Assembly (NCBI GenBank): GCA_040376425.1
Contig: JBEIQS010000004.1
Coordinates: forward strand, 53,617 to 117,616
Direction: 5' to 3'
From: Alphaproteobacteria bacterium
Lineage (GTDB): Bacteria > Myxococcota_A > UBA796 > SXON01
Length of the DNA stretch: 64,000 bases
Shown piece after piece: positions 1 through 64,000 of the stretch; position 1 is the first letter of the stretch; every line of letters starts with the position of its first letter. Below the pieces are notes generated by a model that did not search any database, had not been told where the DNA came from, and saw only the letters and a list, made by a program, of their open reading frames with translations. The translations under genes were made by a program, and so were the position numbers.

Positions 1-509
1 CGCACCCGGAGGCTCTCCACTTCCAGCGCCGGCAGATCCAGGCCCGGTTGGGTCATCCGGTCGTATTGCACCTTCAGCTCCACCAGGGCCGCTTCCTGAT
101 CGCGCAAGGACACGGTGGCGGCCAGCCAGCGTGCTCTTGACCCGTCAAGGTCTCGGGCATAGCGCCGGTCTCGTTCGCCGCCTTCTACCGCCAGACTTCC
201 CACGAGCGCATCCACCTCTGCCTCGGCGGATTTGATCTGCTCGCTCAGTCCCGGTATTTCCAACGTCGCCAGCGTCTCACCGGCCACGACGTGCTGGCCC
301 TCCACCACGTTCATCTGGGCGATACGCCCGTTACTTCCTGCTCGAACCGGGTACAGGTCTACCTGTGCGGTGGCGAGGATGTCGGAGCTCGGCTCCAGGT
401 TGTAGAGGATCGCAGAGGTGAAGGCTGCGCCCAACCAGAAGAGAAAAGCGACGATCTTCTTGGCGTATGCCCGCAGGCGCCGTTGGAAGGGAATACGTCC
501 CGCTACCAT
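1..509 (-). CDS. HlyD-family membrane-fusion (periplasmic adaptor) protein, N-terminal part; 3' end runs off the window
   Basis: Not in the ORF track because it is open to the window edge. Manual minus-strand translation from ATG at 509 gives MVAGRIPFQRRLRAYAKKIVAFLFWLGAAFTSAILY (N-terminal TM anchor). This is followed by VRAGSNGRIAQMNVVEGQHVVAGETLATLE (lipoyl-like hairpin typical of HlyD/MFP) and coiled-coil-like SEQIKSAEAEVDAL. The start lies 1 nt after the stop of the upstream DUF4956 gene. Confidence 0.55.
   Translation of the reverse strand, partial: MVAGRIPFQRRLRAYAKKIVAFLFWLGAAFTSAILYNLEPSSDILATAQVDLYPVRAGSNGRIAQMNVVEGQHVVAGETLATLEIPGLSEQIKSAEAEVDALVGSLAVEGGERDRRYARDLDGSRARWLAATVSLRDQEAALVELKVQYDRMTQPGLDLPALEVESLRV
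132..150. repeat. palindromic motif copy TGCTCTTGACCCGTCAAGG (inside the HlyD-like CDS)
   Basis: Perfect 14-nt palindrome CTTGACCCGTCAAG with the same TGCT 5' flank as the copies at 17784 and 55168. Confidence 0.5.
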
Positions 510-1168
510 TCTTCCGCCTTTTCTTCGATGTGCAGGGCAACCTGCGTGGCGCCGATGGCTTTGAACGCCGCTTCAAAGGCTTCCCGCTCTTGCGGGTTGT
601 AGAGGCGTACTTCAAAACTATACTCGATCTCTTCTCCCTGCACCGGCCGCTCCTTCAGCAGCTTGTAGAAGGTACACCACTCTCCGATGATCTGCTCCAG
701 CGCGGACATACCGCCGGTGGTGCGTACCCGCAGAACTCCAGCATCTACGTAGCGGGAGCCGAACTGAGTGTAGTGCAGAACCATCGCGACGGTGCCGACG
801 ATCAGCGTCGCAACCACCGCGATAGCGGGCTGGTGGGCACCAACCGCAATCCCAACGGCCAGGGCCAGAAAGATGAAGGTGGTGTCCCTGGCGTCACGCA
901 CAACCGTTCGGAAGCGGATGATGGCCAAAGCGCCTACCAAACCAAATGCGCGCGCGATGCTGTCGCCCACCACCAGCATGACGCCGGTGACGATCATCGA
1001 AAGCATCACAATACTATGTACCATATTCCGGGACCAGGTCATCCCGCGGTGGGTGATGGAATACAGCCACGCAATGAGCTGACCCAACACAAAGGAGAGC
1101 AGAAGGCTGGCCACCACCATCGTCATGGGGGTGTGGGTGGCCACCATCGGGTCGGTCCAGGGATTCAC
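503..1168 (-). CDS. DUF4956-domain membrane protein
   Basis: C-terminal part of ORF 503..1363(-). Has TM helices (MTMVVASLLLSFVLGQLIAWLY, HSIVMLSMIVTGVMLVVG, FIFLALAVGIAVG) and the motif LVGALAIIRFRT typical of DUF4956. Probable GTG start at 1168 forms a GTGA overlap with the VTC gene stop; ATG at 1147 is the alternative. Confidence 0.6.
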   Translation of the reverse strand: MNPWTDPMVATHTPMTMVVASLLLSFVLGQLIAWLYSITHRGMTWSRNMVHSIVMLSMIVTGVMLVVGDSIARAFGLVGALAIIRFRTVVRDARDTTFIFLALAVGIAVGAHQPAIAVVATLIVGTVAMVLHYTQFGSRYVDAGVLRVRTTGGMSALEQIIGEWCTFYKLLKERPVQGEEIEYSFEVRLYNPQEREAFEAAFKAIGATQVALHIEEKAEEW

Positions 1169-1908
1169 AGCTCGCCTCCGTACATGGTATTTTTCGACCT
1201 TTTGGGAGGTTCTGTGAGGAGATCCACCGCATGTCGGTACTTGGACATGGCCTTCCGTTCGATATCGAAGTGACGCACCATATCGGCTATCCAGGGAGGA
1301 TAGGATTGCGTATACTTCAGCTCCAGAATCACCAAATCCTTCACTTCGGGCAACAGCGTCCACACCGGCGGCTCGCTCAAATCCACGGTCGGAGGTGCGG
1401 CCGCAATCTCCGAGTCGAAGGTCACCCGCACCAGATTTTCCCGGTCCTTCCCCACCCAGGCATCCCGCCGATAGGTGACCCAGGCCTTGGGAACGGCGCT
1501 GCGAAGATCCCGATGGGCGAGAAATTCCTCAAGCTGGGACGAGGATCGCAGGTTGGGCACCACTTCGCCCCGGAGCAGGCGAATGGCCTCCAGCCGGGTG
1601 ACCTCGGCCCGTGACTTCCACATCGCCTCGCCGGCGCGGGACTTGATCTCCAGAAACACGTTGTGTTTCGGCGTAAATCCGTAGGTACGCGCCCGGATCT
1701 TGAAGCGGCGGAACTTGCCGTTCCGGGTATCGCGGTACACACTCCAGTCGTCATCGTCCAGGTACAGAGAGTGTACCGGGTACGAAGCGCCGCCTCCTTC
1801 GCCGAAGGCATCCGGTTCCATAAAATTGGCGATCCACTTGGCCGCAGCTGCGGCGTGCGCCCCGTTGAGGCGGTACTTGATCTCAAAGCGGGTCGTCTTC
1901 TCTGGCAC
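1165..1908 (-). CDS. VTC-domain (polyphosphate polymerase domain / CYTH-like triphosphate tunnel) protein
   Basis: ORF 247 aa. FEIKYRL start, YPVHSLYLDDDDWSVYRD, FRRFKIRARTYG, VFLEIKSR and LVILELKY alternate basic/acidic beta-strands, as in bacterial VTC-domain proteins. Confidence 0.7.
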   Translation of the reverse strand: MPEKTTRFEIKYRLNGAHAAAAAKWIANFMEPDAFGEGGGASYPVHSLYLDDDDWSVYRDTRNGKFRRFKIRARTYGFTPKHNVFLEIKSRAGEAMWKSRAEVTRLEAIRLLRGEVVPNLRSSSQLEEFLAHRDLRSAVPKAWVTYRRDAWVGKDRENLVRVTFDSEIAAAPPTVDLSEPPVWTLLPEVKDLVILELKYTQSYPPWIADMVRHFDIERKAMSKYRHAVDLLTEPPKRSKNTMYGGEL

Positions 1909-2014
1909 CTGTCACCTGAGCGTCACATAGTAGAGGAGAAGCAGGCGGGCTGCAACCGATTCCGAACGAGCGGGAAAGGTTGCGGGTCGCCGTCGCTTCC
2001 GCTACAGGGATACT

Positions 2015-2617
2015 ATGCCTGTGATTCTCATACTTGGGTTGTTGGCTTGTCAAGACTTTCCGTGGTTTGGGAAGAATCCGGGGGACTCTGATGGGCCCGC
2101 TGGGGACGACAGCAGCGGAACCGGTGGCGACAACGGGGATGATTCGGGGGGTAGTAGTTCTAATTTTTGCAGTAAGAAGCTGGACTCGTCTACTCCGGGT
2201 GGGCCGGATTGTGTGACCGATACCATCTCCTGCGGGCAGACGATCCAGGGGACCACCAAAGGTGGTTCCTCCGTACTGAATGAAGATTTGTATGATTCGT
2301 GGTTTTGTGGCTATCCAGCTCCTTCTTCCTTTGAGGGGTCCGAGCGGGTGTACCTCCTTGATCTGGACGGGGCCTACGACATTCAGGTGGAGCTTTCCAG
2401 TCCCTGCAAGGAAGTGGACTTGCTGGCCATACACTTTGAATCCGAACGTTGTCCCTATGAAAACGTTCCCATCTCCGAGTGTGAGGCCGCCTGGAAGGAT
2501 GGCAGCGACCACCAGACCCTGTACACCGATCGTCCGTACCGGTTTTTTCTGGTGGTGGAGTCGCGCTCAGGGGACCCTACGAATTTTGAGCTGAGCGTGG
2601 ACTGCACCGCGCTGTGA
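2015..2617 (+). CDS. secreted lipoprotein, unknown function (Gly/Asp/Ser-rich linker plus Cys-containing beta-rich domain)
   Basis: ORF 200 aa. Lipobox LGLLAC near the N-terminus, a low-complexity GDDSSGTGGDNGDDSGGSSS linker, and 8 Cys in the globular part. Confidence 0.5.
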   Translation: MPVILILGLLACQDFPWFGKNPGDSDGPAGDDSSGTGGDNGDDSGGSSSNFCSKKLDSSTPGGPDCVTDTISCGQTIQGTTKGGSSVLNEDLYDSWFCGYPAPSSFEGSERVYLLDLDGAYDIQVELSSPCKEVDLLAIHFESERCPYENVPISECEAAWKDGSDHQTLYTDRPYRFFLVVESRSGDPTNFELSVDCTAL

Positions 2618-2686
2618 GTGCGGCCAGAAATACAGCGGTTGGCGCGCACTCCGGCTGCCGGTGACTTTTCGGGTTAGGGTGCGGCG

Positions 2687-3226
2687 ATGGACTACAGCCT
2701 CTCTGCCTCTGGTGCCTTTTCGGTCTGGGATGCCGGTAATGCCTCCCCGTCGATCCTGCGACTTCTGCCTTGGGTCCACCACCCGCCTGCAAAAGTGCTG
2801 GTTCCTGGCCTGGGATCTGGGCAGGAGGTTTCTGCACTGCACGCGCGAGGCTATGCGGTGTTGGCCGTGGAGCGGGCACCCTCTGCTGCCGATCTGCCGG
2901 TGGAGCGCGGTGATTTTGTACACTCTAACTATCAGGGCAGCTTTGATCTGATTTGTGAGCGTGGGTATTTTGCGACTCTGCCCCCCTCGGAGCGGGGTGC
3001 CTATGTGCAGGCGGCCGCTCGTGCGCTGCGGCCCGGCGGGATTCTGTTTGGGGTCTTTCTGGAGGGGAGGACCCCGACGGATCGGGCGCCCTTCGGCACC
3101 ACGGCCGCCGAGCTGTTGCGGGCCTTTGCACCGGCCTTTGACGTGCAGTTCCTGGGACCGGCGCCCTTCGGAGGGCCCGGGGAGCGGGCGCTGCTGGAAG
3201 CCATCCTCGTTCGCCGTGTGGATTGA
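2687..3226 (+). CDS. SAM-dependent methyltransferase (thiopurine S-methyltransferase-like)
   Basis: ORF 179 aa. SAM motif I VLVPGLGSGQEV, then acidic loop AVLAVERAP, then ALRPGGILFGVF (post-I/II motifs). Confidence 0.6.
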   Translation: MDYSLSASGAFSVWDAGNASPSILRLLPWVHHPPAKVLVPGLGSGQEVSALHARGYAVLAVERAPSAADLPVERGDFVHSNYQGSFDLICERGYFATLPPSERGAYVQAAARALRPGGILFGVFLEGRTPTDRAPFGTTAAELLRAFAPAFDVQFLGPAPFGGPGERALLEAILVRRVD

Positions 3227-3229
3227 ACC

Positions 3230-4192
3230 GTGGCGACGCTCGATTTTGTAGGAATCGAAAAATCCTACGGTGCGGTGCGGGTCTTGCATCGGGTAGATCT
3301 GAGTGTGGCCGACGGTGAGTTTTTGGTCCTCGTTGGCCCCTCTGGCTGTGGAAAGAGTACCTTGCTCCGCAGTATCGCCGGGTTGGAAGAGATCACCTCG
3401 GGTGAGCTGCGTATCGACGGCAAGCGGGTGAATGACACTGCTCCCGCCGATCGCGACGTGGCCATGGTCTTCCAGAGCTATGCCCTGTATCCGCACATGA
3501 CCGTGCGCGAGAACATGGCCTTCGCGCTGCGGTTGAAGAAACATCCAGAGACGGATTCGCGGGTGGCCGAGGCCGCGCGGATGTTGGGGCTGGAGCCTCT
3601 CCTGGACCGGCTGCCCAAGGAGTTGTCCGGTGGTCAGCGCCAGCGGGTTGCGATGGGGCGTGCGATTGTTAGACGTCCAAAGGTGTTTCTTTTTGATGAG
3701 CCCCTCTCCAACCTGGATGCTGCGCTTCGGCAGCAGCTCCGGGTGGAGATCAAGCGCCTGCAAAGCAGCCTGCGTACCACCACGGTCTATGTCACGCACG
3801 ACCAGATCGAGGCGATGACCCTGGCGGATCGGATTGTGGTCCTGCAAGGGGGCGTGTTGCAGCAGGTGGGCAGTCCGGATGAGCTGTACAACAACCCTGC
3901 CAATCGATTCGTGGCCGGTTTTATTGGTAGTCCCTCCATGAACTTTTTGGAGAAGGTGGAAGCCGGCGTGGTGGTGGGGGTGCGGCCCAATGATGTGGTG
4001 TTGGGGGCGGGGCCGCTGAAGGGGCAGGTCGAGGTGGTGGAGCGTATGGGCTTTGAGTCCATGGTGCACCTGCGGGTGGGGGGAGAGGCGCTTGTGGCGC
4101 GGGTGGAAGGTGAGCCCCCCACGGGAGAGGTGGCGCTGCGCCTGGAGCGATTTTATCGCTTTGATCCAGCCACCGGGGCCAGGCTCCGTTGA
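3230..4192 (+). CDS. sugar ABC transporter ATP-binding protein (MalK/UgpC family)
   Basis: Walker [11 protein letters not shown]-loop [14 protein letters not shown], signature [14 protein letters not shown], Walker [14 protein letters not shown]-loop TTVYVTHD, plus a C-terminal MalK-type regulatory domain. Confidence 0.9.
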
Positions 4193-6261
4193 TCGCGCTC
4201 CTGACGACCGCCTGGGCCGGGGAGCTGACCCTTTGGCATGCCTATCGGGCGGAAGAAAAGCAGGCGATCGAGCAGGCCTGTGCGGTGTGGCAGGCCGCCC
4301 ATCCGGGCACCACCGTGCTGCCGGTGGCGGTGCCCTACGAGGGGCTGGCGTCCAAGCTGGAAGCCGCCATCCCCCGCGGAAATGGCCCCGATCTTTTCAT
4401 CTTCGCGCATGAGCGCATTGCGACGTGGTCCCAGGCGGGGGTTATCCTTCCGGTGCAGGCGCTGGATGGCGCGATGGGCAGTGCCACCACCGCCCTGACC
4501 TGGGAGCGCAAGACCTGGGGCTGGCCACTCTCCGTTAAAAGCCTTGCGCTATTTTACAATAAAAAGATGGTGGAGGTGCCACCGGGCAACGAGACGGCGC
4601 TGTGGGAGCTGGTGCAGCGCCCCAAGGCCGAGGGCAGCTTCTGGCTGGCCTATGAGGTGGCCAGCGCCTACCACGCGGCGCCTTGGATGCACGGCTACGG
4701 CGGCGGGGTCTTTCAGGGAGAGAAGGTCGCGCTGGATCGCGCCGAAAACGTGCTTGCGCTGGATCTGATTCAGCGTCTGGCCGTGGAGGTGGTGCCCCAG
4801 GAGCCCACCGGAGCGCTGGTGACCCAGCTCTTCAACGAGGGCCGGGCGGCGATGGTGATCAATGGGCCATGGATGCTGGGGGAGATCACCGGTGTGGACT
4901 ACGGGGTGGCCTCGCTTCCCGTGCTTTCTTCCGGACTTCCTGCTGCGCCCTACCTGAGTGTGGAGGCTGCCTTTTTGAGCCGGGACAGTGCCGAGGCGCG
5001 GGAGCTGGGCGCCTGGCTGGCGGGGCCCGAGGCCGCGAAAATCCGGCAGGATGTGGGCCGCCAGATCGTGGCGCGCGATGATGTGGAGAGTAGCGACCCG
5101 GTGCTGAACGCCTTCCGCAAGCAGGCGACGGTGGCGGTGCCGATGCCGGTCCGCTCGGAGATGGGGCAGACCTGGGAACCCTTGGCGCGCAGCCTGCGTC
5201 GCCTCACCCGGGGTGCGGTAACCCCAGAGGTGGCGGCCGCAGAGGCGCAGAGCACCTACGCGATCCTTTCGCGCCCGGTGCCGCCCCCCGCAGCGCCTTG
5301 GCCCTATGTGGGGCTGCTGGCGGCGGTGCTGGTGGCTGCGGCGGTGTGGTTTGTGCGGGAGCTGCGGGCGGTCAAGCTTCGGCCCTGGGCCTTTGCCTAC
5401 CTGTATGTTGCGCCGGCCTTTGGGGCGATGACCCTTCTGACTGTCCTTCCATTTGTAGTCGGGGCTACAATTTCCCTGTTTGAGCAGGAGGGGCAGGCGT
5501 GGACCTTTGTGGGGATCTCCAACTTCCTGGACATCCTGCTGGCACGGGATTTTCCGCTCTCTTCGCCGCTCTCTTTTGTGTCCACGCTGACCGTTACCAT
5601 CCTGTGGACGGTGAGCAATGTGCTGCTGCATGTGGGCATCGGGGTGGCACTGGCGATGATGCTGCGGGAGCCCTGGGTGCGGATGCGGGGGGCCTTCCGG
5701 GCGCTGCTGATCCTGCCCTGGGCGATTCCTTCTTACATTACTGCTTTGATTTGGAAAAACCTGTTTCATCAACAGTTTGGTGCGATCAACGCCCTGCTGC
5801 GGCTGTTAGGGGCTGAGCCGATCTCGTGGTTTGCCAACTTCTCTACGGCCTTCGCGGCGAATCTGACGACGAACACCTGGCTTGGCTTTCCCTTTATGAT
5901 GGTGGTGACGCTCGGTGCCCTTCAGAGCATCCCCCGGGATCTGGAGGAGGCGGCCGAGGTGGACGGGGCGGGAGCCTGGGATCGTTTCCGGCATGTGACC
6001 CTTCCATTGTTGAAACCTGCACTTTTGCCCGCGGTCATCCTGGGCAGTGTGTGGACCTTCAACATGTTCAATATCATCTACCTGGTCAGCGGCGGTGAGC
6101 CGGACGGCAGTACCGACGTACTGGTTTCTCAGGCCTACCGATGGGCATTTACGCGCGGCCACCGCTATGGCTACGCGGCCGCCTACGCGGTGATCATCTT
6201 TGGGGTGCTGGTGATCTACGGTCGTCTTGCCAATCGTCTGGCAGGGAAGAAGGTAGTTTGA
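4189..6261 (+). CDS. fused periplasmic solute-binding (MalE-like) domain plus ABC permease (MalF-like)
   Basis: ORF 690 aa. The N-terminal ~350 aa resemble maltose-binding protein (LTLWHAY..., [30 protein letters not shown]). The C-terminal half has 6+ TM helices and the EAA loop [27 protein letters not shown] start overlaps the malK-like stop. Confidence 0.8.
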
Positions 6262-6277
6262 TGAAGGGGAAACGTCC

Positions 6278-7126
6278 ATGAGATCTCCCTCCACCGTCAA
6301 AGTGGTCGCGGTCCACAGCCTGCTCCTCCTCTTCACCGTCGCCACTCTTTTCCCGGTGTTGTGGGTGGTGAAGATGGCGCTGGAGCCCGGGCAGGGGATG
6401 GCGGTGAGTATCAATCCCTTCCCCACCGAGATCACCTTTGCCAATTTTGAGGCGGTGCTCTTCACCAAAGCGGGTGATGGAAGTTGGTTATTTGGGCGGC
6501 AGCTCCTGAACTCCCTGGTGGTTTCCACCGTGACGGCTGCCGTGGGTGTGGGCCTGGCGGCTACGGCCGGCTACGCACTGTCCCGTTGGAATTTCCCGGG
6601 GCGCGATCGGGCCATGGCCATCTTCCTGCTGACGCAGATGTTCCCCGGGGTGGTGATGTTGATCCCGCTGTACATCCTGCTGGATGAGCTGGGGCTCTTG
6701 GACTCGATGGCGGGGTTGATCCTGGTCTATTCCACCACGTCGGTACCTTTTGCCACCTGGAACCTGAAGGGCTACTTCGACACGATTCCAAAAGATCTGG
6801 AAGAAGCAGCGATGTTGGATGGTGCCTCGCGCTGGGTCACCTTCACGCAGGTGATCCTGCCGCTCGCCCGCCCGGCGCTGGTGGTGACCGCGCTGTTCGC
6901 CTTTATGACCGCCTGGAACGAGTACATTCTCGCCGCCACCCTGATGGGCGACGAGCGCGGCTTCACCCTTCCGGTGGTCCTGAAGGGCTACGTTGGCGAG
7001 TTTGGTGCGCAGTGGGGCTATTTTGCGGCAGGCGCGATCCTGGTCAGCCTGCCCGTCACCGCTCTCTTCTTCATGCTGCAGCGCTTCCTGGTGGAAGGGC
7101 TTACCGCCGGCAGCGTCAAGGGCTGA
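6278..7126 (+). CDS. sugar ABC transporter permease (MalG-like)
   Basis: ORF 282 aa, 6 TM helices, EAA loop LEEAAMLDGASRWVTFTQVILPLARP. Confidence 0.85.
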   Translation: MRSPSTVKVVAVHSLLLLFTVATLFPVLWVVKMALEPGQGMAVSINPFPTEITFANFEAVLFTKAGDGSWLFGRQLLNSLVVSTVTAAVGVGLAATAGYALSRWNFPGRDRAMAIFLLTQMFPGVVMLIPLYILLDELGLLDSMAGLILVYSTTSVPFATWNLKGYFDTIPKDLEEAAMLDGASRWVTFTQVILPLARPALVVTALFAFMTAWNEYILAATLMGDERGFTLPVVLKGYVGEFGAQWGYFAAGAILVSLPVTALFFMLQRFLVEGLTAGSVKG

Positions 7127-7151
7127 GCGGGGGAGGGACTGACACCCCCGC
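7127..7151. terminator. candidate hairpin between convergent genes (GCGGGGG-N11-CCCCCGC)
   Basis: 7-bp GC stem read directly from the sequence, immediately after the permease stop and before the stop of the convergent 7175.. gene. There is no U-tract. Confidence 0.3.
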
Positions 7152-7174
7152 CGCTCCGGCGCCGCATCAAAAGC

Positions 7175-8440
7175 CTACTTCATCGCCGCTGCAAGAGCAT
7201 CCAGGGTGCTGGTCGCGATCCCGAAGACAGGCCCGCCCGCCTCCTCGCGCGCCACACGCAGGTCGCCCACCTGCTGGCCGATGTAGATCACGGTCTGCTT
7301 CTCCTCTCCCAGCTTGATCCGCAGGGTGCCCCAGGATTCGGCTGGGGCGGGCAGGTCGGCCTTGCTGCGGTCCACCGCGGCGCCCTCCAGCACCTCCAGG
7401 AAGGCATCCACACTCACCGGCTTGCCCTCGCTGCTGGCCCAGGTACCTTCCTGGCGTGTGTATTTTGCACTACGGTCTCCCAGCTTCAGGTCCAGCGCTT
7501 CGATCAGGTAGCGGTTGTCATTGAACAGCTTGCTGCTCTCCCAGCCGCTCAGGCGCAGCAGGTCCAGCGCCTTGCTGTCCACCCGCACCAGGCCTCCGCT
7601 GCCGGTCTGTGCGGCCGCTCCGTCCATATCACGTGTTCCAAAGCGCAGACTCTGGGTGGCATCTCCGCCCTCCACGCTCAGGACTGCCGTGGGGTTCACC
7701 AGGCCCAGGGTGGCCGGGTCCTGTCCGTCCAGGAAGTCTACAGCCTTCAGGGCGGCGGCACCGCTCAACCACTCGGTGACCTTTTCTTTGTCGGCGCGCG
7801 GCCCGTTGTCCCCGATCCACCAACCATCTCCCTCTTTGCGCAGCGTCAGGCTCTGACCGTCCACCTCGATCCGGATCCGGCGCGCGTCGTAGGCGGACAC
7901 CGACCACAGCTCCTTGCTGCGGAAGTCCATCACCTGTCGGCCCGCCAGCTCCGAGAGTCGGGAGGTGGCCAACACCGGAAGGGACGTTTCGTCCTTCTTT
8001 ACATAGCTCTTGTAGCCCACCGGCGTATCCCGGCCGACAAAGACAGAAAACGTCGTACCGTCGGCCTTGGCCAGCACCACCTCGGTCCGGGCGGTCTCAT
8101 CCAGACCGTAGTCGGCCAGGGCGCCACCCAGGGTGCGCTCTTCGACTTTGGTGCTTGAAAAGCGCTCGATAATCTCTTCTACCTTGCGCGCTTCCACAGA
8201 AAGCTCGCGCGGCGACACCATTTTCCAGTTCTCGCCATCCTTTTCAAAACGCAGCTTCCCCGACGCGCGGCGCAGCTCCAGGCTCTGGATGTCCTTGTTT
8301 TCAAAGGAAAAGAGCTTGCTGGTTACCGGTGCGTCCGGATCGCTGGACGTCTCCTCTTCTGCGCCACCCTCTTTTTCCTGGTAGCGCTTGACCAGGACGG
8401 GTACGAGCAGGACCAACAGGACGATGGTCAACACGGTCAT
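7175..8440 (-). CDS. DUF4340-like secreted/anchored protein
   Basis: Inner part of ORF 7175..8647(-). Start chosen at MTVLTIVLLVLLVPVLV (N-terminal anchor); ATG 8473 is the alternative. Shows the repeated beta-rich modules with W/G motifs typical of DUF4340 proteins. Family call by eye only. Confidence 0.5.
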   Translation of the reverse strand: MTVLTIVLLVLLVPVLVKRYQEKEGGAEEETSSDPDAPVTSKLFSFENKDIQSLELRRASGKLRFEKDGENWKMVSPRELSVEARKVEEIIERFSSTKVEERTLGGALADYGLDETARTEVVLAKADGTTFSVFVGRDTPVGYKSYVKKDETSLPVLATSRLSELAGRQVMDFRSKELWSVSAYDARRIRIEVDGQSLTLRKEGDGWWIGDNGPRADKEKVTEWLSGAAALKAVDFLDGQDPATLGLVNPTAVLSVEGGDATQSLRFGTRDMDGAAAQTGSGGLVRVDSKALDLLRLSGWESSKLFNDNRYLIEALDLKLGDRSAKYTRQEGTWASSEGKPVSVDAFLEVLEGAAVDRSKADLPAPAESWGTLRIKLGEEKQTVIYIGQQVGDLRVAREEAGGPVFGIATSTLDALAAAMK

Positions 8441-8475
8441 CAGACGGTTCTGGCCTTCCACGATACACCCCATGC

Positions 8476-8503
8476 TTGACAGATGCGGCCGGGTGCCTAT
8501 CCT
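8476..8503 (+). promoter_or_regulatory. candidate sigma70-type promoter of grpE (TTGACA-N16-TATCCT)
   Basis: TTGACA at 8476-8481 and TATCCT at 8498-8503. GGAAAGAGG follows at 8511-8519 and the ATG at 8527. Confidence 0.3.
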
Positions 8504-8526
8504 CCCGCGAGGAAAGAGGCAGCGCC

Positions 8527-9090
8527 ATGAGTGGGAATGGACAAGATGTGGAGAATGAAGCCGCCGAGCAGGGGGCCAATGTGGTCGACCTTCCGGTAGA
8601 CGAAGAAAAGGCCGCCCTGCAGCAGCGGGTGAACGAGCTGGAAGCACGGCTGCGCACGGTGAGTGCAGCCTTCAAAGAGAAACAGGATGAGATCCAGGCC
8701 ACCAAGGAGCGCCTCGCGCGCCACGCGATGGTGGAGGAGGAGATCCGTCGGGGGGAAGTGGTCACTTCGCTCTTTGAGCCGGTGGAGAACCTGAACCGCT
8801 CCATCCAGGCGAACCGCGCCCTGCCGGAGGAGACGGTCACCGGTCTGCGGATGATCCACACCGAATTTATGGCTGCGCTCAAAAAGCTGGGCCTGGAAGA
8901 GACCTCGGGTGTGGGTGCGGTCTTTGATCCCAACAACCACGAGGCCATTGCGACGCAGCCGGTGGTGGATCCCGAGCAGGACAACAAGATCATCGCCGTC
9001 TATTCCACGGGCTACCGCATTGGAAAGCGCTTGGTTCGCCCGGCCCGGGTGGTGATCGGCCGCTACGAAGAGCCCTCGGCCGAAGCCTGA
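8527..9090 (+). CDS. grpE: nucleotide exchange factor GrpE
   Basis: Coiled-coil N-terminus (LQQRVNELEARLRTVSAAFKEKQDE) and a C-terminal beta-domain FDPNNHEAIATQP...YRIGKRLVRPARVVI characteristic of GrpE. Confidence 0.9.
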   Translation: MSGNGQDVENEAAEQGANVVDLPVDEEKAALQQRVNELEARLRTVSAAFKEKQDEIQATKERLARHAMVEEEIRRGEVVTSLFEPVENLNRSIQANRALPEETVTGLRMIHTEFMAALKKLGLEETSGVGAVFDPNNHEAIATQPVVDPEQDNKIIAVYSTGYRIGKRLVRPARVVIGRYEEPSAEA

Positions 9091-10328
9091 AGCTCCGGCC
9101 AGCCCCAACCCGGCTGGTCGGGTGGGAGCAGCGCCAGACACAGGCTGCCTTCGGGGAGTGACTCTGCCAGCTTGGTAGCAGGATTTCCCGCCACGCCGCC
9201 GGGATCCTGGAGCGGTTGGCACAGCACCACCGCGATGGGCAGGCCCGGGCTGCGCGCCAGGGCCGCCGCGGCGTCCTGTACTTCCTGAAGATCCGCGTCG
9301 GCGCACAACCAGCCCTGAACCCCGGTGGGCAGCACCTGCTCGCCCACCAGGAGGACGCGGTGGCTGTGCAGACGATCGAGCAGCTCTGCGGCTGAAATGC
9401 CGCGAAGGATGCTCGGACCGACGATGGGCGGCAGGCCCGCAACCTGGACCGGCAGCGGCCGCAGCGTTGCCGGCAGGCGCGCGGGGCGGCGCATCCACAA
9501 ACCACCCAAAAGACCAAGAACAAAGGTGATTCCCAGCGCAAGGGGCCGATGTGGCGCCGCCTGCGGGCTCTCCATGGGGACGGGGACCGGTGGCGGAGGG
9601 GTGGGCACTGGGGGCGGAGGGGACTCTGGTGGCGGGGTCGGGGCGGTGGGCGGCGTGGGGGCGGTGGGCGGGCCGATCACTTCGGGGGGGCTGAGGCTGG
9701 CGGTGAAGGAGGTGTTTTCGCTCTTTCCCTGCAACACGTCGATCTGTGCAAAGCGCAGGGGCGGGGCAGCGGGCCAGCTCAGCTCGCCCAATTGCCGGTG
9801 GCTGCCGTCGCCTGCGTTCAACACCAGCTTCAGACGATCGCCCGGTGCCACCCCGGCGCAGCCGAACTCCTCGTCGTTGCGGGTGGCGTCGGGAAAGCGA
9901 CCGTCGTTCCGGCATGCAAGCTCTACGCGGCCCCGCTCCCCTTCGAGGGCGAGCACTGGCGTGCCCCCCTCTCCGGGCACCTGCACCCGTACCAGGATTT
10001 GAGGCGCGGAAACACTGGCGGTCGCCGTTTTTGCCTCCGGCAGCGCAACGTCGCAAGCAATGTCCTTTTTTCCGAGCAGCAGGCTTTGGGGGGCCGTACA
10101 GGGAAGCTCGATCAACCGACCGTCACGGAGCAATGCCAGGCGGTCGCCCGAGGGAATCTCGCAGGTCCAATGCCCGTCCGGGGCGGCATCGGGCGCCTGT
10201 CCCCCGTCGTTGCACGCGGTGGCCTCCAGCACGCCGTCCCGCTCGCCCAAGAGCAGGAGCGAGCGGCTGCCCTCTGCCCCCGCCACCAGCACCGGCGCTG
10301 CCGCCCAGGCTGCCAGAATCCAGACCAT
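9063..10328 (-). CDS. hypothetical single-pass membrane protein (Cys-rich ectodomain, Pro-rich linker, TM, cytoplasmic domain)
   Basis: ORF 9063..10406(-). Start chosen at MVWILAAWAAAPVLVAGAEG (signal peptide). Has a PPTAPTPPTAPTPPPESPPPPVPTPPPPVPVP linker and a TM helix LALGITFVLGLLGGLWM. Its composition is normal, unlike the overlapping R/G/P-rich shadow ORFs. Confidence 0.45.
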   Translation of the reverse strand: MVWILAAWAAAPVLVAGAEGSRSLLLLGERDGVLEATACNDGGQAPDAAPDGHWTCEIPSGDRLALLRDGRLIELPCTAPQSLLLGKKDIACDVALPEAKTATASVSAPQILVRVQVPGEGGTPVLALEGERGRVELACRNDGRFPDATRNDEEFGCAGVAPGDRLKLVLNAGDGSHRQLGELSWPAAPPLRFAQIDVLQGKSENTSFTASLSPPEVIGPPTAPTPPTAPTPPPESPPPPVPTPPPPVPVPMESPQAAPHRPLALGITFVLGLLGGLWMRRPARLPATLRPLPVQVAGLPPIVGPSILRGISAAELLDRLHSHRVLLVGEQVLPTGVQGWLCADADLQEVQDAAAALARSPGLPIAVVLCQPLQDPGGVAGNPATKLAESLPEGSLCLALLPPDQPGWGWPELQASAEGSS

Positions 10329-10389
10329 TCCTTCTGCTATCCGCTTCGATCCGATCGCGCCGCTGCTCCGTACCGCGGCAATGGAAGGC

Positions 10390-10650
10390 TCAGCGTCGCA
10401 GCTCAAAATCCGGCCAGTCGCCCTCGGCGGCCGGGCTCTGCTCGACGCTGCTCACCCGGGCCAGCGGGGGCCCGTGGTGGCACCATGCGATAAATTCCGG
10501 GCTGCGTTCGCCGGAGACCACGGCCTCCACCGAGCCGTCCGGCAGGTTGCGAACCCAGCCACGCAGCCCCAATCGTTGGGCTACCTCGTGGGCGGACGCC
10601 CGAAACCACACCCCCTGCACCTTGCCTCGAACCACCAGTCGCAGCGCCAT
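10390..10650 (-). CDS. acyP: acylphosphatase
   Basis: 86-aa C-terminal part of ORF 10390..11151(-). [45 protein letters not shown] matches the V-x-G-x-V-Q-G-V-x-F-R and GWVRN acylphosphatase signatures. Confidence 0.8.
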
Positions 10651-10749
10651 TGTAGCTCCCCCTACACCGTCTATCCTGCTTTCCCGCCTGGATCCCCCCA
10701 CCCGGCCTCGGTCTGTGCTATAGTCGAGCTTCCGAGTGGTGGTCTGAGC

Positions 10750-11295
10750 GTGCAGGAGGAGGATGACAGCAGCCTGATACGCCGTATGGCGGCTGGGGAC
10801 CGCGCCGCCTTGGGCATGCTCTATGACCGCCAGGCACCGTTGCTGCTGGCAGTGACCCTCAAATTGGGCTTTGACCGCGAAGCTGCCGAGGATTTGGTCC
10901 ATGACCTGTTCCTCGAAGTATGGAGGGCTTCCGCGGACTATGATCCCGCCCGTGGCGCGGTGCGCACCTGGCTTTTGGTACGGTTGCGCAGCCGTGCGTT
11001 GGACCGGCGGCGTTCCGGTCATGCCCGCTACATCGTGGCGGTGGAGGATCTGCAGACGGTGGATCGGCCGCAGGTGCCGCAGGAAGATCCCGTACTTTCC
11101 TCGGATCGGGCGGCGGTGGTGCGGGAGATGGATCAGCTCCCGCCTGAGCAACGGCAGGTGCTGGAGTTGGCCTATTTTGAGGGGCTCTCGGCGGCCGAGA
11201 TTGGGAAAAGGGTGGGAGTTCCTACCGGAACGGTGAAGTCGCGGCTGGCATCAGGACTGGGCAAGCTGCGGCAGGCGCTGGGGGGTGGGCCATGA
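10750..11295 (+). CDS. ECF-type RNA polymerase sigma-70 factor
   Basis: Inner part of ORF 10060..11295, with a GTG start at 10750. Region 2 is [19 protein letters not shown]...[17 protein letters not shown]; region 4 is [41 protein letters not shown]. Confidence 0.85.
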
Positions 11296-11819
11296 AAGAT
11301 CGCGTACAGGAGGCACTGTTCGTCGAAGGACTGAAAGACGAGGATGTACTTGCACTTTTGCAGGATATCGCGCCGGTGCAACCCGCGGCGAAGCTTCGGG
11401 CGCTGCTGATGGCAGAGGTTCAGGCTCGGCCCTGGGAGCCTTTTGTGAACCGCATGGCAAACCTGGTGGATGTGAGTGCGGAGCGAGCACGGTTTTTTCT
11501 CAATACCATGATGGAGAACTTTGTCCCTGCACCGTGGAAGAATGTGGAGTGGATCCACCTGGAGGCCGGGCCCGCCAATGCGGGCTGTGATGTGGGCATC
11601 CTTCGGGTGGCGCCGGAGCAGGAGTTTCCCTACCACACCCACGGCAACGAAGAGGTGGTTCTGGTACTTCAAGGCGGCTTCCAGAACGATGATGGCAGTA
11701 TCCATCGTGCAGGCGAGCTGTGCCGCCAACGCGACGGTCACGGCTTCACGGCGCTGCCGGGGCAGCCGCTGATCTACCTCGTAGTGGTCGCCGGGGTGGA
11801 GTTTCCCGAATTATCCTGA
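11292..11819 (+). CDS. ChrR-like cupin-domain protein, putative anti-sigma partner
   Basis: ATGA overlap with the ECF sigma stop. C-terminal cupin motif FPYHTHGNEEVVLVLQGGF...G. The N-terminus lacks an H-x3-C-x2-C zinc anti-sigma motif. Confidence 0.5.
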   Translation: MKDRVQEALFVEGLKDEDVLALLQDIAPVQPAAKLRALLMAEVQARPWEPFVNRMANLVDVSAERARFFLNTMMENFVPAPWKNVEWIHLEAGPANAGCDVGILRVAPEQEFPYHTHGNEEVVLVLQGGFQNDDGSIHRAGELCRQRDGHGFTALPGQPLIYLVVVAGVEFPELS

Positions 11820-11870
11820 CCCCCTGGTCGGAATGGGATCGGGTGACTATAGTGACGGCCGGAGGCTGCC

Positions 11871-12218
11871 ATGGCCCTGCTGGAAGAGGAATTCCGCTTG
11901 TACCTGAGGGATCACCAGGATCCCCGCAACCGCGCCACACACTTCGTCGGCATTCCGATTATCGTGATCACACCGATCGTGGCGTTGGCTCTTCTGGACT
12001 GGCGGATTTTTGTAGCCGGACAGGTGGTGGGCTGGGCCTTCCAGCTCCTGGGGCACAAGTTCGAGGGGAACAAGCCGTCCTTCACTGAGCGGCCCATCTC
12101 GTTGCTGATGGGGCCGCTGATGGTGATGGTGGAGCTGTGTGAGCTGGTGGGGGTCCACTTCGCCTTTGCCCAGCGCGCTCGTGCTGCCCAGCAGAGCGAG
12201 GCGCCTCGGAAAGGATAG
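11871..12218 (+). CDS. DUF962 (Mpo1-like) membrane protein
   Basis: ORF 115 aa. HQDPRNRATHFVGIPII and GWAFQLLGHKFEGNKPS motifs, 2-3 TM helices. Confidence 0.6.
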   Translation: MALLEEEFRLYLRDHQDPRNRATHFVGIPIIVITPIVALALLDWRIFVAGQVVGWAFQLLGHKFEGNKPSFTERPISLLMGPLMVMVELCELVGVHFAFAQRARAAQQSEAPRKG

Positions 12219-12223
12219 CGCGG

Positions 12224-14821
12224 CTACTGCCGCACGTAGACGTCCACGTAGGCGCCGCCAAAGTTGTCGCTGGTGGTGCAGTTGGAGATACCTTCCAGCG
12301 TGCCCACGCGGATGGTTTGGGTGGATAGACTGCGGCTGATCACAAAGTCGTAGCCGCCAATGTAGTCGGTGGCGTTTGTGTAGTCAGCGGTGGCCATCCC
12401 GCAGATGGAGGAGCCCCAGTTCTGGGCTACCCCCCAGTTGTCGGCACCAAAGCGGAAGCCGAGATTGTTACAACCGGTCATACTTCCCGGGTACACACAG
12501 TGCGCACTTGTTGAGCCCGAGTCATAGGCGAAGAGGACTTCGTTCCACGAAAAGGCTTCGGTGTTGTAGGCCGTGTTGTCGTAGCCCGTCCCGTACACAT
12601 AGGCATTGTCGCGGACCCGCGTCCAGCCGCCACCGTCCCGGGTCATGTCGCAGACATAGCTGCCACGGGTGAGGTAGTAGCTGCCATCCGTGGCAGACGG
12701 GCTTACATCCTTGATCTCAGCGCAGTCCTCCGCCGGACAGACGGCCGAGGTGCCCAACACCCCATCGTCCGCCGTGCCATCACAGTCGTCGTCGACCAGG
12801 TTGCACAGCTCGGTGGCCCCCGTGTAGATGGTCCCGTTGGTATCGTCACAATCGCGGGGGTCCAGGGAGCTGTAGCCGCCTGTGGCCACGCAGGCGTAGG
12901 CACTGGTTCCAGGGTCGCCTTGGCCGTCGCCGTCGGCATCCAGGTAGTACAGGCTCTGCCCGTCGATGCTGGGATCGGCGTCATCGACGAGCGCGTCGCA
13001 GTCGTCATCGTAGCCGTTGCACTGCTCCACACCGTCCGGAGAGACGGCCGCATCGGCGTCGTTGCAGTCCGCAGAGTCGGTGCCGTAGCCGGCGGGTTGT
13101 GTGCAGGCCAACATACTTGTGCTTGCGTCGCCGTAGCCGTCGCCGTCGGAGTCGGCGTAGTAGAGCGAGGCGCCAGAGATGCTGGGATCCGCCTCGTCCA
13201 AAAGCTGATCGCAGTCGTCATCCACACTGTTGCACAGCTCCTGAGCACCGGGGTTGATCGCGGCATCCTGGTTGTCGCAGTCGCCATCCACAGTGGAACG
13301 CCCGGCGAGTACCTCACACCAGACCCGGCCGGCACCTGCACCATAGCCATCGCCATCGTCATCGGTGTAGACGATGAAGGTGGGCAGCCCATTATCGGCG
13401 TAGCCGTCGCAGTCCTGGTCGTTGCCGTCACAGACTTCCGTGCCGCCCGGGTACACACCCGCGTCTCCGTCGTTGCAGTCGGTGCCATCCGCGATGGTCG
13501 CGGCCGGTTGGGTGCAGGCGATCTGGGCGGTGGCAGGATCTCCGTAGCCATCGCCATCCGAATCGGTATACCAGCTTACAAAAGTAAGGTCGTTGTCGGC
13601 CACGCCGTCGCAGTCCTGATCGGCACCGTCGCAGGCTTCAGGGGCCGAGGGGTAGACCGCAGCGTCCCCGTCGTTGCAGTCGCTGCCGTCGGCGACGGTC
13701 GCCGCAGGCTGGGTGCAGGTGAGCTGAGCGGTGGCGGGGTCGCCGAAGCCGTCGCCGTCCGCATCGGCGTACCAGCTCGCAAAACTCAGCCCGTCGTCGG
13801 CGGTGCCGTCGCAGTCCTGGTCCACGCCATCGCAGAGCTCCGTTGCCCCGGGGTGAATCTGCGCCTGCTGATCTTCACAATCTGTAGTATCTGCTACAAA
13901 ACCGGCAGGGGCCTCGCAGGCGGTGGACGTCGCCAAAGGGTCGCCGTAGCCGTCCCCGTCGGCATCCGCGTACCAGATCAGGGCATCGATCGCGCTCGGC
14001 TCGTCGACCTGGCCATTGCAGTCTTCGTCGAGCACGCCGTCGCAGAGCTCTACCGCGTAGGGGTGCGCGGCTGCAGTACCATCGTTGCAATCGCAGGATT
14101 CGGCGGAATCTGCCGCGACATAGCCGGCCGGCGCGGAGCAGGCGACCTGCGCCACCGCACAATTGCCGTAGCCGTCGCCATCTGCGTCGTAGTACCAGGT
14201 GGTCCCGTTGCTGCCCTCTTCATCCACGGCACCATCGCAGTCATTGTCGGTGCCATCACAAAGCTCGGTTGCGCCTGGAAAAATGGCAGAGGCAGCATCG
14301 TCACAGTCGCCGTCCACTGCGCTGTAGCCCGGGGAGAGCGCACAGGCGTAGTCCAGGCTGCTGCCGTAGCCGTCCCCATCGGCGTCCACATAGACGGGGA
14401 TGCCCAGCCCCTCGTCGGCCTCCCCACTGCAGTTGTTGTCGATCCCGTCACAAATCTCTGGTGCCCCCGGGTAGATTTCTCCGTTCTCCGGTACACAATC
14501 CTGATCATTACCGATGTAGCCCGGGGGGGCGGTACAGCCTTCTACCTCGGTGGTGGGGTCGCCAAAGCCATCGCCGTCTTCGTCGGCCCAGAAGGGACTG
14601 CCAACACCTTCGTCGGCGACGCCATCGCAGTTGTTGTCCAGCCCGTCGCACAATTCAATGGCGTCGGGGTTGATGGTGGCATCGGCATCGTTGCAGTCCT
14701 CATCGCCCGAAAAGCCATCCTTGTCCGTATCCGAGAGGACGGGGGTGCTGTCGTCCGGCTTTTCTTCGGTCGGGTTGCAGGCGGGGAGGAGGAGCAGGCA
14801 GAGGAGGTAGCGCATACGCAC
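12224..14821 (-). CDS. large lipoprotein: ~10 tandem MopE-type putative metal-binding repeats plus C-terminal fibrinogen-like YCDxxxxGGGW domain
   Basis: ORF 865 aa with lipobox LLLPAC. Repeat unit is Y.DADGDGYGD....C..P.G...D..DC.D....I.PGA.E.CDG.D.DCDG..D. The C-terminus DCAEIKDVSPSATDGSYYLTRGSYVCDMTRDGGGWTRV matches the fibrinogen-related domain N-terminal signature. Confidence 0.8.
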   Translation of the reverse strand: MRMRYLLCLLLLPACNPTEEKPDDSTPVLSDTDKDGFSGDEDCNDADATINPDAIELCDGLDNNCDGVADEGVGSPFWADEDGDGFGDPTTEVEGCTAPPGYIGNDQDCVPENGEIYPGAPEICDGIDNNCSGEADEGLGIPVYVDADGDGYGSSLDYACALSPGYSAVDGDCDDAASAIFPGATELCDGTDNDCDGAVDEEGSNGTTWYYDADGDGYGNCAVAQVACSAPAGYVAADSAESCDCNDGTAAAHPYAVELCDGVLDEDCNGQVDEPSAIDALIWYADADGDGYGDPLATSTACEAPAGFVADTTDCEDQQAQIHPGATELCDGVDQDCDGTADDGLSFASWYADADGDGFGDPATAQLTCTQPAATVADGSDCNDGDAAVYPSAPEACDGADQDCDGVADNDLTFVSWYTDSDGDGYGDPATAQIACTQPAATIADGTDCNDGDAGVYPGGTEVCDGNDQDCDGYADNGLPTFIVYTDDDGDGYGAGAGRVWCEVLAGRSTVDGDCDNQDAAINPGAQELCNSVDDDCDQLLDEADPSISGASLYYADSDGDGYGDASTSMLACTQPAGYGTDSADCNDADAAVSPDGVEQCNGYDDDCDALVDDADPSIDGQSLYYLDADGDGQGDPGTSAYACVATGGYSSLDPRDCDDTNGTIYTGATELCNLVDDDCDGTADDGVLGTSAVCPAEDCAEIKDVSPSATDGSYYLTRGSYVCDMTRDGGGWTRVRDNAYVYGTGYDNTAYNTEAFSWNEVLFAYDSGSTSAHCVYPGSMTGCNNLGFRFGADNWGVAQNWGSSICGMATADYTNATDYIGGYDFVISRSLSTQTIRVGTLEGISNCTTSDNFGGAYVDVYVRQ
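12754..14731 (-). repeat. degenerate tandem coding repeats (~190-210 nt units) encoding the MopE-type modules
   Basis: Nine full units and one partial unit counted in the translated protein (DxDGDG[YF]G ... CDGxDxDCDG). Boundaries are approximate, derived from amino-acid positions. Confidence 0.7.
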
Positions 14822-14834
14822 ATTCTACCAGAGC

Positions 14835-15779
14835 TCAGCGCCCCATCCACACCACCATAGAAAGCCTGCTGTCCAGGTTCTGCCCAAGCCAAGGCAGCTC
14901 CGCCTGTTGCCCGGGCCAGAAGGACCACCCCGCCTCCATCCGCAGGCCCACACGTCGGCTGAAGCGCCAGTCGCTGCCCAAGGCTGTGCGCAGGCCCACA
15001 AAAGGCTCGTTGCCATCGGGCCAGTGCCGCCCGGTGGCCAGCCACAGTGACGGCCCCACCGCCCCCTCCAAGGACCACAGCCCCCGCCCGATGGGCAGTG
15101 TGGCCCGCGCCATCAGGGCAAAGTGGTGCCCATCCACCACCAGCTCGCCGCCGAAGGTGTTGGAGGCCGGCAAAGCACCGCTCCACTCGGCCCGAATCCC
15201 CAGAACATCGCGGATGGGAATATCCACCTGTACTGCTGCCCCCAACCGGAACGCCACCCCATCCAGGCGGCGCTCCACCAGCCCCTGTGTCCCCATCACC
15301 AACGCAATTTGGTCCCGACGCATTTTGTCGCGATAGCGTCCCAACAGCAGCGATGCCCGCGAGCGGATCGCCTCTTCGTAGGGGGTGGTGGGTTCCTCGG
15401 CCACCAGGGCGTCCAGCACCGCCATTCCCTCGTCCTGGCGGTCACGACGGATCAGACAATAGCCCAGCAGCAGGCGGGCCGGTCGAAAGGCTGGATCGAT
15501 CGCCAGGACCGCTTCCACTTTATTTTGAGCCTCGGTCCACCTTCCACGCTGCCAATCGGCGTAGGCATCCAGATATAAACGCTCCAGTTCTGTCTGGTTT
15601 GTACCTGGACTTTTAGCCTCCTCCTCTGGAGGCAGGACATCCGGATCAGTGGGCGCTGTCGGAACGTCAGGAGCTTCGGCTGGCGAAGTTTCCGTGGAAG
15701 AAGGTACGGTTTCGGTGGCAGGATCGCTAGGGTCCTGTGCCATCGTGTAGGGAAGTGCAAAAAGGAGTGCGACGTGCAT
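14835..15779 (-). CDS. hypothetical secreted protein, TPR-like N-domain plus beta-barrel-like C-domain
   Basis: ORF 314 aa. Signal-like MHVALLFALPYTMAQD, a Pro/Thr/Glu-rich linker, a TPR-like helix pair (YLDAYADWQRGRWTEAQNKVEAVLAIDPAF), then alternating-hydrophobic strands with an aromatic-rich C-terminus. Confidence 0.45.
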   Translation of the reverse strand: MHVALLFALPYTMAQDPSDPATETVPSSTETSPAEAPDVPTAPTDPDVLPPEEEAKSPGTNQTELERLYLDAYADWQRGRWTEAQNKVEAVLAIDPAFRPARLLLGYCLIRRDRQDEGMAVLDALVAEEPTTPYEEAIRSRASLLLGRYRDKMRRDQIALVMGTQGLVERRLDGVAFRLGAAVQVDIPIRDVLGIRAEWSGALPASNTFGGELVVDGHHFALMARATLPIGRGLWSLEGAVGPSLWLATGRHWPDGNEPFVGLRTALGSDWRFSRRVGLRMEAGWSFWPGQQAELPWLGQNLDSRLSMVVWMGR

Positions 15780-15838
15780 GTCGCGCTTTTCAATACCACG
15801 TTCCGGAGGCTAAGGAGAGAGCGTCCCCAGGAGTTCTC

Positions 15839-17776
15839 ATGTCGCCTCGCCTCATCACCCTTCTCCTCCTCAGCACCGGCTGCCAGTCTGTCCTCAGTGA
15901 CCACAGCTTCGCAACCGGCAGTCACACGGTGGTGGCCGACTCGGATCGGGGTCTGCTCTGGGCGGTAGACGCGGACAATGGCGCCATCGTGCGGCAGAGC
16001 ACCTCGGGCAAGGTTCTGAGCGTCGAGGTGGGCGCCGAGCCATCCCGTATCGCCCGGGCCGGCAACCGCCTGTTTGTGACCCTGCGCGGTGAGCGCTCGG
16101 TGGCCGTCCTGGAAGACCAGGGCGACAGCCTGAAGCTGGTGCAGAAGGTGGAAGTGGGCACCGAGCCCTACGGAATTGTGGCGCGCGAGGATGGCAAGCG
16201 CCTGTACGTGGCGCTGTCGACCCAAGGGGTGGTGCAGGAGCTGGATGGGGAGAACCTCAGCCTGCTGCGCTCCTGGGAGATCGACGGCGAGCCGACCTGG
16301 CTTGCGCTGCAGCCCGGCGGCCACGCCCTGTACATCGCCTCGGCCTTCGGTGGCACTCTTTCCTGGGTAGACCTGGATAGTGGCAGCCTGGACGTGGTGA
16401 ACCTGCCCAAGCTGACCGGCGCCGGCGAAGAGCGCGATCAGCCCCTGACCCGCCGCCTCACCGGGGACATGTGGGTCAGCTCGGACGGCGACACTCTGGC
16501 AATTCCCGCCCTCTATGTGGACAATGTCACGCCCGTCGGCGATCCCACCGAGGATGGCTCTACCGATGTGAGCAGCGGCGGTGGCTATGCCTCCACCCCC
16601 AGCCTGAACATCAGCCGCATGAACCCCGCCGTGGTGACGGTCCCGCTGAAGCCGGGTGGAAAGCCGGAGATCGATGGTGTGGCCAACCTGTTTGCCGGCG
16701 GCTTCGGACTGGACAACACCGTACGCTCCTACCTGAACTCGGTCACCATCTCGCCGGATGGCGAGACGGTCTTTGCGACCATGGAAGCCTCGGGCACCGT
16801 TGTGGCCATGTCGCTGCAGCCCCTGTTTGGCGAAGTGGGGGATTCGGATGTGATGATGGACATGGTGGACACCGGTGGCTCCGGGATCCAGCTCTCCACC
16901 GATGCGGCCGGCTTTGCCAGCGCTCCCACCGTGGTCATCTCCACCGACCTGGGGCCTCAGGGTGTGGCCTTTGTGGGCGAGGACGCCTACGTGCACAACT
17001 TCCTCTCCCGCAGCGTGGGCAAGCTGTGGAACGCCGGGGTCGAGGCCACCCTGGCCGACATGTTCGTGAGTGGCAGCCTGGGGATGGAAGCCGCCGCTGC
17101 GCCCCGTGCCGAGTCCTTCGGCGACTCCCTGTTGGATCCCACCGTGCTCCAGGGCCGGGAGCTGTTCTACTCGGCCACTGCGTCGGTCATGGCCGCGGAT
17201 GGTGCGGGCGTAAGCTGCTCCACCTGCCACTTTGACGGCCGGAACGACGGTCTGACCTGGACCTTCACCAATGGCGTGCGCCAGACTCCCAGCCTCGCCG
17301 GTCAGGTCTCTCTGACCGCCCCGGTGACCTGGAATTCTGCGGTGGCTTCCGTCGGCACCGAAGCGACGCTTACCTCCCAGGGACGTATGGGTGGAAGCGA
17401 CATCTCCGATGCACAGGTCGCAGCGATTGCAGCCTTCGTGGACTACGGTCGCCATGTGGATCTGCCCAACAAGGCTTCCACTGCCGAGGATGTTCTGCGC
17501 GGGAAAGTCATCTTTGAACGCGAAGATGTGGCCTGCGCTTCCTGCCACGTGGCGCCGCTGTACACCGACAACGCCAACCACAGCATGTTTGGCCTGGACG
17601 ACGTGAACACCCCCACCCTGGTGGGCATCGCCGCCTCCGCGCCCTACATGCACGATGGGAGCGCGGCCACTCTGCGCGATGTGCTGGTGATGTCTCGCAG
17701 CGGCGAGATGGGCGATACCAGCATGCTCACCGATGGCGAGATGGCCGATTTGGAAGCCTACCTCCGCTCGCTCTGA
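15839..17776 (+). CDS. lipoprotein: beta-propeller domain fused to di-heme cytochrome c peroxidase (CCP/MauG-family) domain
   Basis: Start at MSPRLITLLLLSTGC (lipobox). The N-terminal half has repeated beta-propeller-like blades (RIARAGNRLFVTL, YGIVAREDGKRLYVAL, WLALQPGGHALYIA). Two heme motifs, CSTCH and CASCH, with NTPTLVGIAASAPYMHDGSAATLRDVL as in the CCP family. Confidence 0.75.
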   Translation: MSPRLITLLLLSTGCQSVLSDHSFATGSHTVVADSDRGLLWAVDADNGAIVRQSTSGKVLSVEVGAEPSRIARAGNRLFVTLRGERSVAVLEDQGDSLKLVQKVEVGTEPYGIVAREDGKRLYVALSTQGVVQELDGENLSLLRSWEIDGEPTWLALQPGGHALYIASAFGGTLSWVDLDSGSLDVVNLPKLTGAGEERDQPLTRRLTGDMWVSSDGDTLAIPALYVDNVTPVGDPTEDGSTDVSSGGGYASTPSLNISRMNPAVVTVPLKPGGKPEIDGVANLFAGGFGLDNTVRSYLNSVTISPDGETVFATMEASGTVVAMSLQPLFGEVGDSDVMMDMVDTGGSGIQLSTDAAGFASAPTVVISTDLGPQGVAFVGEDAYVHNFLSRSVGKLWNAGVEATLADMFVSGSLGMEAAAAPRAESFGDSLLDPTVLQGRELFYSATASVMAADGAGVSCSTCHFDGRNDGLTWTFTNGVRQTPSLAGQVSLTAPVTWNSAVASVGTEATLTSQGRMGGSDISDAQVAAIAAFVDYGRHVDLPNKASTAEDVLRGKVIFEREDVACASCHVAPLYTDNANHSMFGLDDVNTPTLVGIAASAPYMHDGSAATLRDVLVMSRSGEMGDTSMLTDGEMADLEAYLRSL

Positions 17777-17783
17777 GCGTGGT

Positions 17784-17804
17784 TGCTCTTGACGGGTCAA
17801 GGCC
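17784..17804. repeat. palindromic motif copy TGCTCTTGACGGGTCAAGGCC
   Basis: Perfect 14-nt palindrome CTTGACGGGTCAAG, 8 nt after the CCP-gene stop and between convergent genes. A second small hairpin AGGCC-N9-GGCCT follows at 17800-17818. Confidence 0.6.
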
Positions 17805-17824
17805 TCTTTGGGGGGCCTGACCCC

Positions 17825-18610
17825 TTAGGCGTCTTCGGAGAGGCTCCCGCCCAGCAGCTCGGCGAAGGCGGATTCTTTGTGGAAGAAGTGCCCGCCTGCC
17901 ACCATGTGGAACTGGAAGCTGCGGGAGGTGTGGGCCTTCCATGCGCGCAAATCGGCTTCGGTCACCGTCTGATCCTGCAGGCCGCCCGCCGCCGTAATGG
18001 GCAGGGGGAGGGGAGCCGCGGGAGGGGCGACAAAGGTCTCGAGCAGCTCCATATCCGCACGCAGGGCGGGCAGAAAGATACTGAGGAGGCCGGGATCCTG
18101 AAGGAGGACCTGGGGGATGGCGGCGTAGCGGTGCTGCATGGCGGCCAAGAACTCGGTCTCCGACAGGTGGTGGACCGGTGGAAAGGGGTCTGGACAGGCC
18201 GGCGCGCGGCGCGCGTTCACAAACAGGTGCTCGGGAAGAGGAAGGCCTGCTTTTTGGAGGCTGTGGCAGAGCGCATAGCCAACCCAGGCGCCCATCGAGT
18301 GCCCCAGGATGGCGTAGCGCCGACGCAGCAGCGGTTCCACGCCGGCCTGCAGCCCGGCCACCAGCGTCTCCATCCGGCGCAGTGGGGGCTCTCGCAGGCG
18401 GATGTCACGCCCTGGATAGATGGCAGTCGCCAGACCGATTTCAGGAGGTAGTTGCTGCTGAAGTACCCGAAAGTCGTTTGGACTTCCACCGGCATAGGGC
18501 AGCACCAGCACCTGCAGCGGTGCATCCGGACGCAAAAAGCGCAGCCAGGAGTTTCTATCCAGGGCAGTTGCTCCACAGGCCCAGACCCTCTTCTCGGGCG
18601 GCACGGGCAT
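17825..18610 (-). CDS. type II thioesterase (alpha/beta hydrolase)
   Basis: Inner part of ORF 17825..18877(-). PYAGGS, nucleophile elbow GHSMGAW and C-terminal GGHFF are all typical of GrsT/TEII-type thioesterases. The start is uncertain (ATG 18610 or GTG 18586). Confidence 0.7.
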   Translation of the reverse strand: MPVPPEKRVWACGATALDRNSWLRFLRPDAPLQVLVLPYAGGSPNDFRVLQQQLPPEIGLATAIYPGRDIRLREPPLRRMETLVAGLQAGVEPLLRRRYAILGHSMGAWVGYALCHSLQKAGLPLPEHLFVNARRAPACPDPFPPVHHLSETEFLAAMQHRYAAIPQVLLQDPGLLSIFLPALRADMELLETFVAPPAAPLPLPITAAGGLQDQTVTEADLRAWKAHTSRSFQFHMVAGGHFFHKESAFAELLGGSLSEDA

Positions 18611-19133
18611 CCGCCTCGATGTCGCCTGCGAAGGTGTCGTTATTGTCAAATGTGAATACCGTAGCATAGCCCTGCCGGACCAAATTCCGGTTCCAGAAGC
18701 CGACATCGGTGTTGTCCCGAAACACATAGGCCAGCGAGCGGTCGTAGGGGTCGATGCACTCGCCATCAAAGGTGAGCCAGACCAGCTTGCCCACCAGTCC
18801 CTTGCGGCTGTGCGCCCAGGCCTCGTTGGCCCAGCAGTCGGCCGGATCGCCGTCGTGGCTGATCTCTGGGGTATCAATACCGATCATTCGCACCTTGACG
18901 CTGCCGCCTCCATCGTCCCGCGAGGACCAGAAGGTGTCTCCATCCACGACATCCGTAACCCGGACAATAAAGGGTTGTTCGCAGGGATTTGGGCCCTGCG
19001 GCAGGTCGGTGAGAGCCCGCACACGGGCGTCGTCCACGGCTGGATCAGGGCCGGTGTCTTCGATCGGCACGGACTCCTTGACCACGGGTTTGCTTTCGGT
19101 GCCCCCCGAGCATGCGAGCAGGATCAGCAACAT
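18555..19133 (-). CDS. secreted thermonuclease (SNase-like) lipoprotein
   Basis: Start at MLLILLACSGG (lipobox). VVDGDTF, VRMIGIDTPE and YDRSLAYVF are staphylococcal-nuclease-fold motifs. Confidence 0.8.
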   Translation of the reverse strand: MLLILLACSGGTESKPVVKESVPIEDTGPDPAVDDARVRALTDLPQGPNPCEQPFIVRVTDVVDGDTFWSSRDDGGGSVKVRMIGIDTPEISHDGDPADCWANEAWAHSRKGLVGKLVWLTFDGECIDPYDRSLAYVFRDNTDVGFWNRNLVRQGYATVFTFDNNDTFAGDIEADARAAREEGLGLWSNCPG

Positions 19134-19182
19134 TGTGCCTCCTCCTGCAATGTAGCTGATCTGGGGAGCACTTTGGGCTACC

Positions 19183-21063
19183 TTGAGGGCAATGTGCTGG
19201 CTCTGGTGGATCGACCGATCGTTTGCAGCGGAGGACACCGCCGCAGAGGTCGTTGTGGAGCCCCGGGTAGAGGAGGAGGAAGAACCCAGCTCTTCGGGAA
19301 TTGTGGGCAGCTATCGCCTGCCGCCCGCCGATGCCAACCACCACAGCATCACGGTGGACGAAGCCAAGGTTCTTCCGGGGACTCTGGGAGATCCCTTGCG
19401 GGCACTGCTGAACCTGCCCAGCCTGAGCCGGGCGCCCCTGGAGGCCGGCTGGCTGTTGGTGCGCGGGGGTAATGCGCGAGATTCGGCGTTTTTCCTGGAT
19501 GGAATGGATGTTCCCCGCCTCCAACACCTGGGGGGCCTCACCACCACCATCCACCCCGCCTGGATACAGCGGGTGGACTTCTGGCCGGGCACGCCGCCGC
19601 CCCGCTACGGCGACGTGACGGCAGGCACGGTAGAGCTGAGTACGCTGGACAGCCTGCAAAGACCAAGGGTACAGGCAGGCGCAAACCTGGCCTTGGCCGG
19701 TGCCTTTTTCACCGCTCCCTTGGGCCGACGTGTTTCGGTGGGGGGCGCAATACGACGCTCCTATCTGGACTCGGTGGTGGGTCTGGTGGCAAATGCCGAG
19801 GCTTTCCCCTCGTTCATGGACAGCCAGATAGCGCTGGGATTCGACCAAAGCCGTATTTTTGCTATGGGAACCTGGGATCGCCTGCGCGGCTCTTACACAA
19901 ATGGAGACATTCTGGAGCTGCGGATGCGCAGCCTGCGCGTGCAGGGACGGGTGCCGACGGGCCGGCTGCTCGGGCGCCCGACGGAGCTGCTGGTCTGGGG
20001 GGGCGAGGACCGGGAGACGGTGGAGAACCTCGTGGTGACCGACGAGGCGCAATATCGGCGCGCCGGGGGCGGGCTGCGTTGGGAGCGGCCGGAGGGCCGG
20101 GGAGGGGGATGGGACTGGACGGCCGGTGTGGACGGCAAGGTGGAGCAACACGCGGTGCGCTCCAACGGTCTGGCCCGCGCCCTGTGGATCGGTACCCCCG
20201 GAGTGTATGGAGGACTACGTTTTGGACGGCTTTCCCAGGTGCGGCTGGGGCTTCGTGCCGAGGCGGCCTGGGTGCAGAGCCAGCTTCCCCGCTGGGGGCT
20301 CTCGCCCCGGCTGAGTGGGCAGGTGCCGCTGGGAGCGGGCCTGACATGGGTGGCCGACGCATCGTTCCTGGAGCAGCTTCCACCTGAGGATTTACTGGTG
20401 TTTCGACCGGATGCTGAGGTGTTCGGGTTGGAGCAGGTGGTAGGTGCAAGCAGCGGCTTGCGGTGGAGACAGGAGGCCTTTTCGGTCGAGTTGGACATCT
20501 ATGGCAAGTGGATGCCGCGGGTGAGCCTGTATGAGGCCGATGGGAGCTTGGGGCAGGGACAGGGGCGGGCGGCCGGGGTGGAGTTTTCAGCCAACTACGA
20601 GGGGGAACGCCTGGAGCTGAACCTTGCGTGCAGCTATGGGCGCAACCAGCGCCGGGAGGAGCCGGAGGAGGAGTGGCGGGCGGCCCATGTGGAGCAGCCG
20701 CTGGCTACTACGCTGATTGCAACATGGCATATCCGCCCGAAGCTGCATCTATCCGGCCGCTTTCGCTATGCCGATGCGCTGCCCACCCCCACCGGCGGGA
20801 TGGCGGTGGCCGATCTCTTGACGGGTCAACTGCAAACCTGGGCGGAGAATGAAAAACTGCCCGCCTTTTCCAGCATAGACCTGAAAATATCAACGGATAT
20901 TCCAGTCCGCAGATTCGATCTGGCCCTGTACCTGGATGTGCAGAACCTTGGCAACCACCGGATTCCCGAGCCCGTCATCTCGTCGCTTTCGGACACCTCC
21001 TCCACCTGGGTGGTGGGGTTGCCGATCCTGCCTATCTTCGGGATAGAGGGGAGCTGGCGGTAG
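19183..21063 (+). CDS. TonB-dependent-receptor-like outer-membrane protein (plug plus barrel)
   Basis: ORF 626 aa. Plug-like segment GTLGDPLRALLNLPSLSR...LLVRGGNARDSAFFLDGMDVP...YGDVTAGTVELST, followed by a long beta-strand-rich region. Confidence 0.6.
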   Translation: MRAMCWLWWIDRSFAAEDTAAEVVVEPRVEEEEEPSSSGIVGSYRLPPADANHHSITVDEAKVLPGTLGDPLRALLNLPSLSRAPLEAGWLLVRGGNARDSAFFLDGMDVPRLQHLGGLTTTIHPAWIQRVDFWPGTPPPRYGDVTAGTVELSTLDSLQRPRVQAGANLALAGAFFTAPLGRRVSVGGAIRRSYLDSVVGLVANAEAFPSFMDSQIALGFDQSRIFAMGTWDRLRGSYTNGDILELRMRSLRVQGRVPTGRLLGRPTELLVWGGEDRETVENLVVTDEAQYRRAGGGLRWERPEGRGGGWDWTAGVDGKVEQHAVRSNGLARALWIGTPGVYGGLRFGRLSQVRLGLRAEAAWVQSQLPRWGLSPRLSGQVPLGAGLTWVADASFLEQLPPEDLLVFRPDAEVFGLEQVVGASSGLRWRQEAFSVELDIYGKWMPRVSLYEADGSLGQGQGRAAGVEFSANYEGERLELNLACSYGRNQRREEPEEEWRAAHVEQPLATTLIATWHIRPKLHLSGRFRYADALPTPTGGMAVADLLTGQLQTWAENEKLPAFSSIDLKISTDIPVRRFDLALYLDVQNLGNHRIPEPVISSLSDTSSTWVVGLPILPIFGIEGSWR

Positions 21064-22425
21064 TCACTTCGGAATCAGCGACAGGATGTCCCCGCGCAGG
21101 GTGAGCTGAGGGCTCTTGTCGCCGATCACCGGCACGGTGAGCCCGATGCCCAGCGCCGCACCCTGAGTCACCGGCACCTTGGTGCCAATCAGAATCGCCA
21201 GGTAGTTCGCCCCATACAATGACAGTGCGTCGGGACTGCCTTGCGCGTAGCGGCCCTCGGCTCCGATGCTGAAGTCCATCCGCTGTGGCCCCACGGTGGC
21301 GTGCGAGGACAGGGCCAGGCCCCCGTCCACCGCCCACAAGGGCTCCTTCTGCTCCCAGCCATAGCGATACCAAACGCCCAGCCGCCCGCTCATGCCCACC
21401 CGCTCGGTGCCGGTGCCGCCGGCCAGGCCCGCCATCAGGCTGGTGCTCCGCTCGCCGCCGGAAAAGCTGGGATCGCCAAAGTCGGCCCGTACATCCAGGC
21501 CAAAGGTGGTGAGGTCCTTTTTGTTCACCAGCGCACCGCTGCGCTTCCACTCGGCCTTACTTTCCTCCAGAAAGGCGCTCAAGGTCGGGACTTTTTCAGT
21601 ACAGGCCAAGGAAATCTGGCGGTCATTGTCCGCCTCGATTGCGGTCGCGCAGGCTTCCACATCCCGCCCCGCAGCCTCGGTGGCCAGGAGGCTGCGAGTT
21701 ACATCCTCGATAAAGGCAGCACCGCCCTTTAGAAATTCGCCGTAGCTCGCTTTGGCGGCCATCAGGGCCACGTCCCCCGCACCGGGTCCCAACAGGTTCA
21801 TCCGGGTGCGAATGCCCACATAGTCCGCCACCGCCCAGTCCACATTCTGGCTGGTCGGGTCCATGGGCACCAGCACGGTCACGTCCCAGAAGCGGGTCCA
21901 CCGCGCAAAGGCCGCGGTGTCGCCCACGCTGCCCACGGCGAGGGGATTGAAGGACAGCGAGGCCAGCACCCGTGGCCCCGCCGGGGTCCCTGCCAGCCCC
22001 AGCGATACCGCGCTGGTCGATGCGGGAGCAGAGGTGGGTGCCGCACCGACCTGCCCTGGACCGCCGGTAGCGCCGCTGGTGGGGGCCAGCGGATTGATCA
22101 CCATCGCGGCACCCGGGTCCGGGTTGGCCGTCAGGTTCCGCAGCCGGTCGTAGATGTCGAAGGCCAGAAAGTCACACCAGGTCTGACCGCTCCCCGGGGT
22201 GAAGCCCAAGTCGGGCTGCCGTTTGGCCATGACGACCTCGCAGCGTTGGGCGGTGCCCGCCGCGGCAGGGGTAGGGCTGACGGAGGTCCCACCCGCTGCG
22301 GCAGGCGGAGTCCCGGCGTTGGTGGCCGATCCAGGTCCAGCCACAGAAGACGGCACGCCGCCTCCGCCTCCACCCACCCCTGCGGGAGGAGTCTGGGCAA
22401 AAGCCAGCGACAAAAGCAGGATCAT
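21064..22425 (-). CDS. hypothetical secreted protein (Gly/Pro/Ala-rich N-region, beta-rich C-region)
   Basis: ORF 21064..22437(-). ATG at 22425 gives an ATGA overlap with the upstream small gene and the signal peptide MILLLSLAFAQ. No recognisable domain. Confidence 0.4.
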   Translation of the reverse strand: MILLLSLAFAQTPPAGVGGGGGGVPSSVAGPGSATNAGTPPAAAGGTSVSPTPAAAGTAQRCEVVMAKRQPDLGFTPGSGQTWCDFLAFDIYDRLRNLTANPDPGAAMVINPLAPTSGATGGPGQVGAAPTSAPASTSAVSLGLAGTPAGPRVLASLSFNPLAVGSVGDTAAFARWTRFWDVTVLVPMDPTSQNVDWAVADYVGIRTRMNLLGPGAGDVALMAAKASYGEFLKGGAAFIEDVTRSLLATEAAGRDVEACATAIEADNDRQISLACTEKVPTLSAFLEESKAEWKRSGALVNKKDLTTFGLDVRADFGDPSFSGGERSTSLMAGLAGGTGTERVGMSGRLGVWYRYGWEQKEPLWAVDGGLALSSHATVGPQRMDFSIGAEGRYAQGSPDALSLYGANYLAILIGTKVPVTQGAALGIGLTVPVIGDKSPQLTLRGDILSLIPK

Positions 22426-22748
22426 CCGGTTACCCAAAGGGTGTACACGCAGTCCTGCGCCACCTGCACCACCTTTTGCGTGGGAGTCCCCACCACTGTC
22501 AGGCTGCCCGAACCACCCCCATCAGGCACATCCACCGCCACCTCCAACACTTTGGCGGATGCGGGCACGGTGCCGCGAAATTTCGTGGCTCCACCCCGCG
22601 CAACCAACTGATAGCCCAGCACCGGACCACCCACAAAACCCGCCCGCAGGCCGACCGGACCGGCGTTGGCGGGCGAGGCATCAAAGGAGATCTCCACAGT
22701 CGTGTTTGCGTTCAGCGTCCCGAGTACAGGCATGACTTCCGCTCCCAC
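22422..22748 (-). CDS. hypothetical small beta-sandwich-like protein
   Basis: ORF 108 aa, co-oriented and tightly packed between the CotH gene (10 nt upstream) and the next secreted protein. No known motif. Confidence 0.35.
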   Translation of the reverse strand: MGAEVMPVLGTLNANTTVEISFDASPANAGPVGLRAGFVGGPVLGYQLVARGGATKFRGTVPASAKVLEVAVDVPDGGGSGSLTVVGTPTQKVVQVAQDCVYTLWVTG

Positions 22749-22757
22749 GTTTTTGTA

Positions 22758-24743
22758 TCACGGCTGCTGGTAGGTGGCCTCCACCAAGGCGCTCCATTCT
22801 CCCGCCTGCCAGCTCCGCATCTTAAGGGTGAAGTCCCCCGGAGAGGGCAGGCTGCCCGCCGCCACCTGTGCCGTAGCAGAGCGTGCACCGCCCGGAAGCC
22901 GGGGGTCGCTGCCATCCGTCGTGTAGTACACGGTGCTTGGACCACTTAAAACGATGGGGCTTCCTGCGGCCAACTCTCCGCCGGCCGGGCTTGCCACCGG
23001 CGCGGCCAGGGCCGGGTACAGGTCGTTGGCGATGAAGTCCTGGAGTACAAAGTCTGCCCGGCTTTCAAAGAAGCGGTCTTTGATGCGGGTGACTTCGGCC
23101 TGCCACTCGGTCATGCCGTACAGGATGGCGTCGGGATCCTGGCGTTCGTCGCGCCAGTGATCGCCCCAGCGGGCAGACTCACCGAGAAGCCCAGGTTCAA
23201 CCCGATCTGTGGCCCAGGTCCAGGTCTGCTGAAGGGCCGCCGTGGAGAGCACGCCGTCCACCATGTGCCGCTGCACCCGGTCGCCAAAAAGCACCCGAAA
23301 TTCTTCGTTTTGGCGCAGGGCTTGGAAGAAGGAACCCGGCGAGTCCGGATAGGTCCAGTCCACGAGGCTGCGGTCGCCGTCCGAAATGATCAGCTCGTTA
23401 TCCCAGGGGATAAAGAACCATTTTCCGCTCACCTCCCGATTTCGTGCCACATACCAGTTGCGATCCGGCCAGTCCACGTTCTCCAGCAGGAGCTGCAGCA
23501 GGATGTAGTCGGCGAACATCTCCAGGTCCAGATCATCGGCGAGATCCGCATAGGCCAGATCTCCGCTCAGATCGCCGTCCATTTGCTGGAGCAGCTCCTC
23601 CCAGGCGGCGATCTCCCCGTCCACAAGCTGCCCGGCATTCAGCACGTCCCAGTCCTCACGGGCCCCCCCGTAGTGGTCGGCCAGGAAGGCGTCGGTGGGG
23701 CGCTCCTCCACCTGAAAGAGACCCCAATAGAGCCCGTCGAGCAGAAGTTGCACAGGGCGAACCTCTGGCGCGACATAGCCCATTTGATCGTAGAGTTTGT
23801 TGGCGAAGGCTTCGCGGGCGTAGGTGGCGCGCAGCCGTCCGCTGTCGGTCCACTCCGCCCAGGTCCGGTTGTAGCCCCCTTTCAGCACCAGGACATCGTA
23901 GCCGCCGGCACCGCCCTCCTCAAACACTTCCTGATCGAGTCGATTGGCTCCATACTCCCGCCGGAAGTGTGCCCGAAATGACTTTTTCGTGCTCTTGGCA
24001 CCCTGGCGGCTGCTGCCGCCCTGAATACGCAGTCCGCAGGGGCTCCCCCAGCTCTGGTCGCTGTCCAACCACTCAATAGAGGCGGCCCGCTCCCAGTTGA
24101 TCCCGTGCATCGTCGCATTTTCATAGATCCCGTCGTCCGGATCGAAGAGATCTTCTGGCGGGATCACCACCGATACGATGGGAAAGTCGCCAAAGACCGC
24201 GGTGGCTGCGCCCCATTCCGCCGTCCCGGTGACCTCGGGATCCATCGCATAGTCCGCGGGAAAGGGCCCCCCCTCGTCGTCCGCCCACCATTGCTGCGGC
24301 CAATCGGCTGGCTGCTGTTGGATTGGCACATCGGCCGGGAAAAAATAGCTGTGGGTTTGCGCGGGAAGGGCGTCCTGACCAGCCAGCCGCACGCCCATCC
24401 GCAACACCGTGGTGGTGGTGATCAGCAGGGGGCCGGTATAGGGAATCCCGAAGCCCTGGAGTGGATCGCGGCCATCCACCGTATAAAAAATCTCGCCGTC
24501 GACAAAGGGGGAGGAAAGGGTGACCGTTACCGGTTGGCTGTAGATCCCCCTGGGAGGGTCCACAAGTAAGGGGATATCCGGGGTATCCTCCTCACGGGCA
24601 TCGCCAGGCGGAATTGTTTCCACCTCTGCATCCGGAGGATTGACGGGATCGATGACTTCCGTTGTGGAGTCCTCGGCCAGAAAGCCGGTGGAGGAGTCCC
24701 AGGGGGGCTGGCTGGGGCCACATGCAAACATCAGGACGAACAT
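22758..24743 (-). CDS. CotH kinase-family protein (lipoprotein, with Fn3-associated/chitobiase-C-like end domains)
   Basis: Inner part of ORF 22758..25190(-), starting at MFVLMFACGPS. LRIQGGSSRQGAKSTKKSFRAHFRREYG, VLVLKGGYNRTW, NWYVARNREVSGKWFFIPWDNE and ILLQLLLENVDWPDRN are CotH hallmarks. GEIFYTVDGRDP and VYYTTDGSDP flank the core. Confidence 0.8.
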   Translation of the reverse strand: MFVLMFACGPSQPPWDSSTGFLAEDSTTEVIDPVNPPDAEVETIPPGDAREEDTPDIPLLVDPPRGIYSQPVTVTLSSPFVDGEIFYTVDGRDPLQGFGIPYTGPLLITTTTVLRMGVRLAGQDALPAQTHSYFFPADVPIQQQPADWPQQWWADDEGGPFPADYAMDPEVTGTAEWGAATAVFGDFPIVSVVIPPEDLFDPDDGIYENATMHGINWERAASIEWLDSDQSWGSPCGLRIQGGSSRQGAKSTKKSFRAHFRREYGANRLDQEVFEEGGAGGYDVLVLKGGYNRTWAEWTDSGRLRATYAREAFANKLYDQMGYVAPEVRPVQLLLDGLYWGLFQVEERPTDAFLADHYGGAREDWDVLNAGQLVDGEIAAWEELLQQMDGDLSGDLAYADLADDLDLEMFADYILLQLLLENVDWPDRNWYVARNREVSGKWFFIPWDNELIISDGDRSLVDWTYPDSPGSFFQALRQNEEFRVLFGDRVQRHMVDGVLSTAALQQTWTWATDRVEPGLLGESARWGDHWRDERQDPDAILYGMTEWQAEVTRIKDRFFESRADFVLQDFIANDLYPALAAPVASPAGGELAAGSPIVLSGPSTVYYTTDGSDPRLPGGARSATAQVAAGSLPSPGDFTLKMRSWQAGEWSALVEATYQQP

Positions 24744-24767
24744 TAGGCTATACTTACACGGCTTCCG

Positions 24768-25376
24768 GTGCTTCGGAAGGGAGGTGTGTTGCGCGGGCTC
24801 TTTTTTCTCGGTCTGGTTGGGGGTGCAGGCTGTACCGGCGAGGTGCCGGATCGCTGTAATTGTGGGAACAACGGCAACAAACCGGATGTCGACGACAGCG
24901 GGGCCGGGTCGGACAGCGATAGCGGCGCGGATTCGGAGGCGCCTCCCGAGCCGAAGCTCTCCATCAATGAATTGATGGCGGACAACGAGACGGCCTACAC
25001 GCCCGACGGTCAGAACTGGCCAGACTGGATCGAGCTGTACAATGCCGGGCCAGGGGCCGTAGACCTGACGGGCTGGGGCATCATCGACGGCGAGGACGAC
25101 CCGCCCTATGTGCTTCCCGCTGGGTTGACCATCGCGGAAGGGGTCTTCCTCCTGCTCTATGCCGATGGCTCCACCGATGGGGGCGTCCACCTGCCCTTCT
25201 CCCTACGCAGCACCGGCGAGCAGCTACTGCTGTTCAACCCCTCCGGCCGGCGGGTGGACTGGGTCGATTTTGGCGATCAGCTCCAGGACATCTCCGCCTC
25301 CCGTGCGGTGGATGGCTCGGACAAGGATGGCTGGCTCTACGTGCCGGGTGGTACGCCGGGCCGCAGCAACCAGTAG
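24768..25376 (+). CDS. lamin-tail-domain (LTD) lipoprotein
   Basis: ORF 202 aa with lipobox LVGGAGC. LSINELMADNE...DWIELYNAG..AVDLTGWGI.D...LLL...G is the LTD pattern. Divergent from the CotH gene. Confidence 0.7.
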   Translation: MLRKGGVLRGLFFLGLVGGAGCTGEVPDRCNCGNNGNKPDVDDSGAGSDSDSGADSEAPPEPKLSINELMADNETAYTPDGQNWPDWIELYNAGPGAVDLTGWGIIDGEDDPPYVLPAGLTIAEGVFLLLYADGSTDGGVHLPFSLRSTGEQLLLFNPSGRRVDWVDFGDQLQDISASRAVDGSDKDGWLYVPGGTPGRSNQ

Positions 25377-25422
25377 TCAAAAGTGGGCTGCCAAGGGTGC
25401 CCGGGCGCGCTAAGAGCCGCCG

Positions 25423-27039
25423 ATGATCATCCTGGGGATTGCAGACGGAGCCGACGCCAGCGCGGCGTTGATGGTGAACAACGAGCTGGTCGCCGCAGTG
25501 ACCGAAGAGGCGGCACGTCGTGTGCGGGGTGCCTGGGGTTTCCCCTCGGCCGCTGTGGACGCGGTGTTGGACATCGCCGGAATCCGCCCACGGGATGTGG
25601 ATAGGGTTGTTTTCGCCGGGGTATTTACTCCGGCTGCGGTGTTGCGTGCGCGTCCGGGCTTACGACGCGATCCCGCGCCGGGGGAGTGGGCACGCGGCGT
25701 GCAGTCCGTGCTGAGAAAGACCGGTCTGTACATGGTGGATGGCGGTGCCGCACGGGGCGTGCTGGAAAAGCGACTTCGGGCCCAGGGTTTTGAGGCCGCC
25801 TTTGTGGACACCATCGAGCACGACCGCGCCCACTCCACGGCCGCCTATCGCACCCAGCCCCGCGAGGAATTGCTGCTGTGTACCTTGGATAGTCCCGGAG
25901 ACGGCGCCTGCCTTTCGGTGAGTGTGGCCAAACACCTGCAGATCGATACCGTCCATGTGCAGACGGCCTTGGCCTCGGCCGCGACATTCCCTGCCCGAAT
26001 CGCCAAAATCCTGAACATCGCCGAGGCGGAGCTGGAGGAGGTGGCCGCGGGCGAGCCGAGTCCTGAGCTGCTGAGCCGCCTGCGGTCCGAGCTGCACTAC
26101 GAGGGGCCGGGCTTCAACCGATTGCCCTTGCGACGGGGACCCGACCCCTTGGCCGCCTTTGCTGCCGAAGGGCCACTGCTTGCAGAGGCTGCCCTGCGGG
26201 TGATGAGCGAAGCCTTCCGCGCCTGTGTGGCCGACCAAATCCGGCGCGTGGGCATCGCCCATGTCGGCGTGGCGGGCTCACTGTGGTCGCCGCGCCTGCT
26301 CGGCGAGCTTTCGGAAATCCCCGAGCTGCAAAGTCTGTGGGTGCCGCCGCTGCCCGGCGACGCGGGGCTGTCGATCGGGGCGGTGCTGGCCACCGCCGGT
26401 ACGGTGACCCAACGGCTTCGGGATCCCTGCTTGGGCCCGCGCTATTCGGAGGATGCCTGCTACCGCGCCCTGTCCAATGCGTCGCTGCCCCGCGAGGCGG
26501 TGGCCGATCCAGAGGAGGAGGCGGCGCTGCTCCTGGCCGACGGCAAGACGGTCGCGCGCTTTGCCGATCCTCTGGAGTTTTCGGCGCGGGGCCTGGGTAA
26601 TCGAGATGTTTTGTGCAGCACGGCGGAGGGGGCGAAGCGTCTGGGCGAGCTGCTGCGGCTGCCCGGCCCCGCCGCGGTGGGCATTGCGCTGCGGGTCGAA
26701 CATGCCGAGGCCGCCTTTCCCGACATCCGAAAAGTCGCGAACAGCGCGCGATTTCAGAGCATCGCGCTACGGCCGTCGGCCGCCTTTGCCGCGGCCCATC
26801 CAGGCGCGGTCCGAAGCGACGGGCGTATGCTGCCCCAGATCGTGCATGAGCAGGATGATCCCAGTTTCTACCGCCTCCTGGCTGCCTATGAGCGCCGCAG
26901 TGGGCGGCAGGCGATTGCGCAGGCCAACCTCGCACGACCGGGCCTGCCGGTGGCTGCCAGCCCCGCCGACGCCGTAGGCGCATGGCGCGACTCGCGTGCG
27001 GATGCACTTTTCTTGGGGCCCTACCGCGTCCTGCGCTGA
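25423..27039 (+). CDS. carbamoyltransferase (NodU/CmcH)-family-like protein, divergent N-terminal motifs
   Basis: ORF 538 aa. The N-terminus MIILGIADGADASAALMVNNELVAAVTEE aligns by eye to the family pattern ILG....HDSAAAL..G.iv.A..EER, but the His is replaced. Confidence 0.6.
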   Translation: MIILGIADGADASAALMVNNELVAAVTEEAARRVRGAWGFPSAAVDAVLDIAGIRPRDVDRVVFAGVFTPAAVLRARPGLRRDPAPGEWARGVQSVLRKTGLYMVDGGAARGVLEKRLRAQGFEAAFVDTIEHDRAHSTAAYRTQPREELLLCTLDSPGDGACLSVSVAKHLQIDTVHVQTALASAATFPARIAKILNIAEAELEEVAAGEPSPELLSRLRSELHYEGPGFNRLPLRRGPDPLAAFAAEGPLLAEAALRVMSEAFRACVADQIRRVGIAHVGVAGSLWSPRLLGELSEIPELQSLWVPPLPGDAGLSIGAVLATAGTVTQRLRDPCLGPRYSEDACYRALSNASLPREAVADPEEEAALLLADGKTVARFADPLEFSARGLGNRDVLCSTAEGAKRLGELLRLPGPAAVGIALRVEHAEAAFPDIRKVANSARFQSIALRPSAAFAAAHPGAVRSDGRMLPQIVHEQDDPSFYRLLAAYERRSGRQAIAQANLARPGLPVAASPADAVGAWRDSRADALFLGPYRVLR

Positions 27040-27104
27040 ATGAGGATTCATTCAGTAGAGATGGAGGGATGAGGCCGATATGTGCGAGAGAATAGTCCCC
27101 GCTG

Positions 27105-27893
27105 CTACTGGGGTACGTCGCGACTGATGCGTACCGCATTCAGCTCGCCGGTCAGCGTCACGGGCGCGCCGATGTCCAACGAGGCTTCAAAATTGATGGT
27201 GAACTCGCCGTCCTCGGTCACCGAGCCCGCGGCGTCCAGCGGATACTCAAAGAACTGAAGATCCAGGTTCATGGCGCCGGACACGTCGCCATCCGCATTT
27301 TCCATGTCCAGGTTGAACTGGGCATCGAGGTCAAAACCCTGGAGCGAGAGCAGGCAGCCGGCATCTCCGGCGACCGCAGTGCCCTCCGCATCGATCAGGA
27401 CGTTGGCGGCCCCGGCGCAGCCCACGGCGTAGGTGTCGTAGGCGGCGTCCATCGTAAGGGTTCCGGCGTAGATCCCCGCATAGGCGCTCTGCACCAGCAC
27501 GCCGCCCACGGTATAGGCGAGGCGATCGCCGTTGGGCAGAACGGCAGAGGCGGTCAGTGCGTGGCGCCCCACCCCCAAGGTGGCGTCGGTGACGGAGGCG
27601 CCGCTCAGCGTCCAGGCACTGTCCCGGTCGGTGGCCCAGGTGATCGCGTCGAAGTCCAGGGCGTTGCCCTCGGCGTCGTACACAGTGGCCTTGAAGTCAG
27701 CCGCTTCTCCCAGCGGAAGAAAGGCGCCACTTTCGGGAGAGTCAATCTTCAGCGAGGCGCCCGCCCAGAGCGCCTCTTCCTCTTCCGTCAGGCCGCTATC
27801 GTCCCCTTCCGTAGGGCCGACATTGCCGCTGTCATCGGTGGGAGAGAGGACTTTGAATTCGGGCGCGCACGCGAACAGCAGGGAGAGGAGCAT
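27105..27893 (-). CDS. hypothetical lipoprotein
   Basis: ORF 27105..27923(-). Start chosen at MLLSLLFAC (lipobox). Beta-rich and acidic, with an Ig-like segment (ATVYDAEGNALDFDAITWATD). Confidence 0.45.
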   Translation of the reverse strand: MLLSLLFACAPEFKVLSPTDDSGNVGPTEGDDSGLTEEEEALWAGASLKIDSPESGAFLPLGEAADFKATVYDAEGNALDFDAITWATDRDSAWTLSGASVTDATLGVGRHALTASAVLPNGDRLAYTVGGVLVQSAYAGIYAGTLTMDAAYDTYAVGCAGAANVLIDAEGTAVAGDAGCLLSLQGFDLDAQFNLDMENADGDVSGAMNLDLQFFEYPLDAAGSVTEDGEFTINFEASLDIGAPVTLTGELNAVRISRDVPQ

Positions 27894-27965
27894 CAAACCT
27901 CCGGCGGCGCTACTGTAGCACACGAGGGCGGCACCGGCGCGGGCTTTGGCGGGTTAGTGCGTCGG

Positions 27966-28997
27966 ATGGCTGTGATGATCGATGTCAAGGGTCTGCGGAA
28001 GGACTACGGAAAGCTGACTGCACTCGGCGGTGTGAGCTTTCAGATCAGCGCGGGGGAGATTGTTGGCTTTCTCGGGCCAAATGGTGCGGGCAAGACGACG
28101 ACCATGAAGATCCTGACCGGCTTCATTTCCCCTTCTGGGGGCAGTGCCACGGTGGCCGGCTTCGATGTGGTTTCGCAGTCCTTGGACGTGCGCCGTAGCA
28201 TCGGCTATCTGCCGGAGAACGCCCCTATCTATGGTGAAATGCGGGTGATCGACTATCTGGATTTTGTCGGTCGGGTGCGTGCCATGCCGGAGGCCGAGCG
28301 GGTGCGCGCGATTGAGCGCGTGGCCGCCGAGTGCGACATCCAGGATCGCCTGTACCAGACCGTGGGCACCCTGTCCAAAGGCTACCGGCAGCGGGTGGGG
28401 CTGGCCCAAGCACTGCTGCACGCGCCCCCCATTCTGATCCTGGACGAGCCCACCTCGGGCCTGGATCCCAACCAGATCCTGGCGATCCGCAACCTGATCC
28501 GTCGTATTGGAGCCTCGCGCACGGTGATCCTGTCCACGCACATTCTGCAGGAAGTGCAGGCCACCTGCGACCGGGTGCTGATTCTGAACCGCGGCGAGGT
28601 GGTAGCGGATGCCGCGACCGAGCAGATCGGCACGCAGGAGGCCGGTGGTACCATGGCGCGCGTCGCCTATGCGCCGGGTACGGTTCGTCTGGAAGCGAAG
28701 GTGTTGAAGGCCGCCATCGAGGGCATCGCCGGCGTTCAGCGGGTGGAGGCCCAGGCCACTCCGGAGGAGGGGGTCCACAGCTTTGAGGTTCTGGCCACCC
28801 GCGACATCCGGGGCGACCTCTTCCAGCTTGCAGTGGATCGGGGCTTGAAGATGCTGGAGCTGCACCGCGAAAGCTCCTCGTTGGAAGAGGTCTTTCGTCG
28901 TCTCACCCTGGGTTTAAACCCGGGTCAGGTACAGCAGCCCGGCCAGCACACCGGCGGCCACGAGGGCCAGCAGCAGCCCGAGAGCGACCAGGGTTAG
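27966..28997 (+). CDS. ABC transporter ATP-binding protein (ABC-2/GldA-like), no permease adjacent
   Basis: Inner part of ORF 27561..28997, ATG at 27966. Walker A GPNGAGKTT, signature LSKGYRQRVGLAQA, Walker B ILILDEPTSGLD, H-loop ILSTHIL. The 3' tail overlaps the convergent gene by 84 nt. Confidence 0.85.
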   Translation: MAVMIDVKGLRKDYGKLTALGGVSFQISAGEIVGFLGPNGAGKTTTMKILTGFISPSGGSATVAGFDVVSQSLDVRRSIGYLPENAPIYGEMRVIDYLDFVGRVRAMPEAERVRAIERVAAECDIQDRLYQTVGTLSKGYRQRVGLAQALLHAPPILILDEPTSGLDPNQILAIRNLIRRIGASRTVILSTHILQEVQATCDRVLILNRGEVVADAATEQIGTQEAGGTMARVAYAPGTVRLEAKVLKAAIEGIAGVQRVEAQATPEEGVHSFEVLATRDIRGDLFQLAVDRGLKMLELHRESSSLEEVFRRLTLGLNPGQVQQPGQHTGGHEGQQQPESDQG

Positions 28998-29528
28998 CGT
29001 CGAGCTTTGGCCTTCCTTTTGTGGGGTGGCTTGTCCGGCGCCAGGCGATGACGTCGCCTTTGGCGCGACCGGTTCGGGTGCGGCCTCCTCCCGCTCGCCC
29101 TTCCAGCCGGCGATCTTCCGGGTGGCCGGCAGCGGCGTCGCCTCCTTCCCCAGCAGCTTGAAGACGGCGGCAAACTCGTGCACGGTACCCATGTACTCCC
29201 AGGTGCCATCGGGGCGGCGCACCTTGGTGCTGTTGCCCAGCTTGCCGGTGTAGATGCCCTCGCGCACCGCATAGCGCGAAAGCCCGGCGATTACGCCCCC
29301 TTCTGCGGTCTGCAGCTCCCAAAGCCGGCCGGACAGGCGAGCCCGATACTGGCTGGCCGTCGCCCCACTTTCGTCCAGGGGTCGAGGCCCTTCTTCCGGG
29401 AGCATCGCCAGCTTTCCGGGAGGGGGCGGAGGAGGAGGCGCAAAGGCGGTCATGCAGGCCGGGCAGACCACCTCGGCCTGCTCGGCTGCTTCAAAGGAGG
29501 TCGCACAGTCGGGACAGGTCACCAGCAT
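28914..29528 (-). CDS. zinc-ribbon plus GYF_2-like domain protein with C-terminal TM anchor
   Basis: ORF 204 aa. MLVTCPDCATSFEAAEQAEVVCPACMTAF (CxxC...CxxC), a poly-Pro stretch, WELQTAEGGVIAGLSRYAVREGIYTGKL...VRRPDGTWEYMGTVHEFAAVF (GYF_2-like), and a terminal TM helix LTLVALGLLLALVAAGVLAGLLYL. Confidence 0.55.
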   Translation of the reverse strand: MLVTCPDCATSFEAAEQAEVVCPACMTAFAPPPPPPPGKLAMLPEEGPRPLDESGATASQYRARLSGRLWELQTAEGGVIAGLSRYAVREGIYTGKLGNSTKVRRPDGTWEYMGTVHEFAAVFKLLGKEATPLPATRKIAGWKGEREEAAPEPVAPKATSSPGAGQATPQKEGQSSTLTLVALGLLLALVAAGVLAGLLYLTRV

Positions 29529-29574
29529 GCCCCAAACATAGCCCGCGAGGGGCTTGGCGGGCTACATTGCTGGG

Positions 29575-31398
29575 ATGTCTACTCCCCCCCTTGTCTTCGG
29601 TACCGCAGGTCATGTGGACCACGGGAAGACCAGCCTGGTGCGGGCCCTCACCGGCATCGACCTGGATAGTCTTCCTGAAGAAAAAGACCGGGGGATCACG
29701 ATTTCCCTTGGTTTCGCGCCCCTACGTCTGCCCAGCGGGCGCCTCGCCGGGCTGGTGGATGTGCCCGGCCATGAGCGGCTGGTGCGCACCATGGTCTCGG
29801 GAGCCTCCGGGATGGACGCGGTGATTTTCTGCGTCAGTGCGGCGGATGGGGTGATGCCGCAAACCCGGGAGCACCTCGCCATTCTGGAGCTGTTGGGTGT
29901 CCGCAAGGGCATCATTGTTCTTACAAAAATGGACCTCGTGGACGAGGAGCTGCGTGAGCTGGCCGTCGAGGACATTCAGGAGCAGGTGCGCGGCAGCTTT
30001 TTGGAGGGGGCTCCCATCGTGCCCACCTCCACGCTGAGCGGGGCCGGCTTGCCGGAGCTGCTGGCGGAGCTGGACAAGATCCACCCGCCGCCACGCGATC
30101 TGCGCAAAGCCTTCCGACTCCCTGTGGATCGGGCCTTTGCCCGCAAGGGATTTGGCACCGTGGTCACGGGAACCACCTGGAGCGGGCAGCTTATCGATGG
30201 CAACGAGGTGGAGATCATCCCCGGCCATCGCAAGGCGCGGGTGCGCGGGATGCAGATCCACAAGTCGGTTGCGGGCCTGGTGACGGCGGGTACGCGGGTG
30301 GCGCTGAACCTGTCGGGCGTCGAGGTGTCGGATGTGCCGCGGGGTAGCTGGATTTGTACCCCCGGCTCCATGCCGGACTCCCGGGTGATCGACGTCCGCT
30401 ACCAGCACCTTGCGGATGCGCCCGAGCTGGAAGGTGAGCCGCGGGTGCTGGTGCTTCTGGGCACCCGCGAGGGCGTGGCGAGGCTGGTCCCCCTGGAAGG
30501 TCAGGCGCTGCGTCCGGGTAATTCGGTGCTCGCGCAGTTGCGCTTTGCGATGCCCTTCCCCTGTCTGGCGGGAGATCATTTTGTGATTCGTCGTGAGAGT
30601 CCAGCGCGCACGCTGGGCGGTGGGCAGGTGTTGGATCCCTTCGCCACGGTGGTGCGGAAGGCCCACGCGGGCGAGGCGGTGGACCTGTTGGAGCGGATGG
30701 AGGAGGGCGATCAGGAGGCCTGGCTGGAGCGGGGTGGGCCTGCGGGCCTGTCCGAGGCTGAGGTGCGGGCACGCTTTGGGGATCCGGTCGGCCAGCGCTT
30801 GGGAGATCGGTGGTTTGCCGTCTCCGTCGTGGAGAAACACCGGCAGTCGCTGCACCAGAACCTGGATCGGCTGCACAGCCAGCTTCCGCTCACGCCCTCG
30901 CACAACCGTAAAGCGCTGCGCTCGGGGCTGCTGCTGGCCTTGGGAGAGCGGGAATATACCAGCTTGGTGGACGAGGAAGTGCGGGCCAGCCGCATCGAAG
31001 CCGAAGGCTCCCGCCTCCGTCGTCCGGGTTTTGTAGTCCAGCTTACAGAAGAACAGAATTCCTGGATCACCTTGGTAAATCGCCTGTTGGAGGCGGCTGC
31101 CTGGGAAGGGGTGGAGCACATCCGGGAGAAGGCTCCGGCGCCCGATGCCGACGCGCTGATCTTCCTGCAGCGGGAGCGGGGACTGTGGGAGCAGGTGGCG
31201 GATCGCCTCTATGCTCGGCCCACCCTGGATCGTCTAAAGGCGGAGGTGTTGGTGTGGTTCGACACCCATACCGAGCTGGACCCCGGTGCCTTTAAGGAAC
31301 TGTTTGGCCTGACGCGCAAGACCGCCATCCCGCTCTTGGAGTGGCTGGATGCGGCGGGGGTGACCCGGCGGCAGGGGGATGTGCGGGTGCGGAGGTAG
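29575..31398 (+). CDS. selB: selenocysteine-specific translation elongation factor SelB
   Basis: GTAGHVDHGKTSLVRALTG, LPEEKDRGITI, DVPGHERL, GVMPQTREHLAIL and TKMDLV form the EF-Tu-like G domain in SelB style. The C-terminal winged helices end in AIPLLEWLDAAGVTRRQGDVRV. Start at MSTPPLVFG. Confidence 0.85.
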   Translation: MSTPPLVFGTAGHVDHGKTSLVRALTGIDLDSLPEEKDRGITISLGFAPLRLPSGRLAGLVDVPGHERLVRTMVSGASGMDAVIFCVSAADGVMPQTREHLAILELLGVRKGIIVLTKMDLVDEELRELAVEDIQEQVRGSFLEGAPIVPTSTLSGAGLPELLAELDKIHPPPRDLRKAFRLPVDRAFARKGFGTVVTGTTWSGQLIDGNEVEIIPGHRKARVRGMQIHKSVAGLVTAGTRVALNLSGVEVSDVPRGSWICTPGSMPDSRVIDVRYQHLADAPELEGEPRVLVLLGTREGVARLVPLEGQALRPGNSVLAQLRFAMPFPCLAGDHFVIRRESPARTLGGGQVLDPFATVVRKAHAGEAVDLLERMEEGDQEAWLERGGPAGLSEAEVRARFGDPVGQRLGDRWFAVSVVEKHRQSLHQNLDRLHSQLPLTPSHNRKALRSGLLLALGEREYTSLVDEEVRASRIEAEGSRLRRPGFVVQLTEEQNSWITLVNRLLEAAAWEGVEHIREKAPAPDADALIFLQRERGLWEQVADRLYARPTLDRLKAEVLVWFDTHTELDPGAFKELFGLTRKTAIPLLEWLDAAGVTRRQGDVRVRR

Positions 31399-31404
31399 GT
31401 CGCC

Positions 31405-32169
31405 CTATCGCGCCAACATCCTCGGCAAATGCGCCACCAATTGCCGCTGCCACCAGTCCCAGTCGTGTTTGGAGTCGCGACCCCAGATGTCGGTTTCGGA
31501 GGGGATCTGCTTGTCCTTCAGGCGGCGACCCAGGGCGATGGTCTCCTCGATACAGCCCTCTTCGTAGGGGCCCTGCCCACAAACCAGGGTGATATGCGTG
31601 TTTTTGCGAAGGCGGTCCAGCGGATCGCCGCGCAGACCCGGCACAAAGGCCAGCGGGTTGTTGAAGTACAGCTCCGGGCTGTTTTCGCCGTGGGTCAGCT
31701 CGGTGGTCAGGTAGCGACCGCTCATACATAGCGACTTGCGGAAGATCTCCGGGTACTTCAACGAGAAGAGCGCGGCATAAGTGCCGCCGAGCGAGCAGCC
31801 CATGGCTGACATCGGTGCCCCGGGCCAGTGGCAGTCCTCGCGGACAAAAGGCACCAGGGTGTCCAACACAAAACGCTCGTAGGCCCGCTGGTGCTCCAGC
31901 TTGGTCGCCAGGGGAATCTCTTTCTTCGTCCAGGCCTGGGACACGTTGGACTCGGGGCAGTACAGCTTGACCTTGCCGCCCTGGAGCAGCGGCGCGATCA
32001 CCTTGAGCATGCCCTGTTTATCCCACTCGTGCGCAAAACCTGCTGCCGACGGGAACACGATCACCGGCGGGCCAAAATGCCCGTAGCACCAGACATGGAC
32101 TTGTCTTCCCATCGCGGGGCTTTCGAGCATCAAGTGTCGGGAACGCATGTGGCCTCCTGCGGCGCTCAT
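31405..32169 (-). CDS. esterase-family protein (putative esterase / esterase D-like)
   Basis: ORF 254 aa with nucleophile elbow GCSLGG. ATGA overlap with the upstream membrane-protein stop; ATG 32148 is the alternative start. Confidence 0.7.
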   Translation of the reverse strand: MSAAGGHMRSRHLMLESPAMGRQVHVWCYGHFGPPVIVFPSAAGFAHEWDKQGMLKVIAPLLQGGKVKLYCPESNVSQAWTKKEIPLATKLEHQRAYERFVLDTLVPFVREDCHWPGAPMSAMGCSLGGTYAALFSLKYPEIFRKSLCMSGRYLTTELTHGENSPELYFNNPLAFVPGLRGDPLDRLRKNTHITLVCGQGPYEEGCIEETIALGRRLKDKQIPSETDIWGRDSKHDWDWWQRQLVAHLPRMLAR

Positions 32170-34505
32170 AACACACTCGGGGCGGCGGCGGCGCGCACCC
32201 GGCCCAGCATGAAGCCCACGGCCAGGGCGCCGACGTAGGCCCCCAGCGCCACCTCATAGGCGGCCGTGTAGCCCCACAATCGGGCCACCAACACCGTGCC
32301 CATGCTGGCCACCACCGACATCCAGCCATTCAGCGCCCAGCACCAGGGCACCAGCCCCGCCGCCTGCGTCGGCAACAGACGCACGGCCGCCGGAAAGGGC
32401 ACCCCCATCAGAAAGCCCAAGGGAAAGAGGAGAAGGAAGGTGATGCCCAGCCGCAGCTCCAGCTCCAGCCCCAGCAGCTCCCGCTGCATCCACGGTGGCA
32501 GTACCCAGGCCGCCAGCGCCCCCAGGATCAGGACCCCCACCAGGGCGGCGCGCAGCCTCCCGGCGATCTGCGCCTGCGGCCAGCGCTCCACCCAGGCACT
32601 TCCCAGCCCGGACGAAAGCAACATCGTCAACACCACCACCGTGATCGCATAGGTAGGATGCCCCACAAAGAGCACCAGCTCATGGACCAGCGTCGTCTCT
32701 ACCGCCAGGTAGCCGTAGCCCAGGCAGGCCACGTAGAGCAGCGCCCACCCCCCCCCGTGCAGCTCCCTCAGCTCTTGCCGACCCTTCAGCAGGTAGGGAA
32801 TGATTACAAAAATAAATCCGGCAGAAAACACAAATGCCACCTGAACCAACATGGAGCGGTACAGGGCGGCCAGCGGCGTTTCCGCCTTCCCCTCGCGTAC
32901 GGCGTTGAGCGCTCCCTGCACCGAGCGGAAGGTGTCCACATAGGGCCGGTCGTCCCGCATCACCTGGCCCTTGCTGTACTTGTCCCAGTTTGGTGGCGGA
33001 TCTTCCAAGAGGGGATCCCACACCAGCCGGGCTGGTGTTCCCGGGTAGACCTTCAGCGCCGTCCGGAGCTGCTCCAGCTCGGCGGCGGTCCAGGGCCGCT
33101 GCTTCATCAGCATCACATGGCTTTTTCCCTGCACATAGGCGATGGCCTGCCAGGGTTTTTTCACGCCGCGATCCCACACGGCCCGCAGGGCGGCCTTCAC
33201 CAAAAGCTCGGTGTCCGTGCCGCGCCCGAAGGAGATGGTTCCATCCGGGGAAAGGTGGTCGAGGTAGGTGCCGAAGGCTTCTTGCGTCTCCAGCAGCGCC
33301 GGCGACCAGGTGTTGGCCAACAACCCCGCGGCCGACCACAGGTTGGCGTGCACCATCTGGATGATGTCGTAGGGCTCCTTCGCCTGGAGAATGGCCGCCC
33401 GGCCATCCATGTGGACCCGACGCACCCCCGGCTGAAGATAGGGATTGACCGGTGATTCGGGGTAGCGCTCAGCGACGATGTCGAAGATTTCGGAGGCGAT
33501 GTCGATGGCGTCGATCTTTGAAAAACCGAGGGATTGCGCCGCGGAAACCTCGGGACCGGCCGAGGCGGCCAGAATGGCCACACGCGCATCCGGCGAGTGC
33601 AGGCGATACACGATGGAGCGCGTTTCTTGGAGTGCCAATCGTTCGCGATCTTCCACGGTCATCGGGATTTCCGAGGCGGAGGCGTTGTCCAGCAACACCA
33701 GTACCTGAGCACCTTCCAGCTTCTCGCCCCGGGTGTGCGTCTCGAACACCGCCAGGCGGGTCAGTGCGGTCCAGCGGGTGTACACCACCCGGTCCTCGGA
33801 AAAACCAGCCGTGTTCTTGATCTTCAGCAGCTCTCCGAAGCCCCCAGCGACGCTGAGCAGCAGCGCAAGCCCCAGGCTCGCGGCCGCAACCCATTTTCCC
33901 GCCCGATCCGCCCGCATCATGAGCAGCGCGCCGGCCGCCGAGAGCGCCAGCACCACAAAGACCGCATCGGGCCCGGCCAGCGCCCCCAGGAGCGGCACAA
34001 AGATCAGGGCCCCGATGGCCCCCCCGATGAGATCGGCGGCGTAGATATAGCCGATATGCTCCTTCATCCGCTGGAAGCTCCCGGCGAAGGCGAGGCCCGC
34101 AAAGGCGAAGGGCAGGGCCAGCACCGGCAGCAGCGCCGCAAACCAGCCCGGTCGCAGGAGCTGGTCTTTGATCCCGGCGGTTTCCTGAAATGTGTCGGGC
34201 GGCTTGGCGGGAATTTCCAGTAAGGGAAAATACAAAGCAGCCAGGATGGCCAGCACCGCCGACAGACCCAGGCCCAGGCCGATCCAGCCGAGCCGGGTCT
34301 GCAGGCCCTCTGCGGGGACCAGGCTGGGCCGCAGGTGCTGCAGCACCGCGCCCACCCCAATGCCCAAGAGTGCCAGGGCCAAGGCCAGATGCGCAAAGCT
34401 GGCGAAGAGCACTACCGCAAAGATCCGGGTGAGCAAGAGCTCGAAGAGGATCAGAGCGAGGCTGTAGAGGAAGATGGCAGCGGCCACCCGGCGCAGATCA
34501 GACAT
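32166..34505 (-). CDS. polytopic membrane protein with central spermidine-synthase-like (class I methyltransferase fold) domain
   Basis: ORF 779 aa. About 7 N-terminal and about 5 C-terminal TM helices flank a soluble domain (VLVLLDNASASEIP, ILAASAGPEVSAAQSLGFSKIDAIDIASEI, HMDGRAAIL), as in fused membrane spermidine-synthase-like proteins. Confidence 0.65.
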   Translation of the reverse strand: MSDLRRVAAAIFLYSLALILFELLLTRIFAVVLFASFAHLALALALLGIGVGAVLQHLRPSLVPAEGLQTRLGWIGLGLGLSAVLAILAALYFPLLEIPAKPPDTFQETAGIKDQLLRPGWFAALLPVLALPFAFAGLAFAGSFQRMKEHIGYIYAADLIGGAIGALIFVPLLGALAGPDAVFVVLALSAAGALLMMRADRAGKWVAAASLGLALLLSVAGGFGELLKIKNTAGFSEDRVVYTRWTALTRLAVFETHTRGEKLEGAQVLVLLDNASASEIPMTVEDRERLALQETRSIVYRLHSPDARVAILAASAGPEVSAAQSLGFSKIDAIDIASEIFDIVAERYPESPVNPYLQPGVRRVHMDGRAAILQAKEPYDIIQMVHANLWSAAGLLANTWSPALLETQEAFGTYLDHLSPDGTISFGRGTDTELLVKAALRAVWDRGVKKPWQAIAYVQGKSHVMLMKQRPWTAAELEQLRTALKVYPGTPARLVWDPLLEDPPPNWDKYSKGQVMRDDRPYVDTFRSVQGALNAVREGKAETPLAALYRSMLVQVAFVFSAGFIFVIIPYLLKGRQELRELHGGGWALLYVACLGYGYLAVETTLVHELVLFVGHPTYAITVVVLTMLLSSGLGSAWVERWPQAQIAGRLRAALVGVLILGALAAWVLPPWMQRELLGLELELRLGITFLLLFPLGFLMGVPFPAAVRLLPTQAAGLVPWCWALNGWMSVVASMGTVLVARLWGYTAAYEVALGAYVGALAVGFMLGRVRAAAAPSVL

Positions 34506-34607
34506 CCGGCGCGGTTAACCTGCCCTCCCTGTTTTTCCCGGTTCCCGACCGCACCGGGTCTGTTTTCAGGATCCGATCGGGCGCCCCACCGGGGCGCGGA
34601 TCCCTCA

Positions 34608-35495
34608 TCAGGCCGCTGTGAACCAGCCTTCTTCGGATTTGTGCTGGTAGTCGGTCAGCGGTCCGCCCAGGCTGTCCTCTACCGAGCGGATGATCTGGAC
34701 GTTCCGCTTGTCCACTTCGCTCAGCTTGGCATCGCTGTAGGCCGGGTCGGGCTTGTACCAGCTTTGCCGCTCAAAGTGGAGCTGCAGCAGCTCGGATTTG
34801 AAGCTGCGGCCGTGGCGCGCATAGACCATGTTCCGCAGGATCCGCAGGTCCCGACGCGAGAGATCGCGAAGCTGATCCACCCGGACCAGGCTGTCCAGAA
34901 TGCGCGGGTCGTCGAAGGGGGAGACCTCCATCTCGGCGGCGCTGTGGTCCACCTGGATCTCGTAGTCCCACGCGTTTTCGCCCAGTGCACGGGCCAAAAG
35001 CACCAGCTCCACCCCGTCTCCGTCCCCGTCCTTTTTCATCTGCGCGATCAGCCGATCGCGGCGGGCCACCAGCTCGGCGCGGCTCAGCCGGGCCTCGTAG
35101 TCGGCGACAAACTCCGCATTCTGGTAGTCCAACGCGCTGAGCTTGGTGGTGTCCACACCCACGCCCGGCTTGTACCAGGGCTGTGCCGAGAAGTGCGCGT
35201 TCAGCCATGCTTTGCGAAAGGGGTTGCCCGCGCGTGCATAGATGGTGTTGCGGATCAGCGACAGCTCCCTCAGGGGGCGATTCTGAAGGTCGGCGGCGGT
35301 GATTGCGCGGGTGTAGTAGTAGGGGACCTCGCCCGGCGCGCCGCTGGGGGCGGCAGCCGGGGAGGGGAGGGCCGGCGCCGCGATCGGCGCCGGGGCGGTC
35401 GGCGTGGTTGTGCTGGTCGGCGTGCCGGTGGGCAGCCCCGAGCAGGCGAGCAACATGCCGCCGGTAATCAATAGAGAAAAACGAAGCATCAGCAA
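34608..35495 (-). CDS. YARHG-domain lipoprotein (two YARHG repeats)
   Basis: Lipobox LLACSG. Repeats are IRNTIYARAGNPFRKAWLNAHF..QPWYKP and LRNMVYARHGRSFKSELLQLHFERQSWYKP. Confidence 0.7.
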   Translation of the reverse strand: MLMLRFSLLITGGMLLACSGLPTGTPTSTTTPTAPAPIAAPALPSPAAAPSGAPGEVPYYYTRAITAADLQNRPLRELSLIRNTIYARAGNPFRKAWLNAHFSAQPWYKPGVGVDTTKLSALDYQNAEFVADYEARLSRAELVARRDRLIAQMKKDGDGDGVELVLLARALGENAWDYEIQVDHSAAEMEVSPFDDPRILDSLVRVDQLRDLSRRDLRILRNMVYARHGRSFKSELLQLHFERQSWYKPDPAYSDAKLSEVDKRNVQIIRSVEDSLGGPLTDYQHKSEEGWFTAA

Positions 35496-35523
35496 TTCCT
35501 ATCGGAAAAATGGATGCGGGACT

Positions 35524-35856
35524 TCAGCCCGGTGGCCAGGAAAAGGGGCGTCCCCCCAAAAGATGCAGGTGGAGGTGGAAGACGGTCTGGCCCGCTCCCG
35601 CACCGTTGTTGATGTTCACCCGGTAGTCCACCAAGCCTTCCTGCTTGGCGACCAACTGCACGGTCTGCAAGAGCCGCCCCAGCAGCGCCCCGTCCTCTGG
35701 CGCGGCGGCGGAGAGCTGGGGGATCGGGCGCTTGGGAATCACCAGGATGTGGACGGGGGCCTGGGGGTGGATGTCCCGAAAGGCCAGCGTCTCCTCGTCT
35801 TCATAGACGATGGAGGCGGGGATCTGGCGGGCGATGATCCGCTCGAAGAGGGTCAT
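35524..35856 (-). CDS. HIT-family (histidine triad nucleotide-binding) protein
   Basis: ORF 110 aa. IVYEDEETLAFRDIHPQAPVHILVIPK and QTVFHLHLHLLGG (HxHxHxx motif). Confidence 0.9.
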   Translation of the reverse strand: MTLFERIIARQIPASIVYEDEETLAFRDIHPQAPVHILVIPKRPIPQLSAAAPEDGALLGRLLQTVQLVAKQEGLVDYRVNINNGAGAGQTVFHLHLHLLGGRPFSWPPG

Positions 35857-36824
35857 CGGCGCACCACAGGGGGCTTCACCTCGGAGTTGATCTCGGTGGT
35901 GACCGCACCGTGGCCCATGGCCATCAGCTCGCGCATGGTGCGCTGAGCGCCGTCCACCGAGCCATCCAAGAAGATCACATTGCCCTTGCCATTTTCAGCA
36001 AGGTGCTTCAGCGACTCCGTCCACATGGAGAAGAGGATGAAGGAGGCGTCCAGGTCGGCGGCCTTCATCTCCTGTGCGACTTCGCTCATACCTTTGGCAA
36101 CTTCGCGGCGGAACAGAGCGATACCCTGGCCGCGCAGGCGCAGGGCCTCGCGCTCGGCCTCGGCGGAGATCTTGATGGCGTTGCCCTCGGCTTCGGCCTG
36201 CTTGGTCTTGGTGATCAACAGGGCCTGACCTTCATTTTCGGCGGCCGCCTTCAGGTTGGAGGAGGCGACGACCTGGGCCATGGAGCGGATGATCGCATCG
36301 TCAAAGGTAATGTCGTTCATCTGGAGATCGAGCAGGTGATAGCCCCACTCTTCCAGACTTTGGTCAAGCTGGCTCTTGACCGCCTCTACGATCTCGCGGC
36401 GCAGCGACAGAATCTCGGACTGCCGCTTGGTGGCCACGAAGGCGCGCACCGAGCCCTCCACCGTGCGCACCAGCGTCTGCATGAAGCTGCGCTCGTCGAT
36501 GAACTTGAAGGCCACGTTCTTGATGACCTCTTCGTCCTGGTTCAGCACCGCGTAGAGCAGCATCGCCTTGAAGCCGACGTTGGCCTGGTCCACGGTGATA
36601 GCCTGAAAGGCGAGCTCTACCGAGCGATTCTGGATGGAGATGCGGCGGCTGACCACCTCCAGGAAGGGGATCTTGAAGTTGAGGCCCGGCCACATGGGAC
36701 GCCGATACTTTCCGAACATGGTCACCACGCCCACGGTGCCCTGTTGGATGGTGGTGAAGCTGCCCAGAGCCACGGCGCCTGCGCCTAAGGAGCCCATACA
36801 GACCAGACTGAGGAGTGCGTCCAT
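35853..36824 (-). CDS. SPFH/band-7 (stomatin/prohibitin-like) protein
   Basis: Inner part of ORF 35853..37061(-), starting at MDALLSLVCMGSLGAGAVAL (TM). TIQQGTVGVVTMFGKYRRPMWPGLNFKIPFLE and the coiled-coil AAAENEGQALLITKTKQAEAEGNAIKISAEAEREAL follow. ATGA overlap with the HIT gene. Confidence 0.85.
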   Translation of the reverse strand: MDALLSLVCMGSLGAGAVALGSFTTIQQGTVGVVTMFGKYRRPMWPGLNFKIPFLEVVSRRISIQNRSVELAFQAITVDQANVGFKAMLLYAVLNQDEEVIKNVAFKFIDERSFMQTLVRTVEGSVRAFVATKRQSEILSLRREIVEAVKSQLDQSLEEWGYHLLDLQMNDITFDDAIIRSMAQVVASSNLKAAAENEGQALLITKTKQAEAEGNAIKISAEAEREALRLRGQGIALFRREVAKGMSEVAQEMKAADLDASFILFSMWTESLKHLAENGKGNVIFLDGSVDGAQRTMRELMAMGHGAVTTEINSEVKPPVVRR

Positions 36825-36930
36825 AATTTCTTTCCCTTCGGGGTCGGGAGGAAGATCCCGGCCACAGAAAGCCTCATTATCCTGTCTGGGCGGCGCTGCC
36901 TGTGCTTGCAGGTCGCTTTTGACGCGCCAC

Positions 36931-37788
36931 TTATCGATTTTCGGTGGTGCGGCGCCGAGGGTGGAAGCCGGAACGGTCCCCCCGAAGGCGGGTGCCATGG
37001 GCGCGGTCCTCCTCCCACAATACCCGGCTTTCAGGCCAGGGAAGCCGGGTTCCAGCCGCAAAAGTGGCCGTCGCCAGCGCGTCCGCCTCCACAGCCCGGG
37101 GAGCCACCACGGTCACCGCTCGCAGCCGCCGCGCCTCTGCACCCGAGCGTGCGTCACGGATGTGGCCGGGTTGCCATTGCGGGCTGGAGGTGGAAAGGGC
37201 CGCGTTGTGGAGGGAAAGATCCACCTGGTAGGCGTAGAGATCCACGGTGACCGGCCAGCCCTTCCGCCCGGGAGCGTCTCCGCGCGCCCCGATGTCGCCC
37301 GCCGCATCGATCAGAAAGTGCTGCTCCCCGAGCGCTTCCAGCCTCTCCACCGCGCGATCCACCAGAAAACCCTTCAGGATCCCGCCCAAATCCACCTTGC
37401 CTCCCTCCACCCACCGCAGACCCGCCTCTGCAAACACCTGTCCCCCACGCCAGGTCAGCGAAAAGGCTCCCGCCGACAGCAGCCGCAGCCGCTCCGCTAC
37501 GACAAACAACTCCTCCGCCTCCGGTGGAAAAGCAAGCTTCTCCCCGGCATTCATTCGCCCAGTCAGACTTTGGGGCCGCCACTCGGAGAGCTGGGCTTCC
37601 CAGGCTTCGATCTCCGCAAAAGCTGCATTGATATTGGCCTCTGCGTTGGGCTGCTCCGAGTCCACGCTGATCCCCACCAGGGTACCCATGGCCGGTCGGG
37701 TCTGGTGCAGAAACGCTGCGTGCACCATTGCCGAAAAAAGCAGGATCACGGCCGCCACATCTCCCAAAGGGCCGCGAAGCTCATCCAC
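36931..37788 (-). CDS. apbE: ApbE-family FAD:protein FMN transferase
   Basis: ORF 285 aa. N-terminal anchor VAAVILLFSAMV, AMGTLVGISV, S.W...S......N, VDLGGILKGFLVDRA, FLIDAGGDI-like (FLIDAAGDIG) and ALSTSS are ApbE hallmarks. Confidence 0.8.
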   Translation of the reverse strand: MDELRGPLGDVAAVILLFSAMVHAAFLHQTRPAMGTLVGISVDSEQPNAEANINAAFAEIEAWEAQLSEWRPQSLTGRMNAGEKLAFPPEAEELFVVAERLRLLSAGAFSLTWRGGQVFAEAGLRWVEGGKVDLGGILKGFLVDRAVERLEALGEQHFLIDAAGDIGARGDAPGRKGWPVTVDLYAYQVDLSLHNAALSTSSPQWQPGHIRDARSGAEARRLRAVTVVAPRAVEADALATATFAAGTRLPWPESRVLWEEDRAHGTRLRGDRSGFHPRRRTTENR

Positions 37789-38225
37789 AAGAGCCCGATC
37801 AACAGCATCGCATGGGCCGGAATAAAAAGGACGGAGAAGGCGGTACTCACATAGACCACCAGCCAGGGCAGTGCGATCTGCACCCCCATCGCCAGGATGG
37901 TCAGTGCGGTGATCACCGCACGGCGACGCACCGGGTCGCTGCCCAGGTTGTAGAGGTGCGCCACCACCAGGAAGGTCACCGGCTCGGTGAACAGGTGAAA
38001 GTGCGTTAACTCCAGGATCTGCCGATAACTTTTGGGATAGACCATCCCCGATTCATCGCCGGTCCAGTAGGTGCCGGCCGTCGCCGCACTGATCCCCATT
38101 CCATCGCCATGCAGCAGCGCCGCAGTCAATAATCCGCCCGCCGAAAACAATAAAAAGGAGGAATAGACCAGCTTGCCGCCCACGTCCAGCCGCCGCAGCA
38201 TGTTCTTTCCGGCAAAATCCTTCAT
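37746..38225 (-). CDS. hypothetical 4-TM membrane protein with intramembrane His residues
   Basis: ORF 159 aa with four hydrophobic helices. His at LLHGDG, THFHLF, VVAHLY and IPAHAM. ATGA overlap with the FMN-binding protein stop, and a 3' overlap with the apbE start. Confidence 0.5.
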   Translation of the reverse strand: MKDFAGKNMLRRLDVGGKLVYSSFLLFSAGGLLTAALLHGDGMGISAATAGTYWTGDESGMVYPKSYRQILELTHFHLFTEPVTFLVVAHLYNLGSDPVRRRAVITALTILAMGVQIALPWLVVYVSTAFSVLFIPAHAMLLIGLLWMSFAALWEMWRP

Positions 38226-38743
38226 GGCAGGCCCAGAAAGTCGTGCATCAGCAGGGTATCCCGACGCACCCCCACGGTGATGGCGCGGGAGGAGATTGTA
38301 GCCCCCGATACAAACTGGATGTCGCGGCCCAGCTTCAGCGAAGAGTCCGCATTTTTCCCCACAAACTGCCGTCGGAAGCCCTCGCCCTTCACCCCATCGC
38401 CGTAGGCCTCGCGGTACTCGGTGATCTCCACCCGAAGCACCGATCCCCGAGGATCAAAGAGCACAGCATAGCTGATCGGCTCGTGTTGGCCAAGCTGCGC
38501 ATCCAGGATGGCATAGGCCACCGGCTCCCCCTTCACCCGGCCCACCCAGACTTCATAGCTGGACTGCGGTGGCGCATAGCCCAGCCGCTCTTTCATCTCT
38601 GGTGGCGGCGTATAGGAGATCACCTCCACCTCGGCGGTGGGGAAAAAGCTTTGTACCAGTGCTTCGCGGGTGTAGATGGTGTAGGCGCTTGCGGAGGAGG
38701 GCCAGAGCACGCACAGAGCCAGCAGCAGGATCAATGGCTTCAT
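38222..38743 (-). CDS. secreted FMN-binding-domain protein (predicted ApbE flavinylation substrate)
   Basis: ORF 173 aa with signal peptide MKPLILLLALCVLWPSSASA. The C-terminal FVSGATISSRAIT matches the [ST]GA[ST] flavinylation motif of NqrC/RnfG-type FMN_bind domains. Confidence 0.7.
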   Translation of the reverse strand: MKPLILLLALCVLWPSSASAYTIYTREALVQSFFPTAEVEVISYTPPPEMKERLGYAPPQSSYEVWVGRVKGEPVAYAILDAQLGQHEPISYAVLFDPRGSVLRVEITEYREAYGDGVKGEGFRRQFVGKNADSSLKLGRDIQFVSGATISSRAITVGVRRDTLLMHDFLGLP

Positions 38744-38827
38744 GCCCGGCGCTTAACCGGTCTTTCTGGAATTGAAAATCAATATCAGAACTGGGCTCCA
38801 GCATGGGTGGGTCGGTTAGGAAGGCAG

Positions 38828-39691
38828 ATGCTCGCACCCCGCACCCGCATCGCTGTGGTCTCCCCCTCTGGGGTCTTCACCCCCGCCCGCCTGCACGCGG
38901 GCATGGCACTTTTGCAGGAGTGGGGCTATCAACCCGAGCTTTTGCCGGTCAGTCGAGCGGTGGTGGAGGGGGCGTCGCACCGCTACCTCGCGGGCCAGGA
39001 CAGTGCCCGACTTGCAGAGCTTCAACAGGCTTTTTCCGGCGACTACGGCGCGGTTTGGATGGCACGCGGCGGCTACGGTCTGGCGCGCCTGCTGCCCTCC
39101 TTGGACTTCCGTCGGATGGCGAAAGTGCCCTTTTTTGGCTTTTCGGATGGCACGGTTGTGCTCAATGCCTTGGCGCGACGGGGCTTTCCCGCTGTGCACG
39201 GCCCGGTACTGCAGACGCTGGCCGATCATTTGGACGATGGCAGTCGCTGCGCTCTGCGGACATTTTTGTCCGGTGAAAAGGTTCCCTTGGAGGGAGAGTT
39301 CTGGGTGGAGGGGGAGGCCGAGGGACCGGTGGTGGGGGGCAACCTCTGCGTGTTGGCTTCGCTTTGTGGCACCGAGGGCCAGGTGAATGCCTACGACGCC
39401 CTTTTGTTGTTGGAGGAGCTGAACGAGGCCCCCTACAAGGTGGACCGGATGTTGACCCAGCTTGCGCAGGCCGGGGTTTTTGAAGGGCTCCGCGGTGTGC
39501 TGCTGGGCGAGTTTTTGAACTGTCAGGCGCCGGGCGGGGCGGGCTACACGGTAGAAGATGTCTTGCGTGAGCGTTTGGAGCCCTTGGGAGTGCCGATTTT
39601 GGCTGGACTTCCGGTGGGCCATGGGGCCAGAAATTGGCCGCTGAAGCTGGGGACGGCCCGGCTGTGGGAGGGGGGGGTGGTGGAGGTGTGA
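38828..39691 (+). CDS. LD-carboxypeptidase (S66, LdcA-like)
   Basis: Inner part of ORF 38243..39691, ATG at 38828. IAVVSPSG, WMARGGYG, FFGFSDGT (Ser nucleophile), LLLEELNEAPYKVDRMLTQL and GLPVGHG are S66 motifs. Confidence 0.8.
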   Translation: MLAPRTRIAVVSPSGVFTPARLHAGMALLQEWGYQPELLPVSRAVVEGASHRYLAGQDSARLAELQQAFSGDYGAVWMARGGYGLARLLPSLDFRRMAKVPFFGFSDGTVVLNALARRGFPAVHGPVLQTLADHLDDGSRCALRTFLSGEKVPLEGEFWVEGEAEGPVVGGNLCVLASLCGTEGQVNAYDALLLLEELNEAPYKVDRMLTQLAQAGVFEGLRGVLLGEFLNCQAPGGAGYTVEDVLRERLEPLGVPILAGLPVGHGARNWPLKLGTARLWEGGVVEV

Positions 39692-39742
39692 GGGGCCAAC
39701 CCGCCCCCAACCGGTTAGAACAGTCGCCCGCGAGGCGTAGGC

Positions 39743-40606
39743 GTGAGCGACGAAGGTACCCGTTGGTTTGAGCAGACCCCCACCCCGGTGAGCGCCGAGC
39801 CGCGCGCGACCCCGGCGGTGAAAGACCTGTGGACACGTTGCCCGGGCTGCCAGCAGATCCTGTTCCGGGCAGCCTTGTTGGAAAACATGGCCGTGTGCCC
39901 CCACTGCGGGTGGCACCACCGGTGGGATGGGCGGGCGCGGCTGGAAGCGGTGGTGGATCCCGATTCTTTTGTGCGGATGGATGCAGACGTACTGCCGACG
40001 GACGCCCTGGGCTTTGTGGACAGCAAACCCTATGCGGCGCGGATCACCGCCTCGCAGCGGGCTACCGGCCAGCCCGATGCCTATATCCAGGGCTATGCCA
40101 CCATTCAAGAGACCCCGGTGGAGATTGGTACCTTTGACTTCCGCTTTATGGGCGGGTCGATGGGATCGGTGGTGGGCGAGCTGATCTGCCGGCAGGTGGA
40201 GCGGGCCATCGAGCGTCGGCATCCGGTGGTGATTTTTTCGGCCTCAGGCGGTGCGCGTATGCAGGAGGGCCTGCTGTCGCTCATGCAGATGGCCCGGACT
40301 TCGGCCGCCCTGGCGCGGCTGCGCGATGAGGCCCGGCAACCCTACATTTCGGTGATTACCGACCCCACAACCGGCGGGGTGGCTGCCTCCTTCGCCATGC
40401 TGGGCGACGTGATCCTCGCCGAGCCCCACGCACTCATCGGCTTTGCCGGCCCCCGGGTGATCCAGCAGACCATCGGCCAGGAGCTGCCCGAGGGTTTTCA
40501 AACCAGCGAGTACCTGCTGGAGCACGGCATGATCGACCAGATCGTGCGGCGTGCGGAGCTTCGGGACACACTTGGAAAGCTGTTGAAATTGCTGAGGCCG
40601 GCATGA
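39743..40606 (+). CDS. accD: acetyl-CoA carboxylase carboxyltransferase subunit beta
   Basis: Zinc ribbon CPGCQQ...CPHCGWH, GGSMGSVVGE, SGGARMQEG and the ATGA overlap with folC. Confidence 0.9.
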   Translation: MSDEGTRWFEQTPTPVSAEPRATPAVKDLWTRCPGCQQILFRAALLENMAVCPHCGWHHRWDGRARLEAVVDPDSFVRMDADVLPTDALGFVDSKPYAARITASQRATGQPDAYIQGYATIQETPVEIGTFDFRFMGGSMGSVVGELICRQVERAIERRHPVVIFSASGGARMQEGLLSLMQMARTSAALARLRDEARQPYISVITDPTTGGVAASFAMLGDVILAEPHALIGFAGPRVIQQTIGQELPEGFQTSEYLLEHGMIDQIVRRAELRDTLGKLLKLLRPA

Positions 40607-41868
40607 CCGAACATCCCCTGCTTGCGGCGCTCGCCCGGGCAGGCATGAAGATGGGCCTCGCGCGCATGCGCTCCTACCTGGAGTGGCTGGGGAACCCCCA
40701 CCTTCAGTATCCGGTAATACATGTGGCCGGAACCAATGGCAAAGGCAGCGTATGCCGGATGGTGGGCGCCATCCTGGAAGAGCAGGGATTTAAGGTAGGT
40801 ATCACCACCTCCCCCCACCTGCAAGAAGTGAACGAACGTATTCGCATCGGTACGGCCCCCATCTCTGACGCCGACCTGGACAGCCTGCTGCGGCGGATGG
40901 ACACCGTGCGGCGGGCCTGGGCTTCCGCCGTGGTCGGACCTACCGAGGCCTTTCCGCTCACCTACTTCGAGTTCTCCACCGCCGCCGCTTTTCAGCATTT
41001 TGCCGATCAGAAGGTGGATGTGGCCGTGGTAGAGGTGGGCATGGGCGGAAGGCTGGATGCCTCCAACGTGTGTGCTCCCTTGGCCACGGCGATCGTGACG
41101 GTGGGGCTGGACCACACCGAACAACTTGGCCCGGATCACAGCTCGATAGCCGCGGAGAAAGCGGGCATCCTGAAGGCCGGGGTCCCTGCGGTCATCGGGC
41201 CCCTCAACAACCAGGCCCTGGCCGTGGTGCGGGCAGTGGCGGCAGAGCGGCAGGTACCCCTCCACCTCTACGGCGACAACTACCAGGCCCTGGGCTCCAC
41301 TGACTCCTTCCGCTACCAGGGGGAGGGGGTGGTGAGAGACTGCTTGCGCCTTGGCCTGCACGGCGATCACCAGGTCCACAATGCCGCGGTTGCTTTGCGG
41401 CTGATCGATCTGCTTCCAAGTTCCTTGCGTTGCGACGAAGACGCGATCCGTCGTGGGCTGGCCCGCGCCGAGAACAGCGGTCGCTTGGAGTGGGTGGCGC
41501 CCGATTTGCTGCTGGACGGCGCCCACAACCCGGATGGTGCACAGGTGCTGGCACACTACCTTGCGCGGCTGCCCAAAGATCGTCCGCGGGTACTGCTTCT
41601 GGGCGGCGGGACCGACAAAGATATCCGCTCCGTCGCAACGATTCTGGCTCCCGCGGTGGACAGGATCGTCGCCACCGCGGGTACACATGCCAAGGCGCGG
41701 AGCCCTGAAAATGTGGTTGCGGAGCTGGCGGGACTGCCGGTCGAGTCGGGTGGAATGGTGGGCAACGCCTTGAAGCTGCACCGGAACGGGAAAAACCTGG
41801 TGATTCTGGCGGGTTCGCTCTATCTGGTTGGGGAGGCGCGGGGACTGGTGGTCACAGGGCCGGCCTAG
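40603..41868 (+). CDS. folC: bifunctional folylpolyglutamate synthase / dihydrofolate synthase
   Basis: P-loop HVAGTNGKGS, VVEVGMGGRLDA, ITSIGLDH-like (VTVGLDHTE) and LLDGAHNPDG. Shows the conserved accD-folC synteny. Confidence 0.9.
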   Translation: MTEHPLLAALARAGMKMGLARMRSYLEWLGNPHLQYPVIHVAGTNGKGSVCRMVGAILEEQGFKVGITTSPHLQEVNERIRIGTAPISDADLDSLLRRMDTVRRAWASAVVGPTEAFPLTYFEFSTAAAFQHFADQKVDVAVVEVGMGGRLDASNVCAPLATAIVTVGLDHTEQLGPDHSSIAAEKAGILKAGVPAVIGPLNNQALAVVRAVAAERQVPLHLYGDNYQALGSTDSFRYQGEGVVRDCLRLGLHGDHQVHNAAVALRLIDLLPSSLRCDEDAIRRGLARAENSGRLEWVAPDLLLDGAHNPDGAQVLAHYLARLPKDRPRVLLLGGGTDKDIRSVATILAPAVDRIVATAGTHAKARSPENVVAELAGLPVESGGMVGNALKLHRNGKNLVILAGSLYLVGEARGLVVTGPA

Positions 41869-43607
41869 TGGAGCTGAAAGTCCAGGCGGATCGCATCGAA
41901 TGGGCCGCTGAGAGCGCCGTTGCCGAGGGGAATGTCTGGCTGATCTGGGGTGAGGAGCGGCTGGAGGCCCAGCGCGCAAGCTGGACACCCACCGGCTTGG
42001 TTCTGGAGCGTGGGCACTGGGAAAGAGCAGCAGAAAAGCTGAGTTTTGAGCGGGCGGAGATCCTGCTGCCCCCGGAGACGGTGATGCTGTACGAGGCCCG
42101 CCTGGACATCCAGGGGGCCTCGCTCGCTGCCGGCAGGCTGGAGCTGGGAAAAGAGCGGTGGGAGGGGGAGGATGCCACACTGGTGCCCTGCACCTGTACC
42201 GACGGCGGTCCGCCCGCGCTCAGCTTCTCCGCGCGCGCCTTTCAATTGCGGGCCCGACCCAGCGCTCCCGAAGAGCCGACGGTCCTCCTGCTCCAGGGCG
42301 GCATGGTTCGCCTGTTCCGCCTGCCGGTCCTGCCGCTGCCGGTGGCCCGCATCCCGTTGAACCCTCAACATTTCCGCCTCCACCTTCCTGAATTGGGCTA
42401 CGGCAGCAACGGCTGGTCTGCAGGGTGGTCCGCGCAGGGCGGCGTGGAGGGCTGGATGTTGGAGGGGGGCCCCACCTGGCGGCAGGATCGGGGCTTTGGC
42501 GCAGAGGTGAAGCTGGAGGGCCCCCGGCCCCCGGGCGAGCTGCGGGACACCGCCGCGCCGGTGCTGCAGGCACAGGGTGGTTGGGACCAGATCCAGGAAA
42601 AGTGGCGGGGAAGTCTGCAAAGCCGGGGGGGCTACACCTGGGATCGGCCCGAGTCGCGGTGGAGTCGCGGCGACAGCCGGCTGGCGTGGGACCTGGGCTT
42701 GGTCTCCGACCCCGGCTACACACAGGACTACGCCCCCGACTGGGTAGCCCGAGGGGTCCAATGGCAGGAACAACGAGGGCTGTTTGAGTCTGGGGCCACC
42801 AGCATCCAGGCCTGGCACAGCGACGATGGCTCGCCCGGACCGCTGCTGGTGGCCCAAAGTGGCCTGGAGCTGAGCCGACGCGACACGCTGCGACCCTCGC
42901 TGGGCCTGGCCTTGGAAGCCCAAGAAGAGGGGCTCCGGCCGGTGCCGCAGGCGGGCTTGGAGCTGGAGGGAGGGCGGACCCGCGGGCCGGTCCACGGGGC
43001 CGTGCAGGCAGCAGGGCTGGCGCAGCTTTGGGGTCTGGACGAGCTGCGGGGACAGGCGGCGGCCGAGGCGCAGGTGGATCTGTCGGTCTGGGGGCAGAGC
43101 CGGCGGCTTCGCGCGCTGTGGTGGCCCGGCCTGCGGATGCGGGGAGCCATTGGCGAAAAAGAGGCCTGGGGTCTGGGCCCCGGGGTGGATCTGCGCATCA
43201 ACGGACCAAATGCTCTGTTGATTGGAGAGGCGCGGCTCTTGTGGACCGAGAAGGGCTGGTCCCCGGAAGGGCGCCTGTGGCTGGATGTGGGCGACTTTTC
43301 CGCAGAGATGGAGCTGCAACCCGCGCAACAGCAGGTCCAGCTCCGATGGGATCAGGAGTGGCTGCAGTTGGGACTGGCCAGCCGGCGCAGTGATGCGGGC
43401 TGGCTGGCGCGGGCGGAAGGCGAGTGGTTGGTCAAGCGGCTGCGGCTGGGCTCCGACCTGGCCTGGGATTTTTATGCCCAGTCCTGGTCGGGCGCAGGTC
43501 TGGGGCTGGGCTACGACGACGGGTGCAGCCTCGCCATGCTGCGTGTGGGCTTTTCGCCGGATCGAAGCCTGCCGGATGTGGGTCTACGGGTGGAGCTGCG
43601 TCGTTGA
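41868..43607 (+). CDS. LptD/OstA-family outer-membrane protein (LPS-assembly-like)
   Basis: ORF 579 aa. OstA-like N-terminus (AEGNVWLIWGEERLEAQRASW), PCTC....PALSFSARAF and RLFRLPVLPLPVARIPL resemble LptD motifs. GTG start overlaps the folC stop. No obvious signal peptide. Confidence 0.5.
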   Translation: MELKVQADRIEWAAESAVAEGNVWLIWGEERLEAQRASWTPTGLVLERGHWERAAEKLSFERAEILLPPETVMLYEARLDIQGASLAAGRLELGKERWEGEDATLVPCTCTDGGPPALSFSARAFQLRARPSAPEEPTVLLLQGGMVRLFRLPVLPLPVARIPLNPQHFRLHLPELGYGSNGWSAGWSAQGGVEGWMLEGGPTWRQDRGFGAEVKLEGPRPPGELRDTAAPVLQAQGGWDQIQEKWRGSLQSRGGYTWDRPESRWSRGDSRLAWDLGLVSDPGYTQDYAPDWVARGVQWQEQRGLFESGATSIQAWHSDDGSPGPLLVAQSGLELSRRDTLRPSLGLALEAQEEGLRPVPQAGLELEGGRTRGPVHGAVQAAGLAQLWGLDELRGQAAAEAQVDLSVWGQSRRLRALWWPGLRMRGAIGEKEAWGLGPGVDLRINGPNALLIGEARLLWTEKGWSPEGRLWLDVGDFSAEMELQPAQQQVQLRWDQEWLQLGLASRRSDAGWLARAEGEWLVKRLRLGSDLAWDFYAQSWSGAGLGLGYDDGCSLAMLRVGFSPDRSLPDVGLRVELRR

Positions 43608-43636
43608 ACGATTGTTCAATCTTGAAAAACAGGCGT

Positions 43637-44362
43637 TCAGAATGGAAAACCAAGGATTACGCGGGCAGAGATTGGACCGCGCTCGGACTCCTCCCCGTAG
43701 CTTGCCACCGGAACCATCAGCGTACTGGCCATCCACCAATGTTGCTGGTTGAAGGCCAAGGCTGGCCCAAGGGCCAGCTCTCCGCCTTCAAAGCCCTGGT
43801 CCGGGGACAGGTGGTTCTCGTTTTCCAGCTCCAGCCCCAGGTGTACACCCTTGAAGACGCGCACCGACACCCCTAATTTGTTCTCGATCGCCGCCTCCAT
43901 TTCCAGATCGGGCTCGCCCGTCTCGTACTCCCACTCCACCTCGCCCACCAGGTTGTAGGCCACCAGAAGCGGGCCCTTGTCCAGATCCAGGATCACCTTG
44001 GCTTCCAGCTCGGTTTCCGAAGGCCCCGCCGACACTTCTCCATACAGAGCAAGCCCCACCGGTGCCACCGCGCGTCGCAGAAGATTCAGCTTCCACTCGG
44101 AAGAAATCCCGTCAAAGGACGCTCCAGAACGATCCGCAGACCAGTTGATGTAGAAGGCGGTAAGGAGGCGGTTGGAGATCGCCCACTCCAGCTCCATGCG
44201 GTTGGAGAGGGCAAGACCCTGGCGATCGGGCAGAAAGGTCACCGTCGCCCAGGGCTCCAGCTCGCGGGCTTCCTTCGGCATCACCAGGGAGTCGTAGGTA
44301 TGGGTAAAACGACGTTCGTTGGCGGACACATCGGGGAGCATGGAGAGAAGCAGTGGCAGCAT
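43637..44362 (-). CDS. hypothetical outer-membrane beta-barrel-like protein
   Basis: ORF 241 aa with alternating amphipathic strands and a terminal ...ILGFPF (C-terminal Phe). Confidence 0.45.
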   Translation of the reverse strand: MLPLLLSMLPDVSANERRFTHTYDSLVMPKEARELEPWATVTFLPDRQGLALSNRMELEWAISNRLLTAFYINWSADRSGASFDGISSEWKLNLLRRAVAPVGLALYGEVSAGPSETELEAKVILDLDKGPLLVAYNLVGEVEWEYETGEPDLEMEAAIENKLGVSVRVFKGVHLGLELENENHLSPDQGFEGGELALGPALAFNQQHWWMASTLMVPVASYGEESERGPISARVILGFPF

Positions 44363-44379
44363 GTATGATCCTTGAGAAT

Positions 44380-44398
44380 GATTTTGATTTTCATTATC
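44380..44398. promoter_or_regulatory. candidate Fur box GATTTTGATTTTCATTATC
   Basis: 15/19 identity to the classical Fur consensus GATAATGATAATCATTATC, by manual alignment. It lies in the only strongly AT-rich intergenic stretch (44363-44410), between the divergent OM-barrel gene and the rhomboid gene. Confidence 0.4.
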
Positions 44399-44469
44399 AT
44401 GATATCACGCGGACATGCCGCCGGCAAGCACCCGCTTCCCCCCACTATCCCCGTGCTTAAAATCCCCCG

Positions 44470-45174
44470 ATGTTCCCCATCCGCGACAACATCCAGAGCC
44501 GGCGATGGCCGGTGGTCAACCTGCTGATCATCCTGGTGAACGTCGCCGTTTTTGTAAACTATTTCAGCATGAGTGAGCGCGCCCTGGACCAGTTCATCCT
44601 GAGCTGGTCGGTGGTGCCCGAACGTTTCTGGGGCGCGTTGGACCGCCCGGCGCTGCTGCCGCTCCAGGTTGCCACGCTGTTCTCTGGGATGTTCATGCAC
44701 GGAGGGCTGCTGCACATCGCCGGAAACATGTGGTTTTTATGGATCTTCGGGGATAATATCGAAGATCGGCTCGGGCACCTGCGCTACCTGTTGTTCTACC
44801 TGGCCACTGGACTCATCGCCACCGCGTCCGAGCTTTTTGCCTCTCCCCACAGTGCAATTCCCATGCTCGGAGCCTCGGGCGCGGTGGCCGGGGTGCTGGG
44901 GGCCTACCTGTGGTGGTATCCGCGGGCGCGGGTGCAGACCCTGGTGCCGATTTTCATCTTTCTGCAGTTTATGGAACTTCCTGCGGTTCTTTTTCTGGGC
45001 CTTTGGTTCGTCATGCAGATTCTCGGTAGCCTGGGCGGGGAGGGTGGTGTGGCCTGGTATGCGCACATATTCGGCTTTATAGGTGGGCTATTGCTCTCCA
45101 TGCTCGCCACCCGACCGCCGCCTCGACCCATTCGCCCCCTCCCCGCATCGCGGAACATCTACCGACGGCGTTGA
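44470..45174 (+). CDS. rhomboid-family intramembrane serine protease
   Basis: ORF 234 aa. FMHGGLLHIAGNMWFLWIFG (HxxxN), GASGAVAGVLGAY (catalytic Ser) and YAHIFGFIGG (catalytic His). Confidence 0.85.
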   Translation: MFPIRDNIQSRRWPVVNLLIILVNVAVFVNYFSMSERALDQFILSWSVVPERFWGALDRPALLPLQVATLFSGMFMHGGLLHIAGNMWFLWIFGDNIEDRLGHLRYLLFYLATGLIATASELFASPHSAIPMLGASGAVAGVLGAYLWWYPRARVQTLVPIFIFLQFMELPAVLFLGLWFVMQILGSLGGEGGVAWYAHIFGFIGGLLLSMLATRPPPRPIRPLPASRNIYRRR

Positions 45175-45207
45175 TCCCCCTTCTTTCGGCTGTGATACAC
45201 TCTACCG

Positions 45208-46167
45208 ATGAACTCCGCACTGATGATTTTTCAAGAGAGCGGGTGGGGCGGCTACCTCCAGCTTGGGCTGGTCACTGTGGCGCTGCCGTGGACCCTGATC
45301 TGCGCCGTGTTGCTGGCCATGCGATGGAAAGTACCCGCCTTGATCGCGACGATACCGCTGGGTCTCCACGCCTTGGCGGCACTGGTCGCCCTGAGTGCCG
45401 CACAGAGCAACACCGTGGCCGCCGTACGAACGGTGGACGCCTCCGCTCGGGCCGCGATCCTGGCACAGGGCATGGCCGAGGCACTTGGAAGCGGAGTTTT
45501 ACTTGCCTTCGTCCTTCCCTCGGCCATGGTGGTGGGGCTGGGAGGGGCCATCGGCGGGGTGCGGGGAAGCCGGAGCTTCGGAGCCCCGGTCCTCGCTTTT
45601 CTGGTTTGCGGGTTGATCGCGGTCTTTCCCGTCGCCGAGCTGCTGTATGAGGGGAGCATCGCCTCCATCGGACTCCGCCTGCTGATGTATGGCACCGGGG
45701 CCGTGGTCGTGACCGCCTCGATGCTTGGAAACGACGGGAAGGTGGGCGCCCGCGAGTCTTCTCTCAGCACAGCGTTGAGCTTTTTTGTTGTGGTCAGTGC
45801 CTGCGAGATCGTGGTCGGTTCCATGGAGTGGCGGCAGTTGTTCAGCGCGCTCGCGGGCATGTCCGGCGAGGGGCGGGCGGCGATGGCTGAGTACCTGGAG
45901 CCCACCCACACGCGAACCACGCTGCGATGGGTGGCGATGTTCCTGGCTATTGTGCCGGTTATCATCGCATGGCTGCGCCCCTCGGTTGAGCGGACGGAAG
46001 AGCAGATGCTGAACGAGCCCGACCCCGAAACACCCCTGCGTGGCGCCGCACACTTGTTTGCCCTTGGCCTGATCCCCCTGTGGCTGGCCGTGGCCTGGTC
46101 GGCGGATGTCAGCGAGCAGGTAGAGAAGGCCCTTGCCGCCTCGGCCCGCTCCAGCGGCACTGAGTGA
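45208..46167 (+). CDS. hypothetical polytopic membrane protein
   Basis: ORF 319 aa with about 8 hydrophobic helices. GC content is like the flanking core genes. No recognisable family. Confidence 0.45.
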   Translation: MNSALMIFQESGWGGYLQLGLVTVALPWTLICAVLLAMRWKVPALIATIPLGLHALAALVALSAAQSNTVAAVRTVDASARAAILAQGMAEALGSGVLLAFVLPSAMVVGLGGAIGGVRGSRSFGAPVLAFLVCGLIAVFPVAELLYEGSIASIGLRLLMYGTGAVVVTASMLGNDGKVGARESSLSTALSFFVVVSACEIVVGSMEWRQLFSALAGMSGEGRAAMAEYLEPTHTRTTLRWVAMFLAIVPVIIAWLRPSVERTEEQMLNEPDPETPLRGAAHLFALGLIPLWLAVAWSADVSEQVEKALAASARSSGTE

Positions 46168-46223
46168 GCCCTCATTCATTTTTTGGGTGGGGATAAGCCC
46201 GGTTTTTTCGGACACCCGCAAAG

Positions 46224-46252
46224 GCGCGTGCGGCGAGGAACGCCGCAGGCGC
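46224..46252. other. GC hairpin (12-bp stem, one mismatch, loop AGGAA) in the leader of the ATPase gene
   Basis: GCGCGTGCGGCG-AGGAA-CGCCGCAGGCGC read from the sequence. It is preceded by unusual T-runs (46178-46183, 46203-46208). It could be a terminator of the upstream gene or an island boundary. Confidence 0.3.
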
Positions 46253-46297
46253 CCGGGTGGGAATCTCCATAGTGTCAGGCTATGAGGGGAGGCCGCT

Positions 46298-47647
46298 ATG
46301 GAACAGGGAGGGAGGATGAGCACACCGGAAGTCTATGGACCTACTCAGGTACACACGATTCGGGTCAGCAATTTTCGCTGCTTTCGCTCTTTGTCTTTGG
46401 ACTTCCACCCAGAGTTGACCGTTCTCACGGCGGGGAATGGCGGCGGCAAGACCGCGGTGCTGGATGCGGTCGCGAAGGGGTTGGCGGTTTTTGTGCTCGC
46501 CGCCGAGCGGGTCAGGCTCTACACAAGGCTGTCCCCCGGAGATGTTCTCCGGCAGTTCTTCAGCGACCTGTCCACGTGGGAGAATAGACCTCCGACCAGA
46601 ATTGACCTCAGTTGGCGCCACGAAGGCACGAAGCTGGTGACAAGCCTGCTGCTGGAGGTGGTGGAGTCCACCGAAACTCAGTACCCTTCCAACGACGCCC
46701 TCCGACTGCTCGGTGATCAGGCCAACCAGAAAGTGGGTGAAAGAAGCTGTATATTTCCGCTGGTCGCCTACTACGGAACGGCACGTTTGTGGGGGGAAGG
46801 GGACTTCCAGCAGAACAACCCGGAGCACCTGGACGGGAGTGACCGGCTGAAGGGATATCGGAGCTGCCTGGAGCCAACCTCCGGCTACCAGTTTTTGGAA
46901 CAATGGTTCAAGAATCGTTGGTTCCTTGCGCGCGGTGGGGATGAACGTGCGGATACAGCTTTGAAGGCGGTGAAGGCTGCGGTCCGGAGCTGCCTTCAAG
47001 ATGCGGGATGGGGAGACATCGACTGGGACCCTGTGGAGAACACCCTCCGGGTGGAACACCGTGGTCGTGGCTGGTTCCCCATCGCCTATACCAGCGATGG
47101 AATCACCAATATCGTCGGCCTCGTTGCCGACCTCGCCCACCGCTGTGTCCGCCTCAACCCGCAATTCGGCGCGGAAGCCGCCCAGAAAACCCCGGGCATC
47201 GTGCTCATCGACGAAGTGGACATGCACCTGCATCCGGAGTGGCAGCAGACCATCCTTGGTTCGCTGCGCGAGGCATTTCCGTTGATTCAGTTTATTGTAA
47301 CGACGCATAGTCCTCAGGTGTTGAGTACGGTGCGCCGCGAGAACATTCGTGTGCTCTCCGAGAGGGCGGACGGCGAATTTGTGGCGGCGATCCCGCTCAC
47401 CAATACCTATGGGGAGCCCAGCAACGACGTGATGCAGGGGGTGATGGAGGTGGATCCGCAGCCGCCAGTTCCCGAAAAAGCGGCGTTGCAGCGCCTGACG
47501 GAGCTGGTGGACCAGGGGCACTACCGGAGTCCCGAAGCGGAAAAGCTGATGCAGAGCCTGGAAGTCGCCCTCGGTATCCATCCGCAGCTTGCACGCCTGC
47601 ACCGCAGCATTCGGCGGCAGGAAGCCCTGGCCGGGCGACGGGAATGA
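46298..47647 (+). CDS. ABC/SMC-type AAA ATPase, PtuA-like (Septu/retron-associated ATPase family)
   Basis: ORF 449 aa. N-terminal IRVSNFRCFRSLSLDF, Walker A LTAGNGGGKTAVLDAV, Walker B/D-loop GIVLIDEVDMHLHPEWQ, and FIVTTHSPQVL (H-loop). Has the AAA_15/AAA_21-type architecture. SD GGGGAGG lies 5 nt before the ATG. Confidence 0.75.
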   Translation: MEQGGRMSTPEVYGPTQVHTIRVSNFRCFRSLSLDFHPELTVLTAGNGGGKTAVLDAVAKGLAVFVLAAERVRLYTRLSPGDVLRQFFSDLSTWENRPPTRIDLSWRHEGTKLVTSLLLEVVESTETQYPSNDALRLLGDQANQKVGERSCIFPLVAYYGTARLWGEGDFQQNNPEHLDGSDRLKGYRSCLEPTSGYQFLEQWFKNRWFLARGGDERADTALKAVKAAVRSCLQDAGWGDIDWDPVENTLRVEHRGRGWFPIAYTSDGITNIVGLVADLAHRCVRLNPQFGAEAAQKTPGIVLIDEVDMHLHPEWQQTILGSLREAFPLIQFIVTTHSPQVLSTVRRENIRVLSERADGEFVAAIPLTNTYGEPSNDVMQGVMEVDPQPPVPEKAALQRLTELVDQGHYRSPEAEKLMQSLEVALGIHPQLARLHRSIRRQEALAGRRE

Positions 47648-48363
47648 GGTCGATCCAGAAACGTGGCGGAGGTGGCTATTCTCTGCGGAAAAGCCATGAC
47701 GATCCTCCACAGACACCGGATGAGGCTACCAGCCGATGGAAGAGCTTCTCCGGCAAGGCGCAGGTGCTCCAGTCTCTCCTGGAGGAACAGTACGCACTTT
47801 GTTGCTATAGCGAACTGCGCCCTGACCGGGAGGGGCTGGGCTACCACATCGAGCATGTGGAGAACAAAAGTCAGAACCCTTCTCGAACATTTGACTACGG
47901 GAATCTGGCCGCCAGCGCGCCGCATAGCGATGACCTTGCGACACTTGCGGCGGAAGGAAGAGATGTGTTTGGGGGTCATGCACCGGGCAAACAGAAGGCG
48001 GTGGATCTCCATCAATTTGTGTCCTGCCATCAGCCGGACTGCGCGCGTTTTTTTGCCTATGACTCTTATGGAAGAGTGACTCCTGCGATCGGCCTGGACC
48101 CCGCAGAGAAGGCGCGGGCTGAATACACCATCGGTCTTTTGAACTTGAACAGCTCCTATCTGGTTCCCCTCCGGAAGCGGTGGTGGGACGAACTGGAGCG
48201 CCTGGTGGATCAACATCTTCACGACGACTGGGATCTGGAAGAGCTTGCGGCGGTGGATCTGGTACCTTCTCACCAAAAACTCTCCCCCTTCTTCAGCATC
48301 ACCCGCCAGATTTTTGGTCCGGTCGCTGAAAAGGTGCTGCGGGAGCGCGCTCCGGAACGTTGA
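47644..48363 (+). CDS. HNH-type nuclease-like protein, PtuB / TIGR02646-like
   Basis: ORF 239 aa with an ATGA overlap with the ATPase gene. QYALCCYSELRPDREGLGYHIEHVENKSQNPSRTFDYGNLAAS resembles the C-x-Y-[CS]-E ... H-I-[ED]-H ... N-L core of the TIGR02646 HNH family. Confidence 0.65.
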   Translation: MRSIQKRGGGGYSLRKSHDDPPQTPDEATSRWKSFSGKAQVLQSLLEEQYALCCYSELRPDREGLGYHIEHVENKSQNPSRTFDYGNLAASAPHSDDLATLAAEGRDVFGGHAPGKQKAVDLHQFVSCHQPDCARFFAYDSYGRVTPAIGLDPAEKARAEYTIGLLNLNSSYLVPLRKRWWDELERLVDQHLHDDWDLEELAAVDLVPSHQKLSPFFSITRQIFGPVAEKVLRERAPER

Positions 48364-48367
48364 TGGT

Positions 48368-48622
48368 CTACCTCCTCACAACCTCCACCTCCACATCCTC
48401 CCCCGCCTCCTTCTTCCCCCGAATCTTCTTCGGCACCGGCAGCAGCGTCCCGTGCGTTTTGTCGCGCCAAACACTGGTTTCCCAGGTCTTGCCGTCCACC
48501 GTGGCCAGGACCGGCGTGCGTCCCCAGCCTTCGGTGACCGGCGGCGCCAGCGCGGCGGGCACCGGCGCAAAGGTCCAGCCTCCCGGGCCCGGGTAGCGAA
48601 AAAGTACCGCCTTGAAGGCCAT
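48368..48622 (-). CDS. DUF1905-domain protein
   Basis: 84-aa C-terminal part of ORF 48368..48856(-). MAFKAVLFRYPGPGGWTFAPVP...VLATVDGKTWETSVWRDK..GTLLPVPKKIR is the DUF1905 pattern. TGATG 1-nt overlap with the upstream gene stop. Confidence 0.6.
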   Translation of the reverse strand: MAFKAVLFRYPGPGGWTFAPVPAALAPPVTEGWGRTPVLATVDGKTWETSVWRDKTHGTLLPVPKKIRGKKEAGEDVEVEVVRR

Positions 48623-49134
48623 CAGTACGGTGCGTCGTGGTGGTGGTCCTTCTTCTCCCGCCCGGCCTCCTTCTTCTTTCGGCCCTTCTGCACCTTTCGC
48701 CACTCCGTACGGACCAACAGGGCTGCAGCCAGGTCGTCCTGCGCGGGTAACATAAAGATGCGACCCTCGATCCCAAAAACCTGGGCCTGTTTCTTCACCG
48801 GAAACATCGCCTGCGCGTAGCCCCCGTACAGGGTGCCGCCCGCGCCGATGCCCCACATGCCCCCCAGGCTGAAGTTGCTGTTCCCAAAACCGAGACCCAG
48901 CTCAAGCTGGGCCGGCGCACTCAGGCTGCGGGTGCCCCACTCCGATGCCAGCAGGCCGCTGAAGGAGAAGCCCACCCACCCCTCGATGGGGCCAAAGCGA
49001 TTCTTCAGCTCTCCCGCCACCATCGGCGAATAGCTGGTGTAGGCGCGGCCGTGGTCGTAGCCCGAAGACAAAGCGCCCCCCAGGGCGAGAGCACCCTGGG
49101 GGGCAGCGAGTGCAGCACCAAGGAGGAGCATCAT
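48622..49134 (-). CDS. hypothetical small outer-membrane-like protein with Lys-rich tail
   Basis: ORF 170 aa. Signal peptide MMLLLGAALAAPQGALA, Gly/aromatic beta-strand pattern, and a C-terminal KVQKGRKKKEAGREKKDHHHD tail. Confidence 0.4.
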   Translation of the reverse strand: MMLLLGAALAAPQGALALGGALSSGYDHGRAYTSYSPMVAGELKNRFGPIEGWVGFSFSGLLASEWGTRSLSAPAQLELGLGFGNSNFSLGGMWGIGAGGTLYGGYAQAMFPVKKQAQVFGIEGRIFMLPAQDDLAAALLVRTEWRKVQKGRKKKEAGREKKDHHHDAPY

Positions 49135-49174
49135 GCGCTCAGTCTAAGCGCCCGACCCCCTCCTGAGAAGAGCC

Positions 49175-51928
49175 TCAGTAGGTGAACTGCAGCGACGCGC
49201 GGATCGAGCGCGGCGCCTGACGGTACATCACCTTACCGAAGGAGGCTCCTTCGTTCTCGTAGTAGTTTATCGGGGTGCTCAGGTCCAACAGGTTGAAGAT
49301 GTCGATACCCAGCTCGATCTCCCGCTCGTTGCCCAGATCGTAGGCCCCCGCCAGACGCAGATCCAGGTAGTTGGTCACCGGCATCATCCGGCTTCCACGA
49401 CCTTCGGGGAACGCATAGTAGTCGTCGTACAGCGACACGTAGCCGCGCTTCTGCCAGGCATGCCCGGAGTCCAGCTCGTAGATCAAACCGCCGGTCAGGT
49501 CCAGCTTCTTGATCTCCAGGGTGTAGCTACCGTTCACCTTCACCGAGTGGAAGGAGTGGTAGGGCAGGTAGCCGTAGTAGCCCGCGTCGTCGGTCTCCGT
49601 TCCCAGCCCGGCCAGACCCTCCAACAGCCAGCCCATGCCGCTGTCGAAGAAGCCCTCGCGGGCGTCCATGTCGTTCACGTCGTCCAGGTACACACCCACC
49701 TGGTTACCGTCGGACCCAAAGGAACCGCCGGAGGAAAGCTCAAACTGACCGGGTGTGTGACCCTTGGCTTCCGACAGCGTGTAGCTGGCGAGAAGCTGCC
49801 AGTTGTCGGCATACTTCTTCTGTACGGTGAGTTCGACCGCCCGGTAGTCGCGCCACTTGTTGTCCGGGTTGCCGATGAAGAACTGGTCGGCGTCCACGTC
49901 GATATCCTCGGCCAGACCGGAGGTCTTGGAGAGGATACCGCGTGCTCCCACGGAGAAGTTCCGGAAGAGCTCCCGCTCGAAGCCCACTGCGAACTTGTCC
50001 ACATGGAAGGGGGTCAGGTTCTCGTCGACCGTGGCGGGGTTTCCAGAGGGATCCTGCACCCACACCAGATCGTAGCCGCCAGTGTCGGGGTTGAAGCGGT
50101 ACTGCCGGTAGGAGTAGGCCGAGCGGGTATCGCCCCAGTCGGCGAAGCCGTTGCCCACCACGTCGTAGTAGCGACCGTAGTTCGCGGTGAGCTTGGTCCG
50201 GGAATCGCGGGTCACGTCCCACACCATGCCGAGACGCGGAGAGAACATCCAGGAGTCCAGGAACAGATCCCCGGCGTTCTGGTAGATGCCTTCGCGGTCC
50301 ACGCGCACGCCGATGTTCATGGTGACCGGGTCTACCGGCTGCCAATCATCCTGGAGGTAGAAGGTGAATACGTCGGTGTGGTGCCCCAGCGGACCCACTT
50401 CGTTGTACTCCGTGTAGCCGTAGCAGTCCGCGTAGTCGGGGGCCGTACAGGGCAGACCCGAGTCGGGGCTGGCCACGTACTTCACGCCGCCATCCGGGCC
50501 GGTGTAGACCAGCTCGCGCTGGTCGGCCAGGCGCCAGATTTCCGCGCCGGCCTTGATCTTGTGGCTACCCGTGCTGCCGTCGAAGAGGCGGGTCACCGAG
50601 GCCATTCCGCCCAAACGACCCCGATCGTTGAGGTCGAAGTCTGAGTGATTGCCCGAGTAGGCGCCGGTGTCCAGGTTGAAAATGGTCGGTGCTTCTTCGT
50701 CGCCGGAGGCGGGGACCACGTCGATGGAGCTGTTCCACCACATGCCCTTCAGGTCGATCTCGGTGAAGGCATCGGGGCGCCACCGGAACTGCAGCAGGTG
50801 GCTGAGGCTGCTGCTCTCGTAGTCCGAGAGGGCAGCTTCGTTGACCAGCGGACCCACGTTGTAGTTGGGGATCACGTTGTAGTCGCCGGCGACCTTGTAG
50901 GACAGCGACACGTCAGGAGTGATAAACCAGGTCAGACGCCCGAAAGCGGCAATGCTGGTGAGCTCCTGAGACAGGGTGCTGCCGTCGGCGGCGGGCTTGG
51001 TCCCCTCGGGGGTCAGGCTGGAGTAGCCGAAGTCTACCCCGCCGAAATACCACAGCTTCTCCTTCACGATCGGGCCACCGGCCGCCAACGAAACGTCGTG
51101 GGACAGGAACTTGGCCTTCGCCGTCTCCACCTCTTCGCTGGTCTCGGTGTCCAGGATCAGGTAGGTCTTCTTGAAGCTGGCGTTCGTGGAGATCCCGTAG
51201 TACACCGAGCCGAAGTGCTCGTCGCCACCGTCCTTGGTGACGACGTTCACCAACATGCCGGTGAACTCACCGAACTCGGCGGGTGCGCCGTCGGTGTACA
51301 CCTGGATGTCTTCGATAGCCTCAAAGGGCAGGTTCACCGCGAAGGTCTTGGTAGACGGGTCGCGGGTGGAGGTGCCGTCGACCAGGATGTTGTTCCCGTA
51401 CTGGCCTTCGCCGCGTACGGAGGGGTTGCCATCGCCACCGCCGCCGTCCTGGGTATTGACGCGTCCAGAGATGCCGGGGAGCATGTTGACCGCATCCTGG
51501 TAGGAGCGACCGGTGGGCAGATCCCGGAGCATCTCTGCGGAGATTTCGGTAGAGAACGAGGAACGGGTGGTATCCACCACCGGCAGCTCGGCCACCACCA
51601 CCACCTCTTCCGAGGCGTTGAGCTTCATGACCACGGGCACAAAGACCGTGCCGTCGATGGACACCGTGACCGTGGTGCGCAGGGGCGCCATACCGGCCAT
51701 GGTGACCACCAGCGTGTGGGTACCGCTGGGGACGGAGGGGAAGCGGAAGTTCCCTTCGGCATCGGTCTTTGCGGCCAGCTCGCCTGCAATGTCCCGGCCG
51801 GTCAGGGTGACAACGGCACCGGGCACTTCAATGCCGGTATCGTCCTCCACGTGCCCGCGCACCGCACCGGTGGTCGCCGCCTGAGCCATGTCAACAAAAA
51901 GAGGATTCAGCAAAAAGAGCGCGATCAT
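49175..51928 (-). CDS. Oar-like TonB-dependent receptor (carboxypeptidase-regulatory-like domain plus plug plus barrel)
   Basis: ORF 49175..51964(-), starting at MIALFLLNPLFVDMAQA (ATGA overlap with the upstream gene). GAVRGHVEDDTGIEVPGAVVTL...DAEGNFRFPSVPSGTHTLVV (CarboxypepD_reg), LPGISGR...GNPSVRGEGQYGNNILVDG (plug), and a terminal ...SLQFTY. Confidence 0.8.
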   Translation of the reverse strand: MIALFLLNPLFVDMAQAATTGAVRGHVEDDTGIEVPGAVVTLTGRDIAGELAAKTDAEGNFRFPSVPSGTHTLVVTMAGMAPLRTTVTVSIDGTVFVPVVMKLNASEEVVVVAELPVVDTTRSSFSTEISAEMLRDLPTGRSYQDAVNMLPGISGRVNTQDGGGGDGNPSVRGEGQYGNNILVDGTSTRDPSTKTFAVNLPFEAIEDIQVYTDGAPAEFGEFTGMLVNVVTKDGGDEHFGSVYYGISTNASFKKTYLILDTETSEEVETAKAKFLSHDVSLAAGGPIVKEKLWYFGGVDFGYSSLTPEGTKPAADGSTLSQELTSIAAFGRLTWFITPDVSLSYKVAGDYNVIPNYNVGPLVNEAALSDYESSSLSHLLQFRWRPDAFTEIDLKGMWWNSSIDVVPASGDEEAPTIFNLDTGAYSGNHSDFDLNDRGRLGGMASVTRLFDGSTGSHKIKAGAEIWRLADQRELVYTGPDGGVKYVASPDSGLPCTAPDYADCYGYTEYNEVGPLGHHTDVFTFYLQDDWQPVDPVTMNIGVRVDREGIYQNAGDLFLDSWMFSPRLGMVWDVTRDSRTKLTANYGRYYDVVGNGFADWGDTRSAYSYRQYRFNPDTGGYDLVWVQDPSGNPATVDENLTPFHVDKFAVGFERELFRNFSVGARGILSKTSGLAEDIDVDADQFFIGNPDNKWRDYRAVELTVQKKYADNWQLLASYTLSEAKGHTPGQFELSSGGSFGSDGNQVGVYLDDVNDMDAREGFFDSGMGWLLEGLAGLGTETDDAGYYGYLPYHSFHSVKVNGSYTLEIKKLDLTGGLIYELDSGHAWQKRGYVSLYDDYYAFPEGRGSRMMPVTNYLDLRLAGAYDLGNEREIELGIDIFNLLDLSTPINYYENEGASFGKVMYRQAPRSIRASLQFTY

Positions 51929-52644
51929 TGGGCGGCTCCGTAGATCAGCTTGAAGTCGGTACAAGCGTAGGCGGTGTCCCCAGTATCAGGGGGAGGACAG
52001 GGCGCGCCGGCCAGGGTGTTGCCGTCCGCGTCCACCAGGGTCAGGTAGTATTGCCCGTCCGCGGGGACCGCGGGGGCCACAAAGCTGGCGCTGGCGGTGC
52101 CACAGTTGGAGGTGAGGGCGATGTCGCTACCGACCGCCGTGCCCGTGCTGTCCAGAATGCGCGCTTTGACGGCGGCCGCGTCCAGACCGCAGCCACCCAG
52201 GCTGATGGAGCTGCCCGCGGTGACGCCTTCGCCGGGACCGTAGCTCTCCAGGTAGCCCAACGCCGGACACTCGACGTAGTAGTAGGCTCCCGAGCCGGTG
52301 ATCACATCCTCTTTCCCACCGGTGCGCACGGTCACGTCCTGGTAGCCCTTGCCCAGCAGGCTGGGGGGAACAATGCCGTTGACCAGGAAGCCCTTGTCGA
52401 TCTCTTCGGTGGCGCCGGTCAGGCTGCTGACCTTCTGATCGCCGATGTACACCTCGATGTCGTCACCAAAGCCGCGCCCGGTAACGGTGACCGCCGTGCA
52501 GCCATCCACCCAGCCGTAGATCGGACGAATGGACACCGCATCAAAGGTGTTGTTCGAGCAAGATGTTCCAAGAAGAAGCGCCGCTGTCAGCAGCAGCCCG
52601 GCTGTCCGGGATTTGCCCGGATGTGAAGCAGAAGTGGGGACCAA
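51925..52644 (-). CDS. IPT/TIG-domain lipoprotein
   Basis: Inner part of ORF 51925..53319(-). TTG start at 52644 sits 7 nt after a strong SD, AGGAGG, giving (M)VPTSASHPGKSRTAGLLLTAALLLGTSC (lipobox). IYGWVDGCTAVTVTGRGFGDDIEVYIGDQKV is IPT-like. Confidence 0.6.
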   Translation of the reverse strand: MVPTSASHPGKSRTAGLLLTAALLLGTSCSNNTFDAVSIRPIYGWVDGCTAVTVTGRGFGDDIEVYIGDQKVSSLTGATEEIDKGFLVNGIVPPSLLGKGYQDVTVRTGGKEDVITGSGAYYYVECPALGYLESYGPGEGVTAGSSISLGGCGLDAAAVKARILDSTGTAVGSDIALTSNCGTASASFVAPAVPADGQYYLTLVDADGNTLAGAPCPPPDTGDTAYACTDFKLIYGAAQ

Positions 52645-52893
52645 GGGGATACCTCCTGATTCATATGGTGTAGCAGATGGGGCGTGGGCGAGGAACAAGA
52701 GGCGGGACTGACCAGTGGGTCGCAATAGGAAGCTGGGCGCATATGCTGGCGATTTACAAAGAATGATGAGAGGCTCTGTTAACTTCCTTCTCCAGCTTTC
52801 CACGTCCCCATCGTGGGGCGTCCGGCGCGAGGTATCCTGTGTGCGGCCGAGGGCGGTGCGGCCGAGCGCGCCCGATTCGGATAGGTCGGAACG

Positions 52894-54438
52894 ATGTGGT
52901 GTATTGCCGGCGCCCTGGCCATGACCCCCGCGACCCTTGCCGGTGCGGACCCCTACCTGCTCTCGCTGCTGGATCCGGCGGAGCCCCGGGGTCTGATCGC
53001 GGACCTGCGGGGGGAAAGTACGGTACTGGACCTGTATGGGGCTGCCGTACACCTGGAGGGGACGGTCCTGGTCGGGGAGATCGAGGGGAGGGGGCTGGAG
53101 CGCTACGGGGCATGGCTGTCCATCGATACGCAGGGCGGGCCGGCACCTGATCTTCGCCTGGGTCTGGGGCGGGGCTGGGTGCGTGTGGCGCCGATTGGCG
53201 ACGATGGCTGGACCCCGGAAGGGTCGTCGCTGCCGCTGCCCGGCGAGACTGTGCTGAAGGGGGAGCGCCTGAGCTTCCGGGTGGATCTCGGACCCACCCT
53301 GCGCCTGCAGTCGGGGCACGCCGGGGCGGTGGTGGCACTGATGACCGACGGCGTGGTGGAGGACACGGGACCGGCCGGGTCGCTGGGGCAGGCTCCGTCC
53401 GACGCGCGGCGGATCCTGGAGGCGCTAGAGGCAGAAGGGGTGGATCTGAGCGTCGATCCCGACCTTGCCGTGGCGGTGGCGCTGGATTTTGCGCTCTGGT
53501 ATGGTCGGGTGCTGCCGGAGCTTCAGCCGCTGGTGATCGCGGACGCCCGCGCCTGGTACCTGTACGGCTTGGGCCTGGATCGCTGGCTGGAAAGCCGTGG
53601 ACTCCCCTGGAAGTTTTCGACGTTGCCGCCCATGGCCAAGCTGCTTTGGGCCTGGGCCGGGGGGCAGTCGGTGGTGTACGGTGCGGCCCCCCTGGCATGG
53701 CAGAAGGGGAGTATCGACCTGGAGCACTACCGCTTCTATGTGCTGGACCCGCAGATGTTGCCCGAGCTGCGCGATCGGATGCCGGTCGGAAAAAGCCTCT
53801 GGGAAACGGTAGAGCTGCGGGATGCCTGGGTGTGGAAGCACCTGCGCTACCGGGGGCCCGAGGGGGCCATGCGTGCGCTGTGCGCCACCGGCGTGTTTTC
53901 GGATTCCGATTGTAAGCAGTGGAAAAAAGAGCGCCGCGAAGGTCTGCGATTGGGGAAATTGGGGGCAGTAGAGCTGCTGCCGGAAGCTGCCGTCAGCGCA
54001 GGCTTTCAATGGGATAAATTCCGGCGCGATTCACTTTTTGTAGGGGACTGCGCCACGGCCACTTCGGTGGCCATGGCCAGCTACCAGGCGGTGGGCCTGG
54101 TGCCGCTGGCGGTGGGCTATGCCGGCCCCGACTGGTCCTGGCCCACCCACGAGCAGCCCTTTGTGCTGGACGGGGAGAGCTTCTTTACGCCACAGACCGG
54201 ACCGAGCCCCACTTTTGCGCTGGAGCGGACCTACGCCTATGTGGTCCTGCCCATGGTGCACCCGGTCCACAGCCTGGGCCTGGGCACCGAGCCCGGAGGG
54301 TGGGCGCGCGGAGGTGCAGTCGGGGGGGGATGGGAGCTGTACGGAGTCTTGACGCGTCAATGGGAGGATGGAATTCCGCTGGAAAAAATTGGCTCTATGG
54401 TGGAGGAGCAGGTCATTGGGGGCTGGCCCGCTCTCTGA
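52894..54438 (+). CDS. hypothetical secreted protein; possible transglutaminase-like Cys-protease core in the C-terminal third
   Basis: ORF 514 aa with signal-like MWCIAGALAMTPATLAGA. FVGDCATATSVAMASYQAVGLVPLAVGY...WPTHEQPFV loosely matches the G-x-C...H pattern of the transglutaminase-like fold. Very tentative. Confidence 0.35.
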   Translation: MWCIAGALAMTPATLAGADPYLLSLLDPAEPRGLIADLRGESTVLDLYGAAVHLEGTVLVGEIEGRGLERYGAWLSIDTQGGPAPDLRLGLGRGWVRVAPIGDDGWTPEGSSLPLPGETVLKGERLSFRVDLGPTLRLQSGHAGAVVALMTDGVVEDTGPAGSLGQAPSDARRILEALEAEGVDLSVDPDLAVAVALDFALWYGRVLPELQPLVIADARAWYLYGLGLDRWLESRGLPWKFSTLPPMAKLLWAWAGGQSVVYGAAPLAWQKGSIDLEHYRFYVLDPQMLPELRDRMPVGKSLWETVELRDAWVWKHLRYRGPEGAMRALCATGVFSDSDCKQWKKERREGLRLGKLGAVELLPEAAVSAGFQWDKFRRDSLFVGDCATATSVAMASYQAVGLVPLAVGYAGPDWSWPTHEQPFVLDGESFFTPQTGPSPTFALERTYAYVVLPMVHPVHSLGLGTEPGGWARGGAVGGGWELYGVLTRQWEDGIPLEKIGSMVEEQVIGGWPAL

Positions 54439-54446
54439 GTCGCGCC

Positions 54447-55145
54447 TCAGTTCTGGGGCTCCTCGGCGACCGCATCGGTGGCTCTCCAGAAGGAGGCGAA
54501 GCCGAAGCACAGCTCCCCGGCAAGGTACCGGGTGCGCAGCGAGTCGCCCTTCTGCTTCCGCCGTAGGATGCTGTTCAGGATCTTTCCGTTCTCATCCTGG
54601 TTGATGTCGGGCTGCCCCAGGTTCATGTACAGCCGGGTGACCCCGGCTGAGCTGGACAGGTGGATCACGGTGATGGTGCCGTCGGCGTCCACACTTTCCA
54701 CGATCCCTACATGAGAGAGGGGATCATCGAGCAGTCCATTATCGTTTCGATCCCAGGTATTATCAAAAAAAGCGACATCGCCTGGCCATGGCTTTTTCTT
54801 CCGGTGGGTCACGCCCAGGTTCCGGGCCTGCGCCAGCAGGTCGGCCCCGGAGCCCTTCACCGTGACCCCCACTGCCGCCATCGCCGCCTCTACCAGCCCG
54901 GAGCAGTCCCAGCGGTAGCGCTCTGCATCCACGATCAGGCAGTCCGCCCCCACAAATTTGGCGGCCGCCATGGCCACCACCTGTCCATCCGCCTCCCAGG
55001 GAACCACGGCGGTCTCCCGACTGCGCCGCCGCACGGCCCGCTCGTCCGGCTGCACAATCGGCGCAGGCTCCTGGCCCAGACTGCCCAGCGGACCTGGAAA
55101 ACGGTAGACCGGGGCACAGGCAAGCAGCAGCGTGGCCAGCATCAC
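54447..55145 (-). CDS. NlpC/P60 (C40) family peptidase lipoprotein
   Basis: ORF 232 aa with lipobox LLLACA. WDCSGLVEAA (catalytic Cys), PGDVAFF and SHVGIVES (His). Start is GTG 55145 or ATG 55142. Confidence 0.7.
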   Translation of the reverse strand: MMLATLLLACAPVYRFPGPLGSLGQEPAPIVQPDERAVRRRSRETAVVPWEADGQVVAMAAAKFVGADCLIVDAERYRWDCSGLVEAAMAAVGVTVKGSGADLLAQARNLGVTHRKKKPWPGDVAFFDNTWDRNDNGLLDDPLSHVGIVESVDADGTITVIHLSSSAGVTRLYMNLGQPDINQDENGKILNSILRRKQKGDSLRTRYLAGELCFGFASFWRATDAVAEEPQN

Positions 55146-55167
55146 GGACTCCTCTGAGAGAGCCTAA

Positions 55168-55188
55168 TGCTCTTGACGGGGCAAGGCC
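55168..55188. repeat. palindromic motif copy TGCTCTTGACGGGGCAAGGCC
   Basis: 20/21 identical to the copy at 17784-17804. It lies 23 nt upstream of the NlpC/P60 start and 5 nt after the stop of the upstream lipoprotein gene. Confidence 0.55.
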
Positions 55189-55192
55189 AGTT

Positions 55193-55498
55193 CTACAACC
55201 CGTCCACCCCACCCACCAGCGTACTGCACGGAATATTGTTGAAAGTTCCCGTCTCTGCCTGGCAGGAAGACTCGCTCTTGTCGGCGATCTTCTCGTTGCA
55301 GCTTCCGACCACTTCTTCCCGGACCATCCCGGTGTACTTGTCGTCCACCGCGCCCAGGAATTGGTCCAAATCCTGGCCGGCCTCGGCCGCACATTCTTCG
55401 GCCTTGTCCACGAGCTGGTCGCAGTAGTCGTCGCAGCCGAAGATGCCCGCCTTTTCGGGGTCCAGCAGGTCGCAGGCAGCAAGAAGGAGCAGGAGCAT
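55193..55498 (-). CDS. small Cys-rich acidic lipoprotein
   Basis: ORF 101 aa, lipobox LLLAAC, 8 Cys, no known domain. Confidence 0.4.
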   Translation of the reverse strand: MLLLLLAACDLLDPEKAGIFGCDDYCDQLVDKAEECAAEAGQDLDQFLGAVDDKYTGMVREEVVGSCNEKIADKSESSCQAETGTFNNIPCSTLVGGVDGL

Positions 55499-55698
55499 TC
55501 AGACCTCAGGGGTGAGTACGGAAGCTAACGCGGTTCCGGCCTCCGTCATTCCGCGTGCGCCTGCAAATGCGCAGAGACGGGGCTTTTCGCGGTGCGCCGG
55601 TCTTCCCGATTCATAGATTTTTTCGATGAATTGTGATTGAAACAACGAATAGACGATGTATTCGGGGGGACTTAGTTTTGGTCATCACGGAGGCAATC

Positions 55699-56556
55699 AT
55701 GGCCAACCAAATCAAAACAATCCTACTTTTAGGTCTACTTTCCAGTCTTCTTGTCGGCATGGGCGCCTGGATGGGCACGGGGATGATGTACCTCGCCATC
55801 GGAATGGCCCTGGTGATGAATGTCGGGGCCTACTACTTTTCTGACCGGATGGTGCTGGCGATGCACGGCGCCAAGGAGCTGAGCCCGGAGGAGGCGCCGG
55901 CACTGCATGCGATGGTGGGCGAGCTGGCGATGCGCGCCGGTATCCCCAAACCCCGCGTCTTCCGCATCGCCGATCCCTCTCCAAACGCTTTTGCGACCGG
56001 GCGAAATCCTGCGCATGGCGTGGTGGCGGTGACCGACGGGATTATGGAGATCCTGAGCCCCCGCGAGCTGCGTGGGGTGATCGCGCACGAGCTGGCGCAC
56101 ATCAAAAACCGCGACATCCTGGTGGCGACGGTGGCTTCGGTGGTGGCGGCGGCCATCAGCTCGGTGGCCAGCATGCTGCAATGGGGCATGCTGCTGGGGA
56201 GCAACAATGAGGAGGAAGAAGGCGGTGGTTGGGGAGGATTATTGATGGCCTTTCTGGCGCCGATCATCGCCATGCTCTTGCAGTTTGCCGTCTCCCGCTC
56301 CCGGGAGTATCTGGCGGACCAGACCGGGGCGCAGATCAGTGGCGACCCGGAGGCACTGGCCAGTGCGCTTGCGCGACTGGAGCGCGGTGCGGCCTATGAG
56401 CCGATGGCCCAGCCCTCTCCGGCCACCGCCTCGCTCTTTATTGTCAATCCCTTTGCGGGGGCGGAAGGGGTGACCCGCCTCTTCTCCACCCACCCGGCCA
56501 CGGCGGAGCGTATCCGCCGGTTGCTGGCACTGCGTGCCGGGGGGATGATGGGCTAA
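55699..56556 (+). CDS. htpX: zinc metalloprotease HtpX (M48 family)
   Basis: Inner part of ORF 55633..56556, starting at MANQIKTILLLG. NAFATGRNP, HELAHIKNRD (HExxH), REYLAD and LFSTHPATAERI. Confidence 0.9.
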   Translation: MANQIKTILLLGLLSSLLVGMGAWMGTGMMYLAIGMALVMNVGAYYFSDRMVLAMHGAKELSPEEAPALHAMVGELAMRAGIPKPRVFRIADPSPNAFATGRNPAHGVVAVTDGIMEILSPRELRGVIAHELAHIKNRDILVATVASVVAAAISSVASMLQWGMLLGSNNEEEEGGGWGGLLMAFLAPIIAMLLQFAVSRSREYLADQTGAQISGDPEALASALARLERGAAYEPMAQPSPATASLFIVNPFAGAEGVTRLFSTHPATAERIRRLLALRAGGMMG

Positions 56557-58097
56557 GGAGCGGCTTTGCAGCGGCGATCGGCGAGGTCCAGCTCGTGGGC
56601 CCCGCCGCCTCCGTGCTCCAGGCTGTCGGCCAACAGGCACCAGGCCTTGGGCGGCGCATCCGGGCGGGAGAGGAGGTACAGGCTGACCTGCTCCTGTGCC
56701 AGCGGGAAGTTCCCGACGATAAAGGCAGCCTGAGCAAGCTCAAAGCGCTCATCCACCGGGTTGAACCACTGTACCGAACGCGGCATCCGGTCGATGGCCA
56801 CCTTCCAGGTCGCCAGCAGCTCGGGCCGCCGCTCCGGCTCCCCATGCTCCCACCGGTAGCGCACCCACTGGCGCACCGCCACCGGATTCCCCGCCTCCAT
56901 CAACAGCTCTCCCTGCCAGAGGGACTCTTCGTCGCGCCATTCGTCGGCCCGGCTCGCCGCCCGAGGGCCCCAGGCGAGGCCCAGCAGGATGCCGGCGCCG
57001 CCCAAGAGCACCTTTCGCAGCGGCAAAGCACCCAAGGGCACCAGTACCATCGCCAGCGGCAGGTAGAGGTAGCGCAGCGGTGCAATGCCGATCAGCGCCA
57101 CGCCAAAGCCGGCCGGAAGCAGCATCCACGCGCCCACCAGCCCACCCAGCCCCAGGGGCCGCAGCCCCCGCACCCCGAGGCACAAACCCCCAAGAACCAG
57201 CAGCAGAATCCCCGGCTGCACACTGGCCTCCGGGTCAAAAAGGTGGCTCATGGAGGCACGCAGCGGGGCCCAACCCGCACCCAACAATTGCAGCCAGGCC
57301 GTCCAGCCTTCCATCGGGTATTGGCCGCTCTGGCCGGTCACCAGCCGGTGCAGGATCCACCACAACAAGCCGGCGCCCAGCGACTCGATCCAGATTCGCC
57401 GCCGGGCTTCGGTGACCAGCCCGGCCAGCAGTGGCACGCCTACCACGGCGGGAAGTGCGCTCTCCTTACAGAGGAGGGCCACAAAAATCCAAGGGAAAAC
57501 CATTTCTGTACGGAGGCCGGCCCGAAGGGCCATCAGCACCCCCAGTGTGGCCCCCAGCTCGAAGGTGGAGGAGACCCAGCCCACCACATCGGGCGTGGCG
57601 GGATGGAGCGTCCAGCCCAGTGCCAGAATTGCGGCGGCCGGACCGGCAGAATAGCCCAGCCGCAAGGCCCAGAGCCGGATCACCCGCTGTAGAATCAGCA
57701 GGTTGGTCAGGTGAAGGGCCAGGCTCATCAGGTGGAACGGTGTGGGACTCAGGCCAAAGGCCCAGCCCAGCCCGCGCCACAGCGTCGCCACCAGGGGTCT
57801 CCACACAAAGGAGCTGTGGTCCCCCGCCGCGAGGTAGGTCGGCTGTGTCCACTCGCCCAGCCAAGAACCATCGGTAGCATGGGGGTGTTGAGCGATCAAT
57901 ACCCAGTCATCCAGCGCCCAGCCCGAGGCCAATGCTGGGGGTAGATACAAAAGCAGGCCCACCGCCAGGGGCAAAAGGCCCCACCAGCCCTCCGCAGGGG
58001 AGGGGCTCCGCAGCGGGTTCCGGGCCGGTGAGGCCAGCTTCAGCCACCACGGCGGCGGTGTTTCCAATTGGAAATACCGGGGGTCGGGTACACTCAC
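56553..58097 (-). CDS. polytopic membrane protein, GT-C/TMTC-like (O-mannosyltransferase-like) with helical-repeat C-terminal domain
   Basis: ORF 514 aa with about 10 TM helices and WRPLVATLW, HLMSLALHLTNLLIL motifs like ArnT/PMT/TMTC-type proteins. GTGA overlap with the pncB stop. Family call is tentative. Confidence 0.45.
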   Translation of the reverse strand: MSVPDPRYFQLETPPPWWLKLASPARNPLRSPSPAEGWWGLLPLAVGLLLYLPPALASGWALDDWVLIAQHPHATDGSWLGEWTQPTYLAAGDHSSFVWRPLVATLWRGLGWAFGLSPTPFHLMSLALHLTNLLILQRVIRLWALRLGYSAGPAAAILALGWTLHPATPDVVGWVSSTFELGATLGVLMALRAGLRTEMVFPWIFVALLCKESALPAVVGVPLLAGLVTEARRRIWIESLGAGLLWWILHRLVTGQSGQYPMEGWTAWLQLLGAGWAPLRASMSHLFDPEASVQPGILLLVLGGLCLGVRGLRPLGLGGLVGAWMLLPAGFGVALIGIAPLRYLYLPLAMVLVPLGALPLRKVLLGGAGILLGLAWGPRAASRADEWRDEESLWQGELLMEAGNPVAVRQWVRYRWEHGEPERRPELLATWKVAIDRMPRSVQWFNPVDERFELAQAAFIVGNFPLAQEQVSLYLLSRPDAPPKAWCLLADSLEHGGGGAHELDLADRRCKAAP

Positions 58098-59416
58098 GTT
58101 CCGACCAGTCCTGCGAGGCGGTCGGTAACCCCCACTCGCCAGGGTTCCGGGTGTTCCAGGCTACGATATTCGGAGGGCAAAAGCTGGAGAGAGCGCTGAC
58201 GATGGGCGCGACTCTCGGCCAGCGGCACCGCATTTCCGAGGCGCTGCCCTTCGCGCATCACCGGCTGAAGCAGTGGCAGGCCGCCACGCCGCTCCAGCTC
58301 CCAGGCCTCCTCCTCCAACCCCAGCATATCGCGGTCCGCAAAGCGATAGATCTGCTTGACCCCTGGATAGGGCGCCGATCCCTCGCGGGTCACGGGGACC
58401 GGCTCGGCGCCCCGCGCCATTTCTGCGATGCGGAAGGCCATGCGGCCCCGATCCTGCGCCTCAGAGAGCGCCTTTCCAACGGCAAACCAGTCGATCGGTA
58501 CGCCGGCGGCCACCAATTTGGCGATGGCCACCTCCTCCAGATCGCCGGAGCCCATGATCTTCACCTCGGTCAGCCCCACCCGATCCAAGGCGGAGCGGGC
58601 TTCGGCCGCACCTTTGGCCAGATCGCGGTGGTCCACCCGCACCGATTGAATCTGAGCGCGAAAGGGCAAAAAGCGCCGAATACTCTCCTCGATCTCGTCC
58701 TGCGGCAGCGTGAGGTGGCAGAGCTTGGGGAAGTGGTGGAGGAAGGCTTTGACGGCAAGCTGGTCCTCGCCGTAGGCCGCCAGAAAAGTGTCGGGCATGC
58801 TGCCCATCACGGGAATTCCGAGCTGCGCCGCGGCATAGGCGTTGGAGGTGGCGGTCATACCCCCTACATAGGCGGCGCGTGCGGCCAGGGTGCCCGCCCA
58901 CGGATCCGGCCACCGGCGACTGCCGAAGTCGATCACCGGCTTCCCTCCGGCGGCCTCGGTCAGCCGGCTGGCGCGGGTGGCCACCAGGCTCGCCGAGGAA
59001 ATGAGCTGGATCACCGTGGTTTCCAGCAGCGTGCAGATGGTGAGCGGGGCGGTGATGCGCAGCAGCGGCTCGCCAGGAAACACGATGCTGCCCTCGGGCA
59101 CCGCCCAGACCTCTCCCTGAAAGCGCAGCCGCTTCAGGTGATCGAAAAAGGAACCTTTGATGTGAGAAAACAGGGGGTTTTTGCGGAGCAGCTCCGCCTC
59201 CTCCTCTCCCACCTTGAAGCTCTGGAGTGCATGCAGCAGCGGGTCCAGGCCCGCCGCCACCATGTAGCCCCAACCGGCAGGAAGTCGGCGTGCATACAGG
59301 TCAAAAGTCGCCTCTCCCCACACACCATCGGCGTGGTACACCGCCGCCAGCACGTACTGGTAGAATTCCCCCGACAGCGGGGGAAGCAGGCCGCCACTCA
59401 GTCGATCCATGGACAC
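58094..59416 (-). CDS. pncB: nicotinate phosphoribosyltransferase
   Basis: ORF 440 aa. EFYQYVLAAVY, LRFQGEVWAVPEGSIVFPGEPLLRI, VIDFGSRR, GTSN-like (MTATSNAYAA) and VRVDHRDL/IMGSGDL are NAPRTase family motifs. Confidence 0.85.
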   Translation of the reverse strand: MSMDRLSGGLLPPLSGEFYQYVLAAVYHADGVWGEATFDLYARRLPAGWGYMVAAGLDPLLHALQSFKVGEEEAELLRKNPLFSHIKGSFFDHLKRLRFQGEVWAVPEGSIVFPGEPLLRITAPLTICTLLETTVIQLISSASLVATRASRLTEAAGGKPVIDFGSRRWPDPWAGTLAARAAYVGGMTATSNAYAAAQLGIPVMGSMPDTFLAAYGEDQLAVKAFLHHFPKLCHLTLPQDEIEESIRRFLPFRAQIQSVRVDHRDLAKGAAEARSALDRVGLTEVKIMGSGDLEEVAIAKLVAAGVPIDWFAVGKALSEAQDRGRMAFRIAEMARGAEPVPVTREGSAPYPGVKQIYRFADRDMLGLEEEAWELERRGGLPLLQPVMREGQRLGNAVPLAESRAHRQRSLQLLPSEYRSLEHPEPWRVGVTDRLAGLVGT

Positions 59417-59469
59417 TCCGCGAACAGGATAGCAGAAAGGGGGCGACCGCTGAGTCGCGAGGGAGGGCG

Positions 59470-60126
59470 ATGGATCCGGTGCCGCTACTGCTCACCCGGG
59501 CCGCAGAGGAGCTGCCCGAAATGACGGCGATGTTGGCGCCTTTTCGGCGGGTTTTTCCGGCTCCTTGTCTGCAATTTGAAGAGCTGCCACTGCCGGATCT
59601 GTCGGCGCTTCGCGAAGAGAAGGTAGAGCTTCTGCTCAGCTCTCCTCGGGTAGTTTCGGCGGTGATCGCTCTGAATCCACCAGCACACTGGCGGATTCTT
59701 GCGCTGGCCCCGCGCACAACGGCTGCTTTGCAGGCTGCGGGAATTCGGGTGGATAAGGCGGTGGAGGGAGGGGGAAGCGCTCTGGCATCGGTGGCTGGAA
59801 ATGGAAGGTTGCTCCTATTGACTTCCGATTTGGGCGGCGCGGAGGTCCGGGCGCAACGTCCCGATGCGCAGATTGTGGCGGTCTATCGGACCGGCTGCCC
59901 GGAGCGCCTGCCCGATTCGGCAATCCAGGCGATGGAAGCAGATTTTGATGTTCACTTCGCCAGCCCCTCCGCGGTGGAAAATTTTGTCCGTCTTGCCCCG
60001 GGAAGGCTGGAGCGCGCGCGCCGCTGCTACGCCCACGGCGGCAGCACGGTTGCGGCGCTTCGTTCGTGCGGGCGTGCGGTGCTCCCGGGAGCGCTGGGTC
60101 GCCCGCAGGACTTCACAAGCGGTTAA
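59470..60126 (+). CDS. hemD: uroporphyrinogen-III synthase
   Basis: Inner part of ORF 59227..60126, starting at MDPVPLLLTRA. LLLSSPRVVSAV and HFASPSAVENF are typical HemD motifs. It lies immediately upstream of hemB. Confidence 0.7.
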   Translation: MDPVPLLLTRAAEELPEMTAMLAPFRRVFPAPCLQFEELPLPDLSALREEKVELLLSSPRVVSAVIALNPPAHWRILALAPRTTAALQAAGIRVDKAVEGGGSALASVAGNGRLLLLTSDLGGAEVRAQRPDAQIVAVYRTGCPERLPDSAIQAMEADFDVHFASPSAVENFVRLAPGRLERARRCYAHGGSTVAALRSCGRAVLPGALGRPQDFTSG

Positions 60127-60135
60127 GAGCCGAAA

Positions 60136-61089
60136 ATGCAACGTCTCCGCCGTCTTCGTCGTACCGACTCCATTCTGCGTCTTTTTGCCGAAACCGACGT
60201 GCCCGCCCGCTGCCTGATTCCTGTGGTCTTTGTGGTGGAAGGGCAGGGAATACGCCGGGAAGTTCCCGAAGGTGGCGGCATGTGGCAGCTTTCGGTGGAT
60301 CAGCTTCCGGCGGAGGCGGAGCGCGCACAAAAGGGTGGCGCAGAGGCCATGATGCTCTTTGGCGTGCCGCCGCAGAAGGGTCTGCAGCACGCCACCGACC
60401 CCAACAGCCTGGTGGCGCGCGGACTTCAGAGCTTGCGCGGCCGCGGACTGACCCTGATGGCCGATGTCTGCCTTTGCTCCTACACCGACGATGGCCACTG
60501 CGGGATCTGGCATGAAGGCCATGTGGACAACGACCTTAGCCTGCCCTATCTCGCCAAAATGGCGGTACAACTGGCAGATGCGGGCGCGGATGTGGTCTGC
60601 CCCTCGGACATGATGGACGGGCGGGTGGCCGCCATCCGGCAGGCCCTGGATGATGGGGGCCACAGCTACACCCTGCTGATGTCCTATGCCGCCAAGATGG
60701 CCTCCGCCTTCTACGGTCCTTTTCGGGCCGCGGCGGAGAGCGCGCCCACCCATGGGGATCGTCGGGGCTACCAGATGAACCCGGCCAATCGCCGTGAAGC
60801 CCACCGCGAGATCGCGGCCGATGTGCATGAGGGCGCCGATCTGCTGATGATCAAGCCCGCGCTGACCAACCTGGACCTGATCCGGGAAACCCGGGAGCGC
60901 TACGATCTTCCGATCGTCGCCTATCAGGTGAGTGGGGAGTACGCGATGTTGAAGGAAGCAGGCCGAGCCGGGCGCATTGACTTCCCTCGCGCTTCCCGCG
61001 AGACCTTGCTGTCCATTCGCCGAGCGGGGGCGGACCTGATTGTCAGCTATCTTACAAATGAGGTCTGGGCGGGCACCGTTCGCTTATAG
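60136..61089 (+). CDS. hemB: porphobilinogen synthase (delta-aminolevulinic acid dehydratase)
   Basis: RRLRRTDSIL, Zn site DVCLCSYTDDGHCG, PSDMMDGRV, YAAKMASAFYGPFR, MIKPA (Schiff-base Lys) and AYQVSGEYAM. Confidence 0.9.
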   Translation: MQRLRRLRRTDSILRLFAETDVPARCLIPVVFVVEGQGIRREVPEGGGMWQLSVDQLPAEAERAQKGGAEAMMLFGVPPQKGLQHATDPNSLVARGLQSLRGRGLTLMADVCLCSYTDDGHCGIWHEGHVDNDLSLPYLAKMAVQLADAGADVVCPSDMMDGRVAAIRQALDDGGHSYTLLMSYAAKMASAFYGPFRAAAESAPTHGDRRGYQMNPANRREAHREIAADVHEGADLLMIKPALTNLDLIRETRERYDLPIVAYQVSGEYAMLKEAGRAGRIDFPRASRETLLSIRRAGADLIVSYLTNEVWAGTVRL

Positions 61090-61101
61090 AGCGGATAGCA
61101 T

Positions 61102-61683
61102 GTGTGCATGCTGCTTTTTCTTCTGAGCACGGTGCTGGCGGCGGCCCCCGAGGCGCGGGTATGGCTGGGGGGGGATCTGAGCCTGCCCGTGGGTTTTGGC
61201 AGTCCTTCCAGCTTTGGCGGGGGCTTTGGCGGGCTTGCGGGCGTTTCGCTCGGCGCCGTACCCGGCCGGAGCTTGGGCTTGGAGGCGCGGGCGGCCGAGG
61301 TGATCGCCAGCAGTCCCTTTCGCGAAATGGGGGCGATCGAGGTGATGTTGCGCTACCCCGCCGGCAGCGGCCCCTATGGCGCGGTGGGTTTTGCACACCA
61401 CCACGAGGCCTCGATCGACGCCTTCCTGGCCGAGCCGCTGGGGGTGGTGGCGGGGACCTCCAAGCGGATCACCCACCGTAGCGGGATTGCGCTGGGCGGT
61501 GGTTGGGATTTCGCTGCACCTTTTCCGAAGGTCAGCTTTGTGCAGCGGCTGCGGCCCTTTGTGGATCTGACGGCCGCCTGGCTGCCGGACAAGGTGCGGC
61601 CCAATGTTTATGTGTTTCTGAATGTAGGAATCAAAATTGGCGTGGGCAAGCTGATCTGGGCAGAAGGGGAGGCCTTGGAGTAG
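61102..61683 (+). CDS. hypothetical outer-membrane beta-barrel-like protein
   Basis: ORF 193 aa with signal peptide MCMLLFLLSTVLAAAPEA and Gly-rich alternating strands. Confidence 0.4.
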   Translation: MCMLLFLLSTVLAAAPEARVWLGGDLSLPVGFGSPSSFGGGFGGLAGVSLGAVPGRSLGLEARAAEVIASSPFREMGAIEVMLRYPAGSGPYGAVGFAHHHEASIDAFLAEPLGVVAGTSKRITHRSGIALGGGWDFAAPFPKVSFVQRLRPFVDLTAAWLPDKVRPNVYVFLNVGIKIGVGKLIWAEGEALE

Positions 61684-61688
61684 GCCGC

Positions 61689-62399
61689 TCAGCCCACTTC
61701 AACGGCGACGCTCTCGTCGCTCAATTCCCAGCCTGCACCTTCAGAAGCGCGATGCAGGACCTCCACCATTCGGTCCCCCGCTTTCTCCACCCGCCGCAGG
61801 CTGCCCCAGGTGGCCAGACCCGCTCCCAGGCCGGGAATCAGCCGTGTGGCGCGGCGGATCGCCATGGCCAGCGACCGCTGGGATACCTTTCGCAGCAACC
61901 AGGCCCCCCCGTTTCGGGTGGCGGGCACCTGGCTCCTGAGCAACGTGGGTAGATCGCGCACTTTCAGGCCCACCTGAGCCTGGGGGGGCAGCTCCAGCTC
62001 GTAGGCCGCCGCCAGGGCACGGAACATCACCAGCTTCCCGGCGTCGGTCTCAGGGTCAAAGCCAAAGAGGACGGAGAGGCGCTGTGCCAGCCGTAGCATC
62101 TGGATCATGTTGGCCAGGACTTCCGGGGGCACCGCCACCGCCCCCGCGAGGCCGGCAGCGGCGGCCAGCGCGGTGGCCTGGTTGCGGGTATCCCGGATCA
62201 GCCGGGTGGCGGCCAGAATCAGCTCCGATTGGGGTGGATTCCGCCCGGTGGCGGGATCGAGATAGGCAATCCCATCCTCCTCAAACTCTGAGCGGATCTG
62301 CGATGGCGATATGGAGGCCGCGCTGTACAGCAGCGGAACCAGATCGGCATCGAGTCGGTCGGTAAGCAGCTCAGCGAGCGTGGCCCAGGGAGAAGGCAT
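61689..62399 (-). CDS. EcsC-family protein
   Basis: Inner part of ORF 61689..62513(-), starting at MPSPWATL. Helical, with AGLAGAVAVPPEVLANMIQMLRLAQRLSVLFGFDP resembling EcsC. Confidence 0.55.
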   Translation of the reverse strand: MPSPWATLAELLTDRLDADLVPLLYSAASISPSQIRSEFEEDGIAYLDPATGRNPPQSELILAATRLIRDTRNQATALAAAAGLAGAVAVPPEVLANMIQMLRLAQRLSVLFGFDPETDAGKLVMFRALAAAYELELPPQAQVGLKVRDLPTLLRSQVPATRNGGAWLLRKVSQRSLAMAIRRATRLIPGLGAGLATWGSLRRVEKAGDRMVEVLHRASEGAGWELSDESVAVEVG

Positions 62400-62539
62400 G
62401 CTGCTTTCTAACCGGCTTCGGGGTTGGGGGCTTGCGGAGGCCCGCCTCCGTCTCGGCAGCAGGTGTAGCTGCGCTGAGTGTGGGGCCAGCCGCCACGCCC
62501 TTGGCGGGAGCATCTGCCGCAGTGCTGCGGAGCATCGCG

Positions 62540-62570
62540 AAAAACACCAAAAGCGGGGAAGTCCCCCGCT
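62540..62570 (-). terminator. Rho-independent terminator (minus strand)
   Basis: The minus strand reads AGCGGGG-GACTT-CCCCGCT followed by TTTGGTGTTTTT. It lies 56 nt downstream of the small ORF stop. Confidence 0.65.
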
Positions 62571-62625
62571 ATACTTTCGACTGCTGTGGCAACCTTCTAC
62601 GCCAGGCGGCGCAGATGGCTGGGAT

Positions 62626-62793
62626 TCAGCTCGACTTCTTCGCCATCGCGGGAGCGGCGGCGTCGGCTTCCGGGGTGTGAACCGGGAAGATGGGGGTGCT
62701 GCCGTTGTTCGCGCGGGCGCGCTTGGCCTTGGCGCCGGCGTTCTTGTTGCGGATGTGGCGGCGGAAGGTGGTCTGGGCGGTCTTGGATGCCAT
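62626..62793 (-). CDS. small basic protein (55 aa), unknown function
   Basis: Below the ORF-track size cutoff, so translated manually: MASKTAQTTFRRHIRNKNAGAKAKRARANNGSTPIFPVHTPEADAAAPAMAKKSS. SD GGAG lies 6 nt upstream of the ATG, and a canonical terminator lies downstream. Confidence 0.45.
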   Translation of the reverse strand: MASKTAQTTFRRHIRNKNAGAKAKRARANNGSTPIFPVHTPEADAAAPAMAKKSS

Positions 62794-62838
62794 CGGTAAC
62801 TCCAGGGTCCACGCGTCTAACCGTACCAGGGGGCCGCG

Positions 62839-63618
62839 TCAATCCCAGCGGAAGAAGCGCAGGGTGTTCTCGGCGGTGATCTGGCACAGCTCCTCTGCGG
62901 GTATGCCACGCAAGGCGGCCACCGCAGCGCCAACCAGTGGCACAAAGGCAGGTTCATTGCGCTTTCCCCGGTGGGGCACCGGCGCCAGGAAGGGGCTGTC
63001 GGTCTCGATCAGGAGCTGCCCCAGCGGCACCTCTCGGGCCACCTCGCGCACCGACTCGGCGTTCTTGAAGGTGACAATTCCGGGGATAGAGATGGTTCCA
63101 CCTCGTTCCACGATCTTCTGCATGGTGGCACGGTCGCCGGTGTAGCAGTGAAACAGGACGCCGCCCTCCCAGGCCCGCTCGGCATCCAGCATGTCCAGCG
63201 TTTCTCCACCGCTCTCCCGGTCGTGGATGATGACGGGCAGCCCAAGCTTTTTCGCAGCACGAAGCTGCGTGCGGAAGGCCAGCACCTGCTGTTCCCGGGC
63301 CGAGAAGCTGTAGTGGTAGTCCAGCCCCATCTCGCCAAGGGCCTTCACCTTGGGGTCGGCGGCCAGCTCCAGCAAGCGTTCCCAGGCTTCTTCGGTGAAT
63401 TCTTTGGCATCGTGCGGGTGAAGGCCGATGCCTGCAATCACATTGTCGTGCCGACGCGCCACGGCCACCGCCCGTGCAGCCGAGTCAAAACCGTAGCCGG
63501 AGCCGATGGCCACCAGCCGATCCACACCCGCCTGGCGGGCGCGTGCGACCACCGCGTCCACCCCTTCGTCGTCTCCCCAGACCTTGGTGTCCAGGTGACA
63601 GTGAGAGTCGATAATCAA
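62839..63618 (-). CDS. tatD: TatD-family metal-dependent hydrolase/DNase
   Basis: ORF 259 aa. IIDSHCHLD, GIGLHPH, GEMGLDY, VIIHDRE, FHCYTG and ETDSPFLAP. Confidence 0.9.
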   Translation of the reverse strand: MIIDSHCHLDTKVWGDDEGVDAVVARARQAGVDRLVAIGSGYGFDSAARAVAVARRHDNVIAGIGLHPHDAKEFTEEAWERLLELAADPKVKALGEMGLDYHYSFSAREQQVLAFRTQLRAAKKLGLPVIIHDRESGGETLDMLDAERAWEGGVLFHCYTGDRATMQKIVERGGTISIPGIVTFKNAESVREVAREVPLGQLLIETDSPFLAPVPHRGKRNEPAFVPLVGAAVAALRGIPAEELCQITAENTLRFFRWD

Positions 63619-64000
63619 GCGCGCACCTGCGAGAGTTCAAGGTTTAGCTGAGACAGCAGCGCCTCCAGCACCACCCGCCCGTTGACGTTCAGCCTCAGGC
63701 GGTCCCGCGCGTTGGCGATCCCGCCCAACATGCGCCCGACGCCGCCCGGATACAGGCCCAAGGCCCATTTTTGGAGCATGCCAAGCTGGTTGGGATGCAG
63801 CACCTTCGGGGCCTGCCCGTTGGCCACCAGCACGGTATCTCTCAGCAATTCTTCGATCAAATCCAGGACAAGCTCCGTGCGTTCTGCACCCCCCTCAGCC
63901 TTTTTTCCCAGGCCCTCGGTGAAGGCGAACAACTGGTACACCGGCTGCCCGATGGCACCGCACAGTGCGCCCAGCAGCTCTTCTGCCAGCTCAGTTCCGC
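63615..64000 (-). CDS. DNA polymerase III delta-prime subunit (HolB), C-terminal part; 5' end outside the window
   Basis: The frame stays open to the window edge by manual check. The helical C-domain ...IANARDRLRLNVNGRVVLEALLSQL resembles the HolB C-terminus. ATGA-type overlap with tatD. Confidence 0.45.
   Translation of the reverse strand, partial: GTELAEELLGALCGAIGQPVYQLFAFTEGLGKKAEGGAERTELVLDLIEELLRDTVLVANGQAPKVLHPNQLGMLQKWALGLYPGGVGRMLGGIANARDRLRLNVNGRVVLEALLSQLNLELSQVRA

Follow-up and report, generated by a model that had tools for sequence, protein, structure and literature searches.

A conserved FMN_bind, PF27139 and ApbE gene trio as a candidate Fur-controlled periplasmic flavin redox module linked to iron

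Introduction

ApbE-flavinylated periplasmic proteins are a recently recognised and widespread extracytosolic electron route, for which the membrane partner and the purpose are mostly unknown. The stretch of DNA analysed here, a window of 64 kb, carries a compact cluster encoding an FMN_bind protein, a protein with four transmembrane helices (the 4-TM protein) and an ApbE flavin transferase, which had been pointed out in an earlier note on the same DNA. The locus raises the questions of whether these three proteins belong together, what the small membrane protein is and what the flavoprotein may do for the cell.

Organisation and conservation of the trio

Our gene calls agree with the earlier note in placing three overlapping genes on the minus strand at 36931-38743 (Table 1). 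The start codon of the 4-TM gene shares bases with the FMN_bind stop codon in an ATGA junction, and the GTG at the 5' end of the ApbE gene lies within the 4-TM gene, giving an overlap of 43 nt; these start/stop overlaps suggest that the three genes are translationally coupled. Genes for SPFH/Band_7, HIT and YARHG proteins lie downstream in the window, and those for an LD-carboxypeptidase and AccD lie upstream on the opposite strand, in agreement with the previous observation that no Nqr, Rnf, NosR or reductase genes adjoin the cluster. Promoter and terminator scans returned nothing useful on the operon boundaries.

Table 1. Positions of the three genes and the predicted operator within the 64-kb window
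Feature	Positions	Strand	Length	Description
FMN_bind gene	38222-38743	minus	173 aa	Sec-signal secreted protein, predicted ApbE substrate
4-TM gene	37746-38225	minus	159 aa	Pfam PF27139, proposed membrane redox partner of the flavoprotein
ApbE gene	36931-37788	minus	285 aa, counted from GTG 37788	
Fur-box-like operator (predicted)	38768-38786	.		25-43 bp upstream of the FMN_bind ATG

The three genes are conserved as a unit. All of them occur together in nine of ten complete close orthologous loci, the flanks of which are unrelated, and the FMN_bind and 4-TM genes are adjacent in all 18 sampled same-phylum loci (strong matches), 11 of which also hold ApbE. We also found natural gene fusions, both of ApbE with FMN_bind and of the 4-TM protein with ApbE (P0170), as well as loci in which the 4-TM gene occurs with a signal-less ApbE and with an FMN_bind part bearing a twin-arginine signal. 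The 4-TM protein is the sole membrane protein that always accompanies the flavoprotein. The co-occurrence check suggested in the earlier note thus came out in favour of the trio through the orthologous loci, the 18 pairs and the fusions alike. In a Pfam tally of the 139 flanking genes at the 18 same-phylum loci, only FUR (3) and ECF sigma domains (4) recurred, and no conserved transporter or oxidoreductase was found among them. In addition, the trio contains the sole FMN_bind and the sole ApbE genes of its 7-Mb genome, which is 94% complete, and the flavinylation machinery is dedicated to the trio.

The secreted flavoprotein and its flavin transferase

The FMN_bind protein matches PF04205 (E 1.3e-7; score 32.6 bits, cut-off 22) and begins with a cleavable-looking Sec-type signal peptide, MKPLILLLALCVLWPSSASA, with the cleavage point before YT. 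Its predicted flavinylation site, VSGATISSRAIT, is centred on Thr149 (codon 38297-38299) within the context D141-IQFV-SGAT149-ISSR, so that the motif reads S146-G-A-T149. The best match in the PDB is RnfG (9ERI_G, E 7e-8), and in the alignment the RnfG stretch ITGSTITSKAV, which we take to hold the flavinylated Thr of RnfG, pairs with VSGATISSRAI of the window protein. SGAT is kept in 13 of 14 aligned FMN_bind orthologues, the remaining one having SGST. The signal peptide and the [ST]GA[ST] motif reported earlier are therefore borne out by the PF04205 match, the Thr149 site and the conservation of SGAT, and the FMN_bind protein, with its RnfG-like domain, looks competent as an ApbE substrate.

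One departure from the usual pattern concerns the acidic residue ahead of the motif. The canonical seven-residue motif D-x-x-[ST]-G-A-[ST] puts an Asp at position -6 (PMC12052999), whereas this position is a Gln in the window protein and a conserved Asp (D141) stands at -8 throughout its family. In one test protein, replacing the motif Asp had minor effects only (review, PMC12052999). The FMN_bind domain, the Thr in an [ST]GA[ST] motif and the periplasmic location are common to this protein and to RnfG and NqrC; however, RnfG and NqrC have an N-terminal membrane anchor in place of the cleavable-looking signal peptide and keep the Asp at its usual place. NCBIfam RnfG models match the protein weakly, far under their cut-offs, and we found no sign of membership in an Rnf or Nqr complex, with no other Rnf or Nqr subunits encoded nearby and no second FMN_bind gene genome-wide.

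The identification of the third gene as an ApbE FAD:protein FMN transferase is upheld by a match to PF02424 (E 4.6e-31; score 108.7 bits, cut-off 25.6) and by matches to the PDB ApbE entries 5MGY, 4XDT and 1VRM (E 7e-9 to 7e-8). The mature protein is shorter, at about 250 aa, than the matched solved ApbE chains, which have 325-369 aa. It contains MGT (residue 34), DLGGILKG (133), STSS (199) and EADALATA (234), corresponding to what we take to be the motifs of the family, namely an N-terminal MGT strand, D-x-G-G-I-x-KG, [ST]-[ST]-[SG] and D-A-L-[AS]-T-A. Counted from GTG 37788, the protein has a plausible Sec signal, MDELRGPLGDVAAVILLFSAMVHA, with the cleavage point before AF; the exact start codon is uncertain, and some ApbE orthologues are without a clear hydrophobic N-terminus. 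ApbE enzymes move FMN from FAD onto a Thr or Ser of their target in a Mg2+-dependent reaction, and for this they must share a side of the membrane with the substrate, which calls for a signal peptide or a lipoprotein signal. We predict that this ApbE acts on Thr149 of the FMN_bind protein.

A membrane protein of a family with no assigned function

The earlier note could place the membrane component in no family that it could name. The 4-TM protein itself has no real match in a Pfam scan run without the PF27139 model and none in NCBIfam, but all 80 of its homologues (48-92% identity, the closest being 92% identical over the full length) carry a precomputed assignment to PF27139 (Aq_1264_TM). 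By these annotations, the protein belongs to PF27139, a family without an assigned function. The family has 446 representatives at 50% clustering and is present in 130 of 401 genomes of the phylum. We found no literature on PF27139 or on its namesake aq_1264, and two flavinylation surveys omit the family.

An AlphaFold model of the protein (pLDDT 89.6) shows four long helices (15-43, 67-93, 99-126 and 128-157) and a short loop helix (47-55), in keeping with the four transmembrane segments noted before. The charge distribution obeys the positive-inside rule, which gives an N-in/C-in topology, and the fusion P0170 likewise indicates a cytoplasmic C-terminus. The invariant residues of the family cluster in the periplasmic half of the second helix (TM2), and the conserved motif of this helix reads E72-x-x-H75-x-H77 ... 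P82 ... H90. All 130 family representatives examined have both H75 and H77, while conservation of H90 stands at 92%; these are the only His residues conserved family-wide, and all three lie on TM2. The four His motifs listed earlier (LLHGDG, THFHLF, VVAHLY and IPAHAM) are all in the sequence and include these three residues, but H39 is invariant only within the window's own subfamily, being replaced by Tyr in other members, and H138 (of IPAHAM) is variable even between close orthologues. Position 116 is His in 44% and Asp in 20% of the family representatives and mostly Glu, Asn, Gln or Tyr in the rest, and such variation among His, Asp, Glu and Gln would be unusual for a haem axial ligand. H39, W54, E81 and Q116 mark pocket positions that are specific to the subfamily. 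Positions 39, 54, 81, 116 and 138, polar positions that adjoin H75 and H77, change together in an MI/APC covariation analysis that ignores kinship, and because phylogeny is uncontrolled in it, this is a hint of a shared pocket at most. The proposal that the spacing of the His residues could ligate b-type haems, taken as a pattern of two bis-His sites, finds no support in this conservation. Because just three His are conserved and they share a single helix, a monomer is unlikely to contain a two-haem relay across the membrane, although a dimer might form bis-His sites.

The earlier note had asked for a search for a cytochrome b561, MsrQ or DUF4405-like fold, and none of these proved to be related to the 4-TM protein by sequence, profile or fold. 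A Foldseek search of the model against the PDB returned 53 matches with E<=10, and among the 50 of these that were listed there was nothing below E=2, no b561 or CybB structure and no FoxB structure 7ABW, a solved di-haem PepSY-like protein (as cited in PMC11334425). The top matches were MAPEG enzymes and rhodopsins, with TM-scores of 0.3-0.5; we rejected a relation to either, as such scores are those of generic helix bundles. Sequence and profile searches of PDB sequences with the 4-TM protein gave no match. Across 55 PF27139 members, Pfam scans at E<=1 found no PF03929, PF16357, PF01794 or PF14358, no cytochrome b561 family and no recurrent family. MsrQ (PF01794) was tested by the Pfam scan and the fold search, and the profile comparisons covered DUF4405 and PepSY_TM: hhalign gave the 4-TM family a probability of 1% against the DUF4405 alignment and of 0.1% against a PepSY_TM protein.

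Iron-related context

A Fur-box-like site, reading GGAATTGAAAATCAATATC on the plus strand and GATATTGATTTTCAATTCC on the minus strand, lies just ahead of the operon and has 14 of 19 matches to GATAATGATAATCATTATC, a level of agreement that AT-rich promoters in GC-rich genomes tend to favour. The site ranks second of about 128,000 positions in the window. The best Fur-like site of the locus falls 0-80 bp upstream of FMN_bind in eight of nine orthologous loci and, for about 12 of the 18 same-phylum loci, where the cluster has its 5' end. The genome has four FUR-family genes. In all seven distant homologue loci, several of them from Nitrospirota and including Ca. Nitrospira bockiana and Ca. Manganitrophus, the module stands beside fur and iron genes, which encode FbpA/B/C-type ABC transporters, FTR1, TonB-ExbBD, ferritin, or a TonB receptor with PepSY_TM. 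In one of these, L024, the module overlaps the ABC permease gene.

No iron transporter, fur or porin gene adjoins the trio in the window or in most loci of the subfamily; the iron link of the window trio rests on the Fur-like box and the distant homologues. The usual fourth gene of the family elsewhere encodes a porin-like outer-membrane barrel (14 of 18 same-phylum loci). The host genome has a homologue of this porin, unlinked and on another contig, in a Fur-box-fronted operon with a di-haem oxidoreductase (DHOR) and imelysin. A Fur-box-fronted gene at 43637-44362 for a 241-aa OMP-like protein was considered as the missing porin and set aside as unrelated (hhalign probability 0.2%). An ABC transporter at 3230-7126 of the window is of the generic SBP_bac_1 type and lies 30 kb from the trio, and for these reasons it was not counted as iron-related. 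Taken together, the recurring Fur boxes and the iron genes near the module make a physiological role in iron likely. The earlier note had left the electron donor and acceptor unknown and had overlooked the Fur box; that iron-uptake genes are linked to the module across the family now points to a likely role.

Proposed mechanism and alternative explanations

The notion of an extracytosolic flavin electron-transfer module fits the co-conservation, the SGAT motif and the three conserved His, and the flavoprotein would have a membrane partner of its own. We judge the chances to be slightly better than even that the trio serves iron acquisition as a periplasmic flavin redox module, repressed by Fur and induced by iron starvation, and that it is in this role probably a ferric reductase. 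Under iron sufficiency, Fur would sit on the operator at 38768-38786 and repress the operon, and derepression would allow the three translationally coupled genes to be expressed. The FMN_bind protein would leave the cytoplasm via Sec, and the co-encoded periplasmic ApbE would transfer FMN from FAD to Thr149. The flavoprotein may then dock with the 4-TM protein from the periplasmic side, at a conserved YW/YY-R-G loop and the pocket of E72, H75 and H77. The 4-TM protein would link the flavin to the membrane quinone pool, either by way of a cofactor that it binds (haem b, or a metal with His and carboxylate ligands) or by means of a site for quinol in the leaflet on the periplasmic side, and the reduced flavin would reduce periplasmic Fe(III) species for iron import.

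The direction in which electrons flow could also be the opposite. In characterised systems FbpBC and FTR1 are ferric-iron importers, and their presence beside the module is as compatible with oxidation of Fe(II) as with reduction of Fe(III). The trio would then be a periplasmic Fe(II)-oxidising unit, in which Fe(II) entering through the porin passes electrons to the flavoprotein, the 4-TM protein and quinone, and the Fe(III) formed is taken up by FbpABC or FTR1. FTR1-type permeases couple to periplasmic Fe(II) oxidation, FtrB/FtrD of FtrABCD and EfeB of EfeUOB provide analogues, and FbpA/B/C-type ABC transporters and FTR1 are the transporters found beside the distant homologues. In addition, the usual outer-membrane partner is a porin-like barrel and not a TonB-dependent receptor, as would befit a small species that diffuses, such as Fe(II). 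Nevertheless, flavins at about -0.2 V oxidise Fe(II) poorly unless Fe(III) is strongly stabilised, and Fe(II) is scarce for the many carriers that appear to be aerobes. The characterised flavin/iron systems are all ferric reductases (PMC8238504 and its references), and we regard the oxidative direction as unlikely. It is also improbable, in our view, that the module is iron-regulated merely to spare iron, with the flavin substituting for a periplasmic cytochrome or Fe-S carrier in some other redox reaction. The replacement of iron proteins by flavoproteins under Fur control is an established theme, as in flavodoxin for ferredoxin, and there is no iron transporter in the flanks of the window trio and of most same-phylum loci. 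Flavinylated proteins and cytochromes seem interchangeable in some clusters (PMC8238504). However, no candidate periplasmic oxidoreductase is co-conserved in the same-phylum loci, while other phyla embed the module in iron-uptake operons, to the point that L024 couples it translationally to the ABC permease.

The remaining alternatives concern the 4-TM protein. It might be a metal-binding membrane protein, such as an Fe(II) permease or an iron site, and not an electron carrier, the flavin being reduced by another route. E72-x-x-H75-x-H77, H90 and the variable position 116 are typical of metal-ion ligands and unusual for haem, the co-varying polar positions lie beside H75/H77, a path could be lined by the His that TM2 has close to each of its ends, and no fold or sequence likeness to membrane cytochromes was found. 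We give this reading a small chance only, since a flavoprotein in the periplasm must get its electrons from somewhere and the 4-TM protein is the one membrane protein co-conserved with it, dedicated iron importers already adjoin the module in other phyla, and fold and Pfam searches reveal no likeness of this 159-aa four-helix bundle to known metal permeases. A role as an accessory of ApbE, for example as an exporter of FAD feeding periplasmic flavinylation, would agree with the tight linkage of the 4-TM protein to ApbE, including the natural 4-TM+ApbE fusion. Its tightest partner, however, is FMN_bind (18/18 loci, against 11/18 for ApbE), and the 4-TM gene is retained beside a signal-less ApbE and a twin-arginine FMN_bind protein, where flavinylation is presumably cytoplasmic and FAD export is therefore unneeded. 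We rejected the FAD exporter on this ground and hold an accessory role in place of a redox one to be very improbable.

Relation to known systems

Several known systems resemble the trio as we interpret it, that is, as an iron-acquisition module. FtrABCD and EfeUOB are iron-responsive and combine a periplasmic redox protein, a membrane electron-transfer protein and an iron permease; they work with copper or haem proteins and with FtrD, a polyferredoxin of the NapH-like kind, and oxidise Fe(II). To our knowledge, none of their components is homologous to the trio.

Flavinylation clusters have been connected with the reduction and assimilation of iron (Meheust et al. 2021, PMC8238504), and the Caulobacter PepSY/DUF2271/DUF4198/ApbE cluster CC_3059-3063 is induced 12-44-fold by iron limitation (PMC3751524). 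Clusters of this type share with the trio, as we interpret it, an ApbE-flavinylated periplasmic protein with a small membrane redox partner, iron/Fur control, a link to iron assimilation and Gram-negative hosts. They differ in that their substrate is a DUF2271 protein in place of an RnfG-like FMN_bind protein; moreover, the trio has no DUF4198, and PF27139, for which haem is one candidate cofactor, is not homologous to PepSY_TM. The MsrQ-like (PF01794), FMN_bind and ApbE clusters of Actinobacteria, some of which have been proposed as assimilatory iron reductases (PMC8238504), encode an FMN_bind substrate, an ApbE and a dedicated membrane protein together, as the trio does. MsrQ-like proteins have six TM helices, bind haem at two bis-His sites and often include a domain for NAD, whereas PF27139 has four TM helices, a single one of which bears the three conserved His, and lacks a cytoplasmic domain. 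Four highly conserved His that make up two bis-His haem b sites mark the flavinylation-associated membrane cytochromes (PepSY-like/FoxB, MsrQ-like and DUF4405/FezC). DUF4405 and FezC are flavinylation/ferrosome-associated b-type cytochromes for which haem b binding has been shown (Huang et al. 2024, PMC11334425), and a connection to iron is common to both and to the trio, but they show no homology to PF27139 (the hhalign value of 1% and the 55 members without a match) and their His pattern differs. Judged from sequence, the trio appears to resemble known ApbE-linked iron clusters but to have a new membrane partner, outside the classes described in the flavinylation papers cited here.

A more far-reaching reading, which we offer tentatively and consider less likely than not to hold in full, is that PF27139 is a structurally unprecedented class of membrane partner for flavinylated proteins, of about 160 aa and four TM helices, in which E-x-x-H-x-H ... 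H on a single helix holds a cofactor or quinol, perhaps as a dimer and perhaps with no haem. Together with a porin-like channel dedicated to it, it would constitute Fur-controlled reductive iron uptake without TonB or siderophores, and this route would be common among Myxococcota, Nitrospirota and further phyla that have been little studied. Some lineages would flavinylate the protein in the cytoplasm by means of an ApbE without a signal, which may even be fused upstream of an internal twin-arginine signal, and then export it through Tat.

In conclusion, flavin-based electron transfer would gain from the module another class of membrane partner, one that is small and without a solved or characterised relative. 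PF27139 is carried by about a third of the sampled genomes of the phylum and by Nitrospirota, including nitrite- and manganese-oxidising lineages, and the predicted Fur control and the iron-gene neighbourhoods make its function directly testable. If the proposed role is true, it would describe iron acquisition without siderophore machinery in many uncultured or little-studied diderms, and would provide a minimal three-protein system for studying electron transfer from flavin to membrane.

Gene organization and conservation of the trio

The trio consists of overlapping genes for an FMN_bind protein, a protein with four transmembrane helices (4-TM protein) and an ApbE protein, and the gene calls bore out the earlier placement of all three on the minus strand. 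Pfam identified the flanking genes as unrelated housekeeping genes: SPFH/Band_7, then HIT and YARHG, downstream, and LD-carboxypeptidase and AccD upstream on the opposite strand. A Pfam search of the 4-TM protein, in a release older than the PF27139 model described below, gave no real match.

Coordinates of the trio, its surroundings and related loci (window positions unless a locus is named)
Feature	Position	Strand	Remarks
FMN_bind gene	38222-38743	-	173 aa; Pfam FMN_bind, E 1.3e-7
4-TM gene	37746-38225	-	159 aa; ATG overlaps FMN_bind stop codon
ApbE gene	36931-37788	-	285 aa from GTG; 43-nt overlap with 4-TM gene; Pfam ApbE, E 4.6e-31
Candidate Fur box GATATTGATTTTCAATTCC	38768-38786		Intergenic, upstream of FMN_bind gene, 25-43 bp before ATG
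SPFH gene	35853-37061	-	Longest ORF, overstated; start most likely ATG 36824, GGAAAG ribosome-binding site ahead
LD-carboxypeptidase gene	38243-39691	+	Longest ORF (482 aa), overstated; domains begin at residue 203, so true start near 38.8 kb, just past Fur box
Fur-box cluster	44374-44404		Overlapping boxes, up to 16/19
241-aa secreted protein	43637-44362	-	One side of 44374-44404 boxes, divergent; no Pfam family
Rhomboid protease gene	44470-45174	+	Other side of 44374-44404 boxes
Second operon, window's own genome	L064:4324-11294		L064 is contig C245:46200-60858; Fur box at L064:4285-4315
Orthologous locus without FMN_bind	L012:5200-6465		4-TM and ApbE genes; SGNH/GDSL-like hydrolase gene in usual FMN_bind place
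Two large Cu-binding_MopE-repeat proteins	L001:444-2732; L001:9302-11899		Either side of orthologous trio
Fused ApbE-FMN_bind ORFs, distant homologue loci	L019:5504-6979; L020:4825-6324; L021:5688-7004; L023:5479-6954; L024:5475-7004
Unfused distant homologue locus	L022:5329-7004		Separate Tat-signal FMN_bind gene and signal-less ApbE gene
Weaker PF27139-like matches	L054:6309-7364; L055:6294-7433		E 1e-16 to 1e-19, TM2 onward only; inside frames of 350-380 aa; FMN_bind and ApbE absent nearby

On co-occurrence of the three genes, a point raised in the earlier note, the order FMN_bind/4-TM/ApbE is kept in 9 of 10 complete loci of close orthologues amid unrelated flanks. FMN_bind adjoins the 4-TM gene in all 18 strong hits, which come from different families within the phylum, and ApbE is adjacent in 11 of them. 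Given the order kept in orthologues, the adjacency within the phylum, the presence of ApbE-FMN_bind fusions in distant lineages and the fact that these are the sole ApbE and FMN_bind genes of the 94%-complete genome, the trio forms a unit. It follows from the sole copies that the ApbE is dedicated to the FMN_bind substrate and that there is no Rnf/Nqr complex. The exception among the orthologues is L012, where no FMN_bind gene adjoins and the gene for the substrate must have been lost or lie elsewhere.

A porin-like outer-membrane barrel of ~400-500 aa lies just upstream in 14 of the 18 same-phylum loci, and the version in the window is a reduced, porin-less form of this wider four-gene cassette. 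The porin-like partner in the window's genome is encoded on another contig (E 3e-104).

Predicted flavinylation and export

The closest solved relative of the FMN_bind protein in a PDB search is the RnfG subunit 9ERI_G (E 7e-8). Alignment of RnfG ITGSTITSKAV with VSGATISSRAI of the window protein predicts Thr149 as the flavin acceptor, in a motif that deviates slightly from the published one in having Asp at -8 rather than -6 (PMC12052999). Solved ApbE structures match the ApbE protein, which retains the motifs MGT, DLGGILKG, STSS and EADALATA. Both proteins have Sec-like N-termini, that of ApbE depending on an uncertain start codon.

The fused ApbE-FMN_bind ORFs of the distant loci begin directly at the first ApbE strand, without a signal peptide; a twin-arginine motif (SRRRFL) stands internally between the two domains, followed by a hydrophobic segment and AxA. 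This arrangement and that of L022 suggest that flavinylation takes place in the cytoplasm before export by Tat, in the fused ORFs apparently via an unusual internal Tat signal.

Fur boxes and iron-gene context

The candidate Fur box before the FMN_bind gene matches 14/19 positions of the classical Fur box and is the second-best site of the whole window, the best being the obvious cluster at 44374-44404. When each orthologous locus (6-16 kb) is taken as a whole, its top Fur-like site is found <=80 bp upstream of FMN_bind in 8 of 9 cases, often as two tandem boxes. The top site falls at the 5' end of the cluster in ~12 of the 18 same-phylum loci. The genome encodes four FUR-family proteins. A Fur-controlled ApbE cluster is known experimentally from Caulobacter (CC_3059-3063), where induction was 12-44-fold (PMC3751524).

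In addition, all seven distant homologue loci place the module beside fur and iron-uptake genes, namely FbpA/B/C-type ABC transporters, FTR1, TonB-ExbB-ExbD, ferritins, or a TonB-dependent receptor with PepSY_TM; in L024 the FbpA/B/C-type transporter gene overlaps the 4-TM gene. A second operon of the window's genome (L064) also lies behind a Fur box; it encodes a di-haem oxidoreductase (DHOR), an imelysin (Peptidase_M75), a small protein that weakly matches P460, the porin-like partner and a protein of 1122 aa containing 12 MopE metal-binding repeats. The DHOR and imelysin families are both associated with iron uptake.

The MopE-repeat protein of L064 follows the porin-like gene, and two others flank the orthologous trio of L001; such proteins may be recurrently associated with the trio or the porin-like gene. 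The 241-aa protein beside the 44374-44404 boxes has an outer-membrane-barrel-like C-terminal end (...ILGFPF) and shows no relation to the cassette's porin-like family (hhalign probability 0.2%).

The 4-TM membrane protein

The earlier note assigned the membrane protein to no nameable family and proposed His-ligated haem. The first point does not stand, as PF27139 (Aq_1264_TM) is a precomputed match in 80 of 80 close homologues (48-92% identity); a literature search for its namesake, Aq_1264, found no paper mentioning it. An exhaustive profile search collected 446 representatives at 50% clustering. Of 401 genomes sampled from the phylum, 130 carry the family, which is also present in Nitrospirota (Ca. 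Nitrospira bockiana, Ca. Manganitrophus) and Acidobacteriota. The matches in L054 and L055 appear to be a separate subfamily in another context.

The AlphaFold model is of high confidence (pLDDT 89.6) and has helices at residues 15-43, 67-93, 99-126 and 128-157 and a short loop helix at 47-55. The topology is N-in/C-in, because the charges obey the positive-inside rule and because of the architecture of P0170, a 531-aa natural fusion from the representative search that continues beyond the 4-TM protein with a fifth hydrophobic helix and then a complete ApbE domain; this fusion supports a cytoplasmic C-terminus. Two other proteins, P0176 and P0188, appear to be artefacts of read-through or low complexity.

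The cytochrome b561-, MsrQ- or DUF4405-like fold considered earlier was not recovered. Foldseek of the model against the PDB gave nothing below E=2, PDB sequence and profile searches gave no match, none of 55 family members matched a cytochrome family even at E<=1, and hhalign of the family returned probabilities of 1% against DUF4405 and 0.1% against a PepSY_TM protein. On these negative fold and homology searches, the protein lies outside the flavinylation-associated cytochrome families of Meheust et al. 2021 (PMC8238504) and Huang et al. 2024 (PMC11334425).

The histidines singled out as possible ligands fared unevenly over 130 diverse representatives of the family: H75 and H77 are invariant and H90 is 92% conserved, but H39 is invariant only within the window's subfamily (Tyr elsewhere) and H138 varies even in close orthologues. 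Other conserved residues are G56 and P120 (>90%), E72 (82%) and W121 (81%). Position 116, Gln in the window protein, is His in 44% and Asp in 20%, the remainder being mostly Glu, Asn, Gln or Tyr. Positions 39, 54, 81, 116 and 138 covary in an analysis uncorrected for phylogeny and, by helix register, are level with H75/H77 in the bundle's periplasmic half; together, these observations suggest a single pocket with a lining that was remodelled from one subfamily to another. Since H75 and H90 are spaced 15 residues apart along the same face of TM2, they could, on the predicted structure, form two bis-His sites in a dimer. The ExxHxH signature and the His/Asp/Glu variation at position 116 speak equally for a site that binds metal or quinol.

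Proposed function

The best-supported reading, which we judge somewhat better than even, is that the trio acts in iron acquisition as a periplasmic flavin redox module under Fur repression; it is drawn from genomic evidence, from which we infer all of its biochemical steps. Reversed electron flow, with the module oxidising Fe(II) to supply ferric importers, is unlikely. It is less likely still that the 4-TM protein is a metal-binding protein or permease. We regard as equally improbable an iron-sparing carrier unrelated to uptake. A role of the 4-TM protein in exporting FAD is disfavoured and very improbable, because its gene persists at loci with a signal-less ApbE and a twin-arginine signal on the FMN_bind part.

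Under the iron-acquisition reading, ApbE would attach flavin to Thr149 of the exported FMN_bind protein, which would then dock on the 4-TM protein from the periplasmic side. The 4-TM protein would connect the flavin with the quinone pool, and the flavin would reduce Fe(III) species for uptake. The trio would work like the known ApbE-linked iron-assimilation clusters (PepSY-like/DUF2271, MsrQ-like/FMN_bind and DUF4405). Its membrane protein falls outside the families of all their membrane components.

What the first reader, a model, noticed from the sequence alone, without database searches (positions are those of the whole stretch)
46298..48363. Low-GC two-gene ATPase + HNH module (Septu/PtuAB-like) wedged between core genes
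Two translationally coupled genes share an ATGA overlap at 47644-47647.

Gene 1 (449 aa) is an SMC/ABC-type ATPase. It has Walker A GNGGGKT, Walker B VLIDEVDMHLHP and TTHSP.

Gene 2 (239 aa) carries CCYSE...HIEHVENKSQNP...YGNL. This resembles the TIGR02646-type HNH core found in PtuB and retron-associated nucleases.

By eye, both genes are clearly less GC-rich than their flanks, with many A/T-ending codons. An unusual T-rich tract and a 12-bp hairpin (46224-46252) lie upstream. The stop is only 4 nt from the convergent DUF1905 gene, which is consistent with a compact horizontally acquired defense islet.

Three features are atypical. No RT/ncRNA, methylase or integrase is nearby. The second half of the HNH-like region lacks the usual Cys pair (NLAASAPHSD...GGHAPGK). 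The ATPase is short. It may therefore be a divergent subtype rather than canonical Septu.
Basis: partly seen in the sequence, partly recalled or inferred. Interest (0 to 1): 0.72.

Follow-up and report, generated by a model that had tools for sequence, protein, structure and literature searches.

The report
Standalone Septu defence operon, mosaic nuclease
The two genes are an ordinary member of the known Septu (PtuA ATPase plus PtuB HNH nuclease) anti-phage system; the one unusual point is that a close relative has, at the same locus, a different nuclease together with the part of the ATPase that holds it.

Summary
Window 46316-47647 (+) encodes PtuA and 47644-48363 (+) encodes PtuB of a standalone (type I) Septu system. 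Both proteins match PADLOC PtuA/PtuB profiles end to end (E = 5.7e-134 and 2.7e-117). Both also match the solved Septu PtuA-PtuB complex (PDB 8EE4/8EE7) over full length (E = 8.6e-98 and 1.5e-77).

The features called atypical are normal for this subtype. The solved Septu PtuB also lacks the second Cys pair, standalone PtuA is about 450 aa, and no RT or ncRNA is expected. It is therefore not a divergent subtype.

It is also not a fresh insertion. All three available relatives carry a Septu operon directly after the same membrane-protein gene and a strongly conserved leader hairpin.

The new point is a mosaic. Against relative L004, the PtuA ATPase head is 80% identical, like the flanking genes. 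The PtuA linker/C-terminal domain (31%) and PtuB (about 24-29%) are replaced by another Septu subtype. The junctions fall at the invariant TTHSPQVLSTV block and at the stop of the convergent DUF1905 gene. The exchanged piece is the published PtuA-PtuB contact unit.

Low GC is clear only for PtuB. Overall this is a known system of low to moderate interest.

The parts
46168..46315 (+). Conserved leader between the stop of the 319-aa membrane-protein gene and the PtuA start. It contains a terminator-like hairpin plus T-run (46183-46202, then TTTTTT), a GC-rich hairpin (stem 46213-46263; invariant 31-nt core 46223-46253) and a purine-rich ribosome-binding region.
   Evidence: It is 91% identical to L004 over 149 columns. 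A control intergenic region is 67% identical, and third positions of neighbouring genes are 55-71% identical. The hairpin core is invariant in the window, L004 and L104. It occurs once in the window and in none of 101 other loci. There is no Rfam hit. Fold z-score is -3.1. A terminator-like site was found. Function is inferred, not shown.
46316..47647 (+). ptuA: ABC/SMC-type ATPase of standalone Septu. It is 443 aa from the conserved ATG at 46316; an in-frame ATG at 46298 would give 449 aa. In 449-aa numbering: Walker A GNGGGKT at 46433-46453 (Lys51), Walker B VLIDE at 47201-47215 (Asp305/Glu306), H-loop TTHSP at 47300-47314.
   Evidence: PADLOC PtuA PDLC00310, E = 5.7e-134, residues 17-446 on profile positions 2-439 of 443. 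PDB 8EE4_A PtuA, E = 8.6e-98, residues 20-447 on 5-463. Pfam AAA_15, AAA_21 and SMC_N are above cut-off. Motifs located. Start codon evidence.
46316..47338 (+). PtuA ATPase head (aa 7-347 in 449-aa numbering). This is the part inherited with the genome.
   Evidence: It is 80% identical at the amino-acid level to L004 and 91% to L104. Third-position identity to L004 is 0.59, within the 0.55-0.71 range of the flanking genes.
47339..47647 (+). PtuA linker plus C-terminal domain (aa 348-449). This is the PtuB-binding part, and it is of the same type as the solved Septu PtuA.
   Evidence: It is 31% identical to L004 but 61% on average (maximum 69%) to 118 other PtuAs whose heads are only about 40% identical. 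The boundary maps to the ATPase/linker boundary (residue 442/443) of Retron-Eco7 PtuA, using the +92/93 offset and the domain map in PMC12673091.
47644..48363 (+). ptuB: HNH (beta-beta-alpha-Me) nuclease of the zinc-finger-less standalone Septu subtype. Predicted catalytic His71 (47854-47856) and Asn87 (47902-47904). The last roughly 80 aa form the helical domain that binds the PtuA CTD.
   Evidence: PADLOC PtuB PDLC00357, E = 2.7e-117, residues 1-238 on profile positions 1-238 of 240. PDB 8EE7_C PtuB, E = 1.5e-77, residues 1-237 on 1-240. NCBIfam TIGR02646, 81.4 bits against a cut-off of 52.15. The His-to-Asn spacing of 16 equals that of H75/N91 of Septu EcB88 (PMC13096335). Cys positions.
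47332..48372 (+). Exchanged cassette (about 1.04 kb): PtuA linker/CTD plus all of PtuB. The left junction is at 47332-47350, right after the codons for FIVTTHSPQVLSTV. The right junction is at about 48365-48372, in the last codons of the convergent DUF1905 gene.
   Evidence: Window-versus-L004 DNA identity is 0.62-0.94 to the left, 0.31-0.56 inside and 0.67-0.88 to the right. L004's DUF1905 C-terminus differs.
48368..48640 (-). Convergent DUF1905 gene. It is not part of the system but marks its right boundary.
   Evidence: Pfam PF08922, E = 1.6e-18. It is 83% identical in L004 and absent from the right flank of L104.

Best explanation
This is a chromosomal, standalone (type I) Septu anti-phage operon. 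PtuA is an ABC/SMC-like ATP-binding protein and PtuB is an HNH nuclease.

By homology to the solved Septu complex, PtuA dimers are expected to assemble into a hexamer. In it, two dimers each clamp one PtuB between their C-terminal domains, giving a 6:2 complex. ATP bound to PtuA keeps the nuclease quiet. Phage infection, through a fall in ATP or a phage trigger, releases the HNH activity. That activity then cuts nucleic acid and stops phage production. The substrate reported differs between studied homologs: DNA in one, tRNA-Tyr in another.

The operon is probably transcribed from its own promoter and leader, which carries a strongly conserved hairpin. The two genes are translationally coupled through the ATGA overlap.

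In evolutionary terms the operon is a long-term resident of this locus in a freshwater MAG lineage. Its 3' kilobase (PtuA linker/CTD plus PtuB) is a cassette exchanged by recombination at the invariant H-loop block of ptuA. As a result, this lineage pairs its own ATPase head with a zinc-finger-less nuclease of the same type as the solved Septu PtuB, while relative L004 pairs the same head with a zinc-finger, retron-like PtuB.

Shown: family membership, intact motifs, operon structure, the mosaic and its junctions, co-variation of tail type and PtuB type, and purifying selection. Inferred: complex stoichiometry, ATP gating, substrate, direction of the exchange and the role of the leader.
For: Family identity:
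- Full-length PADLOC PtuA and PtuB hits.
- Full-length hits to PDB 8EE4 and 8EE7.
- TIGR02646 above its cut-off.
- Walker A, Walker B, H-loop and the HNH His/Asn are intact. The equivalent residues are essential for defence in Septu EcB88 (PMC13096335).

Mechanism, from the literature:
- A 6:2 complex that cleaves DNA, and inhibition by ATP (PMC12640716; PMC12673091).
- The PtuB CTD is held by a pair of PtuA C-terminal extensions (PMC12819146).
- Linker and CTD residues form salt bridges with PtuB (PMC12673091).

Residency at the locus:
- The operon lies downstream of the same membrane-protein gene in the window, L004 and L104.
- Third-position divergence of the head equals that of the flanks.

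Mosaic:
- DNA identity profile and junctions.
- Head 0.80 against tail 0.31. In 252 homolog pairs with heads 0.8-0.9 identical, tails are 0.75 +/- 0.08 identical, with a minimum of 0.59.
- The PtuB proteins are 29% identical and belong to different PADLOC subfamilies, PDLC00357 and PDLC00358.
- Tail type and PtuB type co-vary in 57 of 64 operons where both could be typed; the 7 discordant calls rest on weak scores.

Not an assembly artefact:
- Independent contigs L003, L001 and L002 (99.94-99.97% identical) span both junctions.
- P0001 is a 99% identical full-length PtuA from another assembly.
- L104 has the same chimera.

Functional constraint:
- dN/dS is 0.12 for the head, 0.19 for the tail and 0.26 for PtuB between the window and L104.
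Against: - There is no experimental evidence for this locus. Defence, trigger and substrate are transferred from homologs with about 40% (PtuA head) to at most 65% (PtuB) identity.
- Those homologs disagree among themselves about substrate (DNA or tRNA-Tyr) and about whether ATP is hydrolysed or only bound.
- No sigma-70-like promoter was found upstream, so the transcription start is unknown.
- Only three genomes of the lineage are available, so 'always occupied' rests on n = 3, and no empty site was seen.
- The direction of the exchange rests on an unbootstrapped NJ tree and on composition.
- The neighbours are not defence genes, so there is no defence-island context to add support.
Confidence: 0.9

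Rival explanations
1. The ancestral state is the window's arrangement (zinc-finger-less tail plus PtuB), and L004 is the recombinant that imported a zinc-finger PtuB cassette. The mosaic is real, but the direction is the opposite of the one I favour.
For: - The window's head-to-tail relation to the 118 'W-set' homologs (head about 0.40, tail about 0.61) is exactly what ordinary divergence within that subfamily gives.
- L004's PtuA tail has the lowest GC3 of its operon, 0.61.
- Two of three lineage members carry the W type.
Against: - On a head-only NJ tree of 221 PtuAs, the window+L004 clade is nested in a 38-leaf clade with 30 L-type, 6 unclear and 2 W-type tails.
- The nearest outside heads, P0122 and P0121, carry L-type tails.
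- The window's PtuB has the lowest GC3 of 48 genes.
- Between the window and L104, the W cassette has dS 0.23-0.24 against 0.56-0.66 for the flanks. The cassette is therefore younger than the genomes that carry it.
Confidence: 0.3
2. The whole two-gene module is a recent horizontal insertion (a defence islet) into this strain, between a membrane-protein gene and DUF1905.
For: - GC and GC3 are lower than the window mean, significantly so for PtuB.
- The closest PtuA and PtuB homologs with names come from Beta- and Gammaproteobacteria, whereas relatives of the flanks are labelled Myxococcota or Deltaproteobacteria.
- Spacing to DUF1905 is tight.
- Distant relatives (TonB receptor about 50% identical) have no PtuAB within 10 kb.
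Against: - L004 and L104 both have a Septu operon at the same position, behind the same leader.
- Silent-site divergence of the PtuA head matches the flanks.
- There are no integrase, transposase, tRNA or flanking direct repeats.
- At about 50% identity, synteny around the receptor gene is lost anyway, so absence there is uninformative.
Confidence: 0.08
3. The pair is the effector half of a type I-A retron (Septu type II) whose RT and ncRNA were lost or lie elsewhere.
For: - NCBIfam names TIGR02646 a 'retron system putative HNH endonuclease'.
- The retron Ec78 PtuA and PtuB models give partial hits.
- PADLOC ATPase_I-A and HNH_I-A also hit.
Against: - The retron PtuA equivalog scores 249 bits against a 500-bit cut-off and aligns only to residues 218-442. 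The retron PtuB equivalog scores 72 bits against 150.
- PADLOC standalone PtuA and PtuB profiles score far higher than the I-A profiles (445 against 256 bits; 389 against 113 bits).
- PtuA is 443 aa and lacks the N-terminal and coiled-coil parts of the roughly 550-aa retron PtuA.
- There is no RT in the neighbouring genes and no Rfam hit.
- PtuB lacks the four-Cys zinc finger of retron PtuB.
Confidence: 0.02
4. The chimeric ptuA is an assembly artefact that joins two co-occurring strains at the conserved TTHSPQVLSTV block.
For: Two ENA contigs of the same sample break inside ptuA at 47439-47457, about 100 nt right of the junction.
Against: - Contig L003 reads through the left junction by about 120 nt.
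- L001 and L002 read through the right junction.
- An independent Logan assembly gives a 99% identical full-length PtuA (P0001).
- L104, from a different JGI sample and about 10% diverged, has the same head-tail-PtuB combination.
Confidence: 0.02

Closest known systems
Standalone Septu PtuA-PtuB complex, PDB 8EE4 / 8EE7 / 8EEA (Li et al. 2024, as cited in PMC12640716 and PMC12673091)
   Same: - Two-gene ptuA-ptuB operon.
- Full-length sequence matches: E = 8.6e-98 for PtuA and 1.5e-77 for PtuB.
- Same Walker A, Walker B and H-loop; same HIEHVENKSQ.P...NLAASA...FGGHA.GKQ core.
- PtuB has no four-Cys zinc finger, and PtuA has no coiled-coil insertion.
- The expected mode of action is therefore also the same: a 6:2 assembly with an ATP-inhibited nuclease.
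   Different: - The PtuA ATPase head is only about 40% identical and, on a head-only tree, groups with heads that normally carry the other tail/PtuB type.
- The host is an uncultured freshwater lineage rather than E. coli.
- Nothing here has been tested experimentally.
Septu EcB88 (PMC13096335)
   Same: Same architecture. The residues shown there to be essential (Walker A Lys, Walker B Asp, HNH His and Asn 16 residues apart) are all present here.
   Different: [quoted passage not shown] Whether the window's system targets tRNA or DNA cannot be told from sequence.
Type I-A retrons Ec78/Eco7 and Ec83/Eco4 ('Septu type II')
   Same: Homologous PtuA ATPase core and PtuB HNH/CTD. The PtuA-CTD to PtuB-CTD contact is the same.
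   Different: There is no RT, ncRNA or msDNA here. PtuA lacks the N-terminal and coiled-coil domains, and PtuB lacks the zinc finger. The retron equivalog models are not reached. The cassette at the same locus in relative L004 is closer to this type, with HNH_I-A at 182 bits and four Cys.
Other ABC-ATPase plus nuclease defence pairs (Gabija GajAB, OLD nucleases, PARIS AriAB)
   Same: An ABC/SMC-like ATPase controls a nuclease. Nucleotide-gated activation is a shared theme (PMC12819146).
   Different: Those nucleases are TOPRIM, not HNH. Sequence similarity is marginal, with OLD and AriA at E = 4e-06 to 9e-05 over short stretches.

Membership tests
Septu, standalone / type I (PtuA + PtuB) | PtuA: an ABC/SMC-like ATPase that matches PtuA profiles over full length. 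| tested here: met
   PADLOC PDLC00310, E = 5.7e-134, residues 17-446 on profile 2-439 of 443. PDB 8EE4_A, E = 8.6e-98. Pfam AAA_15, AAA_21 and SMC_N above cut-off.
Septu, standalone / type I (PtuA + PtuB) | PtuB: an HNH nuclease of the TIGR02646 type that matches PtuB profiles over full length. | tested here: met
   PADLOC PDLC00357, E = 2.7e-117, residues 1-238 of 240. TIGR02646, 81.4 bits against a 52.15 cut-off. PDB 8EE7_C, E = 1.5e-77. There is no Pfam hit, as is also the case for the homologs.
Septu, standalone / type I (PtuA + PtuB) | ptuA and ptuB are adjacent, on the same strand and in this order, with no RT. | tested here: met
   ATGA overlap at 47644-47647. The neighbours are a membrane protein and DUF1905. 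No Rfam family was found.
Septu, standalone / type I (PtuA + PtuB) | Catalytic and nucleotide-binding residues are intact: Walker A Lys, Walker B Asp/Glu, H-loop His, and the HNH His and Asn. | tested here: met
   K51, D305/E306, H337, and H71/N87. Their essentiality in homologs is reported in PMC13096335 and PMC12819146.
Septu, standalone / type I (PtuA + PtuB) | PtuA6:PtuB2 assembly with an ATP-inhibited nuclease. | not testable with these tools
   Inferred only from homology to 8EE7/8EEA and from conservation of the PtuA CTD and PtuB CTD.
Septu, standalone / type I (PtuA + PtuB) | Confers resistance to phage. | not testable with these tools
   This needs expression and phage challenge. The only indirect support is purifying selection, dN/dS 0.12-0.26.
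Type I-A retron (Septu type II: ncRNA-RT-PtuA-PtuB) | A reverse transcriptase gene and msr/msd ncRNA next to ptuA. | tested here: not met
   The upstream genes are a rhomboid protease and a membrane protein. There is no Rfam hit at gathering threshold in 64 kb, nor at E <= 10 in 46100-46400.
Type I-A retron (Septu type II: ncRNA-RT-PtuA-PtuB) | A retron-type PtuA (about 550 aa, with NTD and coiled-coil) and PtuB that reach the NCBIfam equivalog cut-offs. | tested here: not met
   NF041760 PtuA scores 249 bits against a cut-off of 500 and covers only residues 218-442. NF041761 PtuB scores 72 bits against 150.
Type I-A retron (Septu type II: ncRNA-RT-PtuA-PtuB) | A four-Cys zinc finger in the PtuB HNH domain (C43/C46/C78/C90 in Eco7). 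| tested here: not met
   The window's PtuB has Cys only at 53, 54, 128 and 133, and reads NLAASA where the retron type has NLFGSC. L004's PtuB does have the four Cys.
Gabija / OLD / PARIS (ABC ATPase + TOPRIM nuclease) | A TOPRIM nuclease domain or partner, and significant similarity to GajA, OLD or AriA. | tested here: not met
   Only short P-loop or signature-region matches were found, at E = 4e-06 to 9e-05. The partner is an HNH nuclease.

The most novel reading that the evidence does not exclude
Septu is built from two naturally exchangeable modules. The nuclease PtuB travels together with the PtuA linker and C-terminal domain that clamp it, as a cassette of about 1 kb. The cassette recombines at the invariant H-loop block (TTHSPQVLSTV) of ptuA. 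A lineage can thereby keep its ATPase head, promoter and leader while switching between a zinc-finger (retron-like) and a zinc-finger-less nuclease, possibly changing substrate or escaping phage inhibitors.

The window, L104 and L004 would be a caught-in-the-act natural example. The cassette's lower silent divergence between the window and L104 (dS 0.23-0.24 against 0.56-0.66 for the flanks) suggests it has spread by recombination within the lineage. About 6 switches of tail type on a head-only tree of 221 PtuAs suggest the exchange recurs across bacteria.

The invariant leader hairpin could be a dedicated regulatory element of the resident operon.
Probability: 0.55. Interest if true: 0.45.

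Novelty: new member of a known kind. Interest (0 to 1): 0.3.

Why it matters
As a Septu operon it adds little. The family is catalogued, structurally solved and found in thousands of genomes.

Its modest value lies in the three-way comparison. That comparison gives a natural, domain-precise chimera of a Septu ATPase head with a different PtuB-binding tail and nuclease. This supports the structural model in which the PtuA CTD and PtuB form a self-contained unit. It suggests that effector swapping can happen in place by homologous recombination, without mobile elements. It also offers ready-made designs for chimeric PtuA/PtuB experiments addressing why some PtuAB cut DNA and others tRNA.

The conserved leader hairpin is a candidate regulatory element for a system whose transcriptional control is undescribed.

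Tried and rejected
- Exact-sequence look-up of the 449-aa PtuA found nothing. The source assemblies break inside the gene, and other callers use the 443-aa start.
- Rfam found nothing, either at gathering threshold on the whole window or at a permissive threshold on the leader. There is no retron ncRNA or known leader family.
- No tRNA was found, no sigma-70-like promoter and no flanking direct or inverted repeats that would mark an insertion. An integrative-element explanation was dropped.
- PADLOC on ten neighbouring proteins found nothing, and Pfam on ten neighbours shows housekeeping or envelope genes. This is not a defence island.
- The genome-collection scan with the TonB receptor gave one close relative, L004. 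Seven relatives at about 50% identity share only the receptor and its upstream neighbour, so they are uninformative for an empty site.
- The metagenome scan with the PtuA head found no close relative of this head (all at most 43% identical). Those loci were reused as a panel for tail/PtuB co-variation.
- I first suspected that the window's tail was foreign because it is 61-69% identical to homologs whose heads are 40% identical. Calibration on 6,903 homolog pairs showed this ratio is normal for the subfamily, so that argument was dropped. Direction now rests on the head tree, composition and dS.
- A tblastn search with PtuB found no plasmid match. The only match in the phage collection is a Salmonella chromosomal contig. 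No mobile vehicle was identified.
- The primary structure paper (PMC12318543) is not held. Its conclusions are quoted second-hand from PMC12640716, PMC12673091 and PMC12819146.
- The hairpin core is invariant, so a covariation test was impossible.


Full report
**1. What is in the sequence**

Two co-oriented ORFs lie at 46298-47647 (449 aa) and 47644-48363 (239 aa) and overlap by ATGA.

- PtuA: GNGGGKT (aa 46-52), VLIDEVD (aa 302-308), TTHSP (aa 335-339).
- PtuB: CCYSE (aa 53-57), HIEH (aa 68-71), GNL (aa 86-88), GGHAPGK (aa 110-116).

The convergent ORF ending 4 nt downstream is a DUF1905 protein (E = 1.6e-18). The hairpin at 46224-46252 is real and unique in the window. The T-rich tract is the tail of a terminator-like hairpin at 46183-46202 that follows the upstream gene's stop. 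A 478-aa ORF on the opposite strand (46280-47716) is a shadow ORF of the kind common in GC-rich DNA; all homology evidence lies on the + strand.

**2. Composition**

The window has 64.4% GC. Measured against 47 other genes:

| Gene | GC | z | GC3 | z | Rank from low |
|---|---|---|---|---|---|
| PtuB | 0.574 | -2.5 | 0.621 | -3.5 | lowest GC3 of 48 |
| PtuA | 0.606 | -1.3 | 0.722 | -1.2 | 6 of 48 |

A leave-one-out codon-adaptation index gives z = -1.4 for PtuA and -1.65 for PtuB. 'Clearly less GC-rich' therefore holds for PtuB only.

**3. Identity**

- PADLOC: PtuA matches PDLC00310 at E = 5.7e-134 (residues 17-446 on profile 2-439 of 443). PtuB matches PDLC00357 at E = 2.7e-117 (residues 1-238 of 240).
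- NCBIfam: TIGR02646 is passed (81.4 bits against 52.15). The retron Ec78 equivalogs are not reached, with PtuA at 249 against 500 bits and PtuB at 72 against 150 bits.
- PDB: the best matches are the standalone Septu proteins. 8EE4_A PtuA gives E = 8.6e-98 (residues 20-447 on 5-463) and 8EE7_C PtuB gives E = 1.5e-77 (residues 1-237 on 1-240). Retron PtuA and PtuB lie far behind.

The four-Cys zinc finger is a feature of retron-type PtuB (C43/C46/C78/C90 in Eco7; PMC12673091). This subtype simply lacks it. Homologs number in the thousands: 3,981 PtuA hits at E <= 1e-30 and 678 PtuB hits at E <= 1e-20, mostly 433-491 aa and 235-246 aa respectively. The pair is therefore canonical type I Septu and not a divergent subtype.

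**4. Context**

The window comes from a lake metagenome lineage. ENA contigs from ERZ17175169 and ERZ17175179 are 99.94-99.97% identical to it.

The neighbours are FolC-like ligase, two unknown proteins, a rhomboid protease, a 319-aa membrane protein, DUF1905, an unknown protein, a TonB-dependent receptor and a CHAP peptidase. None hits a PADLOC model. There is no tRNA, no Rfam family, no integrase and no flanking repeats. This is a solitary system and not part of a defence island.

**5. Relatives**

Using the TonB receptor as an anchor, one close relative was found: L004, a Lake Erken MAG with the receptor 94% identical. More distant relatives (47-54%) have lost synteny. A third relative, L104 (JGI 3300081717), was found through an 88% identical PtuB.

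All three carry ptuA-ptuB directly downstream of the membrane-protein gene. Other features differ:

- L004 lacks the rhomboid gene and its neighbour.
- L104 has a different right flank.

The PtuA head in L004 shows third-position identity of 0.59, within the 0.55-0.71 range of the flanking genes. The operon has therefore been at this locus since before these genomes diverged. It is not a recent insertion in this strain.

**6. The mosaic**

Window-versus-L004 DNA identity is 0.62-0.94 from 45200 to about 47330. It falls to 0.31-0.56 from about 47350 to 48360 and returns to 0.67-0.88 at about 48365.

| Segment | Window vs L004 (aa identity) | Source |
|---|---|---|
| PtuA head (aa 7-347) | 80% | |
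| PtuA tail (aa 348-449) | 31% | |
| PtuB | 29% over a local alignment; about 24% globally | |

Junctions:

- The left junction (47332-47350) directly follows the codons for FIVTTHSPQVLSTV, the best-conserved block of the family.
- The right junction lies in the last codons of DUF1905, whose C-terminus differs in L004. This explains the 4-nt stop-to-stop spacing.

L004's cassette is a different Septu subtype. Its PtuB matches PDLC00358, scores 182 bits on HNH_I-A and has four Cys.

For calibration, 252 pairs of other PtuAs with heads 0.8-0.9 identical have tails 0.75 +/- 0.08 identical, with a minimum of 0.59. The value of 0.31 is far outside that range.

The chimera is not an assembly artefact. 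Independent contigs span both junctions, an independent assembly gives a 99% identical full-length PtuA, and L104 has the same combination.

**7. Why this boundary makes sense**

In Retron-Eco7 PtuA, the ATPase domain ends at residue 442 and is followed by a linker (443-483) and a CTD (484-550). E471, D521, K526 and R533 form salt bridges with PtuB (PMC12673091). A pair of PtuA C-terminal extensions sandwiches the PtuB CTD in a nine-helix bundle (PMC12819146).

With the +92/93 offset, window residue 348 corresponds to Eco7 residue 440-441. The exchanged piece is therefore the linker, the CTD and PtuB, which together form the complete contact unit.

Across 70 other operons, tail type and PtuB type agree in 57 of the 64 where both could be typed. 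The 7 discordant calls all rest on weak scores.

On a head-only NJ tree of 221 PtuAs, tail type changes 6 times, against about 69 for shuffled labels. Exchange is therefore rare but recurrent.

**8. Direction of the exchange**

- The window+L004 head clade is nested among L-type heads: a 38-leaf clade contains 30 L, 6 unclear and 2 W.
- The nearest outside heads carry L-type tails.
- The window's PtuB has the lowest GC3 in the window.
- Between the window and L104, dS is 0.23-0.24 for the cassette, 0.40 for the head and 0.56-0.66 for the flanks.

I therefore favour import of the zinc-finger-less cassette into the window/L104 sub-lineage, followed by spread through recombination. I put this at about 0.6. 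The tree is unbootstrapped and only three genomes are available.

dN/dS values of 0.12, 0.19 and 0.26 (head, tail, PtuB) indicate purifying selection, so the chimera is probably functional.

**9. Mechanism (inferred from homologs)**

- ATP binding inhibits the nuclease, and lowered ATP on infection is proposed to activate it (PMC12673091).
- A phage tail fibre has been named as a sensitiser (PMC12819146).
[quoted passage not shown] It requires Walker A K43 and Walker B D316 of PtuA and H75 and N91 of PtuB (PMC13096335).

The equivalents here are K51, D305, H71 and N87. The substrate of this system cannot be predicted from sequence.

**10. The leader**

The 148-nt leader (46168-46315) is 91% identical to L004, against 67% for a control intergenic region. 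Its 31-nt hairpin core is invariant in all three relatives. It is found nowhere else in the window or in 101 other loci, and it has no Rfam match.

It may be a 5'-UTR structure or a palindromic operator. With no variation in the core, covariation cannot decide between these.

**11. Verdict**

This is a correct first-stage call on a well-known system. The 'atypical' features are typical of standalone Septu. The added value is a natural, domain-precise exchange of the nuclease cassette, plus a conserved leader. Novelty: new member of a known kind. Interest: about 0.3.

Noticed in passing
window 46168-46315 (hairpin core 46223-46253): The leader upstream of ptuA is much more conserved than neutral sites: 91% identical to L004, against 67% for a control intergenic region. 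Its 31-nt GC-rich hairpin core is invariant in three relatives, has no Rfam match and occurs nowhere else in the window. It is a possible regulatory RNA structure or operator of the Septu operon.
   Followed up: partly
window 47439-47457: Two ENA contigs of the same sample (L003 ending at 47457, L001 starting at 47439) break inside the PtuA tail, about 100 nt right of the recombination junction. This may reflect strain-level polymorphism in the population, or it may only be an assembly effect.
   Followed up: no
window 43637-45174 vs L004 10122-10220: The close relative L004 lacks the 241-aa unknown gene and the rhomboid protease gene. They lie between the 579-aa protein gene and the membrane-protein gene in the window and in L104. 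This is a 1.6-kb indel just upstream of the Septu locus.
   Followed up: partly
L104 5199-5498: In L104, homology to the window stops right after the ptuB stop. The right flank encodes a convergent membrane protein unrelated to anything in the window, in place of DUF1905, the 170-aa protein and the TonB receptor. The 3' end of ptuB is thus a repeated rearrangement boundary.
   Followed up: partly
window 46298 vs 46316: The ATG at 46298 used by the gene caller, which has a good GGGGAGG Shine-Dalgarno 5 nt upstream, is not conserved in L004. The ATG at 46316 (MSTPEV...) is shared by L004 and L104, so PtuA is probably 443 aa.
   Followed up: yes
window 46280-47716 (-) and other long antisense ORFs in 41865-52626: Long ORFs run antisense to real genes, for example 478 aa opposite ptuA and 487 aa opposite the 579-aa gene. 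They are typical shadow ORFs of GC-rich DNA. Their frames lack the high-GC3 signature, and no homology supports them.
   Followed up: partly
window 48381-48429 and 48647-48689: Short CT-rich direct repeats lie at the 3' ends of the DUF1905 gene and the 170-aa gene. On the coding strand they encode Glu/Lys/Gly-rich C-terminal tails. This is a low-complexity feature shared by the two adjacent genes.
   Followed up: no
L102 1-9507 (Logan SRR28926444): The nearest outside PtuA head with an L-type tail (P0121) sits in a denser defence-like cluster. The PtuA-PtuB pair there is followed by a DUF1156 protein and a second AAA_15/AAA_21 ATPase.
   Followed up: no
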